A stretch of DNA of 64,000 nucleotides, taken from positions 11,914 to 75,913 of the forward strand of contig JBDLJQ010000005.1 of NCBI GenBank assembly GCA_039714255.1, in the 5' to 3' direction. The translations under genes were made by a program, and so were the position numbers. Below the pieces are notes generated by a model, which was not told where the DNA came from, ran no database searches, and worked only from the letters and a program-made list of their open reading frames with translations. Each line of letters opens with the position of its first letter. Position 1 is the first letter of the stretch. This stretch comes from Acidobacteriota bacterium. GTDB taxonomy: Bacteria > Acidobacteriota > Aminicenantia > UBA2199. Shown in pieces: positions 1-64,000 of the stretch.

Positions 1-539
1 ACATCATCACATAAAAGGGGAAATGTTGATTTGCACTCAATACATCTCTCTGCAAGTATCTCTTCAGCAGGTACTTTTATATTGCCGAATTTTGTTCCGA
101 TCAGTAAATTATTAGTTTTATCAAATATAACTTTTTCCGGTTTTTTCCCTCTGAATTTTTTTTTTATTTTTTTCTGATCAATAACTCCTCCGTATTCACA
201 GGAAACACCGATAATATATATATCTTTTCTTTCAAGGAATTTTTCCTGGAGAAGAACAGCGATAGATCTGGTGTCACAGGCCTTGGCAATAATTCCCACC
301 GGAAGAGTGTTTTCAGCCTTATTCTTTAATTGTTCTTTTTTTTCTTCCACAAGATAACGGGACAGATTTTGAATGCATGATGCTTCCCAGATAAGCTCAT
401 CAGTATCTTCAGGTTCTTTAATAAATGTAGGGAGTGCTGTTAATCCGTTTGTCCCCCGTTTATATCCAATAAGATATTTGATCTTTTTCTCTTTTAATAA
501 TCTTTTTGCCTCTTTTTTAATATCTTCAATGTGTACCAT
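1..539 (-). CDS. FlxD/FdhB(FrhB)-like Fe-S protein associated with Hdr/MvhD; partial, runs off the left edge
   Basis: Not in the ORF track. Manual translation from the ATG at 539 (TGATG overlap with the mvhD stop): MVHIEDIKKEAKRLLKEKKIKYLIGYKRG...ELIWEASCIQNLSRYL...VGIIAKACDTRSIAVLLQE...IIGVSC...ERCIEC. This is the pattern of FdhB/Flx subunits that follow mvhD. Confidence 0.7.
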   Translation of the reverse strand, partial: MVHIEDIKKEAKRLLKEKKIKYLIGYKRGTNGLTALPTFIKEPEDTDELIWEASCIQNLSRYLVEEKKEQLKNKAENTLPVGIIAKACDTRSIAVLLQEKFLERKDIYIIGVSCEYGGVIDQKKIKKKFRGKKPEKVIFDKTNNLLIGTKFGNIKVPAEEILAERCIECKSTFPLLCDD

Positions 540-958
540 CAATTTCCCCGTATAAGTTTGTTCTGAGGCCCCAGGAAACGGATCTCTTCAACAAAATCTT
601 TTGCCAGTTCAGTGAACTTTGCCCCTTCAGCTGCTGATACCCATGACATTTTAAAACGTTTTTCATCCATTCCGATATAATTTAATAATTCGGTTAGGAG
701 TAATATTTTTCTCCTTGCATAAAAGTTGCCTTTTATATAATGACAGTCACCCGGGTGGCATCCTGATATTAAAACTCCATCTGCTCCATTCCTGAATGCG
801 GAGAGGACATAAAGTGGAGATACACTACCGGAGCACATAACAGTTATGGGAATAATATTTGGAGGATATTTCATCCTGGAGACACCTGCAAGGTCACTTC
901 CGGCTGATGAACACCACTTGCATAAAAAGGCTATGATCCTGGGTTCGTATTGTTCCAT
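539..958 (-). CDS. mvhD: Methyl-viologen-reducing hydrogenase delta subunit ([2Fe-2S], MvhD/FlpD)
   Basis: EPRIIAFLCKWCS..GSDLAG, MCSG and GCHPGDCHY..GN motifs; directly downstream of hdrA. Confidence 0.93.
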   Translation of the reverse strand: MEQYEPRIIAFLCKWCSSAGSDLAGVSRMKYPPNIIPITVMCSGSVSPLYVLSAFRNGADGVLISGCHPGDCHYIKGNFYARRKILLLTELLNYIGMDEKRFKMSWVSAAEGAKFTELAKDFVEEIRFLGPQNKLIRGN

Positions 959-961
959 TTT

Positions 962-2908
962 TTATCCTCCCAGAGAAGCATTTATTATATTGTGAACCTG
1001 AAGAGGTGTATGATTTTTTATTTCAATTGCAGCTCTCAAACATGTGGCATAACATGTACCGCATCCTTCACATAATATTTCGTTTACCTTTGCCTTATTG
1101 TCTTCCAGGGATAAAGCTTCATAGGGGCATACATCAACACACATATTACATCCTGTACATAATCTGGTATTAACTTTGGCAACTGTGGGTGAATGGTAAA
1201 GTTTGTCCTGGGAAAGAATAGTTATCGATTTGGCAGCGGCTCCGCTTGCCTGAGCCACACATTCGGGAATATCTTTGGGTGAAAGGGCTGAGCCTGCAAA
1301 GAATAATCCTGAAGTGATACTTTCAACCGGTTTCAGTTTAGGGTGTGCTTCAGCAAAGAATCCATCCTTGTCCAGCGATACTTTTAATTTTTTTGCCAGT
1401 TCTGCTGCTCCTGCAGAAGGCCTTGTTGCCATGGCAAGGACAACCATATCTGCATTAATTTCAATAGTTTTGCCTATTAATGTATCAACGCCCCATACTT
1501 TTAATTTTCCACGTTCTTCATAAACTTTTGATACTTTGCCCCGAAGGTACAGGGTATTATCCTCCTCAATGGTCCTCTGGACAAATTCTTCATAACCTTT
1601 TCCTCCGGACCGGATATCAATATAAAAAATATAAGCCTGTCCGTCATGGACATTATGCTTATATAACATTGCATGTTTGGCTGTATACATACAGCATATC
1701 TTTGAACAGTATGCACAGTGGAGTTCAGGGTCTCTGGAACCTGCACATTGAATAAAAACTATCTCTTTCGGTTCTTTGTGGTCTGAAGGACGTAATATTT
1801 TTCCACCCGTCGGCCCTGAAGCCGAACACAGTCGTTCAAACTGAAGGCTGTCAATTACATCAGGATATTTACCATAGCCGAATGAGGTCATCTCTTTTTT
1901 GTCATAGAGCTCATATCCGGTTGCAGCTATAATTGAACCCACTTCAAATTCAAGTATTTCGGGTTTCATATCAAAATCAATGGCATTTACTTCACATACA
2001 TCTGCACATTTTCCACAGGCTATCGGGACAAAACCGGGGCAGGAATTTATATCTAAAGTGTAAGTTGCCGGGATCGCCTGAGGGGAAGGTATATAGATAG
2101 CCCGCCTCCCTGTGAGGCTGAGGTCAAATTCGTTCGGAACAAGTACAGGACATACTTTAGTACATTCATCACACATGTTACATTTATCAGGATCCACATA
2201 TGTTGGTTTCTTTTTCACCTTTACCTTAAAATTACCAATATATCCTGAAACCTCTTCGATCTCACTATAAGTTAACAGATCGATGTTCGGGTGTTTTGAA
2301 ACTTCGACCATTTTTGGTGTAAGAATACATTGCGAACAGTCCAGGGTGGGAAAAGTTTCAGATAACTGGATCATGTGTCCGCCTATGGAAGGATCTTTTT
2401 CAACCAGAATAACTTTGTATCCGCTGTTCGCAAGGTCAAGTGATGCCTGTATCCCGGTAATACCTCCCCCCACAACAAGTGCTTTTTTTGTAACAGGAAA
2501 ACCTATGGGTTCCAGGGAGTCGTTGCCCCTGACCCTCTCCACAGCACTTTTACTTAATTTTATTGCCTTATCGGTTGCTCTCTCCCTGTTTGTATGTACC
2601 CAGCTGCATTGTTCCCTTATATTTGCAATTTCACAATGAAACTGGTTGAGACCTGCAGATTTTACCGCATTTCTGAATGTGGATTCGTGCAGGGTCGGGG
2701 AGCAGCATGATATAACAACCTTATCGAGCTTTTCCTCTTTTATTGCATCGGTTATAAGACTCTGGCCGGGGTCGGAACACATATATACATAATCTCTGGA
2801 ATAGACAACTCCCGGATAGCCCTTCATTTCATCTACAACCTTTTTAATATCAACTATGCCAGCAATATTAATTCCGCAATGGCAGATGAAAAAACCGATA
2901 CGCTTCAT
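962..2908 (-). CDS. hdrA: Heterodisulfide reductase subunit A (FAD, Fe-S; electron bifurcating)
   Basis: CHCGINIA, NIREQCSWVH, VGGGITG FAD motif, ETFPTLDCSQC, CSKICC, and inserted plus C-terminal ferredoxin motifs. Confidence 0.96.
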   Translation of the reverse strand: MKRIGFFICHCGINIAGIVDIKKVVDEMKGYPGVVYSRDYVYMCSDPGQSLITDAIKEEKLDKVVISCCSPTLHESTFRNAVKSAGLNQFHCEIANIREQCSWVHTNRERATDKAIKLSKSAVERVRGNDSLEPIGFPVTKKALVVGGGITGIQASLDLANSGYKVILVEKDPSIGGHMIQLSETFPTLDCSQCILTPKMVEVSKHPNIDLLTYSEIEEVSGYIGNFKVKVKKKPTYVDPDKCNMCDECTKVCPVLVPNEFDLSLTGRRAIYIPSPQAIPATYTLDINSCPGFVPIACGKCADVCEVNAIDFDMKPEILEFEVGSIIAATGYELYDKKEMTSFGYGKYPDVIDSLQFERLCSASGPTGGKILRPSDHKEPKEIVFIQCAGSRDPELHCAYCSKICCMYTAKHAMLYKHNVHDGQAYIFYIDIRSGGKGYEEFVQRTIEEDNTLYLRGKVSKVYEERGKLKVWGVDTLIGKTIEINADMVVLAMATRPSAGAAELAKKLKVSLDKDGFFAEAHPKLKPVESITSGLFFAGSALSPKDIPECVAQASGAAAKSITILSQDKLYHSPTVAKVNTRLCTGCNMCVDVCPYEALSLEDNKAKVNEILCEGCGTCYATCLRAAIEIKNHTPLQVHNIINASLGG

Positions 2909-3465
2909 TTTTTCTCCTCTTTTCGATTTTTCTTCTGTTCTTGTCCATAGTCATAACCTTTGTCAAAAGCTCTGAAATTCAGGTCTATATATCTTTCCGG
3001 TACAAGTCCCGGGATAGCTTTTTTCATAGCTGCGGCTGAAACTTCCGATGTTATTGATGTGAAAAATCCGAGCATAACGAGGTTTGCTGTGATCCTGTTA
3101 CCAAGGCTCTCTGCAAATCTGGTGGAAGGAATTGAATAAACTTTAATATTTCCTCTCGGAGGTTTTGATTTTACAAGGTCCTTGTCTATCAGAAGAGTAC
3201 CGTCAGGGATAAGATCCGGTTCATATTTTTCATAGGCTTCCTGGGACATAGATACAAGAATTTCCGGCTTGTCGATATATGGATATAGGATCCTTTCATC
3301 AGAAACTATAAGTTGGGAACTGCATGCACTACCACGGGCTTCAGGCCCGAAACTTTGTGTCATTGTAGAATATTTATTATCAAAAAGAGCAATAGCCTTC
3401 CCTGTGATAAGGCCGCATCTTATTATCCCCTGGCCTCCGAATCCTGAAAATCTGATCTCAGTCAT
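2905..3465 (-). CDS. korC: 2-oxoacid:ferredoxin oxidoreductase gamma subunit
   Basis: EIRFSGFGGQG, QSFGPEARGSACS and ANLVMLG motifs. Start moved to the ATG at 3465 (GGAGA upstream). Confidence 0.9.
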   Translation of the reverse strand: MTEIRFSGFGGQGIIRCGLITGKAIALFDNKYSTMTQSFGPEARGSACSSQLIVSDERILYPYIDKPEILVSMSQEAYEKYEPDLIPDGTLLIDKDLVKSKPPRGNIKVYSIPSTRFAESLGNRITANLVMLGFFTSITSEVSAAAMKKAIPGLVPERYIDLNFRAFDKGYDYGQEQKKNRKEEKK

Positions 3466-4333
3466 TCTCAATTCTCCCGTATAGTTGATAGTCGTCTCCC
3501 ATAACCTTACCCAGATGGCTGTTCATATCATCAAGGAAGGTGGGTTTCTCTTTTTCAACAAATTTTCCCACTATCAACTTACCCTGGAAGTCTATATCAA
3601 GGGTTTTTGTGTCAACATTATGGCGGATATCAGAATTATCATGATAGTATTTTAAAAGATTTAATCCGTCACCGAGACGGTTTCTTCTGGCATAAAGTGT
3701 TACGCATGGAGTAATAACCTCGATGAAAGAAAATCCTTTCCAGTTAAGTGCTTCCTGGATCGATTTGGTAACTCTCCTGAGGTGCAGGGCTGTCCATCTT
3801 GCCACGTATGTTGCACCGGCTGCTTCTGCGAGATATGGAAGGCTGAAAGAGTTCTCAAAATTACCAAATGGTGCTGTTGATGCGTTAGCGCCCCGGGGGG
3901 TTGTAGCTGCCACCTGTCCCCCTGTCATTGCATAGTTAAAATTATTTACACATATAATAGTTAAATCCATATTTCTTCTTGCTGCATGAATAAAATGGTT
4001 GCCTCCAATACCCGCAATATCTCCGTCGCCACTGAACACAATAACTTTCATTTCAGGGTTGGCAAGTTTTAATCCGGTTGCAAACGGGATAGCTCTTCCA
4101 TGGGTAGTATGAAATGAATCGAGTTTTACATATCCTGCCACCCTTCCGGTACAACCTATTCCTGAAACCACAGCAACTTTATCAAGATCTGACTCATTTT
4201 TTCTCAGTGCATCTACAAAGGATGTAACAACAGTGCCGATCCCGCATCCGGAACACCATATGTGTGGGATACGGTCCATCCTCAGGTATTCTTCTACAGG
4301 ATTTTCATCGGATGAATGGTTCTTTTCATTCAT
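3458..4333 (-). CDS. korB: 2-oxoacid:ferredoxin oxidoreductase beta subunit (TPP-binding)
   Basis: WCSGCG, SGIGC, HGRAIPFATG and GDGD...NN..Y.MTGGQ TPP motifs. Confidence 0.93.
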   Translation of the reverse strand: MNEKNHSSDENPVEEYLRMDRIPHIWCSGCGIGTVVTSFVDALRKNESDLDKVAVVSGIGCTGRVAGYVKLDSFHTTHGRAIPFATGLKLANPEMKVIVFSGDGDIAGIGGNHFIHAARRNMDLTIICVNNFNYAMTGGQVAATTPRGANASTAPFGNFENSFSLPYLAEAAGATYVARWTALHLRRVTKSIQEALNWKGFSFIEVITPCVTLYARRNRLGDGLNLLKYYHDNSDIRHNVDTKTLDIDFQGKLIVGKFVEKEKPTFLDDMNSHLGKVMGDDYQLYGRIEND

Positions 4334-5496
4334 TTTGCCGCCTCCCTGATCTTTTTATAAATATCTTTGGGGTTGTGTACCCAGCCGCCCATATGTGGAA
4401 CACTTATCACTTTTGTTTTTCCTGCCACACACCGCTCAACCTCCAGAACCATCTGTCCGTAATTTATTTCAGGAACTATGAACGCTTTAACTTTTTTTGC
4501 CAATGCTTTTATCCTTTTTTCAGGAAATGGCCATACTGTCACAAGTCTTACTGTTCCTACCTTTAAACCTTCTTTCCTCGCTTCAATAACAGCTTTAATT
4601 GCTACCCTTGACGTAATTCCGTAAGAGAGGACTATTACATCGGCATTATCCGTCTCAGTCTCTTCTATGTGGATGATCTTATCTGTATTTTTATTAATTT
4701 TATCTTTCAGATGATTTATAGTTATCTTCTGCCATTCTGCATTGATCGCAGGATATCCTCTCTCATCGTGTGTTAATCCTGTTGTGTGAAAACGATACCC
4801 GTCTCCAACCTTCACCATAAATGGAACAAGGTCATCATCAGGTTTGTAAGGAAGGTATTTATCCTTAGGCCCTTTGTACCATTTCCTCCCAACGATCTTT
4901 ATTTTATCTGCAGGTGGTATGACAACCTTTTCATGCATGTGTCCGACACATTCATCGGTCATGATAAAACATGGGACCCTGAATTGTTCAGAAAGATTAA
5001 ATGCCTCTATTGTGAGGTCAAAACACTCCTGAGGTGAATCTGGTGACAGGGCAATGATCTCATAATCGCCATGAGAGCCCCATTTAACCTGCATCATATC
5101 CTGCTGTGCGGTCAGGGTAGGTAGTCCGGTAGAGGGGCCTCCCCTCTGAACATTAGCGATAACAAGGGGGGTTTCCATCATGCAGGCCAGGCCTATGTTT
5201 TCCATCATCAGGGAAAATCCGGGGCCTGATGTTACGGTCATTACTTTTTTTCCTCCCCATGAAGCACCTATCAAAGCAGCAATTGAAGCCAGTTCATCTT
5301 CCATCTGGATAAAAACACCTCCAACAGAGGGGATCCGTTCGGAAAATCTTTCTGCTGTCTCAGTTGACGGTGTTATGGGGTATCCTGCGAAAAACCTGCA
5401 TCCTGCTGCAAGGGCACCTTCAGCAAGTGCATAATCTCCATCGAGGAAATGAGCACCGCTTAAAACCCCTTTGGAATCTACTTTAACGTTTTTCAC
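4330..5496 (-). CDS. korA: 2-oxoacid:ferredoxin oxidoreductase alpha subunit
   Basis: AGYPITP, QMEDE, TSGPGFSL and QRGGPSTGLPT motifs. True start is likely the GTG at 5496 (GGAGGAGG just upstream), not 5664. Confidence 0.93.
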   Translation of the reverse strand: MKNVKVDSKGVLSGAHFLDGDYALAEGALAAGCRFFAGYPITPSTETAERFSERIPSVGGVFIQMEDELASIAALIGASWGGKKVMTVTSGPGFSLMMENIGLACMMETPLVIANVQRGGPSTGLPTLTAQQDMMQVKWGSHGDYEIIALSPDSPQECFDLTIEAFNLSEQFRVPCFIMTDECVGHMHEKVVIPPADKIKIVGRKWYKGPKDKYLPYKPDDDLVPFMVKVGDGYRFHTTGLTHDERGYPAINAEWQKITINHLKDKINKNTDKIIHIEETETDNADVIVLSYGITSRVAIKAVIEARKEGLKVGTVRLVTVWPFPEKRIKALAKKVKAFIVPEINYGQMVLEVERCVAGKTKVISVPHMGGWVHNPKDIYKKIREAAK

Positions 5497-5743
5497 TTTC
5501 CTCCTCCTTGTTTTCGGTTGCAAAGATGGCAAACTCGGGACAAATGGTTTCACAAAGCTGACAATAGATACAATTGTCCTCATCAATAACAACCGGGGGA
5601 TGATACCCTTTCTGATTGAAATCTTCTGAAAGTTTAAGAACTTCATTAGGGCAGTATTCAACACAGAATCCGCACCCTTTACACCTTTCGGTTATGATAT
5701 GAATTTTACCTGTTACTTTTTTCAGAGTTCCAAAATATACCAT
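5483..5743 (-). CDS. korD: 2x[4Fe-4S] ferredoxin-like OFOR delta subunit
   Basis: CKGCGFCVEYCP and CIYCQLCETICPEFAI; directly upstream of the alpha subunit. Confidence 0.88.
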   Translation of the reverse strand: MVYFGTLKKVTGKIHIITERCKGCGFCVEYCPNEVLKLSEDFNQKGYHPPVVIDEDNCIYCQLCETICPEFAIFATENKEEESEKR

Positions 5744-5750
5744 TTTATCC

Positions 5751-6632
5751 TCAGAACAATCCCTTCTCTTTTAATATTGGCATCGGATCAATATGATGAA
5801 GGTCTAATCTCAGTTCGTCCCTGGAGCAGCCGAGAGCTATTGCAAGGAGCTGGGTAAAATATATAACAGGCATATTTTTAAAATCCGGATACAATTTTTG
5901 AACATTTTTTTGTCTTTGATCAAGGTTGAAAGCACATAAAGGGCAGCTGACACTGATAATTTCCGCACCCTGGGTTCTGGCGGAATCTATGATCTGCCTC
6001 GTTCTGGATGCAATAATGTCTGGATCAGTGAGAGTCTGGTAAGAGGCGCAACATTCTGTTTTAAGAGGAAAATCTATAGCTTCAGCTCCTATTGAAGACA
6101 TCAGATCTTCCATGATCATGGGGTTTTCCACATCATCTATAGCAATTTCCCTCGGCCTTACAAGCATACATCCGTAATAACTTGAAACATTCAGGTTATT
6201 TAACGGTTTTTTTGTTTTTGAAGTAATAGTTTCAAAACCGATCTCATCCTTCAGTAGTTCAAGAAGGTGGATTATTTTTACATCTCCTTTATATTGTGTC
6301 TCTTCCTTCCACATGAAATTATTGATCCTCTCCAGTTCTTCAGGATTATTTTTTACCCTTTCATTGGAACTTTTAAGTGTGCTGTAGCACATTGAGCAAA
6401 GTGTCAACAGGGTATCGGATCCTGTTTTCCTTGTCCTTACAAGGTTTCGTATCGGGGCAATATGATGGATCAGATTGTCAGTTGTCAATGAAAAGACTGT
6501 CCCGCAGCAATACCATTTGTCAAGCTCTTCAAAAGGGACCTTCAATTTATCAAGGATATAAAGTGTTGAATCTTCAAAATTTTTTGCTGTACTTTTTAGA
6601 GTACATCCCGGATAATAACTGATCTTTTTCAT
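5751..6632 (-). CDS. hdrB: Heterodisulfide reductase subunit B (two CCG domains)
   Basis: YYPGC...WYCCG...CSMC and YYGC...ECCA...CPLCAFNLD; PVIYFTQLL. Confidence 0.93.
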   Translation of the reverse strand: MKKISYYPGCTLKSTAKNFEDSTLYILDKLKVPFEELDKWYCCGTVFSLTTDNLIHHIAPIRNLVRTRKTGSDTLLTLCSMCYSTLKSSNERVKNNPEELERINNFMWKEETQYKGDVKIIHLLELLKDEIGFETITSKTKKPLNNLNVSSYYGCMLVRPREIAIDDVENPMIMEDLMSSIGAEAIDFPLKTECCASYQTLTDPDIIASRTRQIIDSARTQGAEIISVSCPLCAFNLDQRQKNVQKLYPDFKNMPVIYFTQLLAIALGCSRDELRLDLHHIDPMPILKEKGLF

Positions 6633-7036
6633 GAGGTCAGTTTTCTCATGGAGCTGATAATTGCTATGGGTGGTATTTCTCCAATATCATCCTCAGATAT
6701 TTCTCTTATCTTTAGATGATCTTTTCCTTTCCTTAGAAGGATCTGTCTTGCAGCTTCAAATACTTCTGCTATATTTATACCCTTCGGGCACCGTGTATTG
6801 CAGGTGAAACATGAAGCACAGATCCAGATGGCCTTTGAATGGAGCAGTTCCTCCTCCAGGCCCATCTGAGCATAACGGATTATCTGGTTGGGGAGGATAT
6901 CCATTTCGGACACAACAGGGCAACCAGCTGAACATTTTCCGCACTGGTAACAGCTAAGCAGGTCCTGGCCGCTTAGTTCTTCAATCTTTTTTACGAACGA
7001 ATTCCAGACCTTATCCCTGGATATCCTGATCCTCAT
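6629..7036 (-). CDS. hdrC: Heterodisulfide reductase subunit C (short, 2x[4Fe-4S])
   Basis: CYQCGKCSAGCP and IWICASCFTCNTRCPKG; ATGA overlap with hdrB. Confidence 0.92.
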   Translation of the reverse strand: MRIRISRDKVWNSFVKKIEELSGQDLLSCYQCGKCSAGCPVVSEMDILPNQIIRYAQMGLEEELLHSKAIWICASCFTCNTRCPKGINIAEVFEAARQILLRKGKDHLKIREISEDDIGEIPPIAIISSMRKLTS

Positions 7037-7131
7037 TGTAGTTCATTTAGTTTTAAAAAATTTTTAAATACTTAAAAAACCTGAGGAACACTTACTAAAA
7101 AAGACATTTACAAGCTCTTTTTTAATAAAAC

Positions 7132-7160
7132 AATATAGTATTAAAATTTTTGTTTTTCAA
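7132..7160 (-). promoter_or_regulatory. Putative sigma70 promoter of the hdr-kor operon
   Basis: Minus strand reads TTGAAA-17 nt-TATATT, about 95 nt upstream of hdrC. The AT-rich context makes this uncertain. Confidence 0.35.
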
Positions 7161-7237
7161 TTTTTTATTTATTTTTTTCAGGAGTTAATCAAGACTTGCA
7201 AACTTTAAGGGTTTAATTTTATTTCCTGTTATTATTT

Positions 7238-7960
7238 TTACCTGACCGTAAAATACATATGAGCCCAATAGAAGAAATCAATTTTTGATCCCAAAGCTGT
7301 TTCTTTTGTCAATCTGAATTTCCCCATCGGGCCAACCACTTCAAGGTCAAATCTGTATCTGTTACCCGGGACAAAGATATGTCTCGGTACGTTCACATTT
7401 TCTGCAGTGACAATCGTGCTGAAAATTTCAGTATTTGTTGTAAAATTCTTTATTGTTACTTTGGTTCTCAGAGTTGCTCCGGTATAGTTCCAGCGGAATT
7501 GTACTGTTCTCCGCAATGATCGTGTGAAGGAAATTTTTGAATCGGGACGGGGGTATACCCACTCAATATAGTTTTTGAGCTTATATTTACCCAGGATTAT
7601 TTCTTTTGCCCTCTCCCTTGTTGCAGGTAATATTCTGGAAGGTTTTGGAATCATTTTTATTACAATTGTTTTTCCACCGGAGACATCGTAAGGATAAGGG
7701 GTTCCTCCGGTATAAAGGCCTCCACCCTGGTCATTGAGCAGGAGAGTATCAAGATAAACTTTCTGCCCGGTGAGAGTACTTCCGGACTTTGATAAATTCA
7801 GATATGCATTGAGATAACCAAGGTATTGAGAATGTCCGTTAATTCTTATTTTTCCTGTACGGGATAGTTTTAAAGCCCCCTTTGTTGTCCCCGCTAAGGG
7901 AGAAAAGATAAGAAAGGCTGTTATAATTATTATTAATAAATGAGTTTTTTTTATTATCAT
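7238..7960 (-). CDS. Secreted hypothetical protein, basic and beta-rich
   Basis: AAGGAGG precedes the ATG at 7960; signal peptide MIIKKTHLLIIIITAFLIFSPLAG; no family recognised. Confidence 0.7.
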   Translation of the reverse strand: MIIKKTHLLIIIITAFLIFSPLAGTTKGALKLSRTGKIRINGHSQYLGYLNAYLNLSKSGSTLTGQKVYLDTLLLNDQGGGLYTGGTPYPYDVSGGKTIVIKMIPKPSRILPATRERAKEIILGKYKLKNYIEWVYPRPDSKISFTRSLRRTVQFRWNYTGATLRTKVTIKNFTTNTEIFSTIVTAENVNVPRHIFVPGNRYRFDLEVVGPMGKFRLTKETALGSKIDFFYWAHMYFTVR

Positions 7961-8021
7961 GGCAATATTCCTCCTTTTCAAAAAAGTGTCTGTTAATAAT
8001 ATAAATCTCAATACAAAAAAA

Positions 8022-8267
8022 TCACAGTATTAATAAATTTATTCTGACTTTTATAATATATTGAAAAAATATGAGAGGATAAAAAGGAGGCCGAACCCGG
8101 CAAGCATTAAAAGTATCATAAAGAATAGTACTCCCTGTAAGGCTTTTTGAAATATCCGGAGGGTTTTTTTCACAATCCTCTGCTTCCGGCATTGAGTCCG
8201 GCGCAGCGATCCTTGTAAAATTCATATGATCATCATTTATAATAATTGTTTTATCTTTATCATCCAT
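8022..8267 (-). CDS. Possible small hypothetical protein
   Basis: 81-aa ORF with AAGGTGA 5 nt before the ATG, on the same strand as its neighbours; no recognisable motif. Confidence 0.25.
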   Translation of the reverse strand: MDDKDKTIIINDDHMNFTRIAAPDSMPEAEDCEKNPPDISKSLTGSTILYDTFNACRVRPPFYPLIFFQYIIKVRINLLIL

Positions 8268-8387
8268 TCAGATCACCTTATATTTAAATTTGCAATCTTA
8301 AATATTACCATAATGGTATTATTAGTGCAGTTGGATCGGGAGGAAATCAATTCAGAAGACAGGAAATTTTGAAATTTGAACCTCAGC

Positions 8388-8417
8388 CCGGGCGTGGAGT
8401 CTCTAGCCCCAGCCCGG
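8388..8417. terminator. GC-rich hairpin downstream of the crystallin gene (possible terminator or stabiliser)
   Basis: CCGGGC(G)TGG.../...CCAGCCCGG imperfect inverted repeat; no clear U-tract. Confidence 0.3.
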
Positions 8418-8440
8418 AAATGATTTGTCCCTATTTCATG

Positions 8441-9400
8441 TTAAAAGCTTGGTATGACTACATTTTGACAGGAAGGGTTTAACAGTGTTCCCTTTGCTAC
8501 AACAAAATGATTGTCCTTCAGCTTGAAGCTGTAATTACATTTTTCTTTATATACAATTGCATTGGCAATGGAACCCACAACCGGATAAGCATAATACACA
8601 GTCATGTTAATCTTGGTGTTGACCTTGTAGTTGATGATTTTTTCCTGCCCAACCGCAAGTTTGAAGGATTTATGGGAATCGAGGGGATCATCTGTGATCC
8701 ATGAAAATTTAACAATAGCTGCCGCATTATTGCGAATCTTTAAAAATCGTTCCTGTTTGCAGTCGGTATAAAACTTGACCGATGACAGCGCATCATTTTT
8801 GACCATCGTGTTTGCCATGACCGGGATGTGTGTTCTTATGGTTTGACATTTTCCGCCGTAATTTTTTTCGCTGTAAAGGGAAGCTTTATTCATGTTGAAT
8901 ATTTTAATTGAGGATACCATGTTATTCATATTTCCCTGACCACTCAAGTCTGCATTGTTCATCTTCAATTTGTATTGACGACCTTTATAATTGTTATGTT
9001 CAAACAATATCAAATGGGGTACTTTGAATACTTGATTTGCCGGGCAGGTGGCGTTTATTTTGATTGATGAAATACCCTTCATTCCCACTTCTGTGAGCAT
9101 GAGGTTTTCAACATCTTTTTTCACTGTTTTGCATATCCCTTCATAGTTTGCACGTGAAAACAAGGCGACTGATGTTGCACTCTTGATACGGATTGAGACT
9201 ACTCTGTTATTCATATTGATAGCTGGTAAGCTCAAATCCGCTGCATTAGCAGACAATTTAACACTTTCGCCCTTAAAGTACAGTGAATTGTAGATGATAA
9301 TTTCCGCAGCACCAACTGTTGAAACCGTTAAACATGATATAAACAGTGCCATAATGAGTGAAAAACAGACGTTTCTTTTTAAGTTACTTTTTGTTTTCAT
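8441..9400 (-). CDS. Secreted beta/gamma-crystallin domain protein (two domains) with a C-terminal beta-sandwich
   Basis: Signal peptide; four Greek-key motifs (YNSLYFKG..NNRVVS, FSRANYEG..KGISS, FEHNNYKG..NNMVSS, YSEKNYGG..NDALSS). Confidence 0.85.
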   Translation of the reverse strand: MKTKSNLKRNVCFSLIMALFISCLTVSTVGAAEIIIYNSLYFKGESVKLSANAADLSLPAINMNNRVVSIRIKSATSVALFSRANYEGICKTVKKDVENLMLTEVGMKGISSIKINATCPANQVFKVPHLILFEHNNYKGRQYKLKMNNADLSGQGNMNNMVSSIKIFNMNKASLYSEKNYGGKCQTIRTHIPVMANTMVKNDALSSVKFYTDCKQERFLKIRNNAAAIVKFSWITDDPLDSHKSFKLAVGQEKIINYKVNTKINMTVYYAYPVVGSIANAIVYKEKCNYSFKLKDNHFVVAKGTLLNPSCQNVVIPSF

Positions 9401-9667
9401 TTTTCTCCTTTATATTTTTTTTAATTATGAAGGAAATGTTTCTGAAATCAAAAAAAAATTCATTCATAATAGAATTATATGAAAAAAAAAGAAAAAAATC
9501 TCATATAAAAACATTTGTATCACTCTAAAGTACGGTTATTAAAAATTAAGAAGTATACTTGAGGGTATGTTAAAAAAATTCATTACTTGTGGAGAAAAAT
9601 CAATTTATAGGAAACCGATTCTGACTTTCTTCTATACTTTTTATGATTTTCCCCTATAATATATTTA

Positions 9668-10471
9668 ATGGATAGATCTTATGGATTTATAGCGGGTCAG
9701 GAAAGCATAGAAGAACATCTGGATTATGCCATAACTCATAACTTTGATCATATTGAGATCGATCTTCGCCCCGGAAATTCAGGATTGAATGGATCCGGCC
9801 TGGAAAAAATATCTGAATTAAAAAGAATTGTTTCAGACAGGAAGGTCTCTTTCAGTTTTCATCTCCCCGGATCAATTAACTTTGCAAAAAGCAAATTTAT
9901 ATTTAAAAGAAAATTCCTTAACTATCTCAGATCTTCAATTAAACTTGCATCCGAACTGAATGCTACCCATATCACCGCTCATACCGGATATTTTTCCAGA
10001 TCAGTTTTATGGTCGGACCCGCGGGAAGATTTTATTCAAAGAGCGGTGGATAACATTCTTGTAATTTCTGATATATGTGAAGAGTTTAATATAAAATTTG
10101 CTCTGGAAAACCTGATCCCCATGCCAAAACATTCTGCATACCATTTCATAGGAGATAATATAAAAGATTTTCAATTGATTTTTTCATTGGCCGGATCAAA
10201 CAATTTAGGGCTCTGTCTGGATGTGGGCCATTCAAACCTGAGTGAAGGTGCTTTGGAATATATCAAACATTTTGAAAACAGGATCGTTTGTGTTCACTAC
10301 CACGATAACATGGGTAAAGAAGATCAGCATCTTGAAATAGGTGAGGGTAATATTATCTGGAAAAATGTGATTGAAAATCTGGACAGGATCAATTTTAAAG
10401 GCCCCTATATTTCTGAATGCTTCCGGTCTGAACCTCACCTCACAAGAAAGAGATTGTTGGATATTATTTAG
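9668..10471 (+). CDS. Sugar phosphate isomerase/epimerase family TIM-barrel protein (AP_endonuc_2)
   Basis: SFHLP, AHTG, ALEN, CLDVGH and VHYHDN..DQHL.IGEG metal-binding motifs. Confidence 0.85.
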   Translation: MDRSYGFIAGQESIEEHLDYAITHNFDHIEIDLRPGNSGLNGSGLEKISELKRIVSDRKVSFSFHLPGSINFAKSKFIFKRKFLNYLRSSIKLASELNATHITAHTGYFSRSVLWSDPREDFIQRAVDNILVISDICEEFNIKFALENLIPMPKHSAYHFIGDNIKDFQLIFSLAGSNNLGLCLDVGHSNLSEGALEYIKHFENRIVCVHYHDNMGKEDQHLEIGEGNIIWKNVIENLDRINFKGPYISECFRSEPHLTRKRLLDII

Positions 10472-10477
10472 ATAGGA

Positions 10478-13420
10478 TCAGGCACTTCCGGTAAAATCAA
10501 AACTTATTTTTTTCTGAAAAACATTGATAGTTGAGAAAATATATTTTAGCATATGCAGTTCTGCCTCTGTAAGCTCACCGGGGTCGATGTTGTTGTCCGG
10601 TTTCCGGTTATCTTCAATATTTTTAACCTGGTGTTTTAACCTGACCTTCATAAGAAAATCAAATATTTCCTGAAATTCCCTGCCGGAGGACTCTGTCATA
10701 TCATCTGTTCTTAACAGGTGTGAAACCCTTGCCTGAGTATTGGTTTCCCTGATCCTGTTCTTCAGAGAATATATCCTTCCGAAATTTACCAGCAATTGTA
10801 TCGGGTCTTTGATGTTGAAAGTGGATTGTTTTTCTCCTCCGGACTCAAGCTGGATATTGCCGAAAAACCCGATGGGGGGCTTGTATTGAAGAGCGTTCCT
10901 TGCAATATGCTGAAGGAACAGGGGGTTAATGTCTATTTCACTGTCGATAAAAGACCTGAGATCATCAACCATTGAACTCTCTCCGGATACTATCCTGAAA
11001 TCGAAGAAGATGCTGACCTCCAGAAGGTCTGATGGCGAGGAGTTGTTTATCCAGTTCCTGAAATATTTTTTCCAATCTGACAGCGGTTTGTTCCATTTGC
11101 TGTTCATTGCCATTATTTCCCCTGAGCAAAAAGTATAGCCGCATGTGTTCAGCCAGGTTGATACCCTCTTTCCCAGTTCCAGAAAATATGTTTCAGCTTC
11201 TTTTTTTAATTTTTTGTTTTCTGTATCTTCATAGATTATTGCATTGTCCTGGTCGGTTAACAGAGTCTGCTCTTTCCTCCCTTCGCTTCCCATTGTGATA
11301 AATGAAAATTTCAATGGGGGTTTTCCCAACTCATCAATGGCAAAATCGATCAGCCTCTTCAGTATGGAGTCGGCAATGTAGGAAATTTTACTGCATATGA
11401 TCTTCGAGTCGGCCCCGCTGTCTGTCAGAACCCTTACAAGGGATGGAACCCTTTTATATTTTGGAAAAACTTCCTGTACAAATTCTGTTTCCCGGATCTC
11501 AGATATAAGGAGAGAGGATGAATTGTTCTGAATGTTGAAGATCAGGTCCCTATTGACCGATCCGATTATCTTTCCGCTGAGATCTGTTACTGCCAGGTTC
11601 CCGATCTTTTTCTCTCTCATCAAAATAAGGGATTCAAATATAGAGGAATTCCGGGATATAGAGATCACGGGAGCGCTCATAATATTCATTACAGGAGAAT
11701 CTGCGGAAATGCCTGCACCTATGACCCTGTCCCTCAGGTCTCTGCTTGTGAGAACTCCAATATATTCATTCAGCACACCGGCTTCCGGAAGGTTGTTCCT
11801 GATGAAAATAATATCCTGTCCGGTCCTGGACATTAACGATACTGCATCTTTTATCGGGGAATCAGGTGAACAGGAAATAATTCCTCTGAGGTGATTGATA
11901 AGAGGATCTTCAAGAATAAGCTGAGAGGTTTTCAACTCTGCCATCAGTTTGTTCTTTTCTTCTTCGGAACGGAACCTTTCAGTGATATCTTCAACAATTC
12001 CGTCATAATATCTGTTGTCTCTGTCAGGCCCTTTTACCAGCACCAGAGATATCATCAATGTTTTAATATCTCCATCGGGCCTCTTTATCCTGATCACTTC
12101 ATTCTTAATAAATCCCTGTTCAAGCAGGTTTTTCCCGAGGTTTGCCCATTTTTCAGTGGATATAAAAAGATCCGGGATCTTTATCTCTGAAACATCAGAC
12201 AATGATCGAAAACCGAGAATATTAAGAGCGGCAGGGTTTGACTCCACTATTTTTCCTTTACGTCCCAGGGTGGAACGGAACACTCCTATCTTCAGGTTAT
12301 CTGTAAGGTTCCTGTATTGTTCTCTGCTTTCTCCCAGTTCTTCTCTGATCTTTTTGCTGCTGCTGATATCATTGACAACGATTGCATCTCCATAGTCCTC
12401 TCCATATGAGATCTTTGATACATAGAGGAGTACGTCTTTAATATCTCCATCTTTCTTTATAAATCTGCTCTCTACAGGATCTGAAACTGCTTCCCCCTTT
12501 ATCAGGCCTTTGAACTTACCAAATTCCGATTCATCTCCTGCCTGATCCGGAGGAAATATTGAGTGGAGGTCCAGTTTTTCGAACTCCTTTTCACTATATC
12601 CTAAAAATCTGTGAATATATTTATTGGAATAGAGTATCTTATTTTCCCGCACGATAAGGATACCCTGGGTTGTGGCTTCGACAAGAGACCTGTATTTTTC
12701 CTCGGATTTAATGAGCCTGTTCTCAATGGCCCTCCTCTTCCTCTCAATTTTTAATCCCATGTTCATTATGTAGAAAAGTATTAAAGAGATGAACAGGAAT
12801 ATTATAAAAGATACCAGGATAATTTTTTTTGCAAGTTGGGCTATCTCCTTGTCAACATCTTCCGTGTATATTCCAGTTCCGATTATCCATCCCCAGGGTT
12901 TGAACTCCTTCACATAGGATAGTTTGGGTACAACCTTCGCCGGATCATCTTTCCATTGCCACATATATTCGATAAAGCCCTGTTCACTGTCCCTGCAAAG
13001 CTCTACCATGGAAATGAACATTCTTTTTCCTGAAGGGTCCACTTCCCCGGAAAGGTCTTTCCCCTCCAGTGCAGTCCTGTAAGGGTGCATCACCATTCTC
13101 GGCTGTTTATCGATTATCCAGAAATAATCTTTATTCTCCCTCCCGTACCTTAAAAACCGGATATCTTTTTTTGCCAGTTCTCTGGCCTCTCCGGGAGTGT
13201 ATTTTTCCCCTTCGATCTCACTATTATATTTATCCAGGATACTTAATGCAGAATTGGTAAGTTGCTGGATCATCTCTTTTTTCCGTTCCATGATACTTTT
13301 TTTAAACTGGGGAACGATAAAGAAAAAAATGGAAAAAATAAAAAGCCCCACAGCCAGAGATGCGGGAAAGATCAATCTGAAGTTTGATATGGAGAGCCCT
13401 GAACTCTTATTGTCATCCAT
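10478..13420 (-). CDS. Membrane sensor: TM-sCache_2-TM-PAS-PAS-CBS pair-DUF294 nucleotidyltransferase-DUF294_C
   Basis: Cache (LRYG..DYFWI..MVMHP..IEYMW..KLSYV..WGWIIGTGIY); PAS ends NDIS and EDITER; CBS pair; NTase motif MGSEGRKEQTLLTDQDNAII; FFDFR. Confidence 0.88.
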   Translation of the reverse strand: MDDNKSSGLSISNFRLIFPASLAVGLFIFSIFFFIVPQFKKSIMERKKEMIQQLTNSALSILDKYNSEIEGEKYTPGEARELAKKDIRFLRYGRENKDYFWIIDKQPRMVMHPYRTALEGKDLSGEVDPSGKRMFISMVELCRDSEQGFIEYMWQWKDDPAKVVPKLSYVKEFKPWGWIIGTGIYTEDVDKEIAQLAKKIILVSFIIFLFISLILFYIMNMGLKIERKRRAIENRLIKSEEKYRSLVEATTQGILIVRENKILYSNKYIHRFLGYSEKEFEKLDLHSIFPPDQAGDESEFGKFKGLIKGEAVSDPVESRFIKKDGDIKDVLLYVSKISYGEDYGDAIVVNDISSSKKIREELGESREQYRNLTDNLKIGVFRSTLGRKGKIVESNPAALNILGFRSLSDVSEIKIPDLFISTEKWANLGKNLLEQGFIKNEVIRIKRPDGDIKTLMISLVLVKGPDRDNRYYDGIVEDITERFRSEEEKNKLMAELKTSQLILEDPLINHLRGIISCSPDSPIKDAVSLMSRTGQDIIFIRNNLPEAGVLNEYIGVLTSRDLRDRVIGAGISADSPVMNIMSAPVISISRNSSIFESLILMREKKIGNLAVTDLSGKIIGSVNRDLIFNIQNNSSSLLISEIRETEFVQEVFPKYKRVPSLVRVLTDSGADSKIICSKISYIADSILKRLIDFAIDELGKPPLKFSFITMGSEGRKEQTLLTDQDNAIIYEDTENKKLKKEAETYFLELGKRVSTWLNTCGYTFCSGEIMAMNSKWNKPLSDWKKYFRNWINNSSPSDLLEVSIFFDFRIVSGESSMVDDLRSFIDSEIDINPLFLQHIARNALQYKPPIGFFGNIQLESGGEKQSTFNIKDPIQLLVNFGRIYSLKNRIRETNTQARVSHLLRTDDMTESSGREFQEIFDFLMKVRLKHQVKNIEDNRKPDNNIDPGELTEAELHMLKYIFSTINVFQKKISFDFTGSA

Positions 13421-13438
13421 GGTTTTATGTACAATTAA

Positions 13439-13467
13439 ATAGTAAATTCATTAAGGGCCTTTGTCAA
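13439..13467 (-). promoter_or_regulatory. sigma70 promoter for the Cache-DUF294 gene
   Basis: Minus strand reads TTGACA-17 nt-TACTAT, ending 18 nt before the ATG. Confidence 0.6.
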
Positions 13468-13486
13468 CAAAAGTGAAAAAAATACA

Positions 13487-13550
13487 AGGTTAAGGGGTAA
13501 GGGGGAATCTCATCCCCTAACCTCAAACCTCTGGCCTCTTACCTATAACC
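13487..13550. repeat. Degenerate 7-bp tandem repeats in inverted arrangement
   Basis: CCCCTAA CCTCAAA CCTCTGG CCTCTTA CCTATAA (13514-13548), faced by AGGTTAA GGGGTAA GGGGG (13487-13505). Confidence 0.55.
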
Positions 13551-13571
13551 AATCTTTATAAATCTAATTTA

Positions 13572-15476
13572 TTATTTAGCTATCTCTTTTTTCTTCTGGG
13601 TCATTAAGGAAACTACTATCAAAGTAATAAAAGCAAGAGGAATTGAAATGATACCGGGCTGACTCAGGGAGATCGGTGAACTGGCCTTATCAAATCCATA
13701 TCTTGCAAACATATCGGGAGAGATCAGAATGATCGACAGAGCAGATACGATCCCGACAAAGATCGAAGCTGCAATACCTTTTGCAGTAGTTTTTTTCCAG
13801 AAAAGGAGCATCAGAATAGCAGGAAGATTTGCAGAAGCAGCTACGGCAAATGCCCAGCCTACCAGGAAGGATACATTCATACCCTTAAATAAAATTCCCA
13901 GGATAATGGCAATTGTTCCGATAACCAGAGCAGCTATTTTTCCTGCTCTGACCTTCTGCTTTTCGGTCATTTTAAGATTCATAAATCTGTCCATAAGGTC
14001 ATGGGCAATTGCTCCGGACGAAGCAACGATCAGTCCGCTGACAGTTCCTAAAACCGTGGCAAAGGCTATGGCCGAGATAATGGAAAAAAGGCCGATCCCG
14101 AAATATTTGGCCAGCAGTGGAGCAGACATATTACTTGAGGAGAGGTCCAGTACCCCATGGGTCATGGCCCCCAATCCCATATAGAGGGTTAAAATATAGA
14201 AAAATCCGATTCCCACAATTGCAACAATTGTCGATTTTCGTGCATCTCTCTGGCTGGGGACAGTGTAATATCTAATGAGAATATGTGGTAGAGAAGCAGT
14301 CCCGAAAAACAGGGCAAGCATAAGAGAAATAAAATTTAATTTTGACCAGAAATCCGAACCTTTATCCACTTTAAATTTAAGTCCCGGGCGCATTATTGTT
14401 TTTCCCGGTGTCGGGTTTTGATACCAGATCGTAACATTGTTTCCCTCATCTTTTAATGATGTCTTTGTAAATCTTACGATCTCACTCTCTTCAATTACAG
14501 ATAAGATTGAAAAAGGGTTTAATCCTCCGGTACTATCCACTTCTTTTCCATTTTTTACCAGTTTACTGAAGTGTCCCACCTGGTAGAATTTTCCTTCTGA
14601 AGCCGGTGCTCCGTTATACAGGATAGTCTCATCAGATTTAACAGTTTTGGAGAGAGCTTCTTCCAATTGATATGATCCGTTAACTTGATTTACTTTCCAC
14701 CATGTGCGGATCCCTTCTTTTTCCAGTTTTACAAAATCATTATCTTTAGCTTTAACCTTTCCGGCAACTTTATATTCGGAAGAATCCAGAGTGAATGAAC
14801 CCCCATCTAAAGTGGCATTTATGGTTAAAAAATCTTTATAATTTTCGCTTGGTTTCTTATTAAGCCCGCCGGTAATTAAATAAATGGTCAGGACAGTTGA
14901 AAATACGATCAGTAATCCGCCTTTTATAAACTGAACGTAAGTTGTTGAGGTCATACCTGCAGTGGATACTATAATTATGACTACTGTGCCCACAATAAGA
15001 ACTCCTACATAATGTTCAAGGCCCAGCAGGGGTTTGATCAGGGCACCGGCACCTACCATCTGAGGGATCAGATAACAGATAGATACAATAAGAGTACTTA
15101 TAGCAGCCATAAGCTGGATCCCTTTTGAATTAAATTTGGAATCCAGTGCATCTGTAAATGTATATTTTCCCAGTCTTTTTAATGGTTCTGCAACTACAAA
15201 AAGGGCAACTATCCATCCCGCAAGGTATCCGATGGAATAGAGGAATCCGTCATATCCCGAAAATGCTATCATTCCGCATATTCCAAGAAAAGAAGCGGCA
15301 GATAAATAATCTCCGGCAAATGCGATACCATTTACACCCCAATGGATAGTTCCGCCTGCGGCAAAATAACCGGAGGCAGTTTTTGTTTTCCTCGCAAAAT
15401 AGAAGGAAAGGCCGAGAACTAATGCGACAATTACAACAAAAAATAATACAGCAAGAAATGATACAGGATAGGTCAT
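13572..15476 (-). CDS. actP: Cation/acetate symporter ActP family (SSS) with a large soluble insertion
   Basis: NGIAFAGDYLSAASFLG, YLIPQMVGAG, GTASLPHILIRYYTVP, AFATVLGTVSGL and AFAVAASANLP motifs; preceded by DUF485. Confidence 0.88.
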   Translation of the reverse strand: MTYPVSFLAVLFFVVIVALVLGLSFYFARKTKTASGYFAAGGTIHWGVNGIAFAGDYLSAASFLGICGMIAFSGYDGFLYSIGYLAGWIVALFVVAEPLKRLGKYTFTDALDSKFNSKGIQLMAAISTLIVSICYLIPQMVGAGALIKPLLGLEHYVGVLIVGTVVIIIVSTAGMTSTTYVQFIKGGLLIVFSTVLTIYLITGGLNKKPSENYKDFLTINATLDGGSFTLDSSEYKVAGKVKAKDNDFVKLEKEGIRTWWKVNQVNGSYQLEEALSKTVKSDETILYNGAPASEGKFYQVGHFSKLVKNGKEVDSTGGLNPFSILSVIEESEIVRFTKTSLKDEGNNVTIWYQNPTPGKTIMRPGLKFKVDKGSDFWSKLNFISLMLALFFGTASLPHILIRYYTVPSQRDARKSTIVAIVGIGFFYILTLYMGLGAMTHGVLDLSSSNMSAPLLAKYFGIGLFSIISAIAFATVLGTVSGLIVASSGAIAHDLMDRFMNLKMTEKQKVRAGKIAALVIGTIAIILGILFKGMNVSFLVGWAFAVAASANLPAILMLLFWKKTTAKGIAASIFVGIVSALSIILISPDMFARYGFDKASSPISLSQPGIISIPLAFITLIVVSLMTQKKKEIAK

Positions 15477-15763
15477 TAGTTTTCCTCCTCTTCACTCGAA
15501 TTCATTTTGTTTTCCATTTTCGTACAATAATGGTTGTAGAGAATACCCATAACAATTGCCAGGATAATTAAACCGAATCCATAAAAAACAGCAAGGTTTA
15601 ATCCAAGAATCACTTTTACTCCCATGGTCTTCGGTGAGAGTGTATTGATAAATACAAATCCTGCATAGATAAAAGAATAGATCGCAAATAAGATCAATCC
15701 GACTTTGGATTTAACTTTTTCTGCATTGTCTTTTCCCATTTTAACAGCTTCACCATGTTGCAT
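15476..15763 (-). CDS. DUF485 (YjcH-like) small membrane partner of ActP
   Basis: Two TM segments (LFAIYSFIYAGFV; GLNLAVFYGFGLI); TAATG coupling to actP; AAAGGAGG before the ATG at 15763. Confidence 0.85.
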   Translation of the reverse strand: MQHGEAVKMGKDNAEKVKSKVGLILFAIYSFIYAGFVFINTLSPKTMGVKVILGLNLAVFYGFGLIILAIVMGILYNHYCTKMENKMNSSEEEEN

Positions 15764-16097
15764 ATTGCCTCCTTTAGTAGTTCTTTTGATAAAAATTAAC
15801 AAAATGGTTTAATTTAAAATTAAATTAAAATAAAATTTACCATTATTTTTTACAAGATTCAATATTATTTTAAATTTTAATAATATCTTAAGAGAAAATA
15901 TGGTAATTTCCCCACCCCCTTAGCATCATCAAATATAATTTTTAATTTTTTTAGAACCAGATCATAATTCCCGGTGATTAGATATTTTTTATTTGAGATA
16001 TTTTCTTTTTTATTTATGTAATATTATTATGATCATATTTATTTTTAGATCAGGAACATTTTTTTTATGGTTTAAAAAAATAATTAAAGGAGGCAGA

Positions 16098-16532
16098 ATG
16101 AAAAAAAAAGTAAGTTTAATTATTGTGAGTTTTCTTGTATTAATTTTATTTCCGGTACTGAGTGCAGAACAATGGTATGACAAGACTCTTGCTGGAAAAA
16201 AAGATTGTGAGAGTGTAAGAATGCTTCTTCATAACAAATTAAGTTATCCGATAAAGGTCACCGGACTTTATTTCTATGATTATGAAAAGAAGAGATGGAG
16301 AGTTAAAGCAATTCTTCCCAAGATCATCAAAAGTAATGATAGTAGAGAACTATTGGGAAGACGGCATTTAAGAAATGTGAAAAATAAAAAAACCTATTTT
16401 AAGGTCGTTTTCAGGAAAGGTAAAATCAACCGGCGGGGGAAATATAAATATAGAGGTAAAAAAGATTTTAAATATACTCAAAAATTTACCTGTAATGACA
16501 GTATGAATCAATTTCTTTCAATTGGTGAGTGA
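16098..16532 (+). CDS. Secreted, highly basic hypothetical protein
   Basis: AAAGGAGG then ATG at 16098; signal peptide MKKKVSLIIVSFLVLILFPVLSA; K/R-rich; two Cys. Confidence 0.75.
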   Translation: MKKKVSLIIVSFLVLILFPVLSAEQWYDKTLAGKKDCESVRMLLHNKLSYPIKVTGLYFYDYEKKRWRVKAILPKIIKSNDSRELLGRRHLRNVKNKKTYFKVVFRKGKINRRGKYKYRGKKDFKYTQKFTCNDSMNQFLSIGE

Positions 16533-16694
16533 GATTTATTAGAATAGTAACTAATAAATTTTAAAACAGACTTATTAGTAAATTATTTTTTGCCCATTTG
16601 ATTGTCGCAGGCAGAATAAAAGTTTAAATGATTAAAAAAGATCAAATATTGAGATATTTTTCATTTAATTGTATTTATATTTTAAGGAGAGATC

Positions 16695-17225
16695 ATGAAA
16701 CATAAATTTTTTGTGACAATTATTTTGATTTTTTGTTTTCTTTTTATTTCATCTGCTTTTTTAATGGCTCAGGAGGAAGAAGAGGAATTTGCACAGGAGA
16801 GGCCAAATCCCTGGGAACTGGTCAAAGCTGACAGGGGTTTAAATAAACTTCAGATCAGAAAACTTGGAAACGGACGTTTTTTTATTAATATGAGAGGGAT
16901 CAGGAATACTATTAACAAAGCCGGGATCAATGAGAAGATAACTATCATCCTGCAGACAAAGAACGGACGTAATATTGCTGTTCTTGGCAGCTATACACCT
17001 GCCAGGGGAAGATCTTTCAGGGGAAGAAGATTTTCTTCGATGCGCAATGGATTTGAGGATCCGCTTACAGCACTGGGCCCGTATTTCAAAAATAAAACCA
17101 TTAAAAGGGCAATGTTCCGGTTAGCTTTTAAAAATTCAAAAGGATCCATTATGGCGCTAAAGTTACTTCAGATCGCCCCGGCTGGTTTTAAAAGTAAATT
17201 ATCACAAAAAACTATGATTAGATAA
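16695..17225 (+). CDS. Secreted hypothetical protein (acidic N-terminus, basic body)
   Basis: AAGGAG SD; signal peptide ending AFLMA; QEEEEE followed by an R/K-rich domain. Confidence 0.75.
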   Translation: MKHKFFVTIILIFCFLFISSAFLMAQEEEEEFAQERPNPWELVKADRGLNKLQIRKLGNGRFFINMRGIRNTINKAGINEKITIILQTKNGRNIAVLGSYTPARGRSFRGRRFSSMRNGFEDPLTALGPYFKNKTIKRAMFRLAFKNSKGSIMALKLLQIAPAGFKSKLSQKTMIR

Positions 17226-17274
17226 GTGTTGATCTGATTACCAGAATAAATACCGGTTGTTTTTTGTATAAAAA

Positions 17275-17303
17275 TTGACTGGTTTCAGTAAATCTGTTAG
17301 TAT
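17275..17303 (+). promoter_or_regulatory. sigma70 promoter of the wtp/Moco operon
   Basis: TTGACT-17 nt-TAGTAT with an extended TG; the predicted start (about 17310) coincides with the riboswitch 5' end. Confidence 0.65.
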
Positions 17304-17310
17304 ATTTTTT

Positions 17311-17403
17311 TCTCCGAGTTTTGCATCCTAAGGCTGATGCTAAGGTGTAAAACCTGCAGGGTGGCCCCGGAAACAGGCCCGCCTCCCGTGTTTGGAAAGG
17401 AGA
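17311..17403 (+). ncRNA. Moco/W-cofactor riboswitch, P3-less (tungsten-type) variant
   Basis: UCUCCGAG..CCUAAG..GCUAAGG, GGGUGG..GGAAAC..CCGCCUCCCG..UUGGAAAGGAGA match the Moco RNA motif. P2 is GUUUUGCAUC/GGUGUAAAAC; only a few nt separate P2 from P4. Lies upstream of wtpABC and Moco genes. Confidence 0.88.
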
Positions 17404-17465
17404 ACTAAACCCGGTTTTCGCCGGCAGTGAATCTCCTTCCATATTTTTTATATATGGAGGTTTTT

Positions 17466-18440
17466 ATGAAATTTAAAATTTCATCATTATTACTGTTAGT
17501 CTTTTTCATTGTTTCATGGCCTTCCTGTTCAGATTCCGGTGATCATGTCTCAAAAACAGATAAAATAAAACTTCTTGTTGTCCATGCAGGATCTCTCTCT
17601 TTACCATTCAGAGAGATATCAAAAGGTTTTGAAAAAAAATATCCGAATGTAAAAGTTCTGCTGGAAGGTTACGGGAGCAGGACTGCGGCAAGACAGGTGT
17701 CTGACCTGAAGATGAATGTGGATGTCCTTGGTTCTGCAGATTCCGATGTGATAAAAAAACTGCTCTATCCTGAATATGCCGATTTTTGCATCGATTTTGT
17801 TTCCAATGAGATGGTTATTGCATTTACAGAAAAGAGTAAAAATAGCAGGGTGATAGACTCCGGCAACTGGTATGAAATATTACTGATGGATGGAGTTGAA
17901 CCGGGCCATTCCGACCCGGATTGTGATCCGTGCGGGTACAGGTCTGTATTCACAATGGAACTGGCGGAAAAATTTTACGGGGAAAAGGGCTTATTTAAAA
18001 AATTGCAAGGTAAAATTAGAAAAAAAAACATAAGGGCTAAAGAGACCGATCTGCTTGCTTTGCTTGAAGCAGGAGAACTTGACTATATATATATTTATAA
18101 AAGTGTAGCAGTTCAGCACGGCCTGAAGTATGTTGAACTTCCGGGTGAAGTAAATCTGGGAATATCAGAATATAAAGATTTGTACGGGACAGTAAACATA
18201 TCACTTTCAGGAAAAAAACCGGGACAATTTATTGAAAAAAAAGGCGCCCCTATGATCTATGGCCTGACAATTCCGAAATTGTCAGAAAACCGCTCTTATG
18301 CCGAAAAATTTATTATTTATATTATTTCTGAAGAAGGAAAAGAAATAATGAAAAAAATGGGACAACCTCTCCTTGATCCCCCTTATGTAGATAATCCGGA
18401 AAACCTGCCGGAGAGTTTAAGGAGATATTTTAAAAATTGA
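17466..18440 (+). CDS. wtpA: Tungstate/molybdate ABC transporter substrate-binding protein WtpA (probable lipoprotein)
   Basis: HAGSL..PF, SAD, SDPDCDPCGYRS, RAKETDLLALLEAGELDY.Y.YKSVA.QH and LP.EVNLG motifs; start at ATG 17466 after GGAGG. Confidence 0.9.
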   Translation: MKFKISSLLLLVFFIVSWPSCSDSGDHVSKTDKIKLLVVHAGSLSLPFREISKGFEKKYPNVKVLLEGYGSRTAARQVSDLKMNVDVLGSADSDVIKKLLYPEYADFCIDFVSNEMVIAFTEKSKNSRVIDSGNWYEILLMDGVEPGHSDPDCDPCGYRSVFTMELAEKFYGEKGLFKKLQGKIRKKNIRAKETDLLALLEAGELDYIYIYKSVAVQHGLKYVELPGEVNLGISEYKDLYGTVNISLSGKKPGQFIEKKGAPMIYGLTIPKLSENRSYAEKFIIYIISEEGKEIMKKMGQPLLDPPYVDNPENLPESLRRYFKN

Positions 18441-19189
18441 AATTTAAAGCCTTAATATCATTTTTAGCATTCCTGCTGATCTTATTTATTATAGTTCCAA
18501 TGTTCAAACTTATATCAGGAGCTGATCCGGGAATAATGAATGAAACTATCAGTGATCCTGAAGTTACGGGATCAATATTTTTAACCCTCAGAGCTTCATT
18601 GTGGGCAACAATATTTGCATTATTCACCGGAATTCCTCTGGCCTGGGTCATTGTGAGGAAAGATTTTCCGGGGAAAAAAATATTGGAGGGTTTGATCGAC
18701 CTCCCTGTTATTATCCCCCATACAGCTGCCGGGATCGCACTTTTGTCAGCCTGGGGAAGGAATTCTTTTTTTACAAAAATGACGGGTTTGACTTTACCCG
18801 GAACGGAAGCTGCAATATCGATAGCAATGTTTTTTGTATCTGTCCCTTTCCTGGTGAACTCTGTAAAGAACGGCCTGAAATTAGTGGATTCAAGATATGA
18901 AAAAACAGCAAGAACACTCGGTGCAACTGAGGCACAGGCATTTTTTCGAATAACCCTTCCGATGATAAAAAAGTCAATTTTATCAGGCTCTATAATGATG
19001 TGGGGAAGGGGCATATCAGAGTTTGGTGCTGTGATAATACTTGCATACCATCCGAAAACAGCACCGGTCCTTATATTTGAAAGGTTCCAGAATTTCGGGT
19101 TGAAATATGCTATCCCGGTTACGGTTCTAATGGTGGTTATCAGCCTTCTTATCTTTATTATCACCCGTATGTTCGAGGGGAGGAAGTAA
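18437..19189 (+). CDS. wtpB: Tungstate/molybdate ABC transporter permease
   Basis: DLPVIIPHTAAGIALL, EAA-like loop ARTLGA, WGRGISEFGA. Confidence 0.88.
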   Translation: MKFKALISFLAFLLILFIIVPMFKLISGADPGIMNETISDPEVTGSIFLTLRASLWATIFALFTGIPLAWVIVRKDFPGKKILEGLIDLPVIIPHTAAGIALLSAWGRNSFFTKMTGLTLPGTEAAISIAMFFVSVPFLVNSVKNGLKLVDSRYEKTARTLGATEAQAFFRITLPMIKKSILSGSIMMWGRGISEFGAVIILAYHPKTAPVLIFERFQNFGLKYAIPVTVLMVVISLLIFIITRMFEGRK

Positions 19190-19190
19190 A

Positions 19191-20204
19191 ATGCCTGTAA
19201 CCCTCAAAAATGTCGGTAAAAAACTGAAGGGATTTGAATTAAAAGAGGTTGACCTGAATATCAGGGATGGAGAATATTTTGTCCTTCTCGGCCCCAGCGG
19301 ATCGGGGAAAACAAAAACCATTGAAATAATATCCGGCCTCGAAAAACCTGACTCAGGTTTGATATCAGGAGTTGAGGGGAAAAATATAGGTTTTATCTAT
19401 CAGGACTATATGCTGTTCCCCCATATGAGTGTGTTTGAAAATATTTCTTTCGGCCTCAAGGTCAGAAAGTTACCTGCAGATGAAATAAAAAATAAAGTGA
19501 TGTCTGTTGCAGAGATCTTTGATATAACCCCCCTGCTTGATAAAAATGTAAAGAACCTCTCCGGCGGGGAAAAACAGAGGGTAGCTATCGCAAGGGCCAT
19601 GGTAATTTCTCCTGATATTTATATCCTTGATGAACCCACATCTGCCCTGGACAGGAATCTGAAAGTAAAGACCCAGTCTCTGTTCAGGGGCCTCCATAAA
19701 GATACAAAAAAAATATTCATTCATGTTACCCACGATTTTGAGGTTGCTCTTGCACTTGGCGACAGGATCGCAATAATTTTTAACGGTGAGATCGTTCAGG
19801 CCGGAACCCCGGATGAGATATTTTCTGCACCGGTTTCAAAAGATGTTGCTGATTTTCTCGGTTATAGAAATGTTATCAGGGGAAGTATTGTTGACAATAT
19901 GTTCAGGCTGAACGGAGTTTCAATTGCAGTGCCGGAGCAGGAAGCATCCCTTGCCTATATTGCGATAAGATCGGATGATATTTTCCTTTCAAAAAAAGAG
20001 ATAAGTTCATCAGCAAGGAACTCTTTTTTCGGAGTTGTTGCCGGTATTGTTCATAAACCCTCCTCCATTGAGATAATACTTGATATAGGTTTCAGGTTGA
20101 AAGTGGATATTACCAGAAAATCCCTGCTGGAAATGGGAATAAAAGAAGGTGATAAATTGTGGGCTACATTTAAAGTTTCATCAATAAAGGTTTTTAAGCA
20201 TTAA
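19191..20204 (+). CDS. wtpC: Tungstate/molybdate ABC transporter ATPase with C-terminal TOBE domain
   Basis: GPSGSGKT, LSGGEKQR, LDEP, HVTHD; C-terminal SSARN...ITRKS..EMGI TOBE. Confidence 0.88.
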   Translation: MPVTLKNVGKKLKGFELKEVDLNIRDGEYFVLLGPSGSGKTKTIEIISGLEKPDSGLISGVEGKNIGFIYQDYMLFPHMSVFENISFGLKVRKLPADEIKNKVMSVAEIFDITPLLDKNVKNLSGGEKQRVAIARAMVISPDIYILDEPTSALDRNLKVKTQSLFRGLHKDTKKIFIHVTHDFEVALALGDRIAIIFNGEIVQAGTPDEIFSAPVSKDVADFLGYRNVIRGSIVDNMFRLNGVSIAVPEQEASLAYIAIRSDDIFLSKKEISSSARNSFFGVVAGIVHKPSSIEIILDIGFRLKVDITRKSLLEMGIKEGDKLWATFKVSSIKVFKH

Positions 20205-20218
20205 GGAAAGGTAAAAAA

Positions 20219-21391
20219 ATGATACTTTTAGAAGACGCATTAAAAAAAACAAAAGAAAATATCAGGATCCTCGGTTTTGAAGATGTCCCTGTTTCTGATT
20301 CTCCCGGGAGGATCCTGGGTGAAGATATCTGTTCAGGAATAGAGATGCCTCCTTTTAACAAATCTGCAATGGACGGGTATGCAGTGAGTTCATCTGATAA
20401 TAGAGAAAAATATGAAATAGTTGAAATTATCGCTGCGGGAAAATTTCCCGAAAAGGAGTTAAAGCCAGGCCAGTGTTCAAAGATCATGACAGGAGCACCG
20501 CTTCCGAAAGGAGCAGACAGAGTAATTAAGGTTGAGGTTACCGAAGAGAAAGGCAATTTTATGTTCATCAAAGGTGAAGATAAAAGTTTTAATGTATGTT
20601 TTCGGGGTGAAGATATCAAAAGGGGAGACCTCATTCTTAAAAAAGGCACTAAGATCAGGCCACCTGAAACCGGGATTATAGCCTCTGTTGGAATTCCTGT
20701 AATTAAGGTTTTTAAAAGGCCTGTTGTTTCAGTGATAGCAACAGGTTCGGAAATTGTTGAACCCGGAAATAAACTGGAACCGGGAAATATTTATAACAGT
20801 AATGGTTATTCTGTTTCAGCTCAGGTAAAAAGTACCGGCTCTTTATTAAATTTTTCAGGTATTATAAAAGATGATTTTAATACTATAAAAAATTCTATTA
20901 GTTCTCTGTTGGAAACATCTGATATTGTTGTTATTTCCGGAGGAGTTTCCATGGGAGATTATGATTTTGTCCCCGGAATTATAAAGGAACTCGGTATCAC
21001 AATTTATTTTAATAAGGTTGCGATACAGCCGGGAAAACCTACCCTTTTCGGTACAGGCAAAGGTAAAGTGGTATTTGGCCTTCCGGGAAATCCGGTATCA
21101 ACATTTGTGATCTTTGAGGTTTTCCTGAGATCATTTCTCTATGGAATGATGGGGTATGAATACTCTCCTGTCCATATGAAAGGGGAGCTGAAAAAAGATT
21201 TTAAAAGAAAGAAAACAGAGCGTGATCTTTTTATCCCGGTCTTATATGAAGATGGAGGCCTGGTTGATATTGTGGACTATCACGGATCGGCTCATCTTAA
21301 TTCCCTGGGCAGTGCAAACGGGCTTCTGAAAGTTCCCAGAGGAGAAAAGGAAATATTAAAAGGAACGGTGGTTAATGTTAGACAATTTTAA
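20219..21391 (+). CDS. moeA: Molybdopterin molybdotransferase
   Basis: PPFNKSAMDGYA, IMTGAPLP.GAD, SGGVSMGDYD, QPGKP and GLPGNPVS motifs. Confidence 0.95.
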   Translation: MILLEDALKKTKENIRILGFEDVPVSDSPGRILGEDICSGIEMPPFNKSAMDGYAVSSSDNREKYEIVEIIAAGKFPEKELKPGQCSKIMTGAPLPKGADRVIKVEVTEEKGNFMFIKGEDKSFNVCFRGEDIKRGDLILKKGTKIRPPETGIIASVGIPVIKVFKRPVVSVIATGSEIVEPGNKLEPGNIYNSNGYSVSAQVKSTGSLLNFSGIIKDDFNTIKNSISSLLETSDIVVISGGVSMGDYDFVPGIIKELGITIYFNKVAIQPGKPTLFGTGKGKVVFGLPGNPVSTFVIFEVFLRSFLYGMMGYEYSPVHMKGELKKDFKRKKTERDLFIPVLYEDGGLVDIVDYHGSAHLNSLGSANGLLKVPRGEKEILKGTVVNVRQF

Positions 21392-22181
21392 AAGGGAGAT
21401 AAATTATCTGCGGATATCAGTAACCGACAGGTGCAACCTGAGGTGCAGTTATTGTATGCCGGAAGAGGGGATCAGGCTAAAAAAACATGAAGATATCCTG
21501 ACCTATGAAAAAATAATTAAAGTAGTTGAAGCAGCAGTTGAGATCGGAATCACAAAGATCAGGTTAACCGGAGGTGAACCGCTTGTGAGGAAAGATATAG
21601 TCTCTCTTGTTGAAGGGATAAAAAATATCAAAGGTGTAAAGGAACTAGCTATGACCACTAATGGTGTTTTTTTAAAAGGTTTAGCTGTTACTTTGAAAAA
21701 GAATGGCCTGGACAGAGTTAATATATCCCTTGATACTCTTGATCCGAAAAAATATAAAGATCTGGTAAAGAGGGAGACAATAGATAAAGTTCTGGAAGGG
21801 ATAGATTCGGTTATTGAGGCCGGATTTAAAAATACAAAAATTAATATGGTATTGATCCCGGGTTTTAATGATGATGAGGTGGAAAACATGAAAAAATTCT
21901 GCCTTGATAAAGGATTAAAACTTCAAAGGATAAATCACTATTCACTATCTGACATAAATAGTATAAACAGAAAATATAAAGCTGAAAGGCCCCTTGTGTG
22001 TTCAGTGTGTAACAGGATAAGGTTAACTGCTGATGGAAAATTAAAACCTTGCCTTTTTTCAGACAGGGAAATTGATCTTGATGCCGTTGATATAATCGAA
22101 AGCCTGAAAAGTGCTGTCCTTGCAAAACCAAAAAGCGGATCTTCGAATAATTCACGGGGAAACTGGGAGATCGGAGGGTGA
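21375..22181 (+). CDS. moaA: GTP 3',8-cyclase (radical SAM), compact form
   Basis: YLRISVTDRCNLRCSYCMP, RLTGGEP, CSVCNRIRLTADGKLKPCL, C-terminal IGG. Confidence 0.93.
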   Translation: MLDNFKREINYLRISVTDRCNLRCSYCMPEEGIRLKKHEDILTYEKIIKVVEAAVEIGITKIRLTGGEPLVRKDIVSLVEGIKNIKGVKELAMTTNGVFLKGLAVTLKKNGLDRVNISLDTLDPKKYKDLVKRETIDKVLEGIDSVIEAGFKNTKINMVLIPGFNDDEVENMKKFCLDKGLKLQRINHYSLSDINSINRKYKAERPLVCSVCNRIRLTADGKLKPCLFSDREIDLDAVDIIESLKSAVLAKPKSGSSNNSRGNWEIGG

Positions 22182-22250
22182 TCCTTATGGAAGATCTTTT
22201 ATTGAATAGATATTTGAATTTTATTAAAATCAGTTTAAAGAGGTGAAAAA

Positions 22251-22700
22251 ATGGAATTGACACATGTTGATAAGTATGGAAGGGCCGATATGGTGGATAT
22301 AAGCTCCAAAGATGTTATTCACCGGGAAGCGGAGGCTTCGGGAAAGATATTTCTCGATCCCGGGACACTGGACCTTATAAAAAATAATCTTATTAAAAAA
22401 GGAGATGTACTTTCTGTAGCCCGGATCGCAGGGATCGGTGGTGCAAAAAAAACCTCAGAACTGATCCCCCTCTGCCATAATATTCCCATTAATAAGATAG
22501 ATGTTGATTTTGAAATGGAAAAGGACGGGATCAGAATAACTTCAACTGCAGTTTGCGATGCAAAGACAGGTATTGAAATGGAGGCAATTACGGCAGTCTC
22601 AATTGCCGCATTAACGATATATGATATGTGTAAAGCTGTTGATAAAAATATGAAAATTTCTAACATTTTTATTACGGAGAAAAGAAAAAATGAAGTTTAA
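22251..22700 (+). CDS. moaC: Cyclic pyranopterin monophosphate synthase
   Basis: LTHVD..G.A.MVD, KKGDVL, LIPLCH, TGIEMEA and IYDMCKAVD motifs. Confidence 0.96.
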   Translation: MELTHVDKYGRADMVDISSKDVIHREAEASGKIFLDPGTLDLIKNNLIKKGDVLSVARIAGIGGAKKTSELIPLCHNIPINKIDVDFEMEKDGIRITSTAVCDAKTGIEMEAITAVSIAALTIYDMCKAVDKNMKISNIFITEKRKNEV

Positions 22701-23130
22701 AATAGAGTCAGTAAATATTTCAGAAAAAAAAGGGGTACAGAAACATCCTGTTGATGTCATTAATCTGATCGAATCTTATGGGATAGAAGGAGATGCACAT
22801 GCAGGAAAATGGCACAGACAGATCTCATTTCTTGCCGGTGAAGCTATAGATTCAATGAGAGAACGGGCTGGTGATTTTAAAATAAATTATGGAGATTTTG
22901 CTGAAAACATTGTGACACGAGGAATTAACTGGAAAGATGTAAAGGTAGGGGGAATGATCCATATTAATGATGTTGTTATGGAAATTACACAGATCGGGAA
23001 AGAATGTCATTCAGGATGTGCGATATTAGCTGCAGTAGGGGATTGTATAATGCCCAGGGAGGGGATCTTTGCAAAAGTTATCAAAGGAGGAAAAATAAGT
23101 GCTGAAAATAGCGGTCATTACAGCATCTGA
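22690..23130 (+). CDS. MOSC domain protein
   Basis: GIEGDAHAG.WHRQIS, GDFAENI, TQIGKECH..C.I...GDCIMPREG.F. Confidence 0.88.
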   Translation: MKFKIESVNISEKKGVQKHPVDVINLIESYGIEGDAHAGKWHRQISFLAGEAIDSMRERAGDFKINYGDFAENIVTRGINWKDVKVGGMIHINDVVMEITQIGKECHSGCAILAAVGDCIMPREGIFAKVIKGGKISAENSGHYSI

Positions 23131-23569
23131 CAGGGCATTCCGGGGAGAGTATGAAGACAGATCCGGCCCGAAAATAGTAGAGATAATAAACAAGAGCGGC
23201 CTTGATGCTGAGGTAAGCCTTTATCTGGTCCCTGATGAAAAAGATAGTTTGAAAAGTGAAATAGAGTATCATCTTGACAAAGATTATATTATTACAACCG
23301 GCGGTACCGGAATTTCTGAAAGGGATATTACTCCTGAAGTTACAAAAATGTTATGTGATACTGAATTACCGGGAGTATCGGAAATGTTAAGGCTGGAATC
23401 ATATAAAGAAACCAGGAATGCAGTTTTTTCGAGAGGATATTGCGGTATCAGGGGGAAAACCATTATTGTAAACTTTCCCGGGTCAGTAAAGGCTGTAACA
23501 TTATGCACAAAATTGATGCTTCCTGTACTCGAACATGGGAAAAAAATGCTGTATGGTGAAAAACACTGA
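23099..23569 (+). CDS. mog: Molybdopterin adenylyltransferase (MogA/MoaB family)
   Basis: TASDR..GEYEDRSGP, TTGGTG..RDITPE and NFPGS motifs. Confidence 0.9.
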   Translation: MLKIAVITASDRAFRGEYEDRSGPKIVEIINKSGLDAEVSLYLVPDEKDSLKSEIEYHLDKDYIITTGGTGISERDITPEVTKMLCDTELPGVSEMLRLESYKETRNAVFSRGYCGIRGKTIIVNFPGSVKAVTLCTKLMLPVLEHGKKMLYGEKH

Positions 23570-23626
23570 AAAATTTTCATAATATTTACTTTACATAATT
23601 GTTATAATTTTATAAAATTAAGATAA

Positions 23627-24808
23627 ATGTTAAAGAAAATTATTATTGCAGATATTGATAGCTCAGTTTCGGGCTCTTTAAAAACGTTCTGTAATCCATC
23701 GAAGGTTGAAGTGAACCTCTATTCCGGTGGAGAAGAAATTCTGCCGATGCTTGGACTTGAAGACCCGGTACTTGTTTTTCTAAGTCTTGATCTTCCTGAT
23801 GTAAATGACTTTGTGGCGTTTGATATTTTAAAAAGATGCAGTGGAAGCCCTTCTCCGGGAATGTATATATTATATTCAGAAGAATCGGAAATCTTGCTGA
23901 ACTCTGTTATGAAATTGAAATTCAAGGCTGATGGATATTTGAAAAAACCTGTGGATAAATCTGATCTTTCGGAAATTATTAAAAAGAACCTGAGTAGTGA
24001 TTGCTATCTTATCCCTTCAGACCTGACTATGAAAGATATTCTCGGGGATGATGATATTCTTGACCTGGGAGAAGTAGAAGAGGTAAAGGAACCTGAAATG
24101 GAATCAGATGACATATTTGTCGAAAATATTCCTGTTGTTGAGGAACATAATGATCCGGGTACCAGGGAAGATATAAAAAAAAATACAGAAAGGTCCCTTG
24201 ATGAAGTCCCGGATCTCAATGAACCCGGTCTTCCGGAGGACTCCCCTTTTGAGATCAATGGTGGGAATTCAGAAGAACCACTATTTAAAATAGAAGAAGA
24301 TTTTGCAGAAGAGGAAGATACAATATTTCAGGTTGATGAAAAACCTGAAATGAAATTGGAACTTGAAAAAACTGTAAATGAATTTAAAGAAAAAGAAGAT
24401 GGATCCGGGGAAGAGAAAGATACAATATTCCTGGTTGATGAAAAACCTGATATGAAAGAGGAACTGGATAAGCTTGAAAGTGAATTAAAAGAAAAAGAAG
24501 AAGAATTTAATAAAGAGAAGAAAAAACTTTTAAGAGAACTGGAAACATCAGAATTAAAACTTGAAAAGAATGATAAAGAAAAAGAAGTATTTAGTGAAGA
24601 GAAGAAAAAACTTTTAAGAGAGCTGGAAACATCAGAATTAAAACTTGAAGAGAAAGATAAAGAAAAAGAAGAGTTTAAAAACAAACTTGAAACAATGTCA
24701 GAAGATTATGAAAAGAAAATGGAAGAAATGGATACAAAGTATAAAAGTAAATTGAGAAAATTTGAAAATTTATTAAAAAAATCGCTTGATGAGATAAATG
24801 AAGATTAA
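23627..24808 (+). CDS. Pseudo-receiver domain protein with an acidic linker and C-terminal coiled coil
   Basis: REC-like N-terminus (IIIADID, LVFLSLDLP, ADGYLKKPV), D/E-rich linker, E/K-rich repeat tail. Confidence 0.75.
   Translation: MLKKIIIADIDSSVSGSLKTFCNPSKVEVNLYSGGEEILPMLGLEDPVLVFLSLDLPDVNDFVAFDILKRCSGSPSPGMYILYSEESEILLNSVMKLKFKADGYLKKPVDKSDLSEIIKKNLSSDCYLIPSDLTMKDILGDDDILDLGEVEEVKEPEMESDDIFVENIPVVEEHNDPGTREDIKKNTERSLDEVPDLNEPGLPEDSPFEINGGNSEEPLFKIEEDFAEEEDTIFQVDEKPEMKLELEKTVNEFKEKEDGSGEEKDTIFLVDEKPDMKEELDKLESELKEKEEEFNKEKKKLLRELETSELKLEKNDKEKEVFSEEKKKLLRELETSELKLEEKDKEKEEFKNKLETMSEDYEKKMEEMDTKYKSKLRKFENLLKKSLDEINED
24515..24682 (+). repeat. 84-bp (28-aa) intragenic tandem duplication
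   Basis: GAGAAGAAAAAACTTTTAAGAGA.CTGGAAACATCAGAATTAAAACTTGAA occurs at 24515 and 24599 (EKKKLLRELETSELKLE twice). A second imperfect repeat (DTIF.VDEKP.MK) lies upstream. Confidence 0.85.
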
Positions 24809-24814
24809 CCTGTT

Positions 24815-26335
24815 ATGAAATTTACTGGATTTGATTTTACTGAAAATATTCTAAAAGGATTAAAGAAAGTTAATTATATTGATTGTACACCTGTTCAGGA
24901 AAAAACCTTTCTCCATTCATTAAAGGGAAGAGATATTTATGTGCAATCTCAGACCGGAACGGGGAAAACAGCAGCTTTTTTACTGACAATATTTAATAAT
25001 TTTGAGAGTAAAAAAATTAATTTTAATAATAAAGCTCTTATTGTTGCTCCAACCAGAGAACTGGCAGTTCAAATTGAAAAAGAAGCCAAACTTTTGAGTT
25101 CTTTTCTGAATCTGAGGATAGGATGTTTTTATGGAGGAGTAGGGTATAAAAATCAGGAGGATCTCCTGGATAAAGGGGTTGATATAATAATTGGTACTCC
25201 CGGCAGGCTCCTCGATTTTCAAAACAAAAGAAAAATAGATCTTAAAGAAATAGGTTATTTTGTTATTGATGAAGCAGACAGGCTTTTTGATATGGGGTTT
25301 TTCCCTGATATTAGAAAAATGATGAGGAAAATGGTTCCATATTTTAAAAGGCAGACAATGTTATTTTCCGCTACCCTTAACATAAATGTGAAACAGATGG
25401 CCTGGGAATATATGAACAGCCCTGAAAGTATAGAAATATCCCCGGAAAAGATAACTGTTGAAAACATTGACCAGAAAATATTTCATGTAGGTAAGAAAGA
25501 AAAAATAAACCTTCTTCTCGGAATATTAAATAGTGAACTGCCCAGGAATGCTCTTATTTTTACCAACACTAAACATGTAGCAGTTAAGGTATCCAAATAT
25601 CTTTCCCACAATGGTAAAAAATGTCAATATCTTATCGGAGATCTTCCTCAGAATAAACGTCTTGCCATAATTAATGATTTTAAGTCAGGCAGAACAAACC
25701 TTCTGGTTGCTACAGATGTTGCTGCCCGGGGGTTGCATGTTGATGACCTTGAACTTGTTGTAAATTATGACCTGCCCGGTGATAGTGAGAATTATGTTCA
25801 TAGAATAGGAAGGACAGCAAGAGCCGGGAAAAGTGGAAAAGCTGTTGCTCTTGCCTGCGAAGATTATATTTATAACCTTGATGCTATTGAAAAGTTTATT
25901 GACCATAAGATCCCTGTGGGGTTCGCAGATGATGATCTGTATGAAAAGATTGGAAATATCCCCAAAATTGACAATTATAGAGGGAAAAACTTAAAAAAAC
26001 CTTCAGGTTCCGGAAGAAAGAAAAACATTAAGAATATAAAAGGTAAAGCTGTACACTCAAAAAGTATGGAAGATAGAGCGAAAAGTGAAGAAAAAAGAAA
26101 GGGTAAATATAAAAAATCTCCGGAGAAACCGAAAAAACAGATCCCTCAAAGGCCTGCAAAAAGTAAAATTGAGGCCAGGAAAAAACCTGTAAATAAAATG
26201 AATGAAGAAGAACGGATGGAATATTATAAAAAGAAATATGGAGATGATTTTAAAATAACCGAAGAAAAAGGAAAAAAGAAAAGAGACAGATCATTCTTTA
26301 AAAAAGTATCCTCGATCTTTAAAAAGAAAAATTAA
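24815..26335 (+). CDS. DEAD-box RNA helicase (RhlB/RhlE-like) with a basic tail
   Basis: Q motif, QTGTGKT, PTRELA, TPGR, DEAD, SAT, ARGLH and HRIGRTAR motifs. Confidence 0.95.
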   Translation: MKFTGFDFTENILKGLKKVNYIDCTPVQEKTFLHSLKGRDIYVQSQTGTGKTAAFLLTIFNNFESKKINFNNKALIVAPTRELAVQIEKEAKLLSSFLNLRIGCFYGGVGYKNQEDLLDKGVDIIIGTPGRLLDFQNKRKIDLKEIGYFVIDEADRLFDMGFFPDIRKMMRKMVPYFKRQTMLFSATLNINVKQMAWEYMNSPESIEISPEKITVENIDQKIFHVGKKEKINLLLGILNSELPRNALIFTNTKHVAVKVSKYLSHNGKKCQYLIGDLPQNKRLAIINDFKSGRTNLLVATDVAARGLHVDDLELVVNYDLPGDSENYVHRIGRTARAGKSGKAVALACEDYIYNLDAIEKFIDHKIPVGFADDDLYEKIGNIPKIDNYRGKNLKKPSGSGRKKNIKNIKGKAVHSKSMEDRAKSEEKRKGKYKKSPEKPKKQIPQRPAKSKIEARKKPVNKMNEEERMEYYKKKYGDDFKITEEKGKKKRDRSFFKKVSSIFKKKN

Positions 26336-27000
26336 TGAAGATCCTTGCACTGAATGGAAGCCCGAGGAAAAAGGGTAATTCTGCCATTCTCCTTAACCGG
26401 TTTTTAAAAGGCGCAGAATTTTCCGGTGCAGAAACAGATGAAGAGATCATTGAGGATTTGAATATAAGAGGATGTTCAGGATGCCTCAGATGTAATCTTA
26501 TAAAAAGATGTTATATCAGGGATGATTATTGGAACCACCTCAGCAACAAGATAAATAAAGCTGATACCCTTGTTTTTTCAGCTCCGGTCTATTTTCACCA
26601 TTTTCCAGCTAATATTAAAAAAGTTATAGACCGGTTCCGCTCTTTTTTCCATGTGAAAATAACTGAGAACGGACTTATACATACTCCCTGGGAAGTTTGG
26701 AAAAAAAATCTGGTTCTAATTACAAGTATGGGCTCTCCTGATCAAAAAGATGCAAAACCCATGGTTGATCTTTTAAAATTTATGGTAAATGAGATGGGTG
26801 TAAGCAACAGGCTATATGTTCTGGCGGGAACCAGGCTTGCTATTCCCAAGCAGATATCGATGAGCCTTGAAGAACTTGAGATCCTTTATAAAAAACTTGA
26901 TATTCCAGTCTCCCTTGCTGCAGATGATCATATAAGAAATAAAAAACTTTTAAAAAAGAGTTATAACCTGGGCGTTAAATTAGGAAAGAGAACTAAATGA
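26335..27000 (+). CDS. Iron-sulfur flavoprotein (flavodoxin/FMN reductase family)
   Basis: GSPRKKGNS, CSGCLRC.....C and SAPVYF motifs. Confidence 0.85.
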   Translation: MKILALNGSPRKKGNSAILLNRFLKGAEFSGAETDEEIIEDLNIRGCSGCLRCNLIKRCYIRDDYWNHLSNKINKADTLVFSAPVYFHHFPANIKKVIDRFRSFFHVKITENGLIHTPWEVWKKNLVLITSMGSPDQKDAKPMVDLLKFMVNEMGVSNRLYVLAGTRLAIPKQISMSLEELEILYKKLDIPVSLAADDHIRNKKLLKKSYNLGVKLGKRTK

Positions 27001-27830
27001 AGAATCAGGGAAAGAAATTTCCTGCAGCTCTTACTGTTGGTGGTTTTGACCCTGGAAGTGGAGCTGGGGTTATTGCCGATATAAAGACCCTTTCAACTCT
27101 TGGTGTTTACGGGACTTCTGTAATTACATTACTAACGGCACAGAATCACGGGGAATTTTTTGATATTGCAGAAATTGATCCTTCCATGTTCAGGGCACAA
27201 TTAAAAGCAGTTTTTTCCGGATATGAAATAAAAGCGGTAAAAACAGGATTGATAACCCCGGAACTGGCTGAAGATCTGGTTATATTTATGAAAGGCCATA
27301 AAAATATCCCTGTTGTTGCAGATACGGTTTTTTCCTCCACATCCGGAAAACTTTTTGCTGAAAAGGAAAATATTAAAAATATAAAAAGCAGATTTTTACC
27401 TTATACATCCCTGATAACTCCTAACCTTAAAGAAGCTTCTCTCCTTTCCGGTATACCTGTCAGAACCAGAGAAGACATGTTTATTGCAGGAAGGAAACTT
27501 TCCGGAGAATTGAAAGTGCCGGTGCTTATAAAGGGCGGGCATCTGAAACCCTCCGGGAACTCCGAAGGCCGGGTTGTTGATATTCTTTTTTATGAAAAAG
27601 AAGAAGAGTTATTTGAGTCGGAATTTGTAAAGGGAGTAGATACACATGGGTCTGGTTGTATACTTTCCTCTGCAATTACTGCATTTCTTGCGAGGGGTTT
27701 TGAATTGAAAGATTCAATAGGTAAGGCAAAATATTATATGGATGGATTGTTAAATAATCCGGCAGATCTGGAAAAAACCGGGATAATACTCGACCCTCTG
27801 GCAAACTTCAGCCGGAAAAGGGAAAAATAA
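26997..27830 (+). CDS. thiD: Hydroxymethylpyrimidine/phosphomethylpyrimidine kinase
   Basis: GFDPGSGAGVIADIKT, TAQN, KTG, TPN..EA, KGGH and THGSGC motifs. Confidence 0.9.
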   Translation: MKNQGKKFPAALTVGGFDPGSGAGVIADIKTLSTLGVYGTSVITLLTAQNHGEFFDIAEIDPSMFRAQLKAVFSGYEIKAVKTGLITPELAEDLVIFMKGHKNIPVVADTVFSSTSGKLFAEKENIKNIKSRFLPYTSLITPNLKEASLLSGIPVRTREDMFIAGRKLSGELKVPVLIKGGHLKPSGNSEGRVVDILFYEKEEELFESEFVKGVDTHGSGCILSSAITAFLARGFELKDSIGKAKYYMDGLLNNPADLEKTGIILDPLANFSRKREK

Positions 27831-27882
27831 ATTTGAAGCCCCCGGCCACCTAATGGAGGAGAGAATAAAAAAGGAGTTTTAA

Positions 27883-28695
27883 ATGATACTTAGAGATGAA
27901 CTGGAAAGTTTTCTCCGGCAAATATATAAATATGAAGATTATGAAGATTATTGTGAGAACGGGCTGGTTGTGGAAGGAAGCTCTGAAATAAATAGTATTG
28001 CATTTGGTGTCTCATTTAACGGATTATTCATAGATGAAGCCATTGGCCTGGGAAGTGATGCGGTTATTGTCCATCATGGGATATTTGACAAGGGTAATTT
28101 TGTGTTAAAGGGGATAAAAAAAGAGAGGATAAAAAAAGTTATAAACAATGAAATTTCACTTTTTGGTATTCACCTCCCCATGGATGCCCATCCTGAAATA
28201 GGCCACAATGCACTTTTATTAGATGCGATCGGTGCTAAAATAACCGGACCATTAAAATGGGGATTTTTCGGTGAGAACAGCAGCAGAAAAAATATAAATG
28301 AAATGATGAAAATATTTAACCGTTACCTGGATCCTCAATTAGAAGATAAGGGCCCTTATACTTTTAAGCAATTTGACAGTTCAGGTGAAGTTGAATCAGA
28401 AGGTAACCACAGGTTTGAAGTTCTAAAGAATGGCCCGGATATCCCCGTCAGGATCTTTATCGCCAGTGGAGGGTCAACCGACCTTTATGAAGAAGCTGTA
28501 AAGCTTGGAGCCGATACTTTCATATGCGGTGAAATAAAAGAACATATCCCGGCAATTTCCCATGAAACAAAAACCAACTTTATAAACCTGGGCCACTATT
28601 ATTCGGAAAAACCGGGAATACTGGCATTAAAGAGCAGAATAGAAGAAAAATTTGATGTAAATTGCACCTTTATAGAAGTCCCAAACATGATCTGA
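27883..28695 (+). CDS. Nif3-like dinuclear metal centre protein (YbgI family)
   Basis: NGLVVEG, VHHG, HLPMDAHPEIGHN, GE and GHYYSE motifs. Confidence 0.9.
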   Translation: MILRDELESFLRQIYKYEDYEDYCENGLVVEGSSEINSIAFGVSFNGLFIDEAIGLGSDAVIVHHGIFDKGNFVLKGIKKERIKKVINNEISLFGIHLPMDAHPEIGHNALLLDAIGAKITGPLKWGFFGENSSRKNINEMMKIFNRYLDPQLEDKGPYTFKQFDSSGEVESEGNHRFEVLKNGPDIPVRIFIASGGSTDLYEEAVKLGADTFICGEIKEHIPAISHETKTNFINLGHYYSEKPGILALKSRIEEKFDVNCTFIEVPNMI

Positions 28696-28757
28696 TTTCT
28701 GTCTCCTTATTCCTGAATAAAGTGCCCTAATTTCCCCACTAACCATCCTGATGAATT

Positions 28758-28887
28758 TGGCGCAGCCGTCCTTCTGCTAAAGCGGGCACTACAGGAGCGA
28801 CTCGAATGCCGATTGCTCCGCAGCCAGCAGCGTTAAGCGGATGATAACATCCGTAGCGGGAAGCGTAGCAGATGACGGCTAAAGCCA
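28758..28887. other. GC-rich multi-stem intergenic element (REP-like or unclassified ncRNA)
   Basis: Outer stems AGCCGTC/GACGGCT and TCTGCTA/TAGCAGA enclose hairpins GGAGCGA..TTGCTCC and GCGGATG/CATCCGT. Confidence 0.55.
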
Positions 28888-29004
28888 TTAATGGATATGT
28901 GTGTTCTTATTAATCAGCCTTCAGCCAAAAATTGAAATGACCCAAATAATTCCAAAACTGAGATATTTCATCAGAATCTTTTATAGATAAGTTAAGGAGG
29001 AATT

Positions 29005-29532
29005 ATGAAAAAAGGATTTGTAAAGTTGTTTATTGTTTTGATATGTATTTTTGCTGTTGCATTTACAGTTTCCGCTCAAAAAGCTGCGAAAAAAGTTGAA
29101 AAAAATGCCCTGACATTTAATAAACTGGCATTAATGAGGACAGGAGATGTTGCGATTGTGGGAGTGACAACCGGGCCATGTATGTGCTCTGCTGATTTAA
29201 AGAGGTATCATAATGCAATTTCACCGAAGAATATGTCTGCATTCATATTTAATAAATCGAAATTTGAGGTTAAAGTCAGGGTAACATTTAAGTATTTTTC
29301 ACTTTCCCGTGATCCGGGTAAATGGAAGGAATTCACAAGAGACCTTACCATTCCTGCAAACAGTACCTCCATGTGTGTTGTCTGGGCTAATAACTATTAT
29401 GATATTATCCGGATAAAAGGGGCTGCTCAAAAACTCTTTATTGATGTAAAGATCACAAGTAAAAATGTACGCGAATTTAATCTGTCCGATAATAAATGGA
29501 TAGCAACAGATTGTGAATATTACGTTATGTAA
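29005..29532 (+). CDS. Secreted hypothetical protein, possibly Ig/CARDB-like
   Basis: AAGGAGG SD, signal peptide, GDVAIVGV start and EFNLSDN end as seen in CARDB-type sandwiches; four Cys in the mature part. Confidence 0.72.
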   Translation: MKKGFVKLFIVLICIFAVAFTVSAQKAAKKVEKNALTFNKLALMRTGDVAIVGVTTGPCMCSADLKRYHNAISPKNMSAFIFNKSKFEVKVRVTFKYFSLSRDPGKWKEFTRDLTIPANSTSMCVVWANNYYDIIRIKGAAQKLFIDVKITSKNVREFNLSDNKWIATDCEYYVM

Positions 29533-29553
29533 ACTTTAAGTTTATTCCATAAA

Positions 29554-29582
29554 CGGGCGGGGTTCCCCGCCCGGATTTTTTC
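29554..29582 (+). terminator. Rho-independent terminator
   Basis: CGGGCGGGG-TT-CCCCGCCCG followed by a T-tract. Confidence 0.8.
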
Positions 29583-29707
29583 CCTGCAAAAGACATCCGA
29601 TAAATTTCTTATAATAAAAAACAAAAAAAATCTTACCTGAAGATTACTGTAAATAATTTTTTTTTGGAGTAAAATGTATTTTCATTGTTGAAAATCAGGA
29701 GGGTTTT

Positions 29708-32344
29708 ATGAAGTTGAAATTCAAACCATTTTATCTGTTATTAATCATTTTCTTTATGTTTGCTTCAAATGTAAACGGTGTGGAAAAAATAAAATCACCG
29801 GGAGAATTTTTCGGATTCAGGCCCGGGACAGACCGGATGCTTTTTGATTATGAACAGTTAATAAAATATTTTAAAATTCTTGATAAATCTTCTCCGAAAA
29901 TTGTTCTTGAAAAGACCGGAAATTCTCCCATGGGGAAACCGATATTCATAGCATTTATTTCATCTGAAAAGAATATAAAGAACCTTCCGAATTTAAAGAA
30001 GGTTAACAGAAGGCTGGCTCTCGATCCCGGTATTCCTGATGAAGAGAGAAAGGAAATCCTGAAAGATACTCCGGTCTCATTTCTGGCAACCCTTTCGATG
30101 CATTCCGGTGAAGTTGGGCCCTCACAGGCAGCTCCACTTATTGCCTATGATCTTATAACATCTGCGAAAAAAGAAATAATCAAATGGCTTGATGATGTTG
30201 TATTCCTGATGGTTCCGAATCATAATCCCGACGGGATGAATATGGTTGTCCACCATTACTGGAAATATAAGGGGAAAAAATATGAGGGAAGTTATCTGCC
30301 CGGAGTTTACCATAAATATGTGGGCCATGATAACAACAGGGATTTTGTTACCCTGACACAAACCGATACAAAAGCGATCGCCTCTATATACAATTTGGAA
30401 TGGTTCCCGCAGGTTATGGTGGAAAAACACCAGATGGGTTCTAATACTTCAAGGTATTATGTACCTCCAAATCATGATCCTATTGCCGAAAACATAGATG
30501 CAGGCATATGGAACTGGTCAGGAATTTTTGGTGCCAATATGATCAAAGATATGACCAGGGACCATCTTGCAGGTGTTTCCCAACACTATTTGTTTGATGA
30601 TTACTGGCCGGGGTCAACTGAAACATGTATATGGAAAAATGTTATAGGATTTCTGACAGAGGCTGCCAGTGTAAAATATGCAACACCTGTTTATATTGAA
30701 CAAAATGAGCTCAGAGGTTATGGAAAAGGATTGGCAGAATATGAAAAAAGTATAAATATGCCTCTTCCGTGGGATGGAGGATGGTGGAAACTCAGCGATA
30801 TTATAAACTATGAGATAAGTTCCACTTATTCAATTTTAAAGACCTCTTCAAAACACAGGGAAGATATACTCCGCTTTCGGAATGAATTGTGTAAGAGGGA
30901 GGTGGAGCGTGGAAGGACCATACCGCCATACTATTATATACTTCCTCTTGATCAGGCAGACCAGAGTGAGCTTGTCTCCCTGGTTAACCTTCTACATGAA
31001 CATGGAATAAAAACCTACAACCTGAAAAATAATGTTGAATCAGGTGAATGGGTTTTTAAAAAAGGGGATATAGTTGTTCCTCTGGAGCAGCCTTTCCGCC
31101 CCTTTATTAAGGAGGTTATGGAATCCCAGAAATATCCGGTCAGACATTATACCCCCGGCGGTAAAATTATAAAACCTTATGATATTACAAGCTGGTCACT
31201 TCCCCTCCATAAAGGTGTAAAAAGTTATGAAATAATTAAGCCTTCAGATCATATTAAAAAAGCGCTGGTAGAGAATACAGTTAAATTCAGTATCAGAAAT
31301 GTTCCTGAAGGAAAATATTCCCACTTCATATTTCCGGTATCAGGAAATGAAAGTTATAAAGTTGCATTTCTTGCAGAAAAAGCCGGGATAGTTGTTCAGA
31401 GGACCGGATCCGATATCAGTGACGGTAACAGGGTTTACAGCAAGGGAAGTTTTATAATAAAAAATAGTGGCAGTACAAAACTTAAAAAACTACTGGATTC
31501 ACTCAATGTCTCTCCGGGTTATATAAATATTGATAAATCCACAGATTTTTCTGAATTTAAAATTCCAAGGATAGGACTTGTTGAAACGTGGTTTCACGAT
31601 ATGGATGCCGGATGGACGAGATTTGTTCTGGACTCATATTCAATTCCTTTTACCGTTATCAGGCCATCCGATATACCGGATCTTAATCTGGAAAGGAAAT
31701 TTGATGTCATTATATTCCCGGATGCGAGGGCCTCGGTTTTGAAAAAGGGTAAATACAAATCCGGTTCAGACTATTTTTCTCCCAGTTATCCTCCGGAATA
31801 TGCAGAAGGGATGGGGAAAAATGGATTTAACAAAATTTTATCTTTTATTGATAACGGAGGAATAATTGTTTCATGGGGAGCTTCTACGGGGCTCTTTATG
31901 GGGGAACATGAAATGAAAAAAATTACCGGAGAGTCAGAATCTTTTTCACTTCCGGTCAGAGATATTTCAGCCGGTGTAAAAAAGAAGGGATTATATTGCC
32001 CCGGCTCTTTTGTAAAGATGAAACTGAAACAGGGCCACCCCCTGACATTGGGAATGGGGGAAGATTGTGGAATATTTTTCAGGGCAAATGCATTGTTCAG
32101 AACGAATACCCCGGTCTTTGATATGGATAGAAGGGTCATAGGAAAGTTTCCCAAAGGTAAGATCCTCCTCAGTGGATATTGTGAAAATGAAGAGGTTTTG
32201 AGGAATACATCTGCAATGGTCTGGTTGAAGAAAAATAAGGGACAGCTGGTGTTGATGGGCTTCAGCCCGCAGTTCAGGGCATCAACTGAGGGAACCTTTA
32301 AATTATTGTTCAACTCCATACTTTTGAACAAATTGAACAGATAG
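29708..32344 (+). CDS. Secreted M14 zinc carboxypeptidase with a C-terminal GATase-like domain
   Basis: Signal peptide, HSGE (HxxE), NPDG, GHDNNRD and HQMG; C-terminal MDAGWTRFVLD...PQFRA. Confidence 0.88.
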   Translation: MKLKFKPFYLLLIIFFMFASNVNGVEKIKSPGEFFGFRPGTDRMLFDYEQLIKYFKILDKSSPKIVLEKTGNSPMGKPIFIAFISSEKNIKNLPNLKKVNRRLALDPGIPDEERKEILKDTPVSFLATLSMHSGEVGPSQAAPLIAYDLITSAKKEIIKWLDDVVFLMVPNHNPDGMNMVVHHYWKYKGKKYEGSYLPGVYHKYVGHDNNRDFVTLTQTDTKAIASIYNLEWFPQVMVEKHQMGSNTSRYYVPPNHDPIAENIDAGIWNWSGIFGANMIKDMTRDHLAGVSQHYLFDDYWPGSTETCIWKNVIGFLTEAASVKYATPVYIEQNELRGYGKGLAEYEKSINMPLPWDGGWWKLSDIINYEISSTYSILKTSSKHREDILRFRNELCKREVERGRTIPPYYYILPLDQADQSELVSLVNLLHEHGIKTYNLKNNVESGEWVFKKGDIVVPLEQPFRPFIKEVMESQKYPVRHYTPGGKIIKPYDITSWSLPLHKGVKSYEIIKPSDHIKKALVENTVKFSIRNVPEGKYSHFIFPVSGNESYKVAFLAEKAGIVVQRTGSDISDGNRVYSKGSFIIKNSGSTKLKKLLDSLNVSPGYINIDKSTDFSEFKIPRIGLVETWFHDMDAGWTRFVLDSYSIPFTVIRPSDIPDLNLERKFDVIIFPDARASVLKKGKYKSGSDYFSPSYPPEYAEGMGKNGFNKILSFIDNGGIIVSWGASTGLFMGEHEMKKITGESESFSLPVRDISAGVKKKGLYCPGSFVKMKLKQGHPLTLGMGEDCGIFFRANALFRTNTPVFDMDRRVIGKFPKGKILLSGYCENEEVLRNTSAMVWLKKNKGQLVLMGFSPQFRASTEGTFKLLFNSILLNKLNR

Positions 32345-32363
32345 TAAATAGTAACAAAAAATA

Positions 32364-33794
32364 ATGACTGCATCCTGGATAGCATTTTTATTTTATGCCG
32401 GTATTACTCTTGTTATAGGGAGGTATGCAGCCCGTAAGACCGGAGAAGGTGAAGATTTCTGGTCAGCCGGAAGATCTCTGAGCGGGCTTTCTGTAGGACT
32501 TTCCCTCTCCGCAGGTTTTATGTCCATCTCATGGTCCTGTGTATATGCAGTCCAGCTTTTTTACTGGTATGGTGCAGGTGCATTGTGGCTTGTGACGATA
32601 CCCTGGATACTTGCATTGGCCGGAATATATTTCCTCTCTAAAAAATATCATGGACTCTCCTCCTTCAGTCAGCCGGAAATGATCGAAAAAAGGTTCGGGA
32701 AAACTTTAAAGAAAGTGGTAGCTCTTGCGCTTGCTTTTGTATTTCTTGTATGGGGAGGAGCGGAGATATATGTAGCCGCTTCATTACTGGCACCTGATCT
32801 GAAAACAGGAGTCAATATTGTAATAATCCTGATCAGTATCTTTATAGCATTCTATTCTGTGTCCGGAGGATTCAGAGCAGTTGTCCTTACAGACAAACTT
32901 CAATATTCCATTGTTGCATTATATATCATAGTTATGGGATTCCTGGCTTTTAAGGGGCTCAGGATAGAAGGGGTGGATATTTTTTCCATACCGGCATCCG
33001 GAATAAAATCGTTAAGCCCCTGGAGGGATATTTTTTCCCCGGGCATCGCTCTTATTTCCCTGACACTGATAGCTTATCTCCCCGGCTGGCTTTTTGAGAC
33101 CGACCTGTGGCTGAGGATACAGGCTGCAAAAGATACTGGTTCTGCCAGGAAGGGCGTGATAATTGCAGGGATAAACAGTATCCTTTTTGTAGGTATCTTT
33201 CCACTGTTCATAGGTATATCTGCACTCTATCTTTTTCCTGCAGAGGGCGGGGCCTTACCTGAAATAGTTGGAAATGAAGGTGATGCCATATTTTCAGCTC
33301 TTCTGCTGAAATATGCACCTCAGTGGCTGAGGCTGTTCTCTTCTCTAGGGCTTGTTGCAGTAGCCATGTCAACCATAGATACCTGCATAAATGTAATGGC
33401 CCTGAGCATAGGGTATGATATTGCAGAGGTAAGCTCCAGGAAAAGATCAAAAAAACTGTCAAGGTATTTTACACTCCTTTCTGTTTTTGTGACTACAATA
33501 TTTGCATTGATCATCACTTCCTTGTGGGATATCTTTTATCTTTCATCAGGTATTCTGACCACTGCCGTGGCCCTTCCCGTTGCCTCTGTTTTTATCAAAG
33601 GGGTAAAGGCCAGGCCGTTATTATGGTCTTCCGTTTCCGGATTTACCGGAACCATCTTATTTTACTTTCTTGAAAAATCAGAGACATTCCATTCTATTGA
33701 GCCTGCTTTCCTGAAAGATTCAGGGGTAGGTTTTATCCTCTTCGGAATTGTAAGTGCTGCTATGGGATATATTTTCGGGTCCATAAAAAGGTAA
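32364..33794 (+). CDS. Sodium:solute symporter family protein
   Basis: About 13 TM segments; EDFWSAGRSL, GGFRAVVLTDKLQ and AMSTID motifs. Confidence 0.85.
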   Translation: MTASWIAFLFYAGITLVIGRYAARKTGEGEDFWSAGRSLSGLSVGLSLSAGFMSISWSCVYAVQLFYWYGAGALWLVTIPWILALAGIYFLSKKYHGLSSFSQPEMIEKRFGKTLKKVVALALAFVFLVWGGAEIYVAASLLAPDLKTGVNIVIILISIFIAFYSVSGGFRAVVLTDKLQYSIVALYIIVMGFLAFKGLRIEGVDIFSIPASGIKSLSPWRDIFSPGIALISLTLIAYLPGWLFETDLWLRIQAAKDTGSARKGVIIAGINSILFVGIFPLFIGISALYLFPAEGGALPEIVGNEGDAIFSALLLKYAPQWLRLFSSLGLVAVAMSTIDTCINVMALSIGYDIAEVSSRKRSKKLSRYFTLLSVFVTTIFALIITSLWDIFYLSSGILTTAVALPVASVFIKGVKARPLLWSSVSGFTGTILFYFLEKSETFHSIEPAFLKDSGVGFILFGIVSAAMGYIFGSIKR

Positions 33795-33819
33795 TTCTTT
33801 CCGGAAAGTAATTTCCATG

Positions 33820-33847
33820 TGAACCTTTTCTTTTTGTTGAACGTCTA
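33820..33847 (+). promoter_or_regulatory. ECF-sigma-type promoter
   Basis: TGAACC-16 nt-CGTCTA, 23 nt upstream of the DUF5916 ATG; matches the AAC/CGT ECF promoter pattern. Confidence 0.6.
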
Positions 33848-33870
33848 TATGTTAGGGCAAGGAGTTTTAC

Positions 33871-36543
33871 ATGAAGAAGATAATTCTTTTTATTTTTGCA
33901 CTTTTTTTATTAGGTAATTTATTGTCAGCAAAGAAAAGTAATGTAGACAAATGGGAGTGGAAACAAAAAGCCGTAAAAGCTGAGAGAGCATCGGAAAAGA
34001 TCATTATTGACGGTAAACTTGATGAGAAAATTTGGAAGAGAGAAGGTATTTCAGGATTTACCCAGGATGATCCTGAAGAAGGGAAACCCGCTTCGGAAAA
34101 AACCGATGTATGGCTGGCCTATGATGATAATGCCATATATGTTGCGGCGAGATTGTATGACTCGAATCCGGAGAAGATAATAAGCCTCCTTGCAAGGAGA
34201 GATGATTTTGTCGATTCAGATTATTTTTTATTTTATGTTGATCCCTATTATGACAAGAGGAGCGGTTTCAAGTTTGCGGTTAATCCTACCGGTTCAATAG
34301 CAGACTGGAGCATTTTTAATGACGGATGGGATGACAGCTCCTGGAATGGAATATGGGAGTCAAAGGCGAGAATAGATAAAGAGGGTTGGACAGTGGAGAT
34401 GAAAATACCATTCGACCAGTTGAGGTTCGAAAAAAAGAATAATGGCGATGAATATATCTGGGGAGTTAACTTCAGAAGGTATATAAGGAGAAAGAATGAA
34501 AGAGCAACTTATTCGTGGACTCCTAAAACTGTAAGCGGCCTGGTATCTTATTATGCCAAACTAGAGGGAATAAAGGAGATCAATCCCAAAAGGCTGTTTG
34601 AAGTAGTACCCTATACAGCCGGGAAAGTAGCTTTTGAAAGTGCAGAAGAGGGTAATCCTTTTGCAACCGGTGAAACCTGGGGCGGCAATGCAGGTGTGGA
34701 TGTAAAATATGGATTAAAAAGTAATCTGACCCTGGACCTGGCGATCAATCCCGATTTCGGGCAGGTTGAGGTTGATCCTGCCGTGATAAACCTCAGTGCA
34801 GCAGAAAGTTTTTATTCTGAGAGACGCCCTTTTTTTGTAGAGGGTTCAAGTATATTCATGTTCGGTTATGGTGGATCAAATAATAATATCGGCGCCAATT
34901 GGGGTAATCCCAGATTCTTTTATTCCAGGCGTATAGGGAGGCCTCCTCAGGGGTATGTAGATACCGATGGATATGTAAAATATCCCGAATGGACCTCTAT
35001 TCTGACCGCAGCTAAAATAAGTGGTAAGCTGGGTAAAGGATGGAATCTGGGAATAATGAGTGCTTTTACAGAGAAGGAAAATGCAGAAATTGATATAAAT
35101 GGGACCCGGTCTGAAGGGGAGGTTGAACCATTCTCAAATTATACTGTTTTGAGGGCTCACAAAGAATTTAATGAGGGGAGGCAGGGACTTGGATTTATTG
35201 CCACTTCAGTCCTGAGAGACCTGAATAATATAAATCTGAAAGATATGATGAATAATAAAGCTTTCAGTTTTGGTATAGATGGCTGGACATTTCTTGATAA
35301 AAAGAAAAAATGGGTTGTAACCGGATGGATGGGAAGAACCGAGGTTTCCGGTACAAAAGAGAGGATAACTGACCTGCAATATTCTTATCCACATTATTAC
35401 CAGAGGCCGGATGTGGATTATCTGGGAATAAATGAAGGTGCTACTTCACTTTCGGGTTATTCGGGAAGGTTCACTTTGAACAAGCAGCAGGGAAATTTTA
35501 TGTTCAATGCTGCTTTAGGATTTATTTCTCCCGGCTTTGATGCAAGGGATATGGGATTCCAGTGGAGTGCAGATCTGATAAACGGCCATATACTTCTTGG
35601 ATACCGGTCATTTAAAAAATGGAATTTTATAAGATCATGGGATGCGATATTTTTAACACAGAGAAATTATGATTTCGGTGGGAACAAAGTTGGTGAACAG
35701 AGGGTCATTTTCATAGGGGATATTGAATTTACCAATTTCTGGTCTATTTATATGCAGACAAGCTACAATCCTTCCCAGATGGACAAATTTCGTACAAGGG
35801 GCGGCCCGATGATGTTGATACAGCCTCATACCTGGTTTGACTTCGGACTTCGCAGCGACAGAAGAAAACCTGTAGTCTTCAGGCTTGGAGGGTTTTACCT
35901 TGATAATGACTGGGGAAGGATAAGAAGATCTGTTTTTTCAACTATCGAATGGAAACCCGGATCTAATTTTTCCGTTTCATTTTCTCCCAGGTATGCTTAT
36001 GAAGGTAACAGTTCCCAATGGGTGGATAATATTGATGATCCGGTCGTGGTGCAAACTTATGGCACCCGTTATATTTTCGGGGATCTTGTCCAGAAGACAT
36101 TTTCCTGTTCCATAAGGCTTAACTGGATCTTTTCACCGAAGCTCAGCCTCCAGGCATATCTGCAGCCCTTTGTTTCTGCAGGGGCCTATAACGGTTTTAA
36201 AGAATTTGCTGCCCCGGAGACATATGATTTTAATACATATGGTGTCGGTAGTTCTTCTATTAGTTACGTAGAAGCTAATGATGAATATCTTGTGGATCCG
36301 GGAGATGGAGGAGACACATTTTACTTATATAATCCTGATTTTAACTATAAGTCATTAAGGGGAACTGTTGTGTTCAGGTGGGAATATAAACCGGGGTCAA
36401 CATTATACCTTGTATGGACACAAAACAGGGCAGATTATTCCAATCCGGGACTTTTCAGGTTCGGGACCGATATAAAGGATATGATGGGAGCTCCCGGAGA
36501 TAATATATTTATGATGAAATTCACATACAGGTTCAAGATGTAA
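33871..36543 (+). CDS. CBM9-like + DUF5916 outer-membrane protein
   Basis: IDGKLDE..W, GWTVEMKIPFDQLRF, INPDFGQVEVDP, ERRPFF.EG, YSRRIGR, RWEYKPGSTLYLVW; signal peptide. Confidence 0.85.
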   Translation: MKKIILFIFALFLLGNLLSAKKSNVDKWEWKQKAVKAERASEKIIIDGKLDEKIWKREGISGFTQDDPEEGKPASEKTDVWLAYDDNAIYVAARLYDSNPEKIISLLARRDDFVDSDYFLFYVDPYYDKRSGFKFAVNPTGSIADWSIFNDGWDDSSWNGIWESKARIDKEGWTVEMKIPFDQLRFEKKNNGDEYIWGVNFRRYIRRKNERATYSWTPKTVSGLVSYYAKLEGIKEINPKRLFEVVPYTAGKVAFESAEEGNPFATGETWGGNAGVDVKYGLKSNLTLDLAINPDFGQVEVDPAVINLSAAESFYSERRPFFVEGSSIFMFGYGGSNNNIGANWGNPRFFYSRRIGRPPQGYVDTDGYVKYPEWTSILTAAKISGKLGKGWNLGIMSAFTEKENAEIDINGTRSEGEVEPFSNYTVLRAHKEFNEGRQGLGFIATSVLRDLNNINLKDMMNNKAFSFGIDGWTFLDKKKKWVVTGWMGRTEVSGTKERITDLQYSYPHYYQRPDVDYLGINEGATSLSGYSGRFTLNKQQGNFMFNAALGFISPGFDARDMGFQWSADLINGHILLGYRSFKKWNFIRSWDAIFLTQRNYDFGGNKVGEQRVIFIGDIEFTNFWSIYMQTSYNPSQMDKFRTRGGPMMLIQPHTWFDFGLRSDRRKPVVFRLGGFYLDNDWGRIRRSVFSTIEWKPGSNFSVSFSPRYAYEGNSSQWVDNIDDPVVVQTYGTRYIFGDLVQKTFSCSIRLNWIFSPKLSLQAYLQPFVSAGAYNGFKEFAAPETYDFNTYGVGSSSISYVEANDEYLVDPGDGGDTFYLYNPDFNYKSLRGTVVFRWEYKPGSTLYLVWTQNRADYSNPGLFRFGTDIKDMMGAPGDNIFMMKFTYRFKM

Positions 36544-36620
36544 AAAAAAATTTCTTTAATGAATCTTTTAATAAACATTTTAATTATCAGCCCGTAATAT
36601 TTATTTTACGGGAGGTTTTA

Positions 36621-38252
36621 ATGTCTTTTAAACTCATCAATATTACTCTTTTAATTTTTTATGTGATCTTATTTTTTGGATCTAACGAACTTTTTTCATG
36701 TACTTCGGTACTTGTTACAAAGGGTGCCTCAACAGATGGTTCAACCATGATCAGTTATTCTTGTGATGGTGAATTCCATCCTCATTTGAGGATGACCCCG
36801 GCAGCTGATTTTAAACCGGGAGAAACAATAGAACTTCGCAACTGGTATGGAAAAAAAGGTAAGATCCCTCAGGTTGCTCATACATATAAAGTTGTTGGGT
36901 TAATGAATGAATTTCAGTTGGCAATAGGAGAGACCACCTTTGAGGGGAGGCTGGAATTAGTAAATAAAGATGGTTTGTTCAACTATTTTTCACTGATGAA
37001 AATTGCATTGCAGAGAGCGAAAACAGCTCGTGAAGCCATCAAAGTGATGACATCTCTGGTTGAAAAATATGGATATGGCAGTTCGGGAGAATCTTTCTCC
37101 ATAGCCGATAAAAAAGAGGTATGGATAATGGAGATGGTGGGGACAGGTAAAGGTGGAAGCGGAGCAGTATGGGTTGCTATAAAGATCCCTGACGGATATA
37201 TTTCCGCCCATGCCAATATGTCCAGAATAGGTGAATTTTCATTAAATGATCCAAATGTTATCTTTTCAAAAAATGTTATATCCTTTGCAAAAAAAAAGGG
37301 ATATTATGATCCTGCCAGGGATGGTAAATTTAATTTTTCAAAAGTTTATAATCCTCCATCGGAAGAACAGGTGAAATATTCCCTTAGAAGGGTCTGGAGC
37401 ATTTTCAGGAGATCTGCACCTTCAAAAAAATTATCTCCGGATTTCAGTTCATCAATAAAAGGGGCAGAACCTTATCCTCTGTTTATTAAACCGGACAAAA
37501 AACTGAATGTGAGAGATGTTATTTCGTTACACAGGGATCACTATGAGGGTACAAAATTTGATATGACCGGAGATCTTACTGCAGGGCCATTTGGTGCACC
37601 TGACAGATGGCGGCCCATGAAGTGGGAAGTAGATGGGAAAATGTATGCGTGGGAGAGGCCGATCTCCACCCAGCAGGCTGCATATGTTTTTGTATCGCAG
37701 TCCAGGTCCTTTATTCCCGATCAGATAGGTGGAATATACTGGTATGGAATGGATAATCCCTATACAAACTTTTTTATTCCTCTCTATACTTCAATATTAA
37801 AACTTCCGGAAAGTTATACAAGGGGAGCGTTAAAGAAATTTTCAAGGGATTCTGCCTGGTGGGCATTTAATTTCGTAGCTAATTATGCAAATTTAAGATG
37901 GAGCTATATGATAAAAGATATAAAGAAGGTCCAAAAGGAGATCGAAGATTCGGAGTTTGATATGCAGCCGGTTGTGGAAGATATTGCGAAAAAACTGTTA
38001 AATGAAAATAAAGAAGGCCTCCTCAGCCAGTATTTAACCGATTATTGTGTGGAAAACGGAGAAAAAAATATAAAAAAATGGTGGAAACTTTCCGAATTTC
38101 TTATCACAAAATATAATGACGGATATATTCAGAATGAAAAAAACAGGCCCCGCGAGATCGGATATCCTGAAAAGTGGTTAAAAAATGAAATTAAAAATAA
38201 CAGGTCAAAGTTCAGGTTGAAAATGGAGAGAAAAGGTAAAGGTGAATTATAA
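36621..38252 (+). CDS. Peptidase family C69 dipeptidase (Ntn hydrolase), secreted
   Basis: Signal peptide, then the CTSVLVTKGASTDGS nucleophile motif; MNEFQLAIGETT, LQRAKTAREAI and HANMSRI motifs. Confidence 0.9.
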   Translation: MSFKLINITLLIFYVILFFGSNELFSCTSVLVTKGASTDGSTMISYSCDGEFHPHLRMTPAADFKPGETIELRNWYGKKGKIPQVAHTYKVVGLMNEFQLAIGETTFEGRLELVNKDGLFNYFSLMKIALQRAKTAREAIKVMTSLVEKYGYGSSGESFSIADKKEVWIMEMVGTGKGGSGAVWVAIKIPDGYISAHANMSRIGEFSLNDPNVIFSKNVISFAKKKGYYDPARDGKFNFSKVYNPPSEEQVKYSLRRVWSIFRRSAPSKKLSPDFSSSIKGAEPYPLFIKPDKKLNVRDVISLHRDHYEGTKFDMTGDLTAGPFGAPDRWRPMKWEVDGKMYAWERPISTQQAAYVFVSQSRSFIPDQIGGIYWYGMDNPYTNFFIPLYTSILKLPESYTRGALKKFSRDSAWWAFNFVANYANLRWSYMIKDIKKVQKEIEDSEFDMQPVVEDIAKKLLNENKEGLLSQYLTDYCVENGEKNIKKWWKLSEFLITKYNDGYIQNEKNRPREIGYPEKWLKNEIKNNRSKFRLKMERKGKGEL

Positions 38253-38351
38253 AGCCTCAATAGAATAAATATTGAACAATAGAGTTTTTCTGATTTTCAG
38301 AAAAAAATTTTTTTACTTGAAAAGGGAGAATTGGAATAGTATCATTGTCAG

Positions 38352-39212
38352 ATGATAAATTCTGTATGGGAAAGGTATGAAAATTTAATACCATCTCTTT
38401 TTCTGGATCCTCTGAGATCCCTTGAAAGTGATCTCGAAAATGATCCTGAACATATCGATAAAACTGCAATATTTGATCTTGATAATACCCTTCTTATCGG
38501 AGATATAGGTGATGCATTGTTTGCAAGATTAAAGAATCTTGAGAAAAAAAATTCACTTAAAACCGATGGAAGTAAAATAGCATTTACATGGAAACAATAT
38601 AGAGATTTAATAGAGAAGGGAAATAAGATCGAAGCATATAAAAATGTTGTTACATGTATGGAGGGAATATCCATATCTATTATTGAAAATCTAACAAAAG
38701 AGATAATGAATAGTGATTTCAGGTATATTGAACATGAAAAGGAAAAAATACCTGTTCCTGCCATAAATGAAATAATGAAAAAATTTATGGAATTATTAAA
38801 AAGTCTGGATTATAAGGTTTATATAATATCGGCCAGCAATATCTATTCTGTAAGGTTCATTGCCGGCTATTTTTTCAGAATTCCTGCTGAACAGGCATTC
38901 GGGATTGAAACGGAACTAACACTTAATAGTAATAAAGAGTATATTTTATCCGGCAGGCTAAAAGAACCTGTACCTGTTGGTAGTGGAAAGGTCGATCTGT
39001 ACAGGTTAAAAGAAGGGAATCATTCCCCCCTGATCGCAGCGGGTGACAGTATTCCTGATATCCCTATGATGGAGCTGGTGGACAAAAAAGGATTTAATAT
39101 CTGGGTTGGAAATGATGAACAGGTTTTTAAAAAAATAAAGGGATCTGTGAAAAACCCGAAAAATTTTTATTATTTTAACAGAAACAGGGATTATTTCAGG
39201 AGGAATACTTGA
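38352..39212 (+). CDS. HAD-superfamily hydrolase
   Basis: FDLDNTL, ISAS, GK and GDSIPD motifs. Confidence 0.85.
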   Translation: MINSVWERYENLIPSLFLDPLRSLESDLENDPEHIDKTAIFDLDNTLLIGDIGDALFARLKNLEKKNSLKTDGSKIAFTWKQYRDLIEKGNKIEAYKNVVTCMEGISISIIENLTKEIMNSDFRYIEHEKEKIPVPAINEIMKKFMELLKSLDYKVYIISASNIYSVRFIAGYFFRIPAEQAFGIETELTLNSNKEYILSGRLKEPVPVGSGKVDLYRLKEGNHSPLIAAGDSIPDIPMMELVDKKGFNIWVGNDEQVFKKIKGSVKNPKNFYYFNRNRDYFRRNT

Positions 39213-40099
39213 GAATTGTAACCAGGCCTGACTTTGACGGGATTGTATGTGCAGCTCTATTAAAAGATGCTTTGAATATAGATAAACCTGTTCTGTGGAT
39301 AGAACCCGGAGAAATTAATAATGGAACGGCCAGGATAAAAAAGGGAGATATCCTTGCAAATCTTCCATTCCATAAAAATTGTTCATTATGGTTTGACCAC
39401 CACTATACAAATTCAATACAGGATGATTTTAAAGGTGAATTCAGGATTGCCCCTTCTGCTGCAGGAATAATTCATAATTATTATTTAAAAAAATTCACAA
39501 AGAATTATTCAAAACTGGTGAGAGAGACTGACAGGATAGATTCAGCACGGCTGACCCTGGAAGAGGTTTTGAGGCCGGTGGGTAATCCGTATGTTATGCT
39601 CTCCTTTACCATTAACAGCAGAATGGGGGATGACCATTTATATTGGGACAGAATAGTTGAACTACTTAGAAATGAAGATATGGAAGATATCCTTAATGAT
39701 AAAGAAGTTTCAAAAAGGGTTGAAGCAGAAATTGAAAATGACCGGAAGTATAAAGAATATTTACAAAAATATACCGGGGTGGAAGGTAATGTATCAGTAA
39801 CGGATTTCAGGAAACTGGATTTTTCACCCTCGGGGAACAGATTTCTGGTTTTCTCCCTTTTTCCCGATACTTATGCAAATCTTAAGATAAGAAATAATAA
39901 TATGGAAAAAGGGAAAGTGATTTTAAGTATCGGGCATAGTATCTTTAACAGAAAATGCCGGGTACATTGTGGCAAAATTACAGCAAGATTTGGAGGTGGA
40001 GGACATTTCGGAGCCGGATCATGCTGTTGTGAGAGCAAAATTTTTGATAAATCTGTGGAATCCATCATTTCTGTTTTAAACAAAAATGTAGAGATCTGA
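39209..40099 (+). CDS. DHH/DHHA1 phosphoesterase (exopolyphosphatase/nanoRNase-like)
   Basis: RIVTRPDFDG, FDHH and GGGGH.GAGSC motifs. Confidence 0.85.
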   Translation: MRIVTRPDFDGIVCAALLKDALNIDKPVLWIEPGEINNGTARIKKGDILANLPFHKNCSLWFDHHYTNSIQDDFKGEFRIAPSAAGIIHNYYLKKFTKNYSKLVRETDRIDSARLTLEEVLRPVGNPYVMLSFTINSRMGDDHLYWDRIVELLRNEDMEDILNDKEVSKRVEAEIENDRKYKEYLQKYTGVEGNVSVTDFRKLDFSPSGNRFLVFSLFPDTYANLKIRNNNMEKGKVILSIGHSIFNRKCRVHCGKITARFGGGGHFGAGSCCCESKIFDKSVESIISVLNKNVEI

Positions 40100-40113
40100 T
40101 CTGGAGGCAAATA

Positions 40114-40989
40114 GTGAAAAAATTTAATAAACCGGCCCTGATTTTAATTTTGTTTTTTTTCATATTCACCAGTGAAAGTATTGGTAAATCTTTCCTCTGG
40201 GAGATAGAAGTAAATGGAAATAAAAGTTACATCCTGGGGTCTGTCCATATGATGAAGAAGGAGGTTTACCCTCTTAAAAGTGAATTGGAAGAGGGATTCA
40301 GCCGATGTGATTTCCTTGTGGTTGAGGCTGATATTTCAACTGAAAAACTCGGCGAAATACTGAAGATCACAATGGAAAAGGCAAAATACAAAAATAATTC
40401 AACCTTAAAAGACCATATTTCTGTTAATACTTATAAAATTGCTTCAAAAAAGCTTGATGAGCTGGGAATGTCCTTAAAATATTTTAATAATTTTAAACCC
40501 TGGTTCCTTGCAATGACAGTTACAAGCATGGAACTTGTGAAACAGGGGCTTGATCCTAATCTGGGGATAGATAAATATTTTATAAATAAGGCCGGAGATA
40601 AAAAAATTCTTGAACTTGAAGGTGTAGAATTCCAATTGGATATGTTTGACAATTTTTCGGATGCTGAGAGTGATAAGTTTCTCCTTTCAAGTTTAAGGGA
40701 TGCAACAGAATTGGGAAAAGAGATCGATACAATTGTAGAGGCATGGAAGGCGGGAGATACAGATGCAATTGAACGTTTGTTAATAGATAATAAAAAGGAT
40801 TTCCCGGGGATGGAAAAATTGTTTAAAATAATTCTGGATGAAAGAAATGAAAGGATGGTGAAAAAGATAGAATCATACTTTCAGACCGGAGATTCATACT
40901 TTATAATTGCGGGGGCAGCTCATCTTGTGGGGAAGAAAGGGATAATTAAAATGCTTGAAAAAAAAGGATACAAATTAAAACAGATATGA
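40114..40989 (+). CDS. TraB/GumN family protein, secreted
   Basis: SFLWEI..SYILGSVH, LGID, ELEGVEFQ, ERNERM and GAAHLVG motifs. Confidence 0.88.
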   Translation: MKKFNKPALILILFFFIFTSESIGKSFLWEIEVNGNKSYILGSVHMMKKEVYPLKSELEEGFSRCDFLVVEADISTEKLGEILKITMEKAKYKNNSTLKDHISVNTYKIASKKLDELGMSLKYFNNFKPWFLAMTVTSMELVKQGLDPNLGIDKYFINKAGDKKILELEGVEFQLDMFDNFSDAESDKFLLSSLRDATELGKEIDTIVEAWKAGDTDAIERLLIDNKKDFPGMEKLFKIILDERNERMVKKIESYFQTGDSYFIIAGAAHLVGKKGIIKMLEKKGYKLKQI

Positions 40990-41013
40990 TCTTACTTCGT
41001 ATATAAAGCTATT

Positions 41014-41544
41014 ATGGATCTGAATAGATATTTTGAAAAGGGAGTCTCGATAAAGGAATTTGAGTGTTTATTAGGAGATAATCAGAAACTTCACGAACTT
41101 CATTACCGGAAGTTTTCACCGAACCCTGAAATAGTACAAAATATAAAAAGCCTGGAACCTGCAAGGATCCTTGTTATTACGGAACCATGGTGTGGAGATT
41201 CTCTTGCCATATTACCTGTTATAAAAAAAATTTCAGAGATCAATGGTAATTGGGAAATGAAAGTTGTCTTAAGGGATGAGAATCCGGAACTTATTGATAA
41301 CTTTCTTACAAATGGTGGAAGAGCTATCCCGGTTTTCCTCTTTTTGAAAAAGGATAACTCATTGTTGTTCCGGTGGGGCCCGAGGCCGAATGCAGCTCAG
41401 GATATTTTCGAGAATCACAGGGAACTGATCAATAGTAGAGAAGTTAGAAAAGAAGAAGTGATGAAAAAGATCCGCCGGTTTTATTCCGGAGACAGAGGAA
41501 ATGAGATCCAAAAAGAGATTGTGGGGAAATTGGCAAAATTTTGA
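41014..41544 (+). CDS. Thioredoxin-like protein (CxxS active site)
   Basis: TEPWCGDS, LRDENPELID.FLTNGGRAIP and WGPRP motifs. Confidence 0.85.
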   Translation: MDLNRYFEKGVSIKEFECLLGDNQKLHELHYRKFSPNPEIVQNIKSLEPARILVITEPWCGDSLAILPVIKKISEINGNWEMKVVLRDENPELIDNFLTNGGRAIPVFLFLKKDNSLLFRWGPRPNAAQDIFENHRELINSREVRKEEVMKKIRRFYSGDRGNEIQKEIVGKLAKF

Positions 41545-41569
41545 CCTGAGAGATAAAATTTAATATACT
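41541..41569 (+). promoter_or_regulatory. sigma70 promoter
   Basis: TTGACC-17 nt-TATACT upstream of the SD of the gene at 41586. Confidence 0.5.
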
Positions 41570-41585
41570 TTTTTCAGGAGAATCA

Positions 41586-42221
41586 ATGATATTTAAGCAG
41601 ATAGAATCGGGTGGTGACAGAAATTTCGGTTACCTTATCGGATGTGAAAAAACTAAAGAAGGCGCCCTTGTAGATCCTTCTCCAGACCCGTTGCCCTGTG
41701 TCAATGCAGCAAAAAGTAACCGGATAAAAATTCTGTATGTAATAAACACCCATTCCCATTTTGACCATACCGGTGGAAATGATCATTTACTGAATAGAGA
41801 AGGAGCTGAACTTGTTACTTTTACCGGAAATGGTGGTGATATAGAGGTTGGTGACGGGGGGATCCTTCAGTTGGGAAGCCTGGCGATGGAATTCATCCAT
41901 ACTCCCGGGCATACAGCAGATTCTCTCTGTATTAAAATTGATGATAAATTGATAACTGGTGACACACTTTTTGTTGGAAAGGTAGGGGGTACCTATACCG
42001 AAGAAGAGGCAAGAACAGAGTTTGAAAGCCTGAAAAAGCTCATGCTTCTTCCGCCTGAAACTGAAGTATGGCCCGGACATAACTATGGAGTAAAGCCTCA
42101 TTCGACAATAGGATATGAACTTCAGAACAATCCTTTCATAAACAGAATAAACAGCTTTGATGATTTCCTGTGGCTGAAACAGAACTGGGCTGCATACAAG
42201 CAGGAACACGGTATTTCCTGA
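41586..42221 (+). CDS. MBL-fold hydrolase (glyoxalase II-like)
   Basis: THSHFDH, HTPGHT, TGDTLFVG and PGHNYG motifs. Confidence 0.88.
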   Translation: MIFKQIESGGDRNFGYLIGCEKTKEGALVDPSPDPLPCVNAAKSNRIKILYVINTHSHFDHTGGNDHLLNREGAELVTFTGNGGDIEVGDGGILQLGSLAMEFIHTPGHTADSLCIKIDDKLITGDTLFVGKVGGTYTEEEARTEFESLKKLMLLPPETEVWPGHNYGVKPHSTIGYELQNNPFINRINSFDDFLWLKQNWAAYKQEHGIS

Positions 42222-42242
42222 AGTAATATTTAAATCTGAAAT

Positions 42243-42965
42243 ATGGAAAACTGGTTCAAAGAGTGGTTTGATGAAAATTATCTGTTACTTTATCGTCACA
42301 GAGATGAGAGGGAAGCAAATCTTCAGTTTAACCTGATCCTTGATAAGGTAAATCCGGAAAAGAACTGGAGGATCCTCGATCTGGCCTGCGGGGAAGGGAG
42401 GTATACATACCTTTTTAAAAATTCCGGATTTGATATAAAAGGAATAGATCTTTCCGAAACTTTAATTAATAGCGGAAGAGAAAAGTATAAAGGGCTCAAG
42501 TTGGAAATCTGTGATATGAGGAATATTAAAGGAAAGTTTGATATGATACTTTCTCTCTTCACAAGCTTTGGATATTTCCTGAAAGAAAAAGAGAATATGG
42601 ATGTAATTTCCGGCATATATAATTCGTTGAATCCCGGTGGAGTATTCTGGCTCGATTTTTTAAATCCCGGTTTTGTCAGGAAAACCCTTGTGAATAAAGG
42701 GACTAAAAAGATCGTCAGCGGGATGGAGATTCTGGAGGAGAGAAGTATAGAAGGAAATCGTATTGTGAAGAGGATCACAATAGTAAAAGGTGAGGAAAAA
42801 AAGAGATATACTGAATCGGTAAGGCTTTTTTCAAAAGCCGAACTTTCGGATATGATGAAAAGATCAGGTTTTCAAATAATGGAGTTTTTCGGAAATTATT
42901 CAGGTGATAACTGGTCAGATGATTCCGAAAGGACAATAGTATTTGCGATTAAACAACAAGCATGA
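42243..42965 (+). CDS. Class I SAM-dependent methyltransferase (possibly NmbA-like)
   Basis: LDLACGEGR, GIDLS, CDMR and LFTSFGYF motifs; N-terminal WFKEWF..YLLLYRHRD. Confidence 0.85.
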   Translation: MENWFKEWFDENYLLLYRHRDEREANLQFNLILDKVNPEKNWRILDLACGEGRYTYLFKNSGFDIKGIDLSETLINSGREKYKGLKLEICDMRNIKGKFDMILSLFTSFGYFLKEKENMDVISGIYNSLNPGGVFWLDFLNPGFVRKTLVNKGTKKIVSGMEILEERSIEGNRIVKRITIVKGEEKKRYTESVRLFSKAELSDMMKRSGFQIMEFFGNYSGDNWSDDSERTIVFAIKQQA

Positions 42966-43066
42966 GATAAAACTTAATATAAGGCTCTTTTTGGAATATT
43001 AAATATGTTTATGATAAAACTTGATTTAACAATTAAAAAATTCATAAAACTAAAATGGAGATAAAA

Positions 43067-45640
43067 ATGGGCAAAAAATTTTTTCTGAGTTTAATTTTAA
43101 TTTTATTTTTAAGTGTCTCAATTTTTTCTCAGGTAGGCCCGGGAACCTTTTTTAACAAAGATATAGGTTCTGACCGGTTACTTATAATTTATAATGATAT
43201 TGTAAGATATTTTAAATATCTTGGCGAAAATTCAGACAGGGTGAAAGTAAGCAATGAAGGGTTGTCAACAAGGGGAAACCCTTTATACCTGGCCTTTATA
43301 TCATCAAAGAAAAATATAGAGAATCTGGATAATCTGATAAGTATAAATGAAAAACTTGCAAATCCGGACAAGATCTCTCCTGAAGAACACAAAAGATTAA
43401 TTGAAAAGGGCAAAGCATTTGTCCTTATAACCGGAACCATTCACTCAACTGAAATAGCATCATCACAGATGATGATGCTTCAGGCGCATAAGATGGCTGT
43501 TGAAAAGGATCCGGAGAAAGAAAAAATCCTGGATAATGTTGTGATCATGTTGATGCCTTCGATCAATCCTGATGGCAATATAATGGTTACCAACTGGTAT
43601 AACAAATATCTCAACACACCATTTGAAGGGGGGCCGTTGCCTTACCTTTATCATGATTATGCGGGGCATGATACTAACAGAGATTTTTTCATGTTAAATC
43701 TTAAAGAGACAAAAATTGTAAATGCAATACTTCATAAAAAATATTTTCCTCAGATCTTTCTTGATATGCATCAGATGGGAACAACGGGGCCGAGAATGTT
43801 CGTTCCTCCTTTTAAGGATCCGTTGAACCAGAACCTTGATCCGTTACTTTTAAGGGAGACAGATATAATTGGTTCATTTATGGCTTTAAAGCTCCAGGAA
43901 AAAGGTAAAAAAGGGGTAGCTTCGGGTTATGCTTTTGATGCATACTGGCCTGGTGGTTCAAAGAACACTGCATGGTATAAAAATGTTGTTGGAATCTTAA
44001 CCGAACTGTCCAGTGCAGCGATAGCAACCCCTATTTTTGTTGATAAAAATGAACTTAGAGTAAGATCAAAGGGCCTTCCTGAATATAAGAAGCAGGTAAA
44101 TTTTCCCGATCCGTGGCCCGGTGGATGGTGGCATCTGAAAGATATAATTGAATATGAGGTTATAGCAGTTGATGCATTAATCGAGATTGCTTCAAAGAAC
44201 AGGAAAAGTTTTCTTCAAAATTTCCTGAATAGTGGAATAAACAGTATTGTGAAGGGAAAAGCTGATCCTCCTTATGGATATATGGTGCCCGCCGATCAAT
44301 GGGACAGGTGGTCTGCATTTGAATTTCTCCGGAAAATGAAAGAAGGAGGTGTGAGGATCTTTTCTTTGACAGAGGATAAGATAATAGGAGAAAAGATCTT
44401 TAAAAAAGGTTCATTTTTTTTACCTCTTAACCAGCCTTATGGTAACTATGTAAAGGTAATGATGGAAAAACAGAAATATCCTGAAATAAAACATATGTCC
44501 GGCGGCCCGATAATTGAACCCTATGACTCTGCCGGGTGGACCCTCCCGATCCAGATGGGGGTAAAGTATGAAGATGTGAATATCCCAATGGAAAATTTTT
44601 TGCTTTCCGAACTTACAGAGATAAATATTCCTTTGGAAAAAATAACGGGCAATGGAAATTGTTATATATTGCCGGCTGCATCTAATAGTAGTGTGATCGC
44701 TGTTAACCGGCTCCATAAAATTAATATACCGGTTTTCCGTTATACCGGAAAAGGTGATATTAATAAGGGAGATTTTGTCTTAAAAGGTTCACATCTGACG
44801 GAAGACAGAATACAAAAAGTCATAAAGGGGACAGGGCTCAATATTATTAAAAAACATATTAATGATAATTCAGGATTAATTCCTCTTAAACCGTTTAAAC
44901 TGGCAATCTATCAGCCCTATATTCCCAGTATGGATGAAGGTTGGACAAGGTGGGTACTTGATACTTTTGAATTTGATTATGAAATATTTCACAGAAAGGA
45001 TATCAGGTCGAAAGGTTTTAAAAAGAGAGTGGATGTTATTATATTTCCGGATATGCCCAGGAATGTGATAGTTGATGGAAAATATAAAGGTTACTGGGGG
45101 AAATACTATGAAAGGATGCCTCCCCGTTATAAAGGAGGGATCGGAAAAGAGGGTGTAAAGAATCTGATAGATTTTGTAAGTGAGGGCGGTACAATTATAC
45201 TCCTTGATTCTGCTTATGAACTGGGAAGTAGAGATTTTCAGTTACCGTTTACAAATATTTTAAAAAGTGTTTCCCGGGAAAAGTTTTATTGCCCCGGATC
45301 ATTATTAAAGGTGAATATTGATCCGGATGAACCGGTCGGGTGGGGAATGGAAAAGGAGTCAACCCTGTTCTTTTCTCACAGTCCGGTATTCAGGACCAGA
45401 ATTCCCATAAGTGCAGGAATAGATAGAAAGGTTGTGTCTCGTTACAGTGATACCGGTTCACATTTGATCAGTGGATACTTGAAAGGTGGTAATTATCTTA
45501 ACAGAGCTGTATCTTCCATTGTGTTTGATTATTTTAAGGGCAATGTAATTGTATTTGGCGGAAGGATCCAGCATCGCGGACAAACATTTGCCACATTCAA
45601 ACTTTTGTTCAATGCCATATATTATTCAGGAATAAAGTAG
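43067..45640 (+). CDS. Second secreted M14 zinc carboxypeptidase with a C-terminal GATase-like domain
   Basis: HSTE, NPDG, GHDTNRD, DMHQMG and MDEGWTRW motifs; collinear with 29708-32344. Confidence 0.88.
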   Translation: MGKKFFLSLILILFLSVSIFSQVGPGTFFNKDIGSDRLLIIYNDIVRYFKYLGENSDRVKVSNEGLSTRGNPLYLAFISSKKNIENLDNLISINEKLANPDKISPEEHKRLIEKGKAFVLITGTIHSTEIASSQMMMLQAHKMAVEKDPEKEKILDNVVIMLMPSINPDGNIMVTNWYNKYLNTPFEGGPLPYLYHDYAGHDTNRDFFMLNLKETKIVNAILHKKYFPQIFLDMHQMGTTGPRMFVPPFKDPLNQNLDPLLLRETDIIGSFMALKLQEKGKKGVASGYAFDAYWPGGSKNTAWYKNVVGILTELSSAAIATPIFVDKNELRVRSKGLPEYKKQVNFPDPWPGGWWHLKDIIEYEVIAVDALIEIASKNRKSFLQNFLNSGINSIVKGKADPPYGYMVPADQWDRWSAFEFLRKMKEGGVRIFSLTEDKIIGEKIFKKGSFFLPLNQPYGNYVKVMMEKQKYPEIKHMSGGPIIEPYDSAGWTLPIQMGVKYEDVNIPMENFLLSELTEINIPLEKITGNGNCYILPAASNSSVIAVNRLHKINIPVFRYTGKGDINKGDFVLKGSHLTEDRIQKVIKGTGLNIIKKHINDNSGLIPLKPFKLAIYQPYIPSMDEGWTRWVLDTFEFDYEIFHRKDIRSKGFKKRVDVIIFPDMPRNVIVDGKYKGYWGKYYERMPPRYKGGIGKEGVKNLIDFVSEGGTIILLDSAYELGSRDFQLPFTNILKSVSREKFYCPGSLLKVNIDPDEPVGWGMEKESTLFFSHSPVFRTRIPISAGIDRKVVSRYSDTGSHLISGYLKGGNYLNRAVSSIVFDYFKGNVIVFGGRIQHRGQTFATFKLLFNAIYYSGIK

Positions 45641-45667
45641 AAAAAATATACTGGATATAACAAAACT

Positions 45668-46111
45668 ATGAAAACAGGGAATAGTGAAATGGGGAAATGG
45701 AAACCCGGGGTTCCCAAAGCAATTCTTCTTCTTGTTGCAGGGGCAATATGGATAGGGATAGGAATTATGCTGAATGCTAAGTCATTCTTCTGGTTAAGAG
45801 ACAAAAGTACGGACATTCTTTTAATAATTGTTATTACAGGTTTAATAAGTGCTTTTTTTATTCATTATTTCGGGTTTTCCCGAATAGTGGATAAAAATTT
45901 AAAACGAATTCTTCCCATGGAGGGGAAAAGGTGTTTCTTTTCTTTTATGCCCTGGAGGAGTTATTTAATGGTCAGCATAATGATCATTTTTGGTTCTTTT
46001 CTCCGGCATTCATCGATCCCGAAAGTGTTCTTAGCCCCCATTTATACTGCCATAGGAACAGCACTGATCCTGTCAGGTTTCACATATATCAGGGTCATGC
46101 TCCGGAAATAA
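45668..46111 (+). CDS. Small four-TM hypothetical membrane protein
   Basis: Four hydrophobic segments; no family assigned. Confidence 0.7.
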   Translation: MKTGNSEMGKWKPGVPKAILLLVAGAIWIGIGIMLNAKSFFWLRDKSTDILLIIVITGLISAFFIHYFGFSRIVDKNLKRILPMEGKRCFFSFMPWRSYLMVSIMIIFGSFLRHSSIPKVFLAPIYTAIGTALILSGFTYIRVMLRK

Positions 46112-46151
46112 AATAAATAAAAAAAGAGTATATTCAGGTTACAGCCATTTG

Positions 46152-46682
46152 CTATACTATTAGTTCTTTTATCTGTTTTATGTGTCTCTCTTCGTGTTTG
46201 CCGAGAAATACCAGCCACTGGTAAAGGTTCATTCTACCCCTTGTCATGGGGTGGGGGAATTCCAGTTTTGTCATATCGTATTGACTCAGCTTTTCCACTA
46301 TGGAGAGAAGTTCTATCCTTGATGCAACTAATAGTCCATTCAATTCATCCCTGTTCTTATTTTCAACAGGAACTGCAAAAGAGGGTGCATTTATCTTTTC
46401 CTTCACCTCATTAATAGAATATTCATCGAGGCTGTTGAGCCAGGATTTGTTGGACTTATCGGGGGCAAATCCCCTTTGTTCAGCTTTATCAACAAGTTTT
46501 GCAAAGATAGAGTTTATTTGGATCTCTGAAAGGTGGAGGTGGTTTACATTCTCCATCACAGACCACCGGCCCGGATCCTCTTTTTTCACAAACTTTTCCG
46601 AATCACAATTATTGATGGTATCCAGAAGCATACCCCTCACATCTTCAATATAGTCTATTATCTCTTTCAGGTTTTTTTTCAT
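46152..46682 (-). CDS. DinB/YfiT family protein (candidate bacillithiol S-transferase)
   Basis: WSVMENVNHL..E, HP..G.MNL.QW and HEERH three-His pattern; divergent from bshC; start ATG at 46682. Confidence 0.85.
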   Translation of the reverse strand: MKKNLKEIIDYIEDVRGMLLDTINNCDSEKFVKKEDPGRWSVMENVNHLHLSEIQINSIFAKLVDKAEQRGFAPDKSNKSWLNSLDEYSINEVKEKINAPSFAVPVENKNRDELNGLLVASRIELLSIVEKLSQYDMTKLEFPHPMTRGRMNLYQWLVFLGKHEERHIKQIKELIV

Positions 46683-46782
46683 ACGCCACCTCATAATTTT
46701 TGATACTGATGTTAATAATTTTAAAATAAAAAATCAAGTTGAATAAAAAGAAAAAAAAGGGGACAGGTGATTATCTCTAATT

Positions 46783-46812
46783 GGTTCTGCGAAGCTTTAG
46801 CGAAGCAGAATT
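46783..46812. repeat. Short palindromic element containing two GCGAAGC mini-hairpin motifs
   Basis: GGTTCTGC-GAAGCTTTAGCGAA-GCAGAATT. Confidence 0.5.
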
Positions 46813-46859
46813 GAAATTGGATATGATTAGTAATATAATAAATTTTAAGTTAAAGGGTT

Positions 46860-48110
46860 GTGAGTATTGTGAAAGATAAAAATATTAAAAGAGTGTTGAC
46901 AGGGCAGCAGTTGGGGCTTCTGGGAGGGCCTCTCTATACAACATATAAAGTTCTCGGGGCATTAAAACTCAGCAAAGAGATCTATGGCCGTGCTATCTAC
47001 TGGCTTGAAACCAATGATGCGGACTTTAACGAAATTAATCATATTGATTATCTGGATTCTTCGGGTAAATTAAGGACATTGAAATGGGATATAGATTCAA
47101 AAGGTTATTCATGTGGATCAATAGAGGTGGATGAAAAACTGACAGACATTCTGGAAGAATTCTTCTCCTCCATCACTCAAACTGAATATACCGGCGAAAT
47201 AAAAAAAATAGCAATGGAAAGTTATCTCCCCGGGAAAAGCCTGGGTGAAGCTTCTTCCGACCTGGCCCACCGTTTGTTCGAAGGATTTGATCTTGAAATA
47301 TTTGATCCATCTGATGAAGAGTTCAGACAATTCACAAGGCCGATACTTTTAAAAGAAGCAAACAGGACAAAAAATGGTTTTCAATGTAATCTGTTCTTCA
47401 TGGACGGGAAAAAAAGGATAGCAATCTTTAAAAAAGGTGAGGGGTATGTCTCCCGGGAAGGGAATAGGATCAACCTGAATGATTTTATACTTGTCCCTTC
47501 CCTGAGGACCCGTAGTATCTGCCAGGACTCTTTTTTTTCTACTTTTGCTTATGTTGCAGGCCCGGGTGAGGTTAAATATCTTACAGAGCTTATTCCTGAT
47601 TATAAATTTCACAATGTAACAGCATCCGGTATAGTTCCGAGAATGAGTGTGGATATCGTTGAACCTGTTTCAATAAGGATCCTGAAGAAACTCGGATTGG
47701 AAATAAGGGACCTGGACAGGTTCTCCGTGGATGAGATGAAAAATCTAAAACTCACTGAACTTACAGGTTTTGACAAAAAAAATATTCAAAAAAAGTCCGG
47801 TGAATATAAAAATGAATTTGTTGAAAATTTAAAAAACCTCGGACTTGAAACTTCCGGCTTCAACAGGGAAATTGCAGACAAACTGAAAGAACTGATAGGA
47901 AAAAAGAGAAGAGAGGCAAAGGAGAAAGGAGAGGTTATTCTGAGGCATGTTGAAACGATCTATAATTTATTAAGGCCCTTCGGAAAAAGGCAGGAAAGAG
48001 TGTTTAATATTTTTTATTATATGAATCTTTTTGGAGGCCGGGATCTTATAAAAAGGATGTATAAAAATTATGATAATTCTTTAGATTCTCTGGAGATAAA
48101 AAATGTTTGA
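46860..48110 (+). CDS. bshC: Bacillithiol biosynthesis cysteine-adding enzyme BshC, short form
   Basis: TGQQLGLLGGPLYTTYK, YWLETNDADFNEI, YVAGPGE..Y, PR and QERV motifs; in an operon with bshB1 and bshA. Confidence 0.85.
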   Translation: MSIVKDKNIKRVLTGQQLGLLGGPLYTTYKVLGALKLSKEIYGRAIYWLETNDADFNEINHIDYLDSSGKLRTLKWDIDSKGYSCGSIEVDEKLTDILEEFFSSITQTEYTGEIKKIAMESYLPGKSLGEASSDLAHRLFEGFDLEIFDPSDEEFRQFTRPILLKEANRTKNGFQCNLFFMDGKKRIAIFKKGEGYVSREGNRINLNDFILVPSLRTRSICQDSFFSTFAYVAGPGEVKYLTELIPDYKFHNVTASGIVPRMSVDIVEPVSIRILKKLGLEIRDLDRFSVDEMKNLKLTELTGFDKKNIQKKSGEYKNEFVENLKNLGLETSGFNREIADKLKELIGKKRREAKEKGEVILRHVETIYNLLRPFGKRQERVFNIFYYMNLFGGRDLIKRMYKNYDNSLDSLEIKNV

Positions 48111-48828
48111 TGTATTAGCTGTGGGAGCACATCCGGATGATGTGGAAATATTTATGGGGGGTACGATCCTCCACCTTAAAAATCTGTCCTATAAGGTTGC
48201 AGTCTGTGACCTTACAATGGGTGAAGCGGGGACTTACGGAAATGCGGAAATAAGGAAAAATGAATTAGATAAAGCAACTGAAATGTTGGGAATTGACAAA
48301 CGGGTTAATCTGAATCTTGAAGATGGTAATATTCGAAACGAAAGGGAAAGCAGGATGAAGGTTATTGAAATAATAAGGAAATTAAGGCCATCTGTTGTGT
48401 TCTCTTTTTCAAGTGATCTGATCCGCCATCCCGACCACAGATATTGCGGTGAGATAGTTAAAGAGAGTTGTTATCTGGCCGGACTTGAGAAAATAGAGAG
48501 TGAAAGTGCACCTCACAGACCTTATTCCTTTATAGAATTTCCTGAACTGATAATAAACAAAAAGCCATCCTTTATTGTTGACATTACACCATTTCGTGAG
48601 AAGAAAATTGAAATTATTCGAAGTTACGGTTCTCAGGTAACAAAAAAAGGTGAAGATGATAAAGGGACAAAAACTCTGATAAGATCGAATAGCTTCTGGG
48701 AAATTTTAAAATCACGTTCTCTACAGGCAGGAGCTATGGGTGGCGTAAGGTATGGTGAACCGTTTAATTCCACTCATGTTCCTAATGTTTCGGATCCGGT
48801 AAAGGCATTTTTCAGGAAAATAGTATGA
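48103..48828 (+). CDS. bshB1: N-acetylglucosaminyl-malate deacetylase
   Basis: AHPDDVE, DLTMGEAGT.G, RHPDH and YGEPF motifs; context. Confidence 0.9.
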   Translation: MFDVLAVGAHPDDVEIFMGGTILHLKNLSYKVAVCDLTMGEAGTYGNAEIRKNELDKATEMLGIDKRVNLNLEDGNIRNERESRMKVIEIIRKLRPSVVFSFSSDLIRHPDHRYCGEIVKESCYLAGLEKIESESAPHRPYSFIEFPELIINKKPSFIVDITPFREKKIEIIRSYGSQVTKKGEDDKGTKTLIRSNSFWEILKSRSLQAGAMGGVRYGEPFNSTHVPNVSDPVKAFFRKIV

Positions 48829-49940
48829 ATATAGCAATTTTGAGTTATCACAGGATCGGTGGTTCAGGGATCGTTGCCTACGAGATAGGCAGAGCAATGG
48901 CGGAAGAAAGAGGACATAAAGTACATTTTATAGGGCTTGAGCCCCCATTCAGGTTAAAAGACAAACTTTCAGAGTCTGTGAGATTCCATAAAGTATGGGT
49001 AAAAGAATATCCGGTTTTTGATTTTCAGCCCTATGCTCTTTCACTGGCTTCTCAGTTGTCAGAGATAATTGAGAGGAACAGGATTGATGTTATTCACAGC
49101 CATTATGCATTGCCCCACGCTATATCTGCAATTCTTGCAAGAGATATATCAAAAAAGCAGGTAAAATGTGTCACAACGCTCCATGGTACTGATATCACTG
49201 TAGTGGGAGCCCATCCCACAATGAAAAATATCACAAGATATGCAATAGAGAAAAGTGATGTTGTTACGGCAGTTTCGGAAAGCCTGAAAAGAGATTCGGA
49301 AGAAAAGCTCTGTATCGAAAGCGGAAAAATTAAGTGTGTCTATAATTTTGTCAATACAGAATTTTTTAATCCTTCACTTAAAACAAATATATCAGAAGAG
49401 AGGGGAAAGAGGATCATTATGCATGTTTCGAATCTAAGGCCTGTTAAATCCCCTCTTGATGTAATAAGGATATTTCAAGGTATCGAGAAAGAGTTCACAG
49501 ACGAACTTGAACTTCAGATCGTGGGTGAAGGCCCGCTTCAATATGAAATGATCTCTCTTGCAGAAGAGTTAAATATCAGGGATAAAGTGAGATTTATGGG
49601 TATCTGTTCAAGCCTTGGATCACTTATTGCCTCTGCCGACATGATGATCCTGCCCAGTAAAGAAGAATCTTTCGGGCTTGCAGCTCTGGAAGCCATGGCT
49701 TGCGGAGTTCCGGTGGTTGCTTCCGCAGTGGGTGGTGTTCCGGAAGTAATAGAAGATGGTGAAAGTGGCTTCCTTTTTGACCATGGAGATATTAACAAAG
49801 CTATCGGGAATGGTATAAAACTTTTAAGAAATCCCGTACTTTATAAAAAAGTTGTTGATAACGGAATGTTTGTTGCAAAGAATAAATTTTCAATGGAAAA
49901 GATAGTTTCAAAGTATGAAGATCTTTACCAGGGGTTATAG
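48825..49940 (+). CDS. bshA: N-acetyl-alpha-D-glucosaminyl L-malate synthase (GT4)
   Basis: [37 protein letters not shown] and [11 protein letters not shown] motifs. Confidence 0.93.
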
Positions 49941-49953
49941 AGGAGTTTCTTCA

Positions 49954-51717
49954 GTGGAAAGTAAGGGTAAAGGGCCTTTAAAGACCCTTTCTTCTCTTCT
50001 CCCATATATATTGGAATATAAATGGCCGCTGCTGGCCGGCTTTATATTTATTTTTATTCAAAATTTTTGTCTTGTAAAGATCCCTTTATATATGAAAAAT
50101 ATCCTGGATGAAATTATTCAGAAGAACAGGTTGCAAATTATTACAGGATTTATGATCCGTGTTTTTGTTTTTACAATAATTGTTGCGGCCTCACTTTACC
50201 TGATGAGAAGGATTATTATCAGTGTTTCAAGAAAGATAGAATATAAGATGAGAAAGGATATTTATAACAAACTCCTCTCCTTTGATTATCCGTTTTTTCT
50301 TAAAAATGAGACGGGTGACCTTTCATCCCGTGCTACAAATGATCTGAATGATGTCAGGATACTTCTGGGCCCGGCAGTAATGTATATCCCTAATTCAATA
50401 AGCCGTATCCTGATTTTTTTCCCTGTGCTTATCGGTTTAAGTGGAAAACTGATGCTTATGATTATACCGCTCCTCATTTTTCTTGTTTTTATTACATTCT
50501 ATCTGTTTCCGAAACTGAGGCCCAAATATAGAAGGGTGCAGGAGACCACAGCTCTGATTAACAGCAGGGTATGGCAGACAGTTACCGGCATTACTACGAT
50601 AAAACAAAATACGCTGGAGCGGACTGAAACAGAAAGGTTCTTTAAACTAAATAGAAATTATATAAAAGTACAGATGGAGATGATAAAGTTGAGAAGCCTT
50701 CTGAGGCCGCTTTTTTTATTTATTTTTTCCATATTAGAACTTATTATCCTGCTCGTTGGAGGAAAAATGGTTATGGCGAATTCCTTCAGCCTGGGGCAAC
50801 TGCTTCAATTCAACATAATGATATCGGCACTGATATTTCCCATACTGTCACTTGGGTGGATAATGTCTATGGTACAGCTGGGTATAAGTGCAATGGAGAG
50901 GATCAACTATATTCTTGATCAACCGGTGGGGGATAAAAAAAATATTAGATCTGATCAGGAAAAATTTGAAGGGATTAGTTTTTCCAACCTTGTATTCAGA
51001 TATCCCGGTGAAAATCATGATGTTCTGAAAGGAGTGAATTTTAATGTTGTACCCGGTGAACTGGTGGGGATCACAGGTGGTATTGGAAGTGGAAAAACAA
51101 CATTACTGGAAATTTTATCAGGATTACTTGATCCTCCTCCGGGTATGGTCTTTCTGAATGGCAGAGATATAACTGAAATTAATAAAGACTCAATTTATTC
51201 AAAATTTTCTGTGGTTTCACAGGACCCTTTCCTGTTCTCCGGGACTATTCGCCATAACATTGGAATAGGGATGGATAAAGAAAAACCTGATGAGATTCAT
51301 AACGCTGCGGAGATAGCTTCTCTCGATAATGAAATTAATTCATTTTCAGAAAAATATGATCAGATTGTAGGTGAAAGGGGAATAACCCTTTCCGGGGGCC
51401 AGAAACAGAGGATGGCAATAGCTCGTTCGATATGCAGCCCGGCACCTGTCCTGTTATTTGATGACCCGCTATCCAGTGTTGATTCAAAAACTGAAACCAG
51501 GATCCTTAAGAATCTCCAAAAATTAAGAAAAAGGCCTGATGGCAATTTTAAAACAACATTTATAGTATCTCACAGGATCTCTGCATTAAAGGCTTGTGAT
51601 GTAATATATGTTCTAAAGGATGGTAATATTGAAGAATCCGGTAATCACAGGGAACTTCTTGATAAAAGGGGAAGTTATTACAAACTTTCGAAGATGCAAC
51701 AGATGGATATAAAATAA
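49954..51717 (+). CDS. Heterodimeric ABC exporter subunit A (TMD+NBD)
   Basis: GGIGSGKT, LSGGQKQR, non-canonical Walker B FDDP; start likely the GTG at 49954 after AGGAG. Confidence 0.9.
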   Translation: MESKGKGPLKTLSSLLPYILEYKWPLLAGFIFIFIQNFCLVKIPLYMKNILDEIIQKNRLQIITGFMIRVFVFTIIVAASLYLMRRIIISVSRKIEYKMRKDIYNKLLSFDYPFFLKNETGDLSSRATNDLNDVRILLGPAVMYIPNSISRILIFFPVLIGLSGKLMLMIIPLLIFLVFITFYLFPKLRPKYRRVQETTALINSRVWQTVTGITTIKQNTLERTETERFFKLNRNYIKVQMEMIKLRSLLRPLFLFIFSILELIILLVGGKMVMANSFSLGQLLQFNIMISALIFPILSLGWIMSMVQLGISAMERINYILDQPVGDKKNIRSDQEKFEGISFSNLVFRYPGENHDVLKGVNFNVVPGELVGITGGIGSGKTTLLEILSGLLDPPPGMVFLNGRDITEINKDSIYSKFSVVSQDPFLFSGTIRHNIGIGMDKEKPDEIHNAAEIASLDNEINSFSEKYDQIVGERGITLSGGQKQRMAIARSICSPAPVLLFDDPLSSVDSKTETRILKNLQKLRKRPDGNFKTTFIVSHRISALKACDVIYVLKDGNIEESGNHRELLDKRGSYYKLSKMQQMDIK

Positions 51718-53489
51718 TGGAAAGGGAAAAAGAAGATAAAAATTCTTCCATAGGTTTTGATCTCCGGCTTTTTAAAAGGCTGTTCAAGTATATATACAAA
51801 TATAAATTTCTGGTCCTTTTATCAGTTTTTTTTCTCCTTTTATTGAATATATCCAGTGTCCTGCAGCCCTATCTTGTAAAAGTCGGGATCGACAAAAATA
51901 TTATGCACAACGATATCAGGGGTCTGCACCAGACTGTGATTTTGCTGTTTTTCATAATAATATCTGCATTTTTACTTAATTTCTTTTTTAACTATCTGGT
52001 TCAGTATATTGGACAGAGGATCCTTCTGGATCTGCGAATGGACCTTTTCAAACATGTCATGAAACTACCGAACCTTTATTTTGACAAAACTCCGGTGGGG
52101 AAAACTTTGACAAATGTAACAAATGATGTGGAGGCAATTCGTGCATTTATATCTGAGGGAGTTGTCACAGTTGCGGGGGAATTATTAAAGGTTTTGTTCA
52201 TATTGACTGCAATGTTCCTTATAAACTTCAGATTAGCGATAATAACACTGGTTTCAATACCTGTTTTTGTTATAGGAACCCTTGCTTTTCGAAATAGTAT
52301 AAGAAAAGGGTTTGCAGGTATCAGAAAAGCCAATTCTGAAATAAATACTACATTGGTAGAAACCATTACCGGTATAAAAGAGATCATCCTTTTTGATCAC
52401 AAAGATAAGAGTAGAGAACAATTTGAAATTTCCAACCGGAGTTATCTGAAGGCATACCTGAAAGTTGTCAATGCATACTCTCTTTATTTTCCTATCATTG
52501 AGATAGTATCAAATATAAGTATGATAGTGGTTTTCTTTTATGCTCATCTTATTATTGGTATGTCTCTCAGGGTAGGAGAGATATTTGCTTTTTTTTCTTA
52601 TATAAATATGTTTTTCAGGCCCTTGAGAGAACTTGCAGAAAAATTCAACATGTTCCAGTCGGCAATGGCAGCATCTGAGAGGGCATTTAAACTGCTTGAC
52701 AGGGAAATAACTATAAAGAACTTACCGGTAACAAACAAAAATCAAAAAAGTATTTCAGGTGACATTGAGTTTAAAGATGTAAATTTTGAATATACGGAAA
52801 ATAACCGGGTTCTCAACTCTCTTTCATTTAAAATAAAAAAAGGTGAGAGTGTTGCTCTGGTGGGAAACACAGGAAGTGGAAAAACGACAATCATTAATCT
52901 GATTAACAGGATCTATGATATTGAAAAAGGAGAAATACTAATTGATGGGGTTAATATTAATAAGTATGATCTTGAATTTTTGAGGAAAAGTACAGGTATA
53001 GTTCCTCAGGACCCGTTTTTCTTTAATGGAACCATATATGAGAATCTTTCCCTGTTTAAAGAAATGGTTACAGAAAAGATGGTTGAAAATGCTGCAATCA
53101 GTACCCATTCTGATATCTTTATAGATAAATTTGAGCACGGTTTCGATGAAAATATCCTGGAAGAGGGGAAAAAGTTGTCAGCCGGACAAAAACAGCTTTT
53201 GAGCTTTACCCGAGTTCTGTTAAAAGATCCTCCAATTATAATACTTGATGAAGCAACTTCAAATATAGATTCGGAAACAGAAAAATATATTGAGAAAGCG
53301 ACAAAAAAAGTGCTGGAAAACAAAACGTCCATAATCATAGCCCACAGGCTGTCAACTATAAAAATGGTGGATAGAGTATTTGTATTGAAGGATGGAATGG
53401 TGGTTGAGGAAGGAGATCATGATGAACTGATAAATAGAAGGGGATTTTATTATGATCTGTACAGTTCTCAGGCATTTTTATTAAAATAA
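51717..53489 (+). CDS. Heterodimeric ABC exporter subunit B (TMD+NBD)
   Basis: GNTGSGKT, LSAGQKQ, LDEATS and AHRLST motifs; TAATG coupling. Confidence 0.9.
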   Translation: MEREKEDKNSSIGFDLRLFKRLFKYIYKYKFLVLLSVFFLLLLNISSVLQPYLVKVGIDKNIMHNDIRGLHQTVILLFFIIISAFLLNFFFNYLVQYIGQRILLDLRMDLFKHVMKLPNLYFDKTPVGKTLTNVTNDVEAIRAFISEGVVTVAGELLKVLFILTAMFLINFRLAIITLVSIPVFVIGTLAFRNSIRKGFAGIRKANSEINTTLVETITGIKEIILFDHKDKSREQFEISNRSYLKAYLKVVNAYSLYFPIIEIVSNISMIVVFFYAHLIIGMSLRVGEIFAFFSYINMFFRPLRELAEKFNMFQSAMAASERAFKLLDREITIKNLPVTNKNQKSISGDIEFKDVNFEYTENNRVLNSLSFKIKKGESVALVGNTGSGKTTIINLINRIYDIEKGEILIDGVNINKYDLEFLRKSTGIVPQDPFFFNGTIYENLSLFKEMVTEKMVENAAISTHSDIFIDKFEHGFDENILEEGKKLSAGQKQLLSFTRVLLKDPPIIILDEATSNIDSETEKYIEKATKKVLENKTSIIIAHRLSTIKMVDRVFVLKDGMVVEEGDHDELINRRGFYYDLYSSQAFLLK

Positions 53490-53578
53490 ATTATTTTTAA
53501 AATATTTTGTTTAAAAAAAAAAATTTAAATGTTATAATTTTCTAATTAATTTAATTGAATAATATTTCAGGAGGATCT

Positions 53579-55060
53579 ATGAAATTTAAATTAAAGTCAT
53601 TTATGGTTATTTTCGTGCTGATATTTTTCACTTTAAGTTTATCTGCCGGAAATACTACAAAGATCAAAAGGGTTGGTGATGCACCTCTTTTAAGCATTAA
53701 AAGAGGAAAAAGTATCGATTCTGTTGATCAGTTGAAAGAGCTTGTTAAAAAGTACAGCAGCCGGATTGAAGAAGGTTTGCAAAAAGCTGAAGCAGGCTTT
53801 TTATTTCAACCATTAATGGACAGTATCGAAAATGGAAAAGTAAATGAAAAAGCGATTCCGGTTGGAACTCACCTGGAATGGATGCTCTTTTATTCAGGAA
53901 GGAAAGTAAAACAGAAAGCTGATGTTGAATGGGCCGGGAAGGCTCCTCTGGATGTTTTTTGTATTCCTGTCCAAAAGGATTGCAAGGATTATCATGTTGT
54001 AATTCCCAAAGCATGCGGAAATATAACGCTTGCTGATGTAGCAGACAGTAAACCACAATGTGACCTTAAGGTATCTCCGGCACTTGTAAATCCCGGCGAA
54101 ACCGTAACTGTAGATGTAAGCGGGTCAAAGTGTGTTACCGAAACAGAAGTTTCCGTTTATTATGAAGGTAATAAAGTTGAAACACATGTTATTTCAGCTT
54201 CTGATGCTGCCTGGAAAACAAGTTTTAAAGATCCAGGTAACTATGAAATGAAAGTTAAGGTTAAAGGGGTAAATGGAATTTATGTTGCCGCAGAATGTTC
54301 TGCAAAGGTTTATGTAAATAATCCTCCTTCATGTGATCTTAAGGTATCTCCGGAAAAAGTAATGGTTGGAAAAGTTGTTTCTCTGGATGCTTCAGGGTCA
54401 TCTGATAAAGATGGTAAAGTAGAAAAAGCTGAATTTACTATTCTTAGGAAAAAAGATAACAGTGAAGTTGATAAAAACACTATCACGGCAGAACCATTTG
54501 TATGGAAAAAGAAGTTTAAAAAAGCCGGGGAATATAAAGTATTCCTGAAGGTAGCTGATAATCACGGCGCATATTCAGCAAATAATTGCGAATTTGACCT
54601 CAGAGTGGAAAAAAGATTATTTTTCCTCGTAGAAGGCGGACTTGGAGTTGCTAAAGGTACATATACAACACTGGCATTCCTCCGCGGTGGTATTCAGTAT
54701 TACCTTATCCCCAGCAAACTCAGTGCAGTAGCTGTACTGGGAGGAGCTTTCGTATTTAATGATGATCCTTTTAATCATCATTTCCTCTCAAGTTTTGTGC
54801 TTAACGGACATTTTGGTAAATTCTTCCTCGGTGCAGGATTCGGATTCAGTTCTTCTGTAAGAGACCTGTATCTTCATGAAGGAGATTGGCTCCCGGAATG
54901 GAAATCTGATTTTGACCTGGTTCTGCAGGCTGGCGTTGATGTATTGGAAACACCTACAGGCAAAGGTTCAATATTTGTTGAGCTTAGAGCTCCGATGGGT
55001 TCAGAGTTTACATTTGAACACTATCACGAAATCCTTCTCGGATTCCGTCTTGCTTTTTAA
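53579..55060 (+). CDS. Secreted protein with two PKD/Ig-like repeats and a C-terminal outer-membrane beta-barrel
   Basis: Signal peptide; repeated CDLKVSP...V.(V/L)D.SGS units; alternating beta-strands ending LLGFRLAF. Confidence 0.75.
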   Translation: MKFKLKSFMVIFVLIFFTLSLSAGNTTKIKRVGDAPLLSIKRGKSIDSVDQLKELVKKYSSRIEEGLQKAEAGFLFQPLMDSIENGKVNEKAIPVGTHLEWMLFYSGRKVKQKADVEWAGKAPLDVFCIPVQKDCKDYHVVIPKACGNITLADVADSKPQCDLKVSPALVNPGETVTVDVSGSKCVTETEVSVYYEGNKVETHVISASDAAWKTSFKDPGNYEMKVKVKGVNGIYVAAECSAKVYVNNPPSCDLKVSPEKVMVGKVVSLDASGSSDKDGKVEKAEFTILRKKDNSEVDKNTITAEPFVWKKKFKKAGEYKVFLKVADNHGAYSANNCEFDLRVEKRLFFLVEGGLGVAKGTYTTLAFLRGGIQYYLIPSKLSAVAVLGGAFVFNDDPFNHHFLSSFVLNGHFGKFFLGAGFGFSSSVRDLYLHEGDWLPEWKSDFDLVLQAGVDVLETPTGKGSIFVELRAPMGSEFTFEHYHEILLGFRLAF

Positions 55061-55088
55061 GTAAATAAGTTATTAAGATAACCAATAT

Positions 55089-55115
55089 AGGGGCAGGGTT
55101 TCCCTGCCCCTTTTT
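55089..55115 (+). terminator. Rho-independent terminator
   Basis: AGGGGCAGGG-TTT-CCCTGCCCCT followed by a T-tract. Confidence 0.85.
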
Positions 55116-55288
55116 ATTGCAATAAATCCAATTTTTCCAAAATTTTTTTAAATCCGAAAATTATTCAGGTGATTTGAATAAAAATTTCCTGTTATCTGAT
55201 CAGAAAAATTCAAAAATCTATATTATCCTACATTGTAGTACTTGTGAAATATTAACGATTTGATATAATAATTTTTTAAAAAGGAGAT

Positions 55289-56041
55289 ATGATGAAAGTA
55301 CTTTTTTCCGGTAAGGTTAATTTGTTACATCAGGAACAGCATAATATTGTTCAGAGTATTGAAAACCTCTATAAAAAGATGGGTGTTGATTTTATTGTTG
55401 TTGATGAAGAAGTTAAGTGTGGGGAAGCTTCAATGAATCTGGGTTTAGTTGAAGACGCTGAAAAGGTTGTAAAAAAGTTTAAAGAACAGGTTGATAGAGT
55501 TAAACCTGATATTATTGTATCGCCCTATGCGGCAGGGGTAGCTAAGTACCGTAAAGAGGTACCTGAAAGATATGGTATAAATTTAGGTGTACCTTATGTC
55601 CATCTGTCACAATTCCTGTTTGAACATATTTCAAAAAATAGAAACAAACTGAAAAGTTTCCCACATAAATATTTTATTCACCATGGATGTACTTTGGGAA
55701 GAAAGATAAGTGAATTCCATTATGTAAGAGAGCTTTTAGAACTCGTGCCTGATATGGAACTATTGGAAGAAGGCCACCCCTCAGCTGAAATTGAAGGCAG
55801 AGATGTTGCAGAGTATAATACATGTCCGGGTTCATGGCTCAATATGACTCAGCCTGAACTCTCCGAATATATTAAGGAAAATTATGTATTAGAGGTCCTT
55901 ATTCCTACCGCTCCCGAATATGCAGGATCAAGCTGTGCGAACGGCCATTATGGAATATCCCAGGGGTTGGAAATAGCTGAAGTTGAAAATATTAAACCTC
56001 TCTATTTTTCCGAATTGTTTAATAATATATGGAGGTCATAA
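55289..56041 (+). CDS. CCG-domain (LutA/GlcF-like) protein with degenerate Cys motifs
   Basis: VHLSQFL..HHGCTLGR..VRELL; KCG, TCPG and SSCANG remnants; coupled to lutB. Confidence 0.65.
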   Translation: MMKVLFSGKVNLLHQEQHNIVQSIENLYKKMGVDFIVVDEEVKCGEASMNLGLVEDAEKVVKKFKEQVDRVKPDIIVSPYAAGVAKYRKEVPERYGINLGVPYVHLSQFLFEHISKNRNKLKSFPHKYFIHHGCTLGRKISEFHYVRELLELVPDMELLEEGHPSAEIEGRDVAEYNTCPGSWLNMTQPELSEYIKENYVLEVLIPTAPEYAGSSCANGHYGISQGLEIAEVENIKPLYFSELFNNIWRS

Positions 56042-57330
56042 TGTCTGACAAAAAAAAAGAATCAAAAGAATTTAAAGAAATTTATAATGATTATATGGCG
56101 GAATTGATAGGAGATGGTGCTGCTAATGAAGACCTGAGAGAAGCGATCTCAAGGGCAAAAACTTCATATCGTAATAATTTGAAAAGATCACTTGAAGCTT
56201 TCCCGGAATCACAGGAATATATGGAGAAAGCCAGAAAAATAAAGGAATATTCCATTGACCATATGGAAGAGCTGGTTGAACAGACAATGAAAGCTGTAGA
56301 GAGAAATCATGGGAAAGCTTATCTTGCAAAAGATGCAGAAGATGCAAACAGGATAATAAGTGAAATAATCGGTGAAGATAAAAAAACTATCGTAAAAGGT
56401 AAAAGTCTTACAACTGAAGAGACACATTTGCGGCAGCATCTGCAGAAAGAAGGGCATGAGGTATGGGAAACCGATCTGGGAGAATTTCTTGTTCAGTTAA
56501 AAGATGGAAGGCCTATGCATACATTAGCTCCTGCAGTTGACCTGAAAAGAGAAGAGGCATCCAAACTTATATCAAAAGCCACCGGGGAAAAAATTTCTGA
56601 AACAAATATTGAAGAGATGGTAATGGCGGTCAAAAAGTTTTTACGTCAAAAGTATATAGATTCCGAGATCGGTATAAGCGGGGCTAATGCGGTTGCTGCG
56701 GAAACGGGGTCGCTTTTTATTATCGAAAATGAAGGTAATATAAAATTATCTACTGCTCTTCAGGAAAAACATATTGCACTAGTGGGTGTCGAAAAAATAG
56801 TGCCGACCCTTGATGATGCATTTCATATTTCAAAAACTACCTGGCGTTTTGCTAATTATATAGTGCCCTCTTATGTTCATATGATATCGGGCCCTTCTAA
56901 AACCGGTGATATTGAAAAAGTTATTACTTATGGTGCCCACGGGCCGAAAGAATTCCATCTGGTCCTTCTTGATAACGGAAGGTTAAAAGTTTCCAAGGAT
57001 GAAGAGTTCAAAGAGATCCTGAAATGTCAGAAGTGCGGGGCATGTATGTATGAATGTCCGGTTTTCTGGGTTACAGCGGGCCATTTCGGGAAACAATATC
57101 CCGGAGGTATTGGAGTGTTATGGGATGCTTTTGTTGCTAAGGATATTAAAGAAGCTGCACCTGCAGCATTCTCATGTGCATTATGCGGAAGGTGTGGTGT
57201 CAGGTGCCCGATGGGTATCGATTCCTCTAAGCTTATTCAAAAACTCAGAGAACAGATGGTTAAAAAAGGGTATACTCCTGATACCGTTAATGATGTCAGG
57301 AAAGAGTTCTTTAATTTTGATAAAGAATAG
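56041..57330 (+). CDS. lutB: LUD-domain + 2x[4Fe-4S] lactate utilisation protein (LutB/LldF-like)
   Basis: KGKSLTTEE, ETDLGEF..Q, ENEGN, SGPSKTGDIE, HGPKEFHLVLLDNGR, CQKCGACMYECP and CALCGRCGVRCP motifs. Confidence 0.8.
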   Translation: MSDKKKESKEFKEIYNDYMAELIGDGAANEDLREAISRAKTSYRNNLKRSLEAFPESQEYMEKARKIKEYSIDHMEELVEQTMKAVERNHGKAYLAKDAEDANRIISEIIGEDKKTIVKGKSLTTEETHLRQHLQKEGHEVWETDLGEFLVQLKDGRPMHTLAPAVDLKREEASKLISKATGEKISETNIEEMVMAVKKFLRQKYIDSEIGISGANAVAAETGSLFIIENEGNIKLSTALQEKHIALVGVEKIVPTLDDAFHISKTTWRFANYIVPSYVHMISGPSKTGDIEKVITYGAHGPKEFHLVLLDNGRLKVSKDEEFKEILKCQKCGACMYECPVFWVTAGHFGKQYPGGIGVLWDAFVAKDIKEAAPAAFSCALCGRCGVRCPMGIDSSKLIQKLREQMVKKGYTPDTVNDVRKEFFNFDKE

Positions 57331-57365
57331 AGATCGTATTTTTTCGTAAATTTAAATAATTAGAT

Positions 57366-57406
57366 AAAAAAAAAGGGAGATAAAAAATATCTCCCTTCAG
57401 TTTTTT
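57366..57406. terminator. Bidirectional terminator between convergent genes
   Basis: A-tract, AAGGGAGATA-loop-TATCTCCCTT, then a T-tract. Confidence 0.75.
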
Positions 57407-57448
57407 AATATTAATTTATTGTCTGAACAATATTGTTCTTTCTAATAG

Positions 57449-57868
57449 CTATTGCATTTGCATAGCTTCGTTGAATTTTTTATATGCTTCCTGAAATTTT
57501 GGATCCTGCATGAACTTCATCATTTTTGCACCCAGAGCCATCATTTTGGGTCCCAACTCTTTCATTCTTCCTTCAAACTCTTTGAATTCATCGGGAACAT
57601 TACCACCCTTAAACATATCTTTCATTTCCGGATATTTTTCTTCCAATGCTTTCATTCTGGGTTTGAGTGTTTCCATTTTTGTTGCAAATTTTTCTAATGC
57701 AGCAATAGCACCATCAACATCATCGGTTTTATTCATATCTGCGATATAAGTATCAAATAGATTGAATGATTCTTCCATTATGGCCTTAGGTGTATCGGCT
57801 TTTTTTCCGCAGCCGGTTAAAACGAACATGATCATTATTGTGACCAGAATTAATGTAATTTTTTTCAT
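57449..57868 (-). CDS. Hypothetical helical lipoprotein
   Basis: Lipobox LTGC; GGAGG before the ATG at 57868. Confidence 0.78.
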   Translation of the reverse strand: MKKITLILVTIMIMFVLTGCGKKADTPKAIMEESFNLFDTYIADMNKTDDVDGAIAALEKFATKMETLKPRMKALEEKYPEMKDMFKGGNVPDEFKEFEGRMKELGPKMMALGAKMMKFMQDPKFQEAYKKFNEAMQMQ

Positions 57869-57943
57869 AATTCCTCCTGAATTACTATATATCATACTAT
57901 TTTTTTTTTTTCTATTAAATGATGGATAAAAAAGGACAAAATC

Positions 57944-59089
57944 TTAATAAAGTTCGATTTCAACTAATCGGGTTTCGATAGGGCCGTTAAATAAAATGAT
58001 ACATCTCTTCGGGCGAAGTCCGATCTTTTTAACAAGAGATGTACTCCCGCAGAGTAAAAATGCTTTTGATCCTTTACATTTCTTTTTCAGAAAATCACCG
58101 AAATCTTTATAGATCCTTTGTGTTTCTTCGAGTGAACCCAGTCTTTGCCCGTAGGGGAGGTTAGATATGATCGTATGGTTTTCCAGATTGTTTATATCCC
58201 TGAAGTCCGTTCCGTTTATAAAAACATCCTTTCCACCGGGAATCTCCATCAGGTTCCTTTTGGAAGCTGACACAGCATCAGGATCAATATCACTTCCTGC
58301 TATTATATCCCCTGGAAAGTTGAGAATTTTTTTATCGCACTCATTTTTAACATCTGACCATATTTTTTCTTCAAAATCAGGAAGAAAATAAAATCCATAA
58401 TTATGGTCTTTAAACCCGGATGGGAGGTTTCTGTATTTTAAAAGAGCTTCGGAAAGTATTGTCCCTGATCCTGCCATAGGGTCATAAAGGGGAGTCTCCC
58501 CCCGCCAGCCGCTTATATTTAGAATAGCAGCTGCCAGGGTTTCGTGAATGGGGGCTTCAACACTTTGAATACGGTATCCTCTTTTATGAAGAGCTCTGCC
58601 GGATGTATCAAAACTGATAGTACCTTTGTTGTTCCTTATGTTCAGATTTATACTGACCTGCGGATCTTTTGTATCAACATATGGCCTTTTTCCAAACTTT
58701 TCCCTCAACCGGTCAGCAATGGCATCTTTTAATTTTAAAGCAGCAAATTTGGAATGTTTGATATTACTTCCTGAGACAGAAGAAAATACAGCGAACGTTA
58801 ATTCAGGATTTAAAAATTCTTCCCAAAGGATGCTGTAACCATTTTTATAAAGTTCATCTTCATTATAAACAGGAAATTTTTTTAAAGGAGCAAGGACCCT
58901 GCTTATGGTCTTTGCCATATAATTGATCTTGTACAGGCCTTTTTTTGAAGCTTTGAAATATAATCCCCTGAAGGAAGTTTTACAATCTATGCCGCCCAGT
59001 TCTTCAATCTCATTTTTTGCTGTTTCCTCAAGGCCTCTCTGTGTCTGAGCAAAATATTCGTTCTCTTTTTGATATAAAAATTTTTCCAT
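57944..59089 (-). CDS. THUMP-domain RNA methyltransferase (RlmL/YpsC-like)
   Basis: LHKRGYR..EAPIHETLAAA, DPMAGSGT and NLPYGQRL motifs. Confidence 0.9.
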   Translation of the reverse strand: MEKFLYQKENEYFAQTQRGLEETAKNEIEELGGIDCKTSFRGLYFKASKKGLYKINYMAKTISRVLAPLKKFPVYNEDELYKNGYSILWEEFLNPELTFAVFSSVSGSNIKHSKFAALKLKDAIADRLREKFGKRPYVDTKDPQVSINLNIRNNKGTISFDTSGRALHKRGYRIQSVEAPIHETLAAAILNISGWRGETPLYDPMAGSGTILSEALLKYRNLPSGFKDHNYGFYFLPDFEEKIWSDVKNECDKKILNFPGDIIAGSDIDPDAVSASKRNLMEIPGGKDVFINGTDFRDINNLENHTIISNLPYGQRLGSLEETQRIYKDFGDFLKKKCKGSKAFLLCGSTSLVKKIGLRPKRCIILFNGPIETRLVEIELY

Positions 59090-59101
59090 CTGTAATTGTG
59101 A

Positions 59102-59674
59102 TCAGGGTAAAACTTTCTCTTTTCTGTATTTTTTATATAAGTCGTTAAAATCTTCTTCCAGATTTTCTTCAAAAAGTTCCGCCCCTTTTTCAAGGATCGT
59201 GGGCAGAACTGCTGATTCATCTTTATTAAAATTCCCGAGGACATAAGATGTGATATCCGAATGAGACGGGCGGGAAATCCCCAGCCGGAACCGGTTAAAA
59301 TCTTTTGTTCCAAGTGAAGCAGTAACAGAACGCAAACCGTTATGGCCTCCCAGGCCGCCCCCTTTTTTAAAACCGATGATGCCAAAATCCAATTCCAGGT
59401 CATCATGGATAATTGCAATTTCTTCAATTTTTAATTTATAGAAAGAAGCAGCCGAGGCAATAGATAAACCACTTCTATTCATAAAGGTATCAGGTTTAAT
59501 AATAAAGATCTTTTCACCCAGGAGATATGTTTCTGAAAACAGCCCTTTGAACTTTTGCTGCCATTTAAGATCATTATAAAAAGATAAATATTCGATCATC
59601 TGCCATGCAATATTATGACGGGAGAATCTATATTCAGGGCCCGGATTTCCTAAAGCTGCAATAAGTCTTATCAT
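59102..59674 (-). CDS. pth: Peptidyl-tRNA hydrolase
   Basis: LGNPG.EY..SRHN, KP.TFMN.SG, HDDLEL, GGHNGLRS and RLGI.RP motifs. Confidence 0.96.
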   Translation of the reverse strand: MIRLIAALGNPGPEYRFSRHNIAWQMIEYLSFYNDLKWQQKFKGLFSETYLLGEKIFIIKPDTFMNRSGLSIASAASFYKLKIEEIAIIHDDLELDFGIIGFKKGGGLGGHNGLRSVTASLGTKDFNRFRLGISRPSHSDITSYVLGNFNKDESAVLPTILEKGAELFEENLEEDFNDLYKKYRKEKVLP

Positions 59675-60159
59675 TCTTTGTTTTCAAAAAATCCTTTTCT
59701 TACTCTGGATATCACTGTAGGGTTGTCATCGCCGATAATTCTTTTATCCGCATCATTAATGTTGAAGAACCCTCTTACTTTAAATGGCAGATCATATGAA
59801 TCTTTTTTGTAGAGATCACTGAATCCTTTTCCCTGTTCGATCTCAAGAGAGTTATAACCTCTTGAGTTATCACTTACGGGAAGTTTAACTTCAACAATTT
59901 TTGTGATCCCTGAACTTTTTTTATCAAGCATATCCTTAAATATTCTGGATTCTTCATTTGTAAATTGTTCACTTATATAATCTTTGGCTGATTTCTTTTT
60001 TCCCTTTTCCAGATTGTCATAATTTATGATAAGCTGCTCAAATTTAAAAGGAAAACTTTCTCTCTCTATAATGAACCAGTTAAATACAACATTGTCATAA
60101 AAAATATTTTCATATGAAACTCCATTCATTATGGAGTAGACCCTGAACAATTTTTCCAT
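59671..60159 (-). CDS. Hypothetical protein
   Basis: GGAGG SD and ATGA overlap with pth; no family recognised. Confidence 0.7.
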   Translation of the reverse strand: MEKLFRVYSIMNGVSYENIFYDNVVFNWFIIERESFPFKFEQLIINYDNLEKGKKKSAKDYISEQFTNEESRIFKDMLDKKSSGITKIVEVKLPVSDNSRGYNSLEIEQGKGFSDLYKKDSYDLPFKVRGFFNINDADKRIIGDDNPTVISRVRKGFFENKE

Positions 60160-60250
60160 ATAAAATCCTCCGATTATTTTAACAAAATATAATACAATTA
60201 TTAAATAAATTCAATCATAAACTGGGACTTTATCCTATTTTTCAGCTATT

Positions 60251-60280
60251 TTGACATTATATTTCTTTTTATGTGATAAT
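60251..60280 (+). promoter_or_regulatory. sigma70 promoter
   Basis: TTGACA-18 nt-GATAAT with an extended TG, upstream of the REC-GGDEF gene. Confidence 0.5.
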
Positions 60281-60312
60281 ATTGTTAATAAAATCAAATT
60301 TTATTATAAAGG

Positions 60313-61251
60313 GTGACGATGCCGAGAAAAAGCGACAAGGTTATGAAGATTCTGGTTGTTGATGATGAGATTGATGCCCTTGAACTTTTAAAAGAATACC
60401 TTGAAGAGAAAAATTTTATAGTTGTATCATCTTCTGATCCCATTAAAGCCTTAAAAATAATTGAGACTGAAAGTATTGATCTCGTTATTGCTGACCTTAA
60501 GATGCCTAAAATGGATGGTATTGAACTTACAAAAGAAATAAAATATATGAATCAGGAAATGCCGGTAATAATAATGACAGCGTATGCATCTATTGAATCG
60601 GCAGTTGAATCGATAAAAGCCGGTGCGTCTGATTTTATAACAAAGCCGTTCAGATTTAATCACACATTGTTTGTGATAAACAAAGCTCTTGAAACAAAAA
60701 GGCTTTCTCTCCTTGCAAAAAAGAGTGATTATTATAAAAAACTTTCCAGAATAGATGAACTTACCAAATTGTATAATTTCCGTTCTTTTAAAAAGGTTCT
60801 CAGTCAACAATTAAAAGAACATAAAGAGATGGGTAAGGAACTCAGCCTTATGATGGCTGACATTGATGATTTTAAGAATGTTAACGATTCTTACGGCCAT
60901 CAGTCCGGTGACAGAGTTCTTAAAGATATTTCAGCGATCTTTCGAAAATCTGTACGTGGATGTGATTTTCTTGCCCGTTATGGCGGAGAAGAATTTGCCG
61001 TGATCCTTCCTGAAACGGACAGTAAGGCTGCGTTGAAGGTAGGGGAGAGGATTTTAAAGGAGATATCAGGTTTTCAGTTTAAATCAAGAGATGAAAAATA
61101 TATAGGTAAATTGACAGTAACAGTGGGATTATCTACATTCCCGGTTGATGGAAAATCAGTGGATAAACTCCTTGAAACGGCTGATAAGGCTCTTTACAAG
61201 GGAAAAGAGTCCGGTAAAAATACGATCTGTACTATTAACAAATGTTATTAG
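60313..61251 (+). CDS. Response-regulator diguanylate cyclase (REC-GGDEF)
   Basis: VVDDE, ADLKMP, TKP; DIDDFK.VND.YGH, RGCD I-site, GGEEF. The start could also be 60319 or 60343. Confidence 0.93.
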   Translation: MTMPRKSDKVMKILVVDDEIDALELLKEYLEEKNFIVVSSSDPIKALKIIETESIDLVIADLKMPKMDGIELTKEIKYMNQEMPVIIMTAYASIESAVESIKAGASDFITKPFRFNHTLFVINKALETKRLSLLAKKSDYYKKLSRIDELTKLYNFRSFKKVLSQQLKEHKEMGKELSLMMADIDDFKNVNDSYGHQSGDRVLKDISAIFRKSVRGCDFLARYGGEEFAVILPETDSKAALKVGERILKEISGFQFKSRDEKYIGKLTVTVGLSTFPVDGKSVDKLLETADKALYKGKESGKNTICTINKCY

Positions 61252-61280
61252 CGTTTTCCCCTGTTTGTATTATTCCAAAT

Positions 61281-62495
61281 TTATTTTAATAGTTGAGAGA
61301 GCCTCTCTATACCTGTATAGATCTTGTCAATATCCGGGTAAGAAAAATTCAGCCTTAATTCATTTTTCTTTGCGGTTCCGCTGGGATAAAATTTGGCTCC
61401 GGGAATAAATGCAACCTTATTTTTTATTGCCATTTCGAAAAGACTGGAAGTATCAACTGATTCATCAAATGTTACCCAGATAAACATTCCGCCTTCAGGT
61501 TTGGTCCATGTTATTCCAGGAGGCATGAACTTTTCAAGTGATTCCAACATTGCATCACGTTTGGGTTTATAAAGGTTTATGATCTTGGAAATATGGGGTT
61601 TCATATATCCTTTTTCGATAAATCTGGCAGTAACTCTCTGTGTCAGGCAATCAGGGCTTACAGTTGTTTTCTGTGCCCACTTGACCATATGTTTAATGAT
61701 ATCCGGCGGGCCGGCTGCAAATCCCAGCCTTAATCCCGGCCCCAGTATCTTGGAGAAGGATTTGGCAATGGTAACCAGTTTCGGGTCATTGAATTCGGTT
61801 CTGGCTATTTCCCAGAGTGTCATTACTCTTTCTCCGGAAAATCTGAGTTCTCTATATGGCTGATCCTCAAGGATCGGAATCCCGAACTTCATAGCAACTT
61901 TGATTATATCCCGCCTCCTTTCAATGTCCATTGTCTTACCTGTTGGATTGTGGAATTCAGGAATTACATAGATGAATTTTACAGGATCATTATTTTCCGT
62001 TAATTTTTTCAACTTATCTTCAAGGAGGTCAGGCCTCATTCCGACATCATCCATTTCAATTCCTTCAAGGCGTGCTCCACATGCTTCCATGGAAGAAATG
62101 GATCCCGGGAAACTTGGTGCTTCGCAAAGGATTATATCTCCAGTGTTAATAAGTGCTCTGGTAAAATAGTAAATACCATTTGTTGATCCTACTGTTATCA
62201 TCAGTTCGTCATCTGTAAGATAGGGGACATTTTCAAAATCTTTTATTATATCTTTAAAGACCTTATCACCTTCACTGGCTCCATACTGAAGAGCTTCGTG
62301 CCCTTCTTCCATAATTATTTCGGCGAATAGTTTTGACAATATTTCTCTTGGAAAGGCATCAGGATGGGGCAGGCCGCCTGCAAATGATATTATTCCCTCC
62401 ACACCTTTTGTTACTTTGAGAATTTCTCTTATAAAAGAGTGTTCCATAAGGTTTGTAGCCTCAGAAATTAAACTTTCTATTTTTGAAGTTTTCAT
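61281..62495 (-). CDS. PLP-dependent aminotransferase class I/II (LysN/ARO8-like)
   Basis: SFAGGLP, LQYG, HNPTG, EDQPY, SFSKILGPGLRLG, PEGGMF and LRLNFS motifs. Confidence 0.9.
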   Translation of the reverse strand: MKTSKIESLISEATNLMEHSFIREILKVTKGVEGIISFAGGLPHPDAFPREILSKLFAEIIMEEGHEALQYGASEGDKVFKDIIKDFENVPYLTDDELMITVGSTNGIYYFTRALINTGDIILCEAPSFPGSISSMEACGARLEGIEMDDVGMRPDLLEDKLKKLTENNDPVKFIYVIPEFHNPTGKTMDIERRRDIIKVAMKFGIPILEDQPYRELRFSGERVMTLWEIARTEFNDPKLVTIAKSFSKILGPGLRLGFAAGPPDIIKHMVKWAQKTTVSPDCLTQRVTARFIEKGYMKPHISKIINLYKPKRDAMLESLEKFMPPGITWTKPEGGMFIWVTFDESVDTSSLFEMAIKNKVAFIPGAKFYPSGTAKKNELRLNFSYPDIDKIYTGIERLSQLLK

Positions 62496-62511
62496 TAATA
62501 TATCTCCCTGA

Positions 62512-62545
62512 TAAACAACCCGGGAGTTAATTCCCGGGTTGTTTA
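62512..62545. terminator. Intergenic hairpin between hom and the aminotransferase gene
   Basis: TAAACAACCCGGGA-GTTAAT-TCCCGGGTTGTTTA, a 14-bp stem; terminator or mRNA-stability element. Confidence 0.55.
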
Positions 62546-62552
62546 ATAGTAA

Positions 62553-63569
62553 CTATTTATTATTGATCTTTATCAAGTCTGTCAAAATTGAGAATCCTGT
62601 CTCAATTTTTCCTGCACCGGGGCCTACAATTGTCACATCTCCAAGCATGTCGGTGGAAAAGGTTAAGGCATTTGTAGCTCCCATTACTCCTGCAAGGGGG
62701 TGGGAAAGGTTTACAATTTCAGGAGAAACAGATCCGGTAACTTTACCGTTATTATTCTCAACACTTCCAATCAGTTTCCATCTTCCATTCTCATTTTTTG
62801 CTTTATCGATATCATCCGGAGTGATCTCTGTTATTCCTTTGCAGGAAACATCTTCCACTTTCAAAGAAGCTCCCATCACCACATTTGCCAGTATGGTAAC
62901 TTTTCCGCGTGCATCGTACCCTTCCACGTCACCTGTTGGATCTGCTTCTGCATACCCTTTTTCCTGTGCGATCTTTAGAACCTCGTCATAAGCCATCCCT
63001 TTTTCCATCTCGGTCAGCATATAGTTGGTTGTACCGTTAAGTATACCTCTGATCTTTGAGATGCTGCATCCTGCCAGAGGGCCTTCGGATAAATTTAACA
63101 CAGGTGTTCCGGCACAAACGGTTCCTTCGATGAGAAATAACGCATTATTCTTATCTGCAAGTTCTTTCATTTCCGGATAAGCTAAAGCTGCAGGTCCTTT
63201 ATTGCTGGTAACTACATTCTTACCTGCATTAAGAGCTGCTCTGCAATGATCCATTGCCGGCCCTCCTGTTTCCAGGTCAGTATATGTAAGTTCACATATA
63301 GTGGTTGCATTGCTTTCCTTTATCATTGTGACATTGTCCCAATCTTTAAGATCTTTTGAAAATTTCCCCCCTTCTCCGGCTTCTTTAAGCATAAAAGGGA
63401 TATCAAGGCCGTTCGGATTGTAAACGTTACCATAATTAAAATCTGAAACCGCAACTATCTTATAATTAAAACCATATTTCTTACTTAAATATTCTTTTTT
63501 ATTGAGAAGTATCTGGCTTATACCCTGTCCTACAGTACCGAATCCCAATAAAGCTATATTATGTTCCAT
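62553..63569 (-). CDS. hom: Homoserine dehydrogenase (short form, no ACT domain)
   Basis: GFGTVG, VVTSNKGP, EGTVCAGTP, GILNGTTNY, GYAEADPTGDVEGYD and GPGAG..ETG motifs. Confidence 0.93.
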   Translation of the reverse strand: MEHNIALLGFGTVGQGISQILLNKKEYLSKKYGFNYKIVAVSDFNYGNVYNPNGLDIPFMLKEAGEGGKFSKDLKDWDNVTMIKESNATTICELTYTDLETGGPAMDHCRAALNAGKNVVTSNKGPAALAYPEMKELADKNNALFLIEGTVCAGTPVLNLSEGPLAGCSISKIRGILNGTTNYMLTEMEKGMAYDEVLKIAQEKGYAEADPTGDVEGYDARGKVTILANVVMGASLKVEDVSCKGITEITPDDIDKAKNENGRWKLIGSVENNNGKVTGSVSPEIVNLSHPLAGVMGATNALTFSTDMLGDVTIVGPGAGKIETGFSILTDLIKINNK

Positions 63570-63578
63570 ATTTTCTCC

Positions 63579-64000
63579 TTATCTGTATGAAAGTTTTCCG
63601 AAAGTTGCTTTATGCCCCTTTCTCATTATATTTTTTGCATCCTCTGAACATCGGACGCACTTGTAATAGACCACATCTCCGATCTTTTCACCATTTGCAA
63701 GCCTTTCGTCCTTCGGGAGAAAATAGGCGGCCATTGTATCAAGTTCCCTGGAAGTTCCGTCACTTTCATATTTGATGGTCATATCTGTACCGGATCCAAT
63801 CACCTTAAATGCATTATCTGTCCAGTCAAAATCCGCAAGCCCGAGATCGGGGTTTATCCTGAGGTGTCCTGCAACGGAAACATTAGGAATACCGGACTCT
63901 TTCAGTTCCTTTGCACATTGAATGAACATGTCAGGAGATTGTCCGTTACCCAGGTTGATCTCATAAATAGCAGTGGAACCATCTTCCCTGATATATTCCT
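63579..64000 (-). CDS. Unidentified protein, C-terminal part only (starts beyond the right edge)
   Basis: The frame is open to the window end (EYIREDGSTAIYEINLGNGQSPD-MFIQC...); its stop abuts the AAGGAG SD of hom. Confidence 0.65.
   Translation of the reverse strand, partial: EYIREDGSTAIYEINLGNGQSPDMFIQCAKELKESGIPNVSVAGHLRINPDLGLADFDWTDNAFKVIGSGTDMTIKYESDGTSRELDTMAAYFLPKDERLANGEKIGDVVYYKCVRCSEDAKNIMRKGHKATFGKLSYR

Follow-up and report, generated by a model that had tools for sequence, protein, structure and literature searches.

At the left end of the window, by which we mean the whole 64,000-nt stretch of Aminicenantia DNA analysed here, lie the first nine of 13 genes that make up an operon with the order hdrC-hdrB-korDABC-hdrA-flxD-flxC-flxB-flxA-frdB-frdA (Table 1). 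Left of the window edge the operon runs on for 5.4 kb in the contig, where G000:C5 coordinates are used. The nine genes named in a first-pass annotation, all on the minus strand and with the kor genes nested between hdrB and hdrA, are borne out in place and order by the open reading frame list, Pfam and NCBIfam. The ninth, which had been called Flx- or FdhB-like, is of Flx type, but FlxC-like rather than FdhB-like. That annotation, having seen nine of the 13 genes, had also pointed to the genes further left, which prove to complete flxC-flxB-flxA and to continue with frdB-frdA.

The genes are as tightly packed as had been described, every junction being an overlap or a gap of at most 14 nt. 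There are four-base overlaps at 6629-6632, 4330-4333 and 2905-2908, an overlap of 14 nt between korD and korA, and gaps of 7 nt between hdrB and korD and of 3 nt between hdrA and mvhD, while the mvhD stop and the flxC ATG (539) have one base in common in TGATG at 541-537. The only strong hairpin is a terminator with an 11-bp stem that closes the operon after frdA (G000:C5 7120-7145). The 13 genes thus form one operon, and the earlier concern that internal promoters or terminators might split kor from hdr is not borne out: terminator-like sites within the operon have stems of just 5-6 bp, and internal promoter-like sites are not enriched (38 vs 34.5 +/- 6.3 in shuffles). The listed korA frame reaches 5664, the family alignment begins near residue 70, and the GTG at 5496 is preceded by a AAGGAGGAGG ribosome-binding site. 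The start codon of korC is either TTG at 3471 or ATG at 3465.

Table 1. Features of the operon (window positions unless G000:C5 is given)
Feature	Position	Strand	Description
AT-rich 201-nt region upstream of hdrC	7037-7237	-	promoter-like TTGAAA-17 nt-TATATT at 7160-7132, consensus match only
hdrC-like, operon gene 1	6629-7036	-	135 aa, 2x[4Fe-4S]; Pfam Fer4_8; NCBIfam HdrC 84 bits vs cut-off 160
hdrB-like	5751-6632	-	293 aa; Pfam CCG x2; ten cluster cysteines
korD, delta subunit, 2x[4Fe-4S] ferredoxin-like	5483-5743	-	86 aa; Pfam Fer4 x2
korA, alpha subunit	4330-5496	-	388 aa from GTG at 5496; Pfam POR_N + PFOR_II
korB, beta subunit, thiamine diphosphate-binding	3458-4333	-	291 aa; Pfam TPP_enzyme_C, E = 5e-33
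korC, gamma subunit, four-subunit 2-oxoacid:ferredoxin oxidoreductase	2905-3471	-	Pfam POR, E = 3e-29
hdrA, flavoprotein of electron-bifurcating type	962-2908	-	648 aa, 32 Cys
mvhD/flxD, MvhD-type [2Fe-2S] adaptor subunit	539-958	-	139 aa; Pfam FlpD, E = 3.2e-50, whole profile
flxC-like, 5' part in window	1-539; G000:C5 11421-12452	-	Fe-S protein, 343-344 aa; Pfam Fer4_8/Fer4_9 in C-terminal half
flxB	G000:C5 10379-11416		
flxA	G000:C5 9562-10413		
frdB	G000:C5 8834-9550		
frdA	G000:C5 7151-8821		

Within the Kor module, KorA is the sole subunit to pass an NCBIfam cut-off, that of the generic 2-oxoacid:acceptor oxidoreductase alpha model (564 bits against 411). The best model for KorB is the 2-oxoglutarate ferredoxin oxidoreductase beta subunit (253 bits, below the cut-off of 364), KorC reaches 194.7 bits with the gamma subunit model (cut-off 235), and KorD, which shows two CxxCxxCxxxCP motifs, scores best with OGOR_delta (72 bits, cut-off 125). 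Judged by sequence, the operon Kor is probably specific for 2-oxoglutarate. A second Kor is found elsewhere in the genome; its beta subunit lies above the OGOR cut-off and has a better OGOR score than the operon Kor. For the hypothetical Kor-Hdr supercomplex raised in the first-pass annotation, a search for gene fusions between Kor and Hdr found none.

HdrA matches the solved methanogen HdrA 5ODC_A over its full length (690 bits, residues 3-639 against 5-643). It scores 823 bits with the NCBIfam HdrA2 model, under the cut-off of 1100; this model describes an HdrA-MvhD fusion, and MvhD aligns to its positions 645-775. Orthologues of flxC, with 49-59% identity, come after flxD in related loci. 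HdrB matches the solved chains 8RVU_b and 5ODC_B along its whole length, and C10, C42, C43, C79, C82, C155, C194, C195, C230 and C233 are invariant in all 62 sequences compared. The HdrB and HdrC scores (181 and 84 bits) lie far below the CoB-CoM equivalog cut-offs of 345 and 160. The second HdrB CCG motif does read CCA (residues 194-196), as the first-pass annotation had remarked; the third position is A in 25, G in 36 and S in one of the 62 sequences, and on this alignment the change is a neutral polymorphism.

The module ends in a soluble fumarate-reductase-like pair. In FrdA the HPT histidine, TE..R motif, PRD arginine, HY histidine and NRL arginine are intact, and an Asn that is invariant in 44 orthologues occupies the position of the covalent-FAD His in the SdhA of the same genome. 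FrdB is an SdhB-like three-cluster protein ([2Fe-2S] and 2x[4Fe-4S]) for which Pfam and sequence reading give no CCG domain of its own, and a PDB search returned no close solved relative. The methanogen TfrB model, 488 positions long, is tiled end to end by three proteins of the operon, namely FrdB (23-92), HdrC (124-231) and HdrB (262-485). FrdB is also predicted to dock on HdrB and HdrC, with an ipSAE of 0.87 (runs 0.84, 0.87 and 0.87) against 0.10 for the best control, a score that is the model's own confidence and that may carry a memory effect, since the Fer4 part of FrdB finds its best PDB matches in polyferredoxins from solved Hdr supercomplexes. The runs have at least 92% of their contacts in common, with a partner pLDDT of at least 77; of 157 solved complexes 116 attain this docking mark, as do 2 of 215 mismatched pairs, counts that apply here only roughly because our own alignments were supplied for the prediction. 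At the predicted interface, FrdB residues 111-152, its first [4Fe-4S] motif, face HdrB C10/C42 and the HdrC tail, with contacts to HdrB residues 10-62 and HdrC C-terminal residues 110-134.

Related loci were taken as the best 80 of 496 HdrA matches, so the sample is not unbiased. Among them, 58 of the 59 loci with 4.4 kb or more on the upstream side of hdrA have korA-korB-korC immediately before hdrA and preceded in turn by hdrB, and flxDCBA-frdBA is present in 41 of the 59 that have at least 5.9 kb downstream. The nesting of kor is far beyond chance, and the synteny search suggested in the first-pass annotation shows that it is not unique to this assembly. Some Aminicenantia variants lack Flx or have kor placed at the operon end; L091 and L095, in which kor is so shifted, still carry Hdr-MvhD-Frd. 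The operon was not found in any of the seven other genomes of the genus searched with the HdrA query. It lies at a synteny break, five same-genus genomes keep the flank and miss the operon, and the assembly, 93% complete, has 4.1% contamination, all of which could speak for an artefact of assembly or binning, or for chance neighbours whose nesting is meaningless. However, the contig's flanks have 69-75% nucleotide identity to same-genus genomes, placing it in that genus, and this reading, of negligible probability, is refuted by the recurrence of the gene order in those 58 loci, which come from independent assemblies and include complete chromosomes.

The genome, at this completeness, yielded no ATP-citrate lyase, since Ligase_CoA matches only SucCD and there is one ordinary citrate synthase. 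It holds a complete oxidative TCA set, with canonical SdhCDAB, NADP-IDH, an 863-aa aconitase-family frame and a class I fumarase, and it has its own NadB adjoining nadC. The earlier view of the host as a non-methanogen is supported.

From the gene content, operon structure, conservation, intact cofactor and catalytic motifs and homology to a published cluster, we infer the following electron-transfer steps, substrates and direction. With a probability of about 0.5, the operon would encode a soluble, NADH-fed, flavin-based electron-bifurcating fumarate reductase of the HdrA type with a built-in four-subunit 2-oxoacid:ferredoxin oxidoreductase. FlxA would accept hydride from NAD(P)H, and electrons would pass through FlxB, FlxC and the MvhD-like FlxD to the FAD of HdrA, where the pair would be split. 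The high-potential electron would pass HdrC and then both non-cubane clusters of HdrB, enter the docked FrdB and reach the non-covalently bound FAD of FrdA, where fumarate would be reduced to succinate. The low-potential electron would exit by the ferredoxin domain of HdrA, either to free ferredoxin or directly to KorD, and power the reductive carboxylation of succinyl-CoA to 2-oxoglutarate. The net reaction would be 2 NADH + fumarate + succinyl-CoA + CO2 -> 2 NAD+ + succinate + 2-oxoglutarate + CoA. Given the lack of ATP-citrate lyase and the complete oxidative TCA set, the module more likely serves a fermenting heterotroph as a reductive branch or redox sink than belongs to an autotrophic rTCA cycle.

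As the high-potential acceptor, fumarate likely takes the place of the unknown disulfide that the first-pass annotation had put at HdrB, because the module ends in the FrdB/FrdA pair and HdrB/HdrC form the predicted docking site of FrdB. Were HdrB instead to reduce such a disulfide, on a small thiol cofactor or a DsrC-like protein, Frd would be served by a thiol pool or merely co-regulated; an indirect variant of this kind also exists in the literature. The ten invariant non-cubane-site cysteines and the full-length homology of HdrB to solved heterodisulfide reductase subunits fit such a course. Methanogen Tfr, too, oxidises thiols. We nevertheless find it improbable, as FrdB has no CCG domain with which to oxidise thiols, three proteins here cover the single TfrB polypeptide, the CoB-CoM cut-offs are missed, and FrdB, seated as predicted where HdrB has its first CCG cluster site, would make that site a wire and not a substrate pocket. 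Another doubtful reading has FrdA acting on some other substrate, as an aspartate-oxidase-like or other enoate-reducing flavoenzyme, so that Kor and Hdr-Flx would be coupled to an unknown reaction. A different substrate is conceivable because FrdA falls under every NCBIfam equivalog cut-off (best family TfrA, 346 vs 718), has a unique conserved N-terminal extension of ~94 aa and lacks the SdhA C-terminal domain; the scores of L-aspartate oxidase models come close to those of Frd/Sdh models, and NadB likewise has Asn at the covalent-FAD position. Yet TfrA is the top-scoring family, an SdhA is the best solved relative, the genome has a separate NadB, the partner is SdhB-like, and FrdA has His where NadB has Glu (Glu121 in the E. 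coli enzyme).

The direction is more likely to be reductive, from NADH to fumarate and to low-potential electrons for 2-oxoglutarate synthesis, than the 2-oxoacid oxidation coupled to bifurcation favored by the first-pass annotation; FrdA has Asn at the FAD-His position of SdhA. Oxidation, which we consider rather unlikely, would make Kor the donor: 2-oxoglutarate would yield succinyl-CoA and CO2, and low-potential electrons would pass through KorD into HdrA and on through HdrCB-FrdBA to fumarate, and also to NAD+ where Flx is present, so that the module would serve a branched TCA fermentation as its 2-oxoglutarate:fumarate (and NAD+) oxidoreductase. Counting against the bifurcating fumarate reductase, four type II clusters (L056, L090, L094 and L096), in a fixed context between spermine-synthase-like and PilZ/glyS genes, have Kor, HdrABC and FrdBA without flxCBA or any other adjoining donor gene, which fits Kor as electron donor. 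They also branch before the Flx-bearing type I on the HdrA tree (FastTree only, with the Flx-Hdr-only type as root). The 2-oxoglutarate could come from citrate synthase, aconitase and IDH, and Aminicenantes are described in the literature as fermenters. Transfer from Kor to fumarate, however, runs from about -500 mV to +30 mV, and such plain downhill transfer needs neither a bifurcating HdrA nor an MvhD adaptor. All type II clusters but L096 have an MvhD/flxD match, three of four in total, and this suggests that a donor module is supplied in trans. A FlxA-like gene of ~41% identity, found elsewhere in four of the five type II genomes searched, would fit either direction. The second Kor already provides a better-scoring OGOR, and in Proteobacteria the orthologous cluster adjoins ATP-citrate-lyase-like genes, a reductive context.

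The layout is not new, as the first-pass annotation had suspected. Rubin-Blum et al. 2019 (main text, Text S1 Note 3) give an identical layout in tubeworm symbionts and already propose the mechanism, Mitchell et al. 2024 reported the gene order, and a 2026 survey restates the Rubin-Blum idea. The Aminicenantes operon is a further member of this published cluster type, to which the present analysis adds the nesting in 58 of 59 loci, the Aminicenantia variants, the absence from same-genus genomes, the FrdA without an FAD-linking His and the predicted docking of FrdB. Published support for the cluster type consists solely of genomics and transcriptomics; in Endoriftia, tfrAB expression is out of step with the rest of the cluster (Mitchell et al. 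2024). The 'succinate operon' of P. thermosuccinogenes, also proposed in the literature as bifurcating, combines Flx-Hdr with fumarate reductase but lacks Kor.

By the ORF calls, the left end of the window holds nine head-to-tail genes on the minus strand, and Pfam and NCBIfam place all of them in the families named by the first-pass annotation: an HdrC-like and an HdrB-like protein, the delta, alpha, beta and gamma subunits of Kor, HdrA, an MvhD/FlpD adaptor and the edge gene. The junctions are as tight as was claimed there, with a single correction at the start of korA. The listed ORF begins too early, the family alignment beginning near residue 70; the true start is a GTG preceded by a AAGGAGGAGG site, so that korD and korA share 14 nt. 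To the left of the window, where either Flx or hydrogenase genes had been envisaged, the contig carries FlxA, FlxB and the rest of FlxC, followed by FrdB and FrdA, and hydrogenase genes are absent; every gap in this part of the operon is at most 12 nt. An 11-bp-stem hairpin lies directly 3' of frdA, and the terminator scan finds only stems of 5-6 bp within the operon. This continuation, the hairpin and the short inner stems together define a unit of 13 genes, hdrC-hdrB-korDABC-hdrA-flxD-flxC-flxB-flxA-frdB-frdA. Within it, neither promoter-like sites (38, against 34.5 +/- 6.3 in shuffles) nor terminator-like sites (17, against 10.4 +/- 3.8) are much above shuffles, and upstream of hdrC there is a 201-nt AT-rich region with a promoter-like TTGAAA-17-TATATT match. 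All seven Flx-Hdr subunit types (FlxA, FlxB, FlxC, FlxD or MvhD, HdrA, HdrB and HdrC) are thus present with their cofactor motifs, in the same cluster as a soluble fumarate reductase of the Tfr/Frd type.

Features of the operon and of related loci (G000:C5 is contig JBDLJQ010000005.1 of the source genome, on which the window spans G000:C5:11914-75913; G005 and G128 are other sampled genomes)
Feature	Location	Description
Nine operon genes, hdrC to flxC	window 1-7036 (-)
hdrC-like		short 2x[4Fe-4S] protein, 135 aa
hdrB-like		two CCG domains
korDABC		four-subunit 2-oxoacid:ferredoxin oxidoreductase; Fer4, POR_N/PFOR_II, TPP_enzyme_C and POR domains all present
korA start	window 5496	GTG
hdrA		648 aa
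flxDCBA and fumarate reductase genes	G000:C5:7151-12455, left of window
FlxC-like Fe-S protein	runs off left edge of window, rest in contig
FlxB	left of window	AsrA/ShyB-like
FlxA	left of window	NAD-binding, [2Fe-2S]
FrdB	left of window	238 aa; one plant-type [2Fe-2S] motif and two [4Fe-4S] motifs
FrdA	left of window	556 aa; FAD_binding_2 flavoprotein; best family TfrA, 346 of 718 bits
FrdA N-terminal extension	G000:C5:8540-8821	residues 1-94
ORFs between operon and 319-aa protein	window 7238-8011 and 8022-8267	no family match (Pfam, NCBIfam)
319-aa protein	window 8441-9400 (-)	two genes upstream of operon
980-aa sensor-type protein	window 10478-13420 (-)
Second Hdr operon (loci L093/L094)	G005:C16, about 22-33 kb	adjoins a type II cluster on its upstream side
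TGA-bearing HdrA-like frame (example)	G128:C6:46710-48482

HdrA matches the solved bifurcating HdrA 5ODC_A over its full length with 690 bits, and HdrB gives full-length matches to solved HdrB chains (8RVU, 5ODC). The three Hdr proteins all remain below the NCBIfam cut-offs of the CoB-CoM Hdr equivalogs (HdrA 823 of 1100 bits, HdrB 181 of 345, HdrC 84 of 160), and the lineage suggests an organism without CoM/CoB chemistry. HdrB has the ten cysteines that two non-cubane [4Fe-4S] clusters require, and none of them varies among 62 aligned sequences. A second CCG motif reading CCA had been remarked upon in the first pass; the residue after this second CC is Ala in 25, Gly in 36 and Ser in one of the same 62 sequences, so that the CCA carries no message, and it was rejected as a functional change. 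For the beta and delta subunits of Kor the best models are specific for OGOR, with scores that stay under their cut-offs (253 of 364 and 72 of 125 bits), and the alpha subunit passes a generic 2-oxoacid model only. The genome also has a Kor paralogue, on contig C7, that scores above the OGOR beta cut-off (375 against 364). Orthologues of the operon Kor occur in proteobacterial rTCA clusters, which is context only as to 2-oxoglutarate specificity.

FrdA retains the catalytic set of HPT His, TE..R, PRD Arg, HY His and NRL Arg, which we take to have the catalytic roles seen in fumarate reductases; the set is invariant in 44 orthologues and aligns with the genome's own SdhA. Where this SdhA has the covalent-FAD His, FrdA has an Asn that is likewise invariant in the 44 orthologues. 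The covalent 8-alpha-FAD histidine linkage is needed for succinate oxidation, and E. coli FrdA variants at the FAD-linking His keep fumarate reduction but lose succinate oxidation. Since FrdA is without this His, its Asn would favour the reductive direction. The protein is also without the C-terminal domain of SdhA, and carries an N-terminal extension of about 94 aa that gives no Pfam match, is kept in all 44 aligned orthologues and includes invariant residues, among them an HPD motif.

The methanogen TfrB model (488 positions) is tiled without overlap by FrdB (23-92), HdrC (124-231) and HdrB (262-485). FrdA, FrdB, HdrC and HdrB together resemble a Tfr that has been divided among separate genes and joined to HdrA. 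Complex prediction with HdrC, HdrB and FrdB as partner, using a 38-row alignment for each, places FrdB on HdrC/HdrB with an ipSAE of 0.87 (runs 0.84, 0.87 and 0.87), against 0.10 for the best control. At least 92% of contacts are common to the runs, with a pLDDT of 77 or more for the partner. In calibration, the ipSAE mark was reached by 116 of 157 solved complexes and by 2 of 215 mismatched pairs, figures that are approximate here, as our own alignments were used. The predicted interface sets FrdB 111-152, with the first CxxCxxCxxxCP motif, against HdrB 10, 13-15, 39-44 and 55-62 and the HdrC tail 110-134, and the alignments show little or no variation at many of these positions. A PDB search found no close solved relative of FrdB; its Fer4 part is matched best by polyferredoxins of Hdr supercomplexes, and a memory effect may therefore contribute to the prediction. 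The predicted contact supports a direct wire from HdrB to FrdB and argues against a free disulfide as the acceptor at HdrB, which is where the first-pass annotation had placed an unknown disulfide. Of the Kor-Hdr-MvhD-Flx module proposed in that annotation, the nesting of kor in an hdr-mvhD-flx operon has stood, and fumarate is now favoured in place of the disulfide.

The best reading of the operon is that of an NADH-driven bifurcation at HdrA, in which high-potential electrons would go to fumarate and low-potential ones to ferredoxin and Kor. NADH lies at -320 mV, fumarate at +30 mV and ferredoxin at about -450 mV, and by arithmetic on these potentials the formation of reduced ferredoxin is favourable by about 110 mV for each electron, which comes to around -40 kJ per 2 NADH. 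We can take this further to a single soluble machine, in which the non-cubane clusters of HdrB relay electrons to docked FrdB/FrdA rather than to a disulfide and KorD sits where the low-potential electrons leave HdrA. With NADH as its sole donor, such a machine would convert fumarate, succinyl-CoA and CO2 to succinate and 2-oxoglutarate without free ferredoxin or thiol, a reaction close enough to equilibrium to go either way. We hold this complete version to be doubtful, with a probability of about 0.3. If the bifurcation mechanism is right, it would explain how a 2-oxoglutarate synthase is provided with low-potential electrons from NADH alone, the price paid being a strongly downhill fumarate reduction, and it would represent the first HdrABC with a "disulfide" site that feeds another enzyme directly.

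The main rival has Kor as an electron donor instead. Kor as donor is best fitted by a group of related clusters, termed type II below, that have no flxCBA. A FlxA-like gene of about 41% identity is found on other contigs in four of five type II genomes; the same query found none in the fifth, G034, which is 93% complete, and the finding tells neither for nor against a donor acting in trans. Natural variants, in which the NADH module is present or missing and kor lies inside the operon or at its end, offer ready-made biochemical controls.

The physiology encoded by the genome bears on the role of such a module. The assembly is 93% complete and has one citrate synthase frame of 392 aa, which is ordinary, and its Ligase_CoA matches are SucCD only; the genome thus has no ATP-citrate lyase, and a classical rTCA cycle is therefore unlikely. 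It also harbors a canonical SdhCDAB, an NADP-IDH, an 863-aa aconitase-family frame, a class I fumarase, an NadB gene that adjoins nadC, and a second four-subunit Kor with a beta subunit over the OGOR cut-off, as well as Vor and Ior. With the second Kor and SdhCDAB encoded elsewhere, the Kor and Frd of the operon would represent extra copies that serve the Hdr-Flx module alone. The literature describes Aminicenantes as fermenters, and for a fermenter a redox sink, or a reductive branch that leads from fumarate to 2-oxoglutarate, would be the better fit.

Several known systems resemble parts of the operon. The FlxABCD-HdrABC of Desulfovibrio vulgaris, reportedly characterized by Ramos and colleagues in 2015 as an NADH dehydrogenase/heterodisulfide reductase, shares all seven subunit types. 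However, its flxABCD-hdrABC genes are contiguous, whereas here the order is hdrCB-kor-hdrA-flxDCBA-frdBA, with kor and frd added and no adjoining alcohol dehydrogenase gene, and the proposed acceptor is fumarate rather than DsrC. The five-subunit NADH-dependent fumarate reductase of Hydrogenobacter thermophilus, said to have been described by Miura and colleagues in 2008, is by description likewise soluble, multi-subunit, NADH-linked and in the reductive TCA direction, although its genes are reportedly scattered and not in one operon, and have no Kor nested in them. The methanogen MvhAGD-HdrABC (PDB 5ODC, 8RVU) has full-length homologues of HdrA and HdrB but differs in its hydrogenase and in its HdrC, which is short in our operon. 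For the thiol:fumarate reductase TfrAB of Methanothermobacter, TfrA is the best family for FrdA, yet the TfrA equivalog is not reached, and the single TfrB chain (SdhB-like plus CCG) corresponds to three genes here.

The closest system is already in print, a possibility that the first-pass annotation had allowed for the gene order; both the layout and the proposed mechanism are published, and are of a biochemically untested kind. In their accounts of rTCA islands, Rubin-Blum et al. 2019 (PMC6315080) and Mitchell et al. 2024 (PMC11636981) present a flxABCD-hdrABC / korABCD / tfrAB cluster in Ca. Endoriftia persephone, the Escarpia symbiont, Thioflavicoccus mobilis and an aquifer gammaproteobacterial MAG. 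As described there, the tubeworm-type cluster also has a four-subunit korDABC between hdrB(C) and hdrA, with flxDCBA after hdrA and a soluble Tfr/Frd-type fumarate reductase, all co-directional, and NADH electrons are likewise proposed to be bifurcated to OGOR and the fumarate reductase. The cluster is co-expressed, except for tfrAB (Mitchell et al. 2024, PMC11636981). The tubeworm symbionts are also described as having two OGORs, which parallels the extra Kor found here. In contrast, the published cluster lies among rTCA genes (aclAB, acn, idh, mdh) with pntAB and rnf in sulfur-oxidising autotrophs, whereas our operon has no aclAB, idh, pntAB or rnf alongside, is flanked by unrelated genes, and belongs to a presumed fermenter whose genome is without ATP-citrate lyase. 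A 2026 survey puts forward the same idea again and notes that other rTCA organisms do not have these genes together. Koendjbiharie et al. 2020 (PMC7282089) describe a "succinate operon" in Pseudoclostridium thermosuccinogenes that similarly joins Flx-Hdr to a fumarate reductase and is also read as an NADH-dependent, ferredoxin-reducing fumarate reductase; unlike ours, it is described with a fumarate hydratase gene and no Kor. The relevant portions of these four publications contain no enzyme assays for the cluster type. Literature outside subscription journals yielded no biochemically characterised bifurcating fumarate reductase, and no report of the cluster in Aminicenantes was found in the literature.

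For the wider distribution, the best 80 of 496 genomic relatives of HdrA were taken as loci, and their cluster content was determined by tblastn of the 13 proteins. These best 80 come mostly from MAGs titled Aminicenantes and for the rest mostly from Alpha-, Beta- and Gammaproteobacteria, including Blastochloris sulfoviridis DSM 729. The nesting first seen in the window recurs widely, with korABC between hdrB and hdrA in 58 of the 59 loci whose upstream DNA is long enough; flxDCBA-frdBA is present in 41 of the 59 with enough downstream DNA. The exception to the nesting is L075, in which [NiFe] hydrogenase genes around hdrCBA-mvhD-frdBA replace Flx and Kor; L075 and L056 both have flxD-frdBA. 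An MvhD-FrdB fusion considered in L075 was ruled out, since the two matches lie in different frames and hence in separate genes. Sixteen proteobacterial-titled loci have flxDCBA without frdBA, and 14 that were searched contain no homologue of hdrC or frdBA within 10 kb of the cluster, whereas our operon has frdBA after flxA; their orthologues share 64-68% (HdrA) and 66-73% (KorA) identity with ours, a comparison made among loci other than those of the tubeworm symbionts. The arrangement hdrB-korDABC-hdrA-flxDCBA is found in both cultured and uncultured Alpha- and Betaproteobacteria (L062, L064, and Rhodomicrobium and Rhodocyclaceae MAG loci within L058-L080). In the two annotated proteobacterial loci, L062 and L064, type-II-ACL-like genes directly follow the cluster, and in L062, which is that of B. 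sulfoviridis, so does a monomeric IDH. Blastochloris would provide a cultivable host for testing the module.

Example loci from the sampled genomes of the class fall into four layouts. Type I is that of the source operon. Type II is the same without flxCBA, and is always found between a spermine-synthase-like gene and PilZ/glyS. Type III is hdrCB-hdrA-flxD-frdBA-korDABC, with kor last, and type IV is a plain hdrCB-hdrA-flxDCBA from other Aminicenantia, with 54% identity in HdrA. The constant core is HdrABC and FrdBA, plus MvhD in all but locus L096; Kor joins this core in three layouts and at two positions, and the donor module varies. HdrA matches at E <= 1e-100 occur in 122 of 201 sampled class genomes, a count that includes paralogous cluster types, and the cluster is common in Aminicenantia. 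In a FastTree phylogeny of 84 HdrA sequences, drawn from loci other than those of the tubeworm symbionts and with type IV chosen as the root, type III branches first, followed by type II. Type I Aminicenantes (59) and Proteobacteria (15, in one clade) then form a clade with a support of 100. The tree hints at an origin of the nested layout among Aminicenantia-like bacteria, and at a later passage from such a lineage into the rTCA islands of Proteobacteria. MAGs titled "uncultured Eubacteriales", "Bacteroidales", "Clostridiales" and "Candidatus Desulfaltia" (L003, L006, L011, L015 and others) have an HdrA that nests among those of Aminicenantes MAGs; their deposited labels are probably off.

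Fusions were also sought. Across the 80 loci, the sole case between adjacent genes of the cluster is flxD-flxC, read through as one frame in a Rhodocyclaceae MAG (L080), and there is no kor-hdr fusion. When longer HdrA-like proteins were searched (1135-3240 aa, E <= 1e-50, 8000 candidates scored), the best 120 of 6054 matches held no POR, POR_N or TPP_enzyme_C domain, which is weak evidence against a Kor-HdrA fusion.

Within its own genus the operon is accessory. The HdrA query at E <= 1e-100 gives no match in the seven other genus genomes, which are 63-96% complete. The left flank, up to the operon terminator, is kept in five of the genus genomes with 69-75% nucleotide identity, and these matches indicate that the contig belongs to the genus. 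In the same five genomes the 12-kb operon is missing, and pieces of the right flank turn up either a few kb farther along or at another place; the operon has thus been gained here or lost in the others. Upstream of the operon in the window, the 319-aa protein has beta/gamma-crystallin and peptidase-inhibitor I36 domains. The 980-aa sensor-type protein has Cache, PAS, CBS and DUF294 nucleotidyltransferase domains by Pfam, and its region lies elsewhere in the genome in same-genus genomes.

Two further Hdr arrangements were observed in the class. The second Hdr operon at L093/L094 consists of hdrA-hdrC-hdrB, NuoE-like and NuoF-like genes, a 1075-aa protein with Fer2_4, Pyr_redox_2 and Fer4 domains, MvhD, and a 362-aa protein without a family match. 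Finally, eight genomes of genus g2, in the same family as the source genome (G072, G128, G014, G098, G142, G086, G150 and G044), each have an HdrA-like frame of about 1000 aa, with 40-42% identity to the operon HdrA and exactly one in-frame TGA, which may encode a selenocysteine-containing HdrA-like fusion protein.

Follow-up and report, generated by a model that had tools for sequence, protein, structure and literature searches.

A membrane-bound Cache-DUF294 receptor beside a DUF485-SSS symporter and an endonuclease IV-like barrel: a candidate nucleotidyl switch on short-chain carboxylate uptake

Analysis of the window, i.e. the whole stretch of 64,000 nucleotides, revealed a membrane receptor that joins a periplasmic Cache sensor to a DUF294 nucleotidyltransferase next to the genes of a DUF485-SSS transporter, and showed that an endonuclease IV (Endo IV)-like barrel fills the place of the "missing exonuclease" at this locus. 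We tentatively propose, at somewhat short of an even chance, that these genes encode a carboxylate-gated nucleotidyl writer/eraser switch on uptake by the transporter. The features are as follows:

15476..15763, minus strand: DUF485 small membrane subunit, 95 aa from ATG (PF04341, E 3.3e-9)
13572..15476, minus strand: ActP/MctC-like SSS monocarboxylate symporter, 634 aa (Pfam SSF, E 2e-73)
14337..14864, minus strand: insert in the symporter, predicted periplasmic, 176 aa, residues 205-380, splitting the SSF match in two
13421..13571, minus strand: gap of 151 bp between the SSS and receptor genes, with a sigma-70-like site (TTGACA-17-TACTAT) at 13467-13439
10478..13420, minus strand: receptor gene, 980 aa, TM-sCache_2-TM-PAS-PAS-CBS-CBS-DUF294-DUF294_C
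12830..13291, minus strand: periplasmic sCache_2 domain, residues 44-197, between TM1 and TM2 (Pfam PF17200, 135.8 bits, E 1.6e-39)
11945..12700, minus strand: two cytoplasmic PAS domains, residues 241-492, with a DIT linker at the end (TIGR00229, E 7.2e-26, two stretches)
11501..11887, minus strand: CBS pair, residues 512-640 (Pfam CBS, two stretches)
10493..11455, minus strand: GlnE/DrrA-like nucleotidyltransferase and helical C-terminal domain, residues 656-976 (PF03445, PF10335)
9668..10471, plus strand: Endo IV-like TIM barrel gene, convergent, 267 aa (Pfam AP_endonuc_2, E 6.9e-34)

According to this proposal, DUF485, the SSS symporter, the receptor and the convergent TIM barrel would together make up a single module serving the uptake of short-chain carboxylates. 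The periplasmic sCache_2 pocket would bind a C2/C3 monocarboxylate (acetate, glycolate, propionate, pyruvate or the like), and the signal would pass via TM2, the two PAS domains and the CBS pair to the GlnE/DrrA-like nucleotidyltransferase, which would place an NMP from NTP on a hydroxyl group. The acceptor would most likely be a protein, with the co-inherited DUF485/SSS transporter as the best candidate, and the tag would be taken off by the Endo IV-like metal phosphodiesterase.

Open reading frames and Pfam matches bore out the domain order and length that a sequence-only reading had assigned to the receptor (10478-13420, minus strand), as well as its location immediately 3' of the genes for DUF485 and the ActP/MctC-like symporter. 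The longest DUF485 reading frame (15476-15802, minus strand) reaches a TTG at 15802, while the ATG at 15763, 5 nt after AAAGGAGG, is the likely start and coincides with the end coordinate given in that reading. The stop codon of DUF485 and the start codon of the SSS gene share bases (TAATG). As sigma-70-like sites in the region were no more numerous than in shuffled controls, the one in the 151-bp gap is a mere lead; no terminator-like site was called in this gap (13421..13571). At the other end, 6 bp separate the end of the TIM-barrel gene from the receptor stop.

The DUF485 protein scored 37 bits against PF04341 (cut-off 28) and carries two hydrophobic segments, and this YjcH-like small gene immediately 5' of the SSS gene is the arrangement that marks ActP/MctC-type transporters. 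The symporter itself reached the curated equivalog score of none of the NCBIfam models for ActP or MctC (MctC, 437.6 bits against a cut-off of 670; ActP subfamily, 401.7 against 750; TIGR02711, 328 against 1099). Its 176-aa insert follows six hydrophobic segments and recurs, with 171-183 aa, in 17/17 DUF485-type SSS proteins beside Cache-type DUF294 genes, in which its identity is 0.49 compared with 0.75-0.78 in the symporter core.

Hydrophobic segments at residues 13-40 (TM1) and 192-226 (TM2) flank the sCache_2 domain of the receptor, which matched the PDB entries 4k08 (E 3.6e-31) and 5g4y (E 1.6e-27). Comparison with PscD revealed that Y99, W101, H112, F135, Y152, W154 and K166 are identical (7/7) to the pocket residues Y90, W92, H103, F126, Y143, W145 and K156 listed in excerpts of PMC5062169, which also name glycolate, acetate, propionate and pyruvate as PscD ligands and describe acetate bound in structure 4K08. 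All seven are invariant across an alignment of 21 homologues, so that the expectation of carboxylate sensing by the Cache domain is well founded, and the ligand of this receptor is probably a C2/C3 carboxylate, judging from the pocket residues. The chemoreceptors PscD, McpP and Adeh_3718 are transmembrane sCache_2 carboxylate sensors, as is MctS, a kinase in control of MctP, an SSS permease for monocarboxylates. The NCBIfam MctS model matched the sensor part of the receptor only (residues 38-231, E 2.7e-21, 75.4 bits, cut-off 700), and an SSS monocarboxylate transporter would be the controlled function in both cases. In contrast to these sensors, the output here is a nucleotidyltransferase instead of an MCP signalling domain or HisKA/HATPase, and thus neither a response regulator nor a chemotaxis pathway need be assumed.

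The cytoplasmic PAS region gave matches to the Pfam families PAS_9, PAS_8 and PAS (two stretches inside residues 241-490) and contains the linker string DITERFRSEEEK. The Pfam CBS matches cover residues 514-633, and this region of the structure model superposed on CBS pairs of known structure (Z 15-19). According to the sequence-only reading, the PAS domains would take up internal signals and the CBS pair adenylate charge, a linker of this type would usually precede a histidine kinase, and nucleotidylation of ActP/DUF485 or a nucleotide signal would be candidate outputs. The Pfam search (E <= 0.01) confirmed that the 980-aa protein lacks kinase, GGDEF and cNMP families: neither HisKA nor HATPase_c was found, and its N-terminus, TM-sCache_2-TM-PAS-PAS, gave no cNMP_binding match.

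The output module consists of DUF294 (PF03445, residues 656-796, E 4.8e-44, 150 bits against a cut-off of 21) and DUF294_C (PF10335, residues 834-976, E 3.2e-37, 128 bits against 22.5), which follow the CBS pair as is characteristic of COG2905/DUF294 proteins, and the receptor is the only PF03445 match of the genome. An AF2 model of the module (pLDDT 92.7) was aligned by VIA-align with 1v4a (GlnE-N; Z 27.0, 324 aa, rmsd 3.9), 6yx5_B (DrrA; Z 25.6, 295 aa, rmsd 3.5) and 3k7d_A (GlnE-AT; Z 25.3, 305 aa, rmsd 3.0). These three protein (de)adenylylation domains were the best structural matches, well above those that matched the CBS pair alone; Foldseek recovered GlnE/DrrA-type structures with E 1.3e-9 to 2.5e-8, and Pfam gave a weak GlnE match (E 0.0051). 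The catalytic motif, G711-S-E-G-R-K-E-Q-T-L-L-T-D723-Q-D725, is intact as the sequence-only reading had stated, although four residues, and not three, lie between EQ and DQD. Neither the pattern G-S-x-G-R-x-E-x-T-L-x2-D-Q-D nor D807 varies across 74 sequences, the G-S...D-Q-D residues and D807 being invariant also in the 21-sequence alignment, and D807 probably provides the third carboxylate of a Pol-beta catalytic site.

GlnE, Legionella DrrA and, by analogy, GlnD write AMP or UMP tags on proteins, each with a separate removing activity. The receptor shares with GlnE and DrrA the fold of nucleotidyltransferase plus helical domain (Z 25-27 over 295-324 residues), the G-S...D-x-D motif and the notion that a second enzyme takes the tag off, whereas identity amounts to only 12% and nothing here points to GS, PII or Rab as a target. 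Sensor domains, a membrane anchor and a putative separate eraser of varying fold set it apart from GlnE, GlnD and DrrA. The modelled likeness to GlnE and DrrA is no proof of a protein substrate, and the literature searched contained no biochemistry of DUF294 proteins, which weighs against the nucleotidyl switch.

The closest known systems are soluble COG2905 proteins (cNMP-CBS-CBS-DUF294-DUF294_C) that lie with a DnaQ/RNase T-like exonuclease beside actP or DUF4212-SSS, e.g. PA3233/PA3232 of P. aeruginosa and Pflu5625 of P. fluorescens. Both types share the CBS-DUF294-DUF294_C output (35-43% identity across the 74-sequence alignment, catalytic motif invariant) and a neighbourhood of small subunit, SSS carboxylate symporter, nucleotidyltransferase and phosphoesterase. 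However, the input here is an extracytoplasmic sCache_2 domain with two PAS domains in a membrane protein, as opposed to a cytoplasmic cNMP domain, and the partner, encoded on the other strand, is an Endo IV-like TIM barrel. PA3233/PA3232 and Pflu5625 belong to the regulon of CrbS/R, alternatively named MxtR/ErdR. Excerpts of 10.1101/2022.08.25.505149 describe joint induction of PA3232-PA3235 on propionate, and those of PMC5715377 place Pflu5625 under CrbS/R control but report a negligible effect of its deletion on acetate growth, which speaks against the switch. In Shewanella and Pseudomonas stutzeri, a DUF4212-SSS transporter was cofit with a nearby COG2905/RNase T gene, according to excerpts of 10.1101/072470.

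The receptor architecture is widespread (> 1,400 homologues). We examined 32 Cache-type and 46 cNMP-type loci, each reaching <=8 kb either side of the match, and found an SSS gene in 22/32 Cache-type loci and none in 10/32. Among 72 genomes of the window's family, 24 carried both genes, two DUF294 alone, none the symporter alone and 46 neither, counts that overstate independence because genomes of one family are kin. DUF294 thus co-occurred in 24/24 family genomes having symporter orthologues, and within the genera g14, g16 and g1 both genes were carried by the same genomes. The receptor is inherited together with the symporter, and the linkage to SSS transporters on which the sequence-only reading had staked its interpretation holds.

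A phosphoesterase was adjacent or fused to DUF294 in 24/32 Cache-type loci, namely Metallophos in 13, PHP in seven (four fused at the N-terminus), an Endo IV-like protein in three and HD in one, while eight loci showed no such partner (two of them at contig ends) and RNase_T occurred in 0/32. The association of soluble cNMP-CBS-DUF294 proteins with an exonuclease was likewise recovered, with cNMP_binding in 7/7 sampled short forms and a phosphoesterase <=500 bp away in 24/46 cNMP-type loci, 21 of these being RNase_T. Overall, 48/55 phosphoesterase matches lay <=500 bp from DUF294 in loci extending up to 8 kb each side. The phosphoesterase partner of DUF294 is thus interchangeable. For RNase_T, PHP, Mre11-type and Endo IV enzymes, nucleic acids are the best-known substrates, and the partner folds suggest that an RNA or oligonucleotide substrate would suit at least as well, which argues against a protein tag.

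Two alternatives build on such substrates. In the first, which we regard as unlikely, the nucleotidyltransferase would respond to external carboxylate by making a small nucleotide product, such as an oligonucleotide (linear or cyclic) or a nucleotidylated metabolite, which the partner would degrade and which would affect uptake or metabolism through a receptor. Pol-beta-type nucleotidyltransferases include second-messenger synthases, and the HD_5, Metallophos and RNase_T folds include cyclic-nucleotide or dinucleotide phosphodiesterases. GAF-HD_5 proteins lie beside DUF294 in two loci (L003, L066) and Metallophos or RNase_T elsewhere, and the conserved core is nucleotidyltransferase plus phosphoesterase even where no SSS gene is nearby. 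However, the closest structures, GlnE and DrrA, are protein-modifying, PADLOC, which includes CD-NTase models, gave no match, and no candidate receptor gene for the nucleotide recurred in the loci.

The second alternative, RNA 3'-end editing, appears quite improbable to us: the enzyme would add untemplated nucleotides to the transporter mRNA or a small RNA and the partner would trim them, thereby setting symporter expression. Activities of 3'-end processing are known for RNase_T, PHP, Mre11-type Metallophos and Endo IV enzymes, and RNase_T is the close neighbour in the 21 cNMP-type loci mentioned above. The idea also agrees with a speculation of Price et al. that symporter expression depends on the COG2905/RNase T gene (excerpts of 10.1101/072470). 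Against it stand the lack of any Rfam family or obvious conserved RNA element in 9000-17000, the GlnE/DrrA-like fold with no CCA-adding or poly(A) enzyme among the matches listed, which were mostly CBS pairs, and the membrane anchor and periplasmic sensor, which would be odd for an RNA enzyme.

The AP_endonuc_2 gene at 9668-10471 (plus strand) had been overlooked in the sequence-only reading. Its statement that a 3'-5' exonuclease-like gene is absent holds insofar as no RNase_T was found in 19 kb around the gene, but the Endo IV-like TIM barrel takes its place. The nearest solved relative of the barrel is MJ1311 (PDB 3wqo, E 1.8e-22), with which, as with E. coli Nfo, it shares a xylose-isomerase-like TIM barrel. 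The fold search returned MJ1311 at Z 28.4, sugar epimerases at Z 23-26 and Endo IV at Z 21.8-23.0, and in the profile search epimerases (E 6e-10) ranked above Endo IV (E 1.4e-6); the barrel is thus structurally closer to sugar epimerases than to Endo IV, which weighs against an eraser role. Identity to Endo IV was 15-18%, the NCBIfam Endo IV model NF002198 was not reached (20.1 bits, cut-off 244) and the best NCBIfam match was phosphodiesterase CbiR (57.1 bits, cut-off 105). Nevertheless, H65, H105, E147, D185, H188, H210, D219, H221 and E250 aligned with the same residue (9/9) to H69, H109, E145, D179, H182, H216, D229, H231 and E261, which we take to be the metal ligands of Nfo (hhalign probability 40%, E 2.9e-4). 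These putative ligand positions are invariant in nine orthologues and kept in MJ1311, whereas a D-tagatose 3-epimerase retains 5/9 and lacks four His/Asp found in the barrel.

Orthologues of the barrel occur in 11/201 genomes of the class, and in 11/11 cases the distance to the sole PF03445 match of the respective genome is at most about 3.5 kb, across three genera with differing flanking genes; genome G004 of the same genus lacks both the barrel and the DUF294 gene. In the sister genera g5 and g16, the barrel occupies slot X of an operon DUF485-SSS-[porin-like]-X that is filled by Metallophos in g12 and g14, and it recurs at loci L010 and L027, where receptor identity is down to 38-40%. That the barrel is instead an unrelated sugar isomerase or DNA-repair Endo IV homologue, nearby by descent, with no dedicated phosphoesterase for the receptor in this lineage, would fit its epimerase-like fold and profile matches, the eight partnerless Cache-type loci and its convergent gene, which precludes co-transcription with the receptor, but is improbable in view of the 11/11 association, the shared operon slot, the recurrence with distant receptors and the four retained His/Asp positions. 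Compared with endonuclease IV, the gene context here is a transporter/signalling module and not DNA repair, and we propose that the barrel is the phosphodiesterase partner of the receptor.

Returning to the nucleotidyl switch, a more far-reaching version, possible but rather doubtful, would be a third route of bacterial transmembrane signalling, next to phosphorylation and cyclic-nucleotide synthesis, in which a sensor of extracellular ligand directly drives a GlnE/DrrA-like enzyme to tag the adjacent transporter or its small subunit with a nucleotide. In this version, at least five exchanges of the eraser fold would have taken place (RNase T, PHP, metallophosphoesterase, HD and the Endo IV-like barrel). 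Since the tag would be written and then removed by a dedicated eraser, short-chain acid uptake would be gated after translation by reversible nucleotidylylation. The presence of five unrelated phosphoesterase folds in the putative eraser slot narrows the shared chemistry to the making and breaking of one phosphodiester bond.

In many phyla, DUF294/COG2905 enzymes are frequent neighbours of acetate and lactate importers, and they are co-regulated with acetate genes in Pseudomonas, and the membrane-bound Cache form offers a defined input, a C2/C3 acid, together with a defined neighbourhood of a transporter and a single phosphodiesterase. If the tag is on a protein, transmembrane receptors would gain a new class of output and short-chain fatty-acid uptake a new layer of control, and MJ1311-like barrels would be assigned a role.

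ORF calling placed three genes in one direction on the minus strand of the window, with the gene of a 267-aa MJ1311/Endo IV-like TIM barrel (hereafter the barrel) convergent to them:

15476–15763, minus strand: DUF485 gene, its ATG at 15763 preceded by AAAGGAGG
13572–15476, minus strand: SSS symporter, 634 aa
10478–13420, minus strand: receptor gene, 980 aa, separated from the symporter gene by a gap of 151 bp
9668–10471, plus strand: barrel gene

The DUF485 stop codon and the symporter start codon overlap as TAATG, and the receptor gene is the sole PF03445 gene of the 3.2-Mb assembly. Pfam analysis of the receptor revealed an sCache_2 domain (residues 44–197, E = 1.6e-39) with hydrophobic segments on either side (13–40 and 192–226), DUF294 (656–796, E = 4.8e-44) and DUF294_C (834–976, E = 3.2e-37), with two PAS stretches and a CBS pair between Cache and DUF294. 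These domains, the flanking segments and the gene order bear out the Cache-DUF294 receptor architecture claimed in an earlier, sequence-only reading, and the stated lack of a kinase, GGDEF or cNMP domain agrees with Pfam, which detected none in the receptor at E ≤ 0.01. However, the catalytic motif quoted in that reading was wrong on spacing, as four residues and not three lie from EQ to DQD. The locus is genuine and shows good conservation. Promoter and terminator scans of the region gave counts not above those of shuffled controls, Rfam returned no match between 9000 and 17000 at E ≤ 1, and PADLOC returned none for the receptor or the barrel.

Comparison of the Cache domain with solved carboxylate sensors revealed strong matches to 4K08 (E = 3.6e-31) and 5G4Y (E = 1.6e-27). 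The report on PscD gives Y90, W92, H103, F126, Y143, W145 and K156 as its seven ligand contacts, names glycolate, acetate, propionate and pyruvate as ligands, and describes acetate in 4K08 (PMC5062169). In our alignment, all seven contacts are identical in the receptor (Y99, W101, H112, F135, Y152, W154 and K166), and these pocket residues are invariant across 21 full-length homologues. In addition, the NCBIfam model of the MctS kinase matches the sensor part of the receptor (E = 2.7e-21). Because the solved-sensor matches, the invariant PscD contacts and the MctS match agree, the prediction that the receptor senses a C2/C3 carboxylate is well founded.

At the output end, aligning the window's CBS-NTase module with those of 73 further loci revealed an invariant G-S-x-G-R-x-E-x-T-L-x2-D-Q-D motif, followed further on by an invariant F-D. 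The best structural match of the AlphaFold model of this module (pLDDT 92.7, pTM 0.80) was the N-terminal domain of GlnE (Z = 27.0, 324 residues); DrrA (Z = 25.6, 295 residues) and the adenylylation domain of GlnE (Z = 25.3, 305 residues) also matched, CBS pairs ranked next (Z = 15–19), and Foldseek was concordant. The GlnE domains and DrrA, whose fold the receptor NTase shares, all add AMP to proteins or remove it, and the model thus provides a lead, not proof, that the receptor NTase may act on proteins as well. In the papers searched for DUF294 biochemistry, the family came up only in connection with a regulon, with cofitness or in domain catalogues, and most apparent DUF294 hits were in fact DUF2946.

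A search at E ≤ 0.001 yielded more than 1,400 homologues of the full architecture; their sources are labelled Bacteroidota, Ignavibacteriae, Acidobacteria, Aminicenantes, Deltaproteobacteria and Phycisphaerae, among other groups. From species genomes, 79 loci were fetched, 77 of which yielded an ORF with a match to the NTase model. The other two, L037 and L061, were excluded from all counts, and the set including the window comprised 32 Cache-type and 46 cNMP-type loci. An SSS gene was present in 22/32 Cache-type and 24/46 cNMP-type loci, with DUF485 or DUF4212 as the partner subunit, and acetyl-CoA synthetase and SatP/YaaH genes were recurrent too. Among the 72 genomes of the window's family, the symporter orthologue (E ≤ 1e-120) was found in 24 and PF03445 in 26: both occurred in 24 genomes, DUF294 alone in 2, the symporter alone in none and neither in 46. 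Symporter and DUF294 were found in the same genomes in the genera g14 (12/28), g16 (3/6) and g1. The two are plainly gained and lost together, in counts that come from kin genomes and hence are no statistical test. The proposed linkage of Cache-DUF294 proteins to SSS transporters is thus upheld, both by the Cache-type loci and by the lack of any symporter-only genome among the 72. The published genetics agree with this link: cofitness of DUF4212-SSS transporters with a COG2905/RNase T gene close by is described (10.1101/072470), joint induction is described for PA3232–PA3235 (10.1101/2022.08.25.505149), and Pflu5625 is assigned to the CrbS/R regulon, its deletion being described as causing negligible change in acetate growth (PMC5715377).

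To detect phosphoesterases by the NTase gene, neighbour clustering was combined with a six-frame scan using our own profiles. A phosphoesterase was adjacent or fused in 24/32 Cache-type loci (Metallophos in 13, PHP in 7 including 4 N-terminal fusions, an Endo IV-like TIM barrel in 3 and GAF-HD in 1), and the six-frame scan found RNase_T in none of the 32. In cNMP-type loci, a phosphoesterase lay within 500 bp in 24/46 (RNase_T in 21, Metallophos in 2, HD in 1), and overall no more than 500 bp separated the NTase gene from 48 of the 55 phosphoesterase matches. Among these phosphoesterases, the PHP of L011 and the Metallophos of L049 and L056 came from the six-frame scan. In Desulfobacterales loci (L002–L078), double-cNMP forms have as exonuclease partner a protein of 724 aa in which a weakly matching PAS stretch (E = 2.8e-5) precedes the RNase_T domain, and Acs genes are often nearby. 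In L007, L008 and L013, the partner and the NTase gene are separated by a histidine kinase gene and another encoding 77 aa.

The sequence-only reading had noted that a 3'-5' exonuclease-like gene is absent beside the receptor. In the window, the slot is taken by the barrel gene that this reading missed (AP_endonuc_2, E = 6.9e-34), which is convergent and ends 6 bp from the receptor stop codon. Within the window's genus, six genomes (G001, G002, G003, G005, G006 and G007) contained both receptor and barrel, which were adjacent in all five loci spanned by one contig, with varying outer flanks; G004 (88% completeness) contained neither. Among the 201 genomes of the class, only 11 contained a barrel orthologue (E ≤ 1e-30), always no more than about 3.5 kb from the single PF03445 match of that genome, and in a phylum sample of 401 genomes orthologues were confined to the window's genus (E ≤ 1e-40). 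The transporter operon of genera g5 and g16 includes the barrel gene, in the order DUF485-SSS-(porin-like)-barrel, so that the barrel gene faces that of the receptor; in g12 and g14 a Metallophos gene occupies the same operon slot. Barrel and Metallophos represent a non-orthologous displacement in place. Complex prediction for the CBS-NTase module with the barrel gave a score of 0.02 (mark 0.32), which speaks neither for nor against an interaction.

The nearest solved relative of the barrel is MJ1311 (3WQO; E = 1.8e-22 by sequence, Z = 28.4 by structure), tabulated as a predicted Endo IV homologue (PMC2770678, Table 1). A fold search returned both sugar epimerases (Z = 23–26) and Endo IV (Z = 21–23), and the barrel was judged by its ligand positions, since fold cannot tell the two apart. 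Profile alignment with E. coli Nfo (probability 40%, E = 2.9e-4) paired H65, H105, E147, D185, H188, H210, D219, H221 and E250 of the barrel with H69, H109, E145, D179, H182, H216, D229, H231 and E261 of Nfo, which we take to be the three-metal ligands of Endo IV. All nine positions are invariant in 9 orthologues and kept in MJ1311, whereas a D-tagatose 3-epimerase retains only five, and the best NCBIfam match of the barrel was the phosphodiesterase CbiR, under its cut-off. As the ligand positions and the CbiR match point the same way, a metal phosphodiesterase is the better, yet unproven, reading over a sugar epimerase.

The symporter carries a 176-aa insert (14337–14864, minus strand), predicted to be periplasmic because six hydrophobic segments precede it. 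Inserts of 171–183 aa with 10 invariant positions were found in 17/17 DUF485-type symporters next to Cache-type receptors; Pfam gave no lead, and the best ESM Atlas score of 0.79 no usable one. Direct contact of the insert with the Cache domain was set aside, because DUF4212-type symporters without insert also pair with Cache-type receptors. Between symporter and phosphoesterase, several loci (L105:4397–5533, L113, L116, L117, L118, L120, L027, L058, L075) encode a protein of 378–442 aa, not present in the window, whose only match, a borderline one (26.9 bits, cut-off 27), is to the outer-membrane porin DcaP, so that it may be a carboxylate porin of the module. Further features flank the locus:

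8441–9400, minus strand: protein of 319 aa in which Pfam finds beta/gamma-crystallin and Inhibitor_I36 repeats, just past the barrel gene and not kept beside the module in relatives
15993–16532 and 16695–17225, plus strand: two ORFs (179 and 176 aa), divergent to the DUF485 gene, without Pfam or NCBIfam match
17427–20204, plus strand: tungstate-type WtpA binding protein (TIGR03730, 293.5 bits, cut-off 242.75), then two ORFs (250 and 337 aa)

Near 16 kb, GC skew reverses its sign and the cumulative skew reaches its minimum, at the same place (about 16000) where the genes pass from the minus to the plus strand.

Regarding the NTase substrate, we rank a protein first, with the transporter or its small subunit as the likeliest target, because of the GlnE/DrrA fold of the modelled domain and the co-inheritance with the symporter, although the partner folds are best known from enzymes acting on nucleic acids, which speaks against it. 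Formation of a small nucleotide signal ranks second, and the 3' end of an RNA as substrate comes last. Across all forms, the NTase and some phosphodiester-cleaving enzyme are the invariant unit; variable input is provided by Cache-PAS or cNMP domains, and the usual companion is a carboxylate symporter. To the catalogued DUF294 module, this analysis adds the barrel partner and its displacement in place, and the module would operate as a switch in which a nucleotide is added and then removed.
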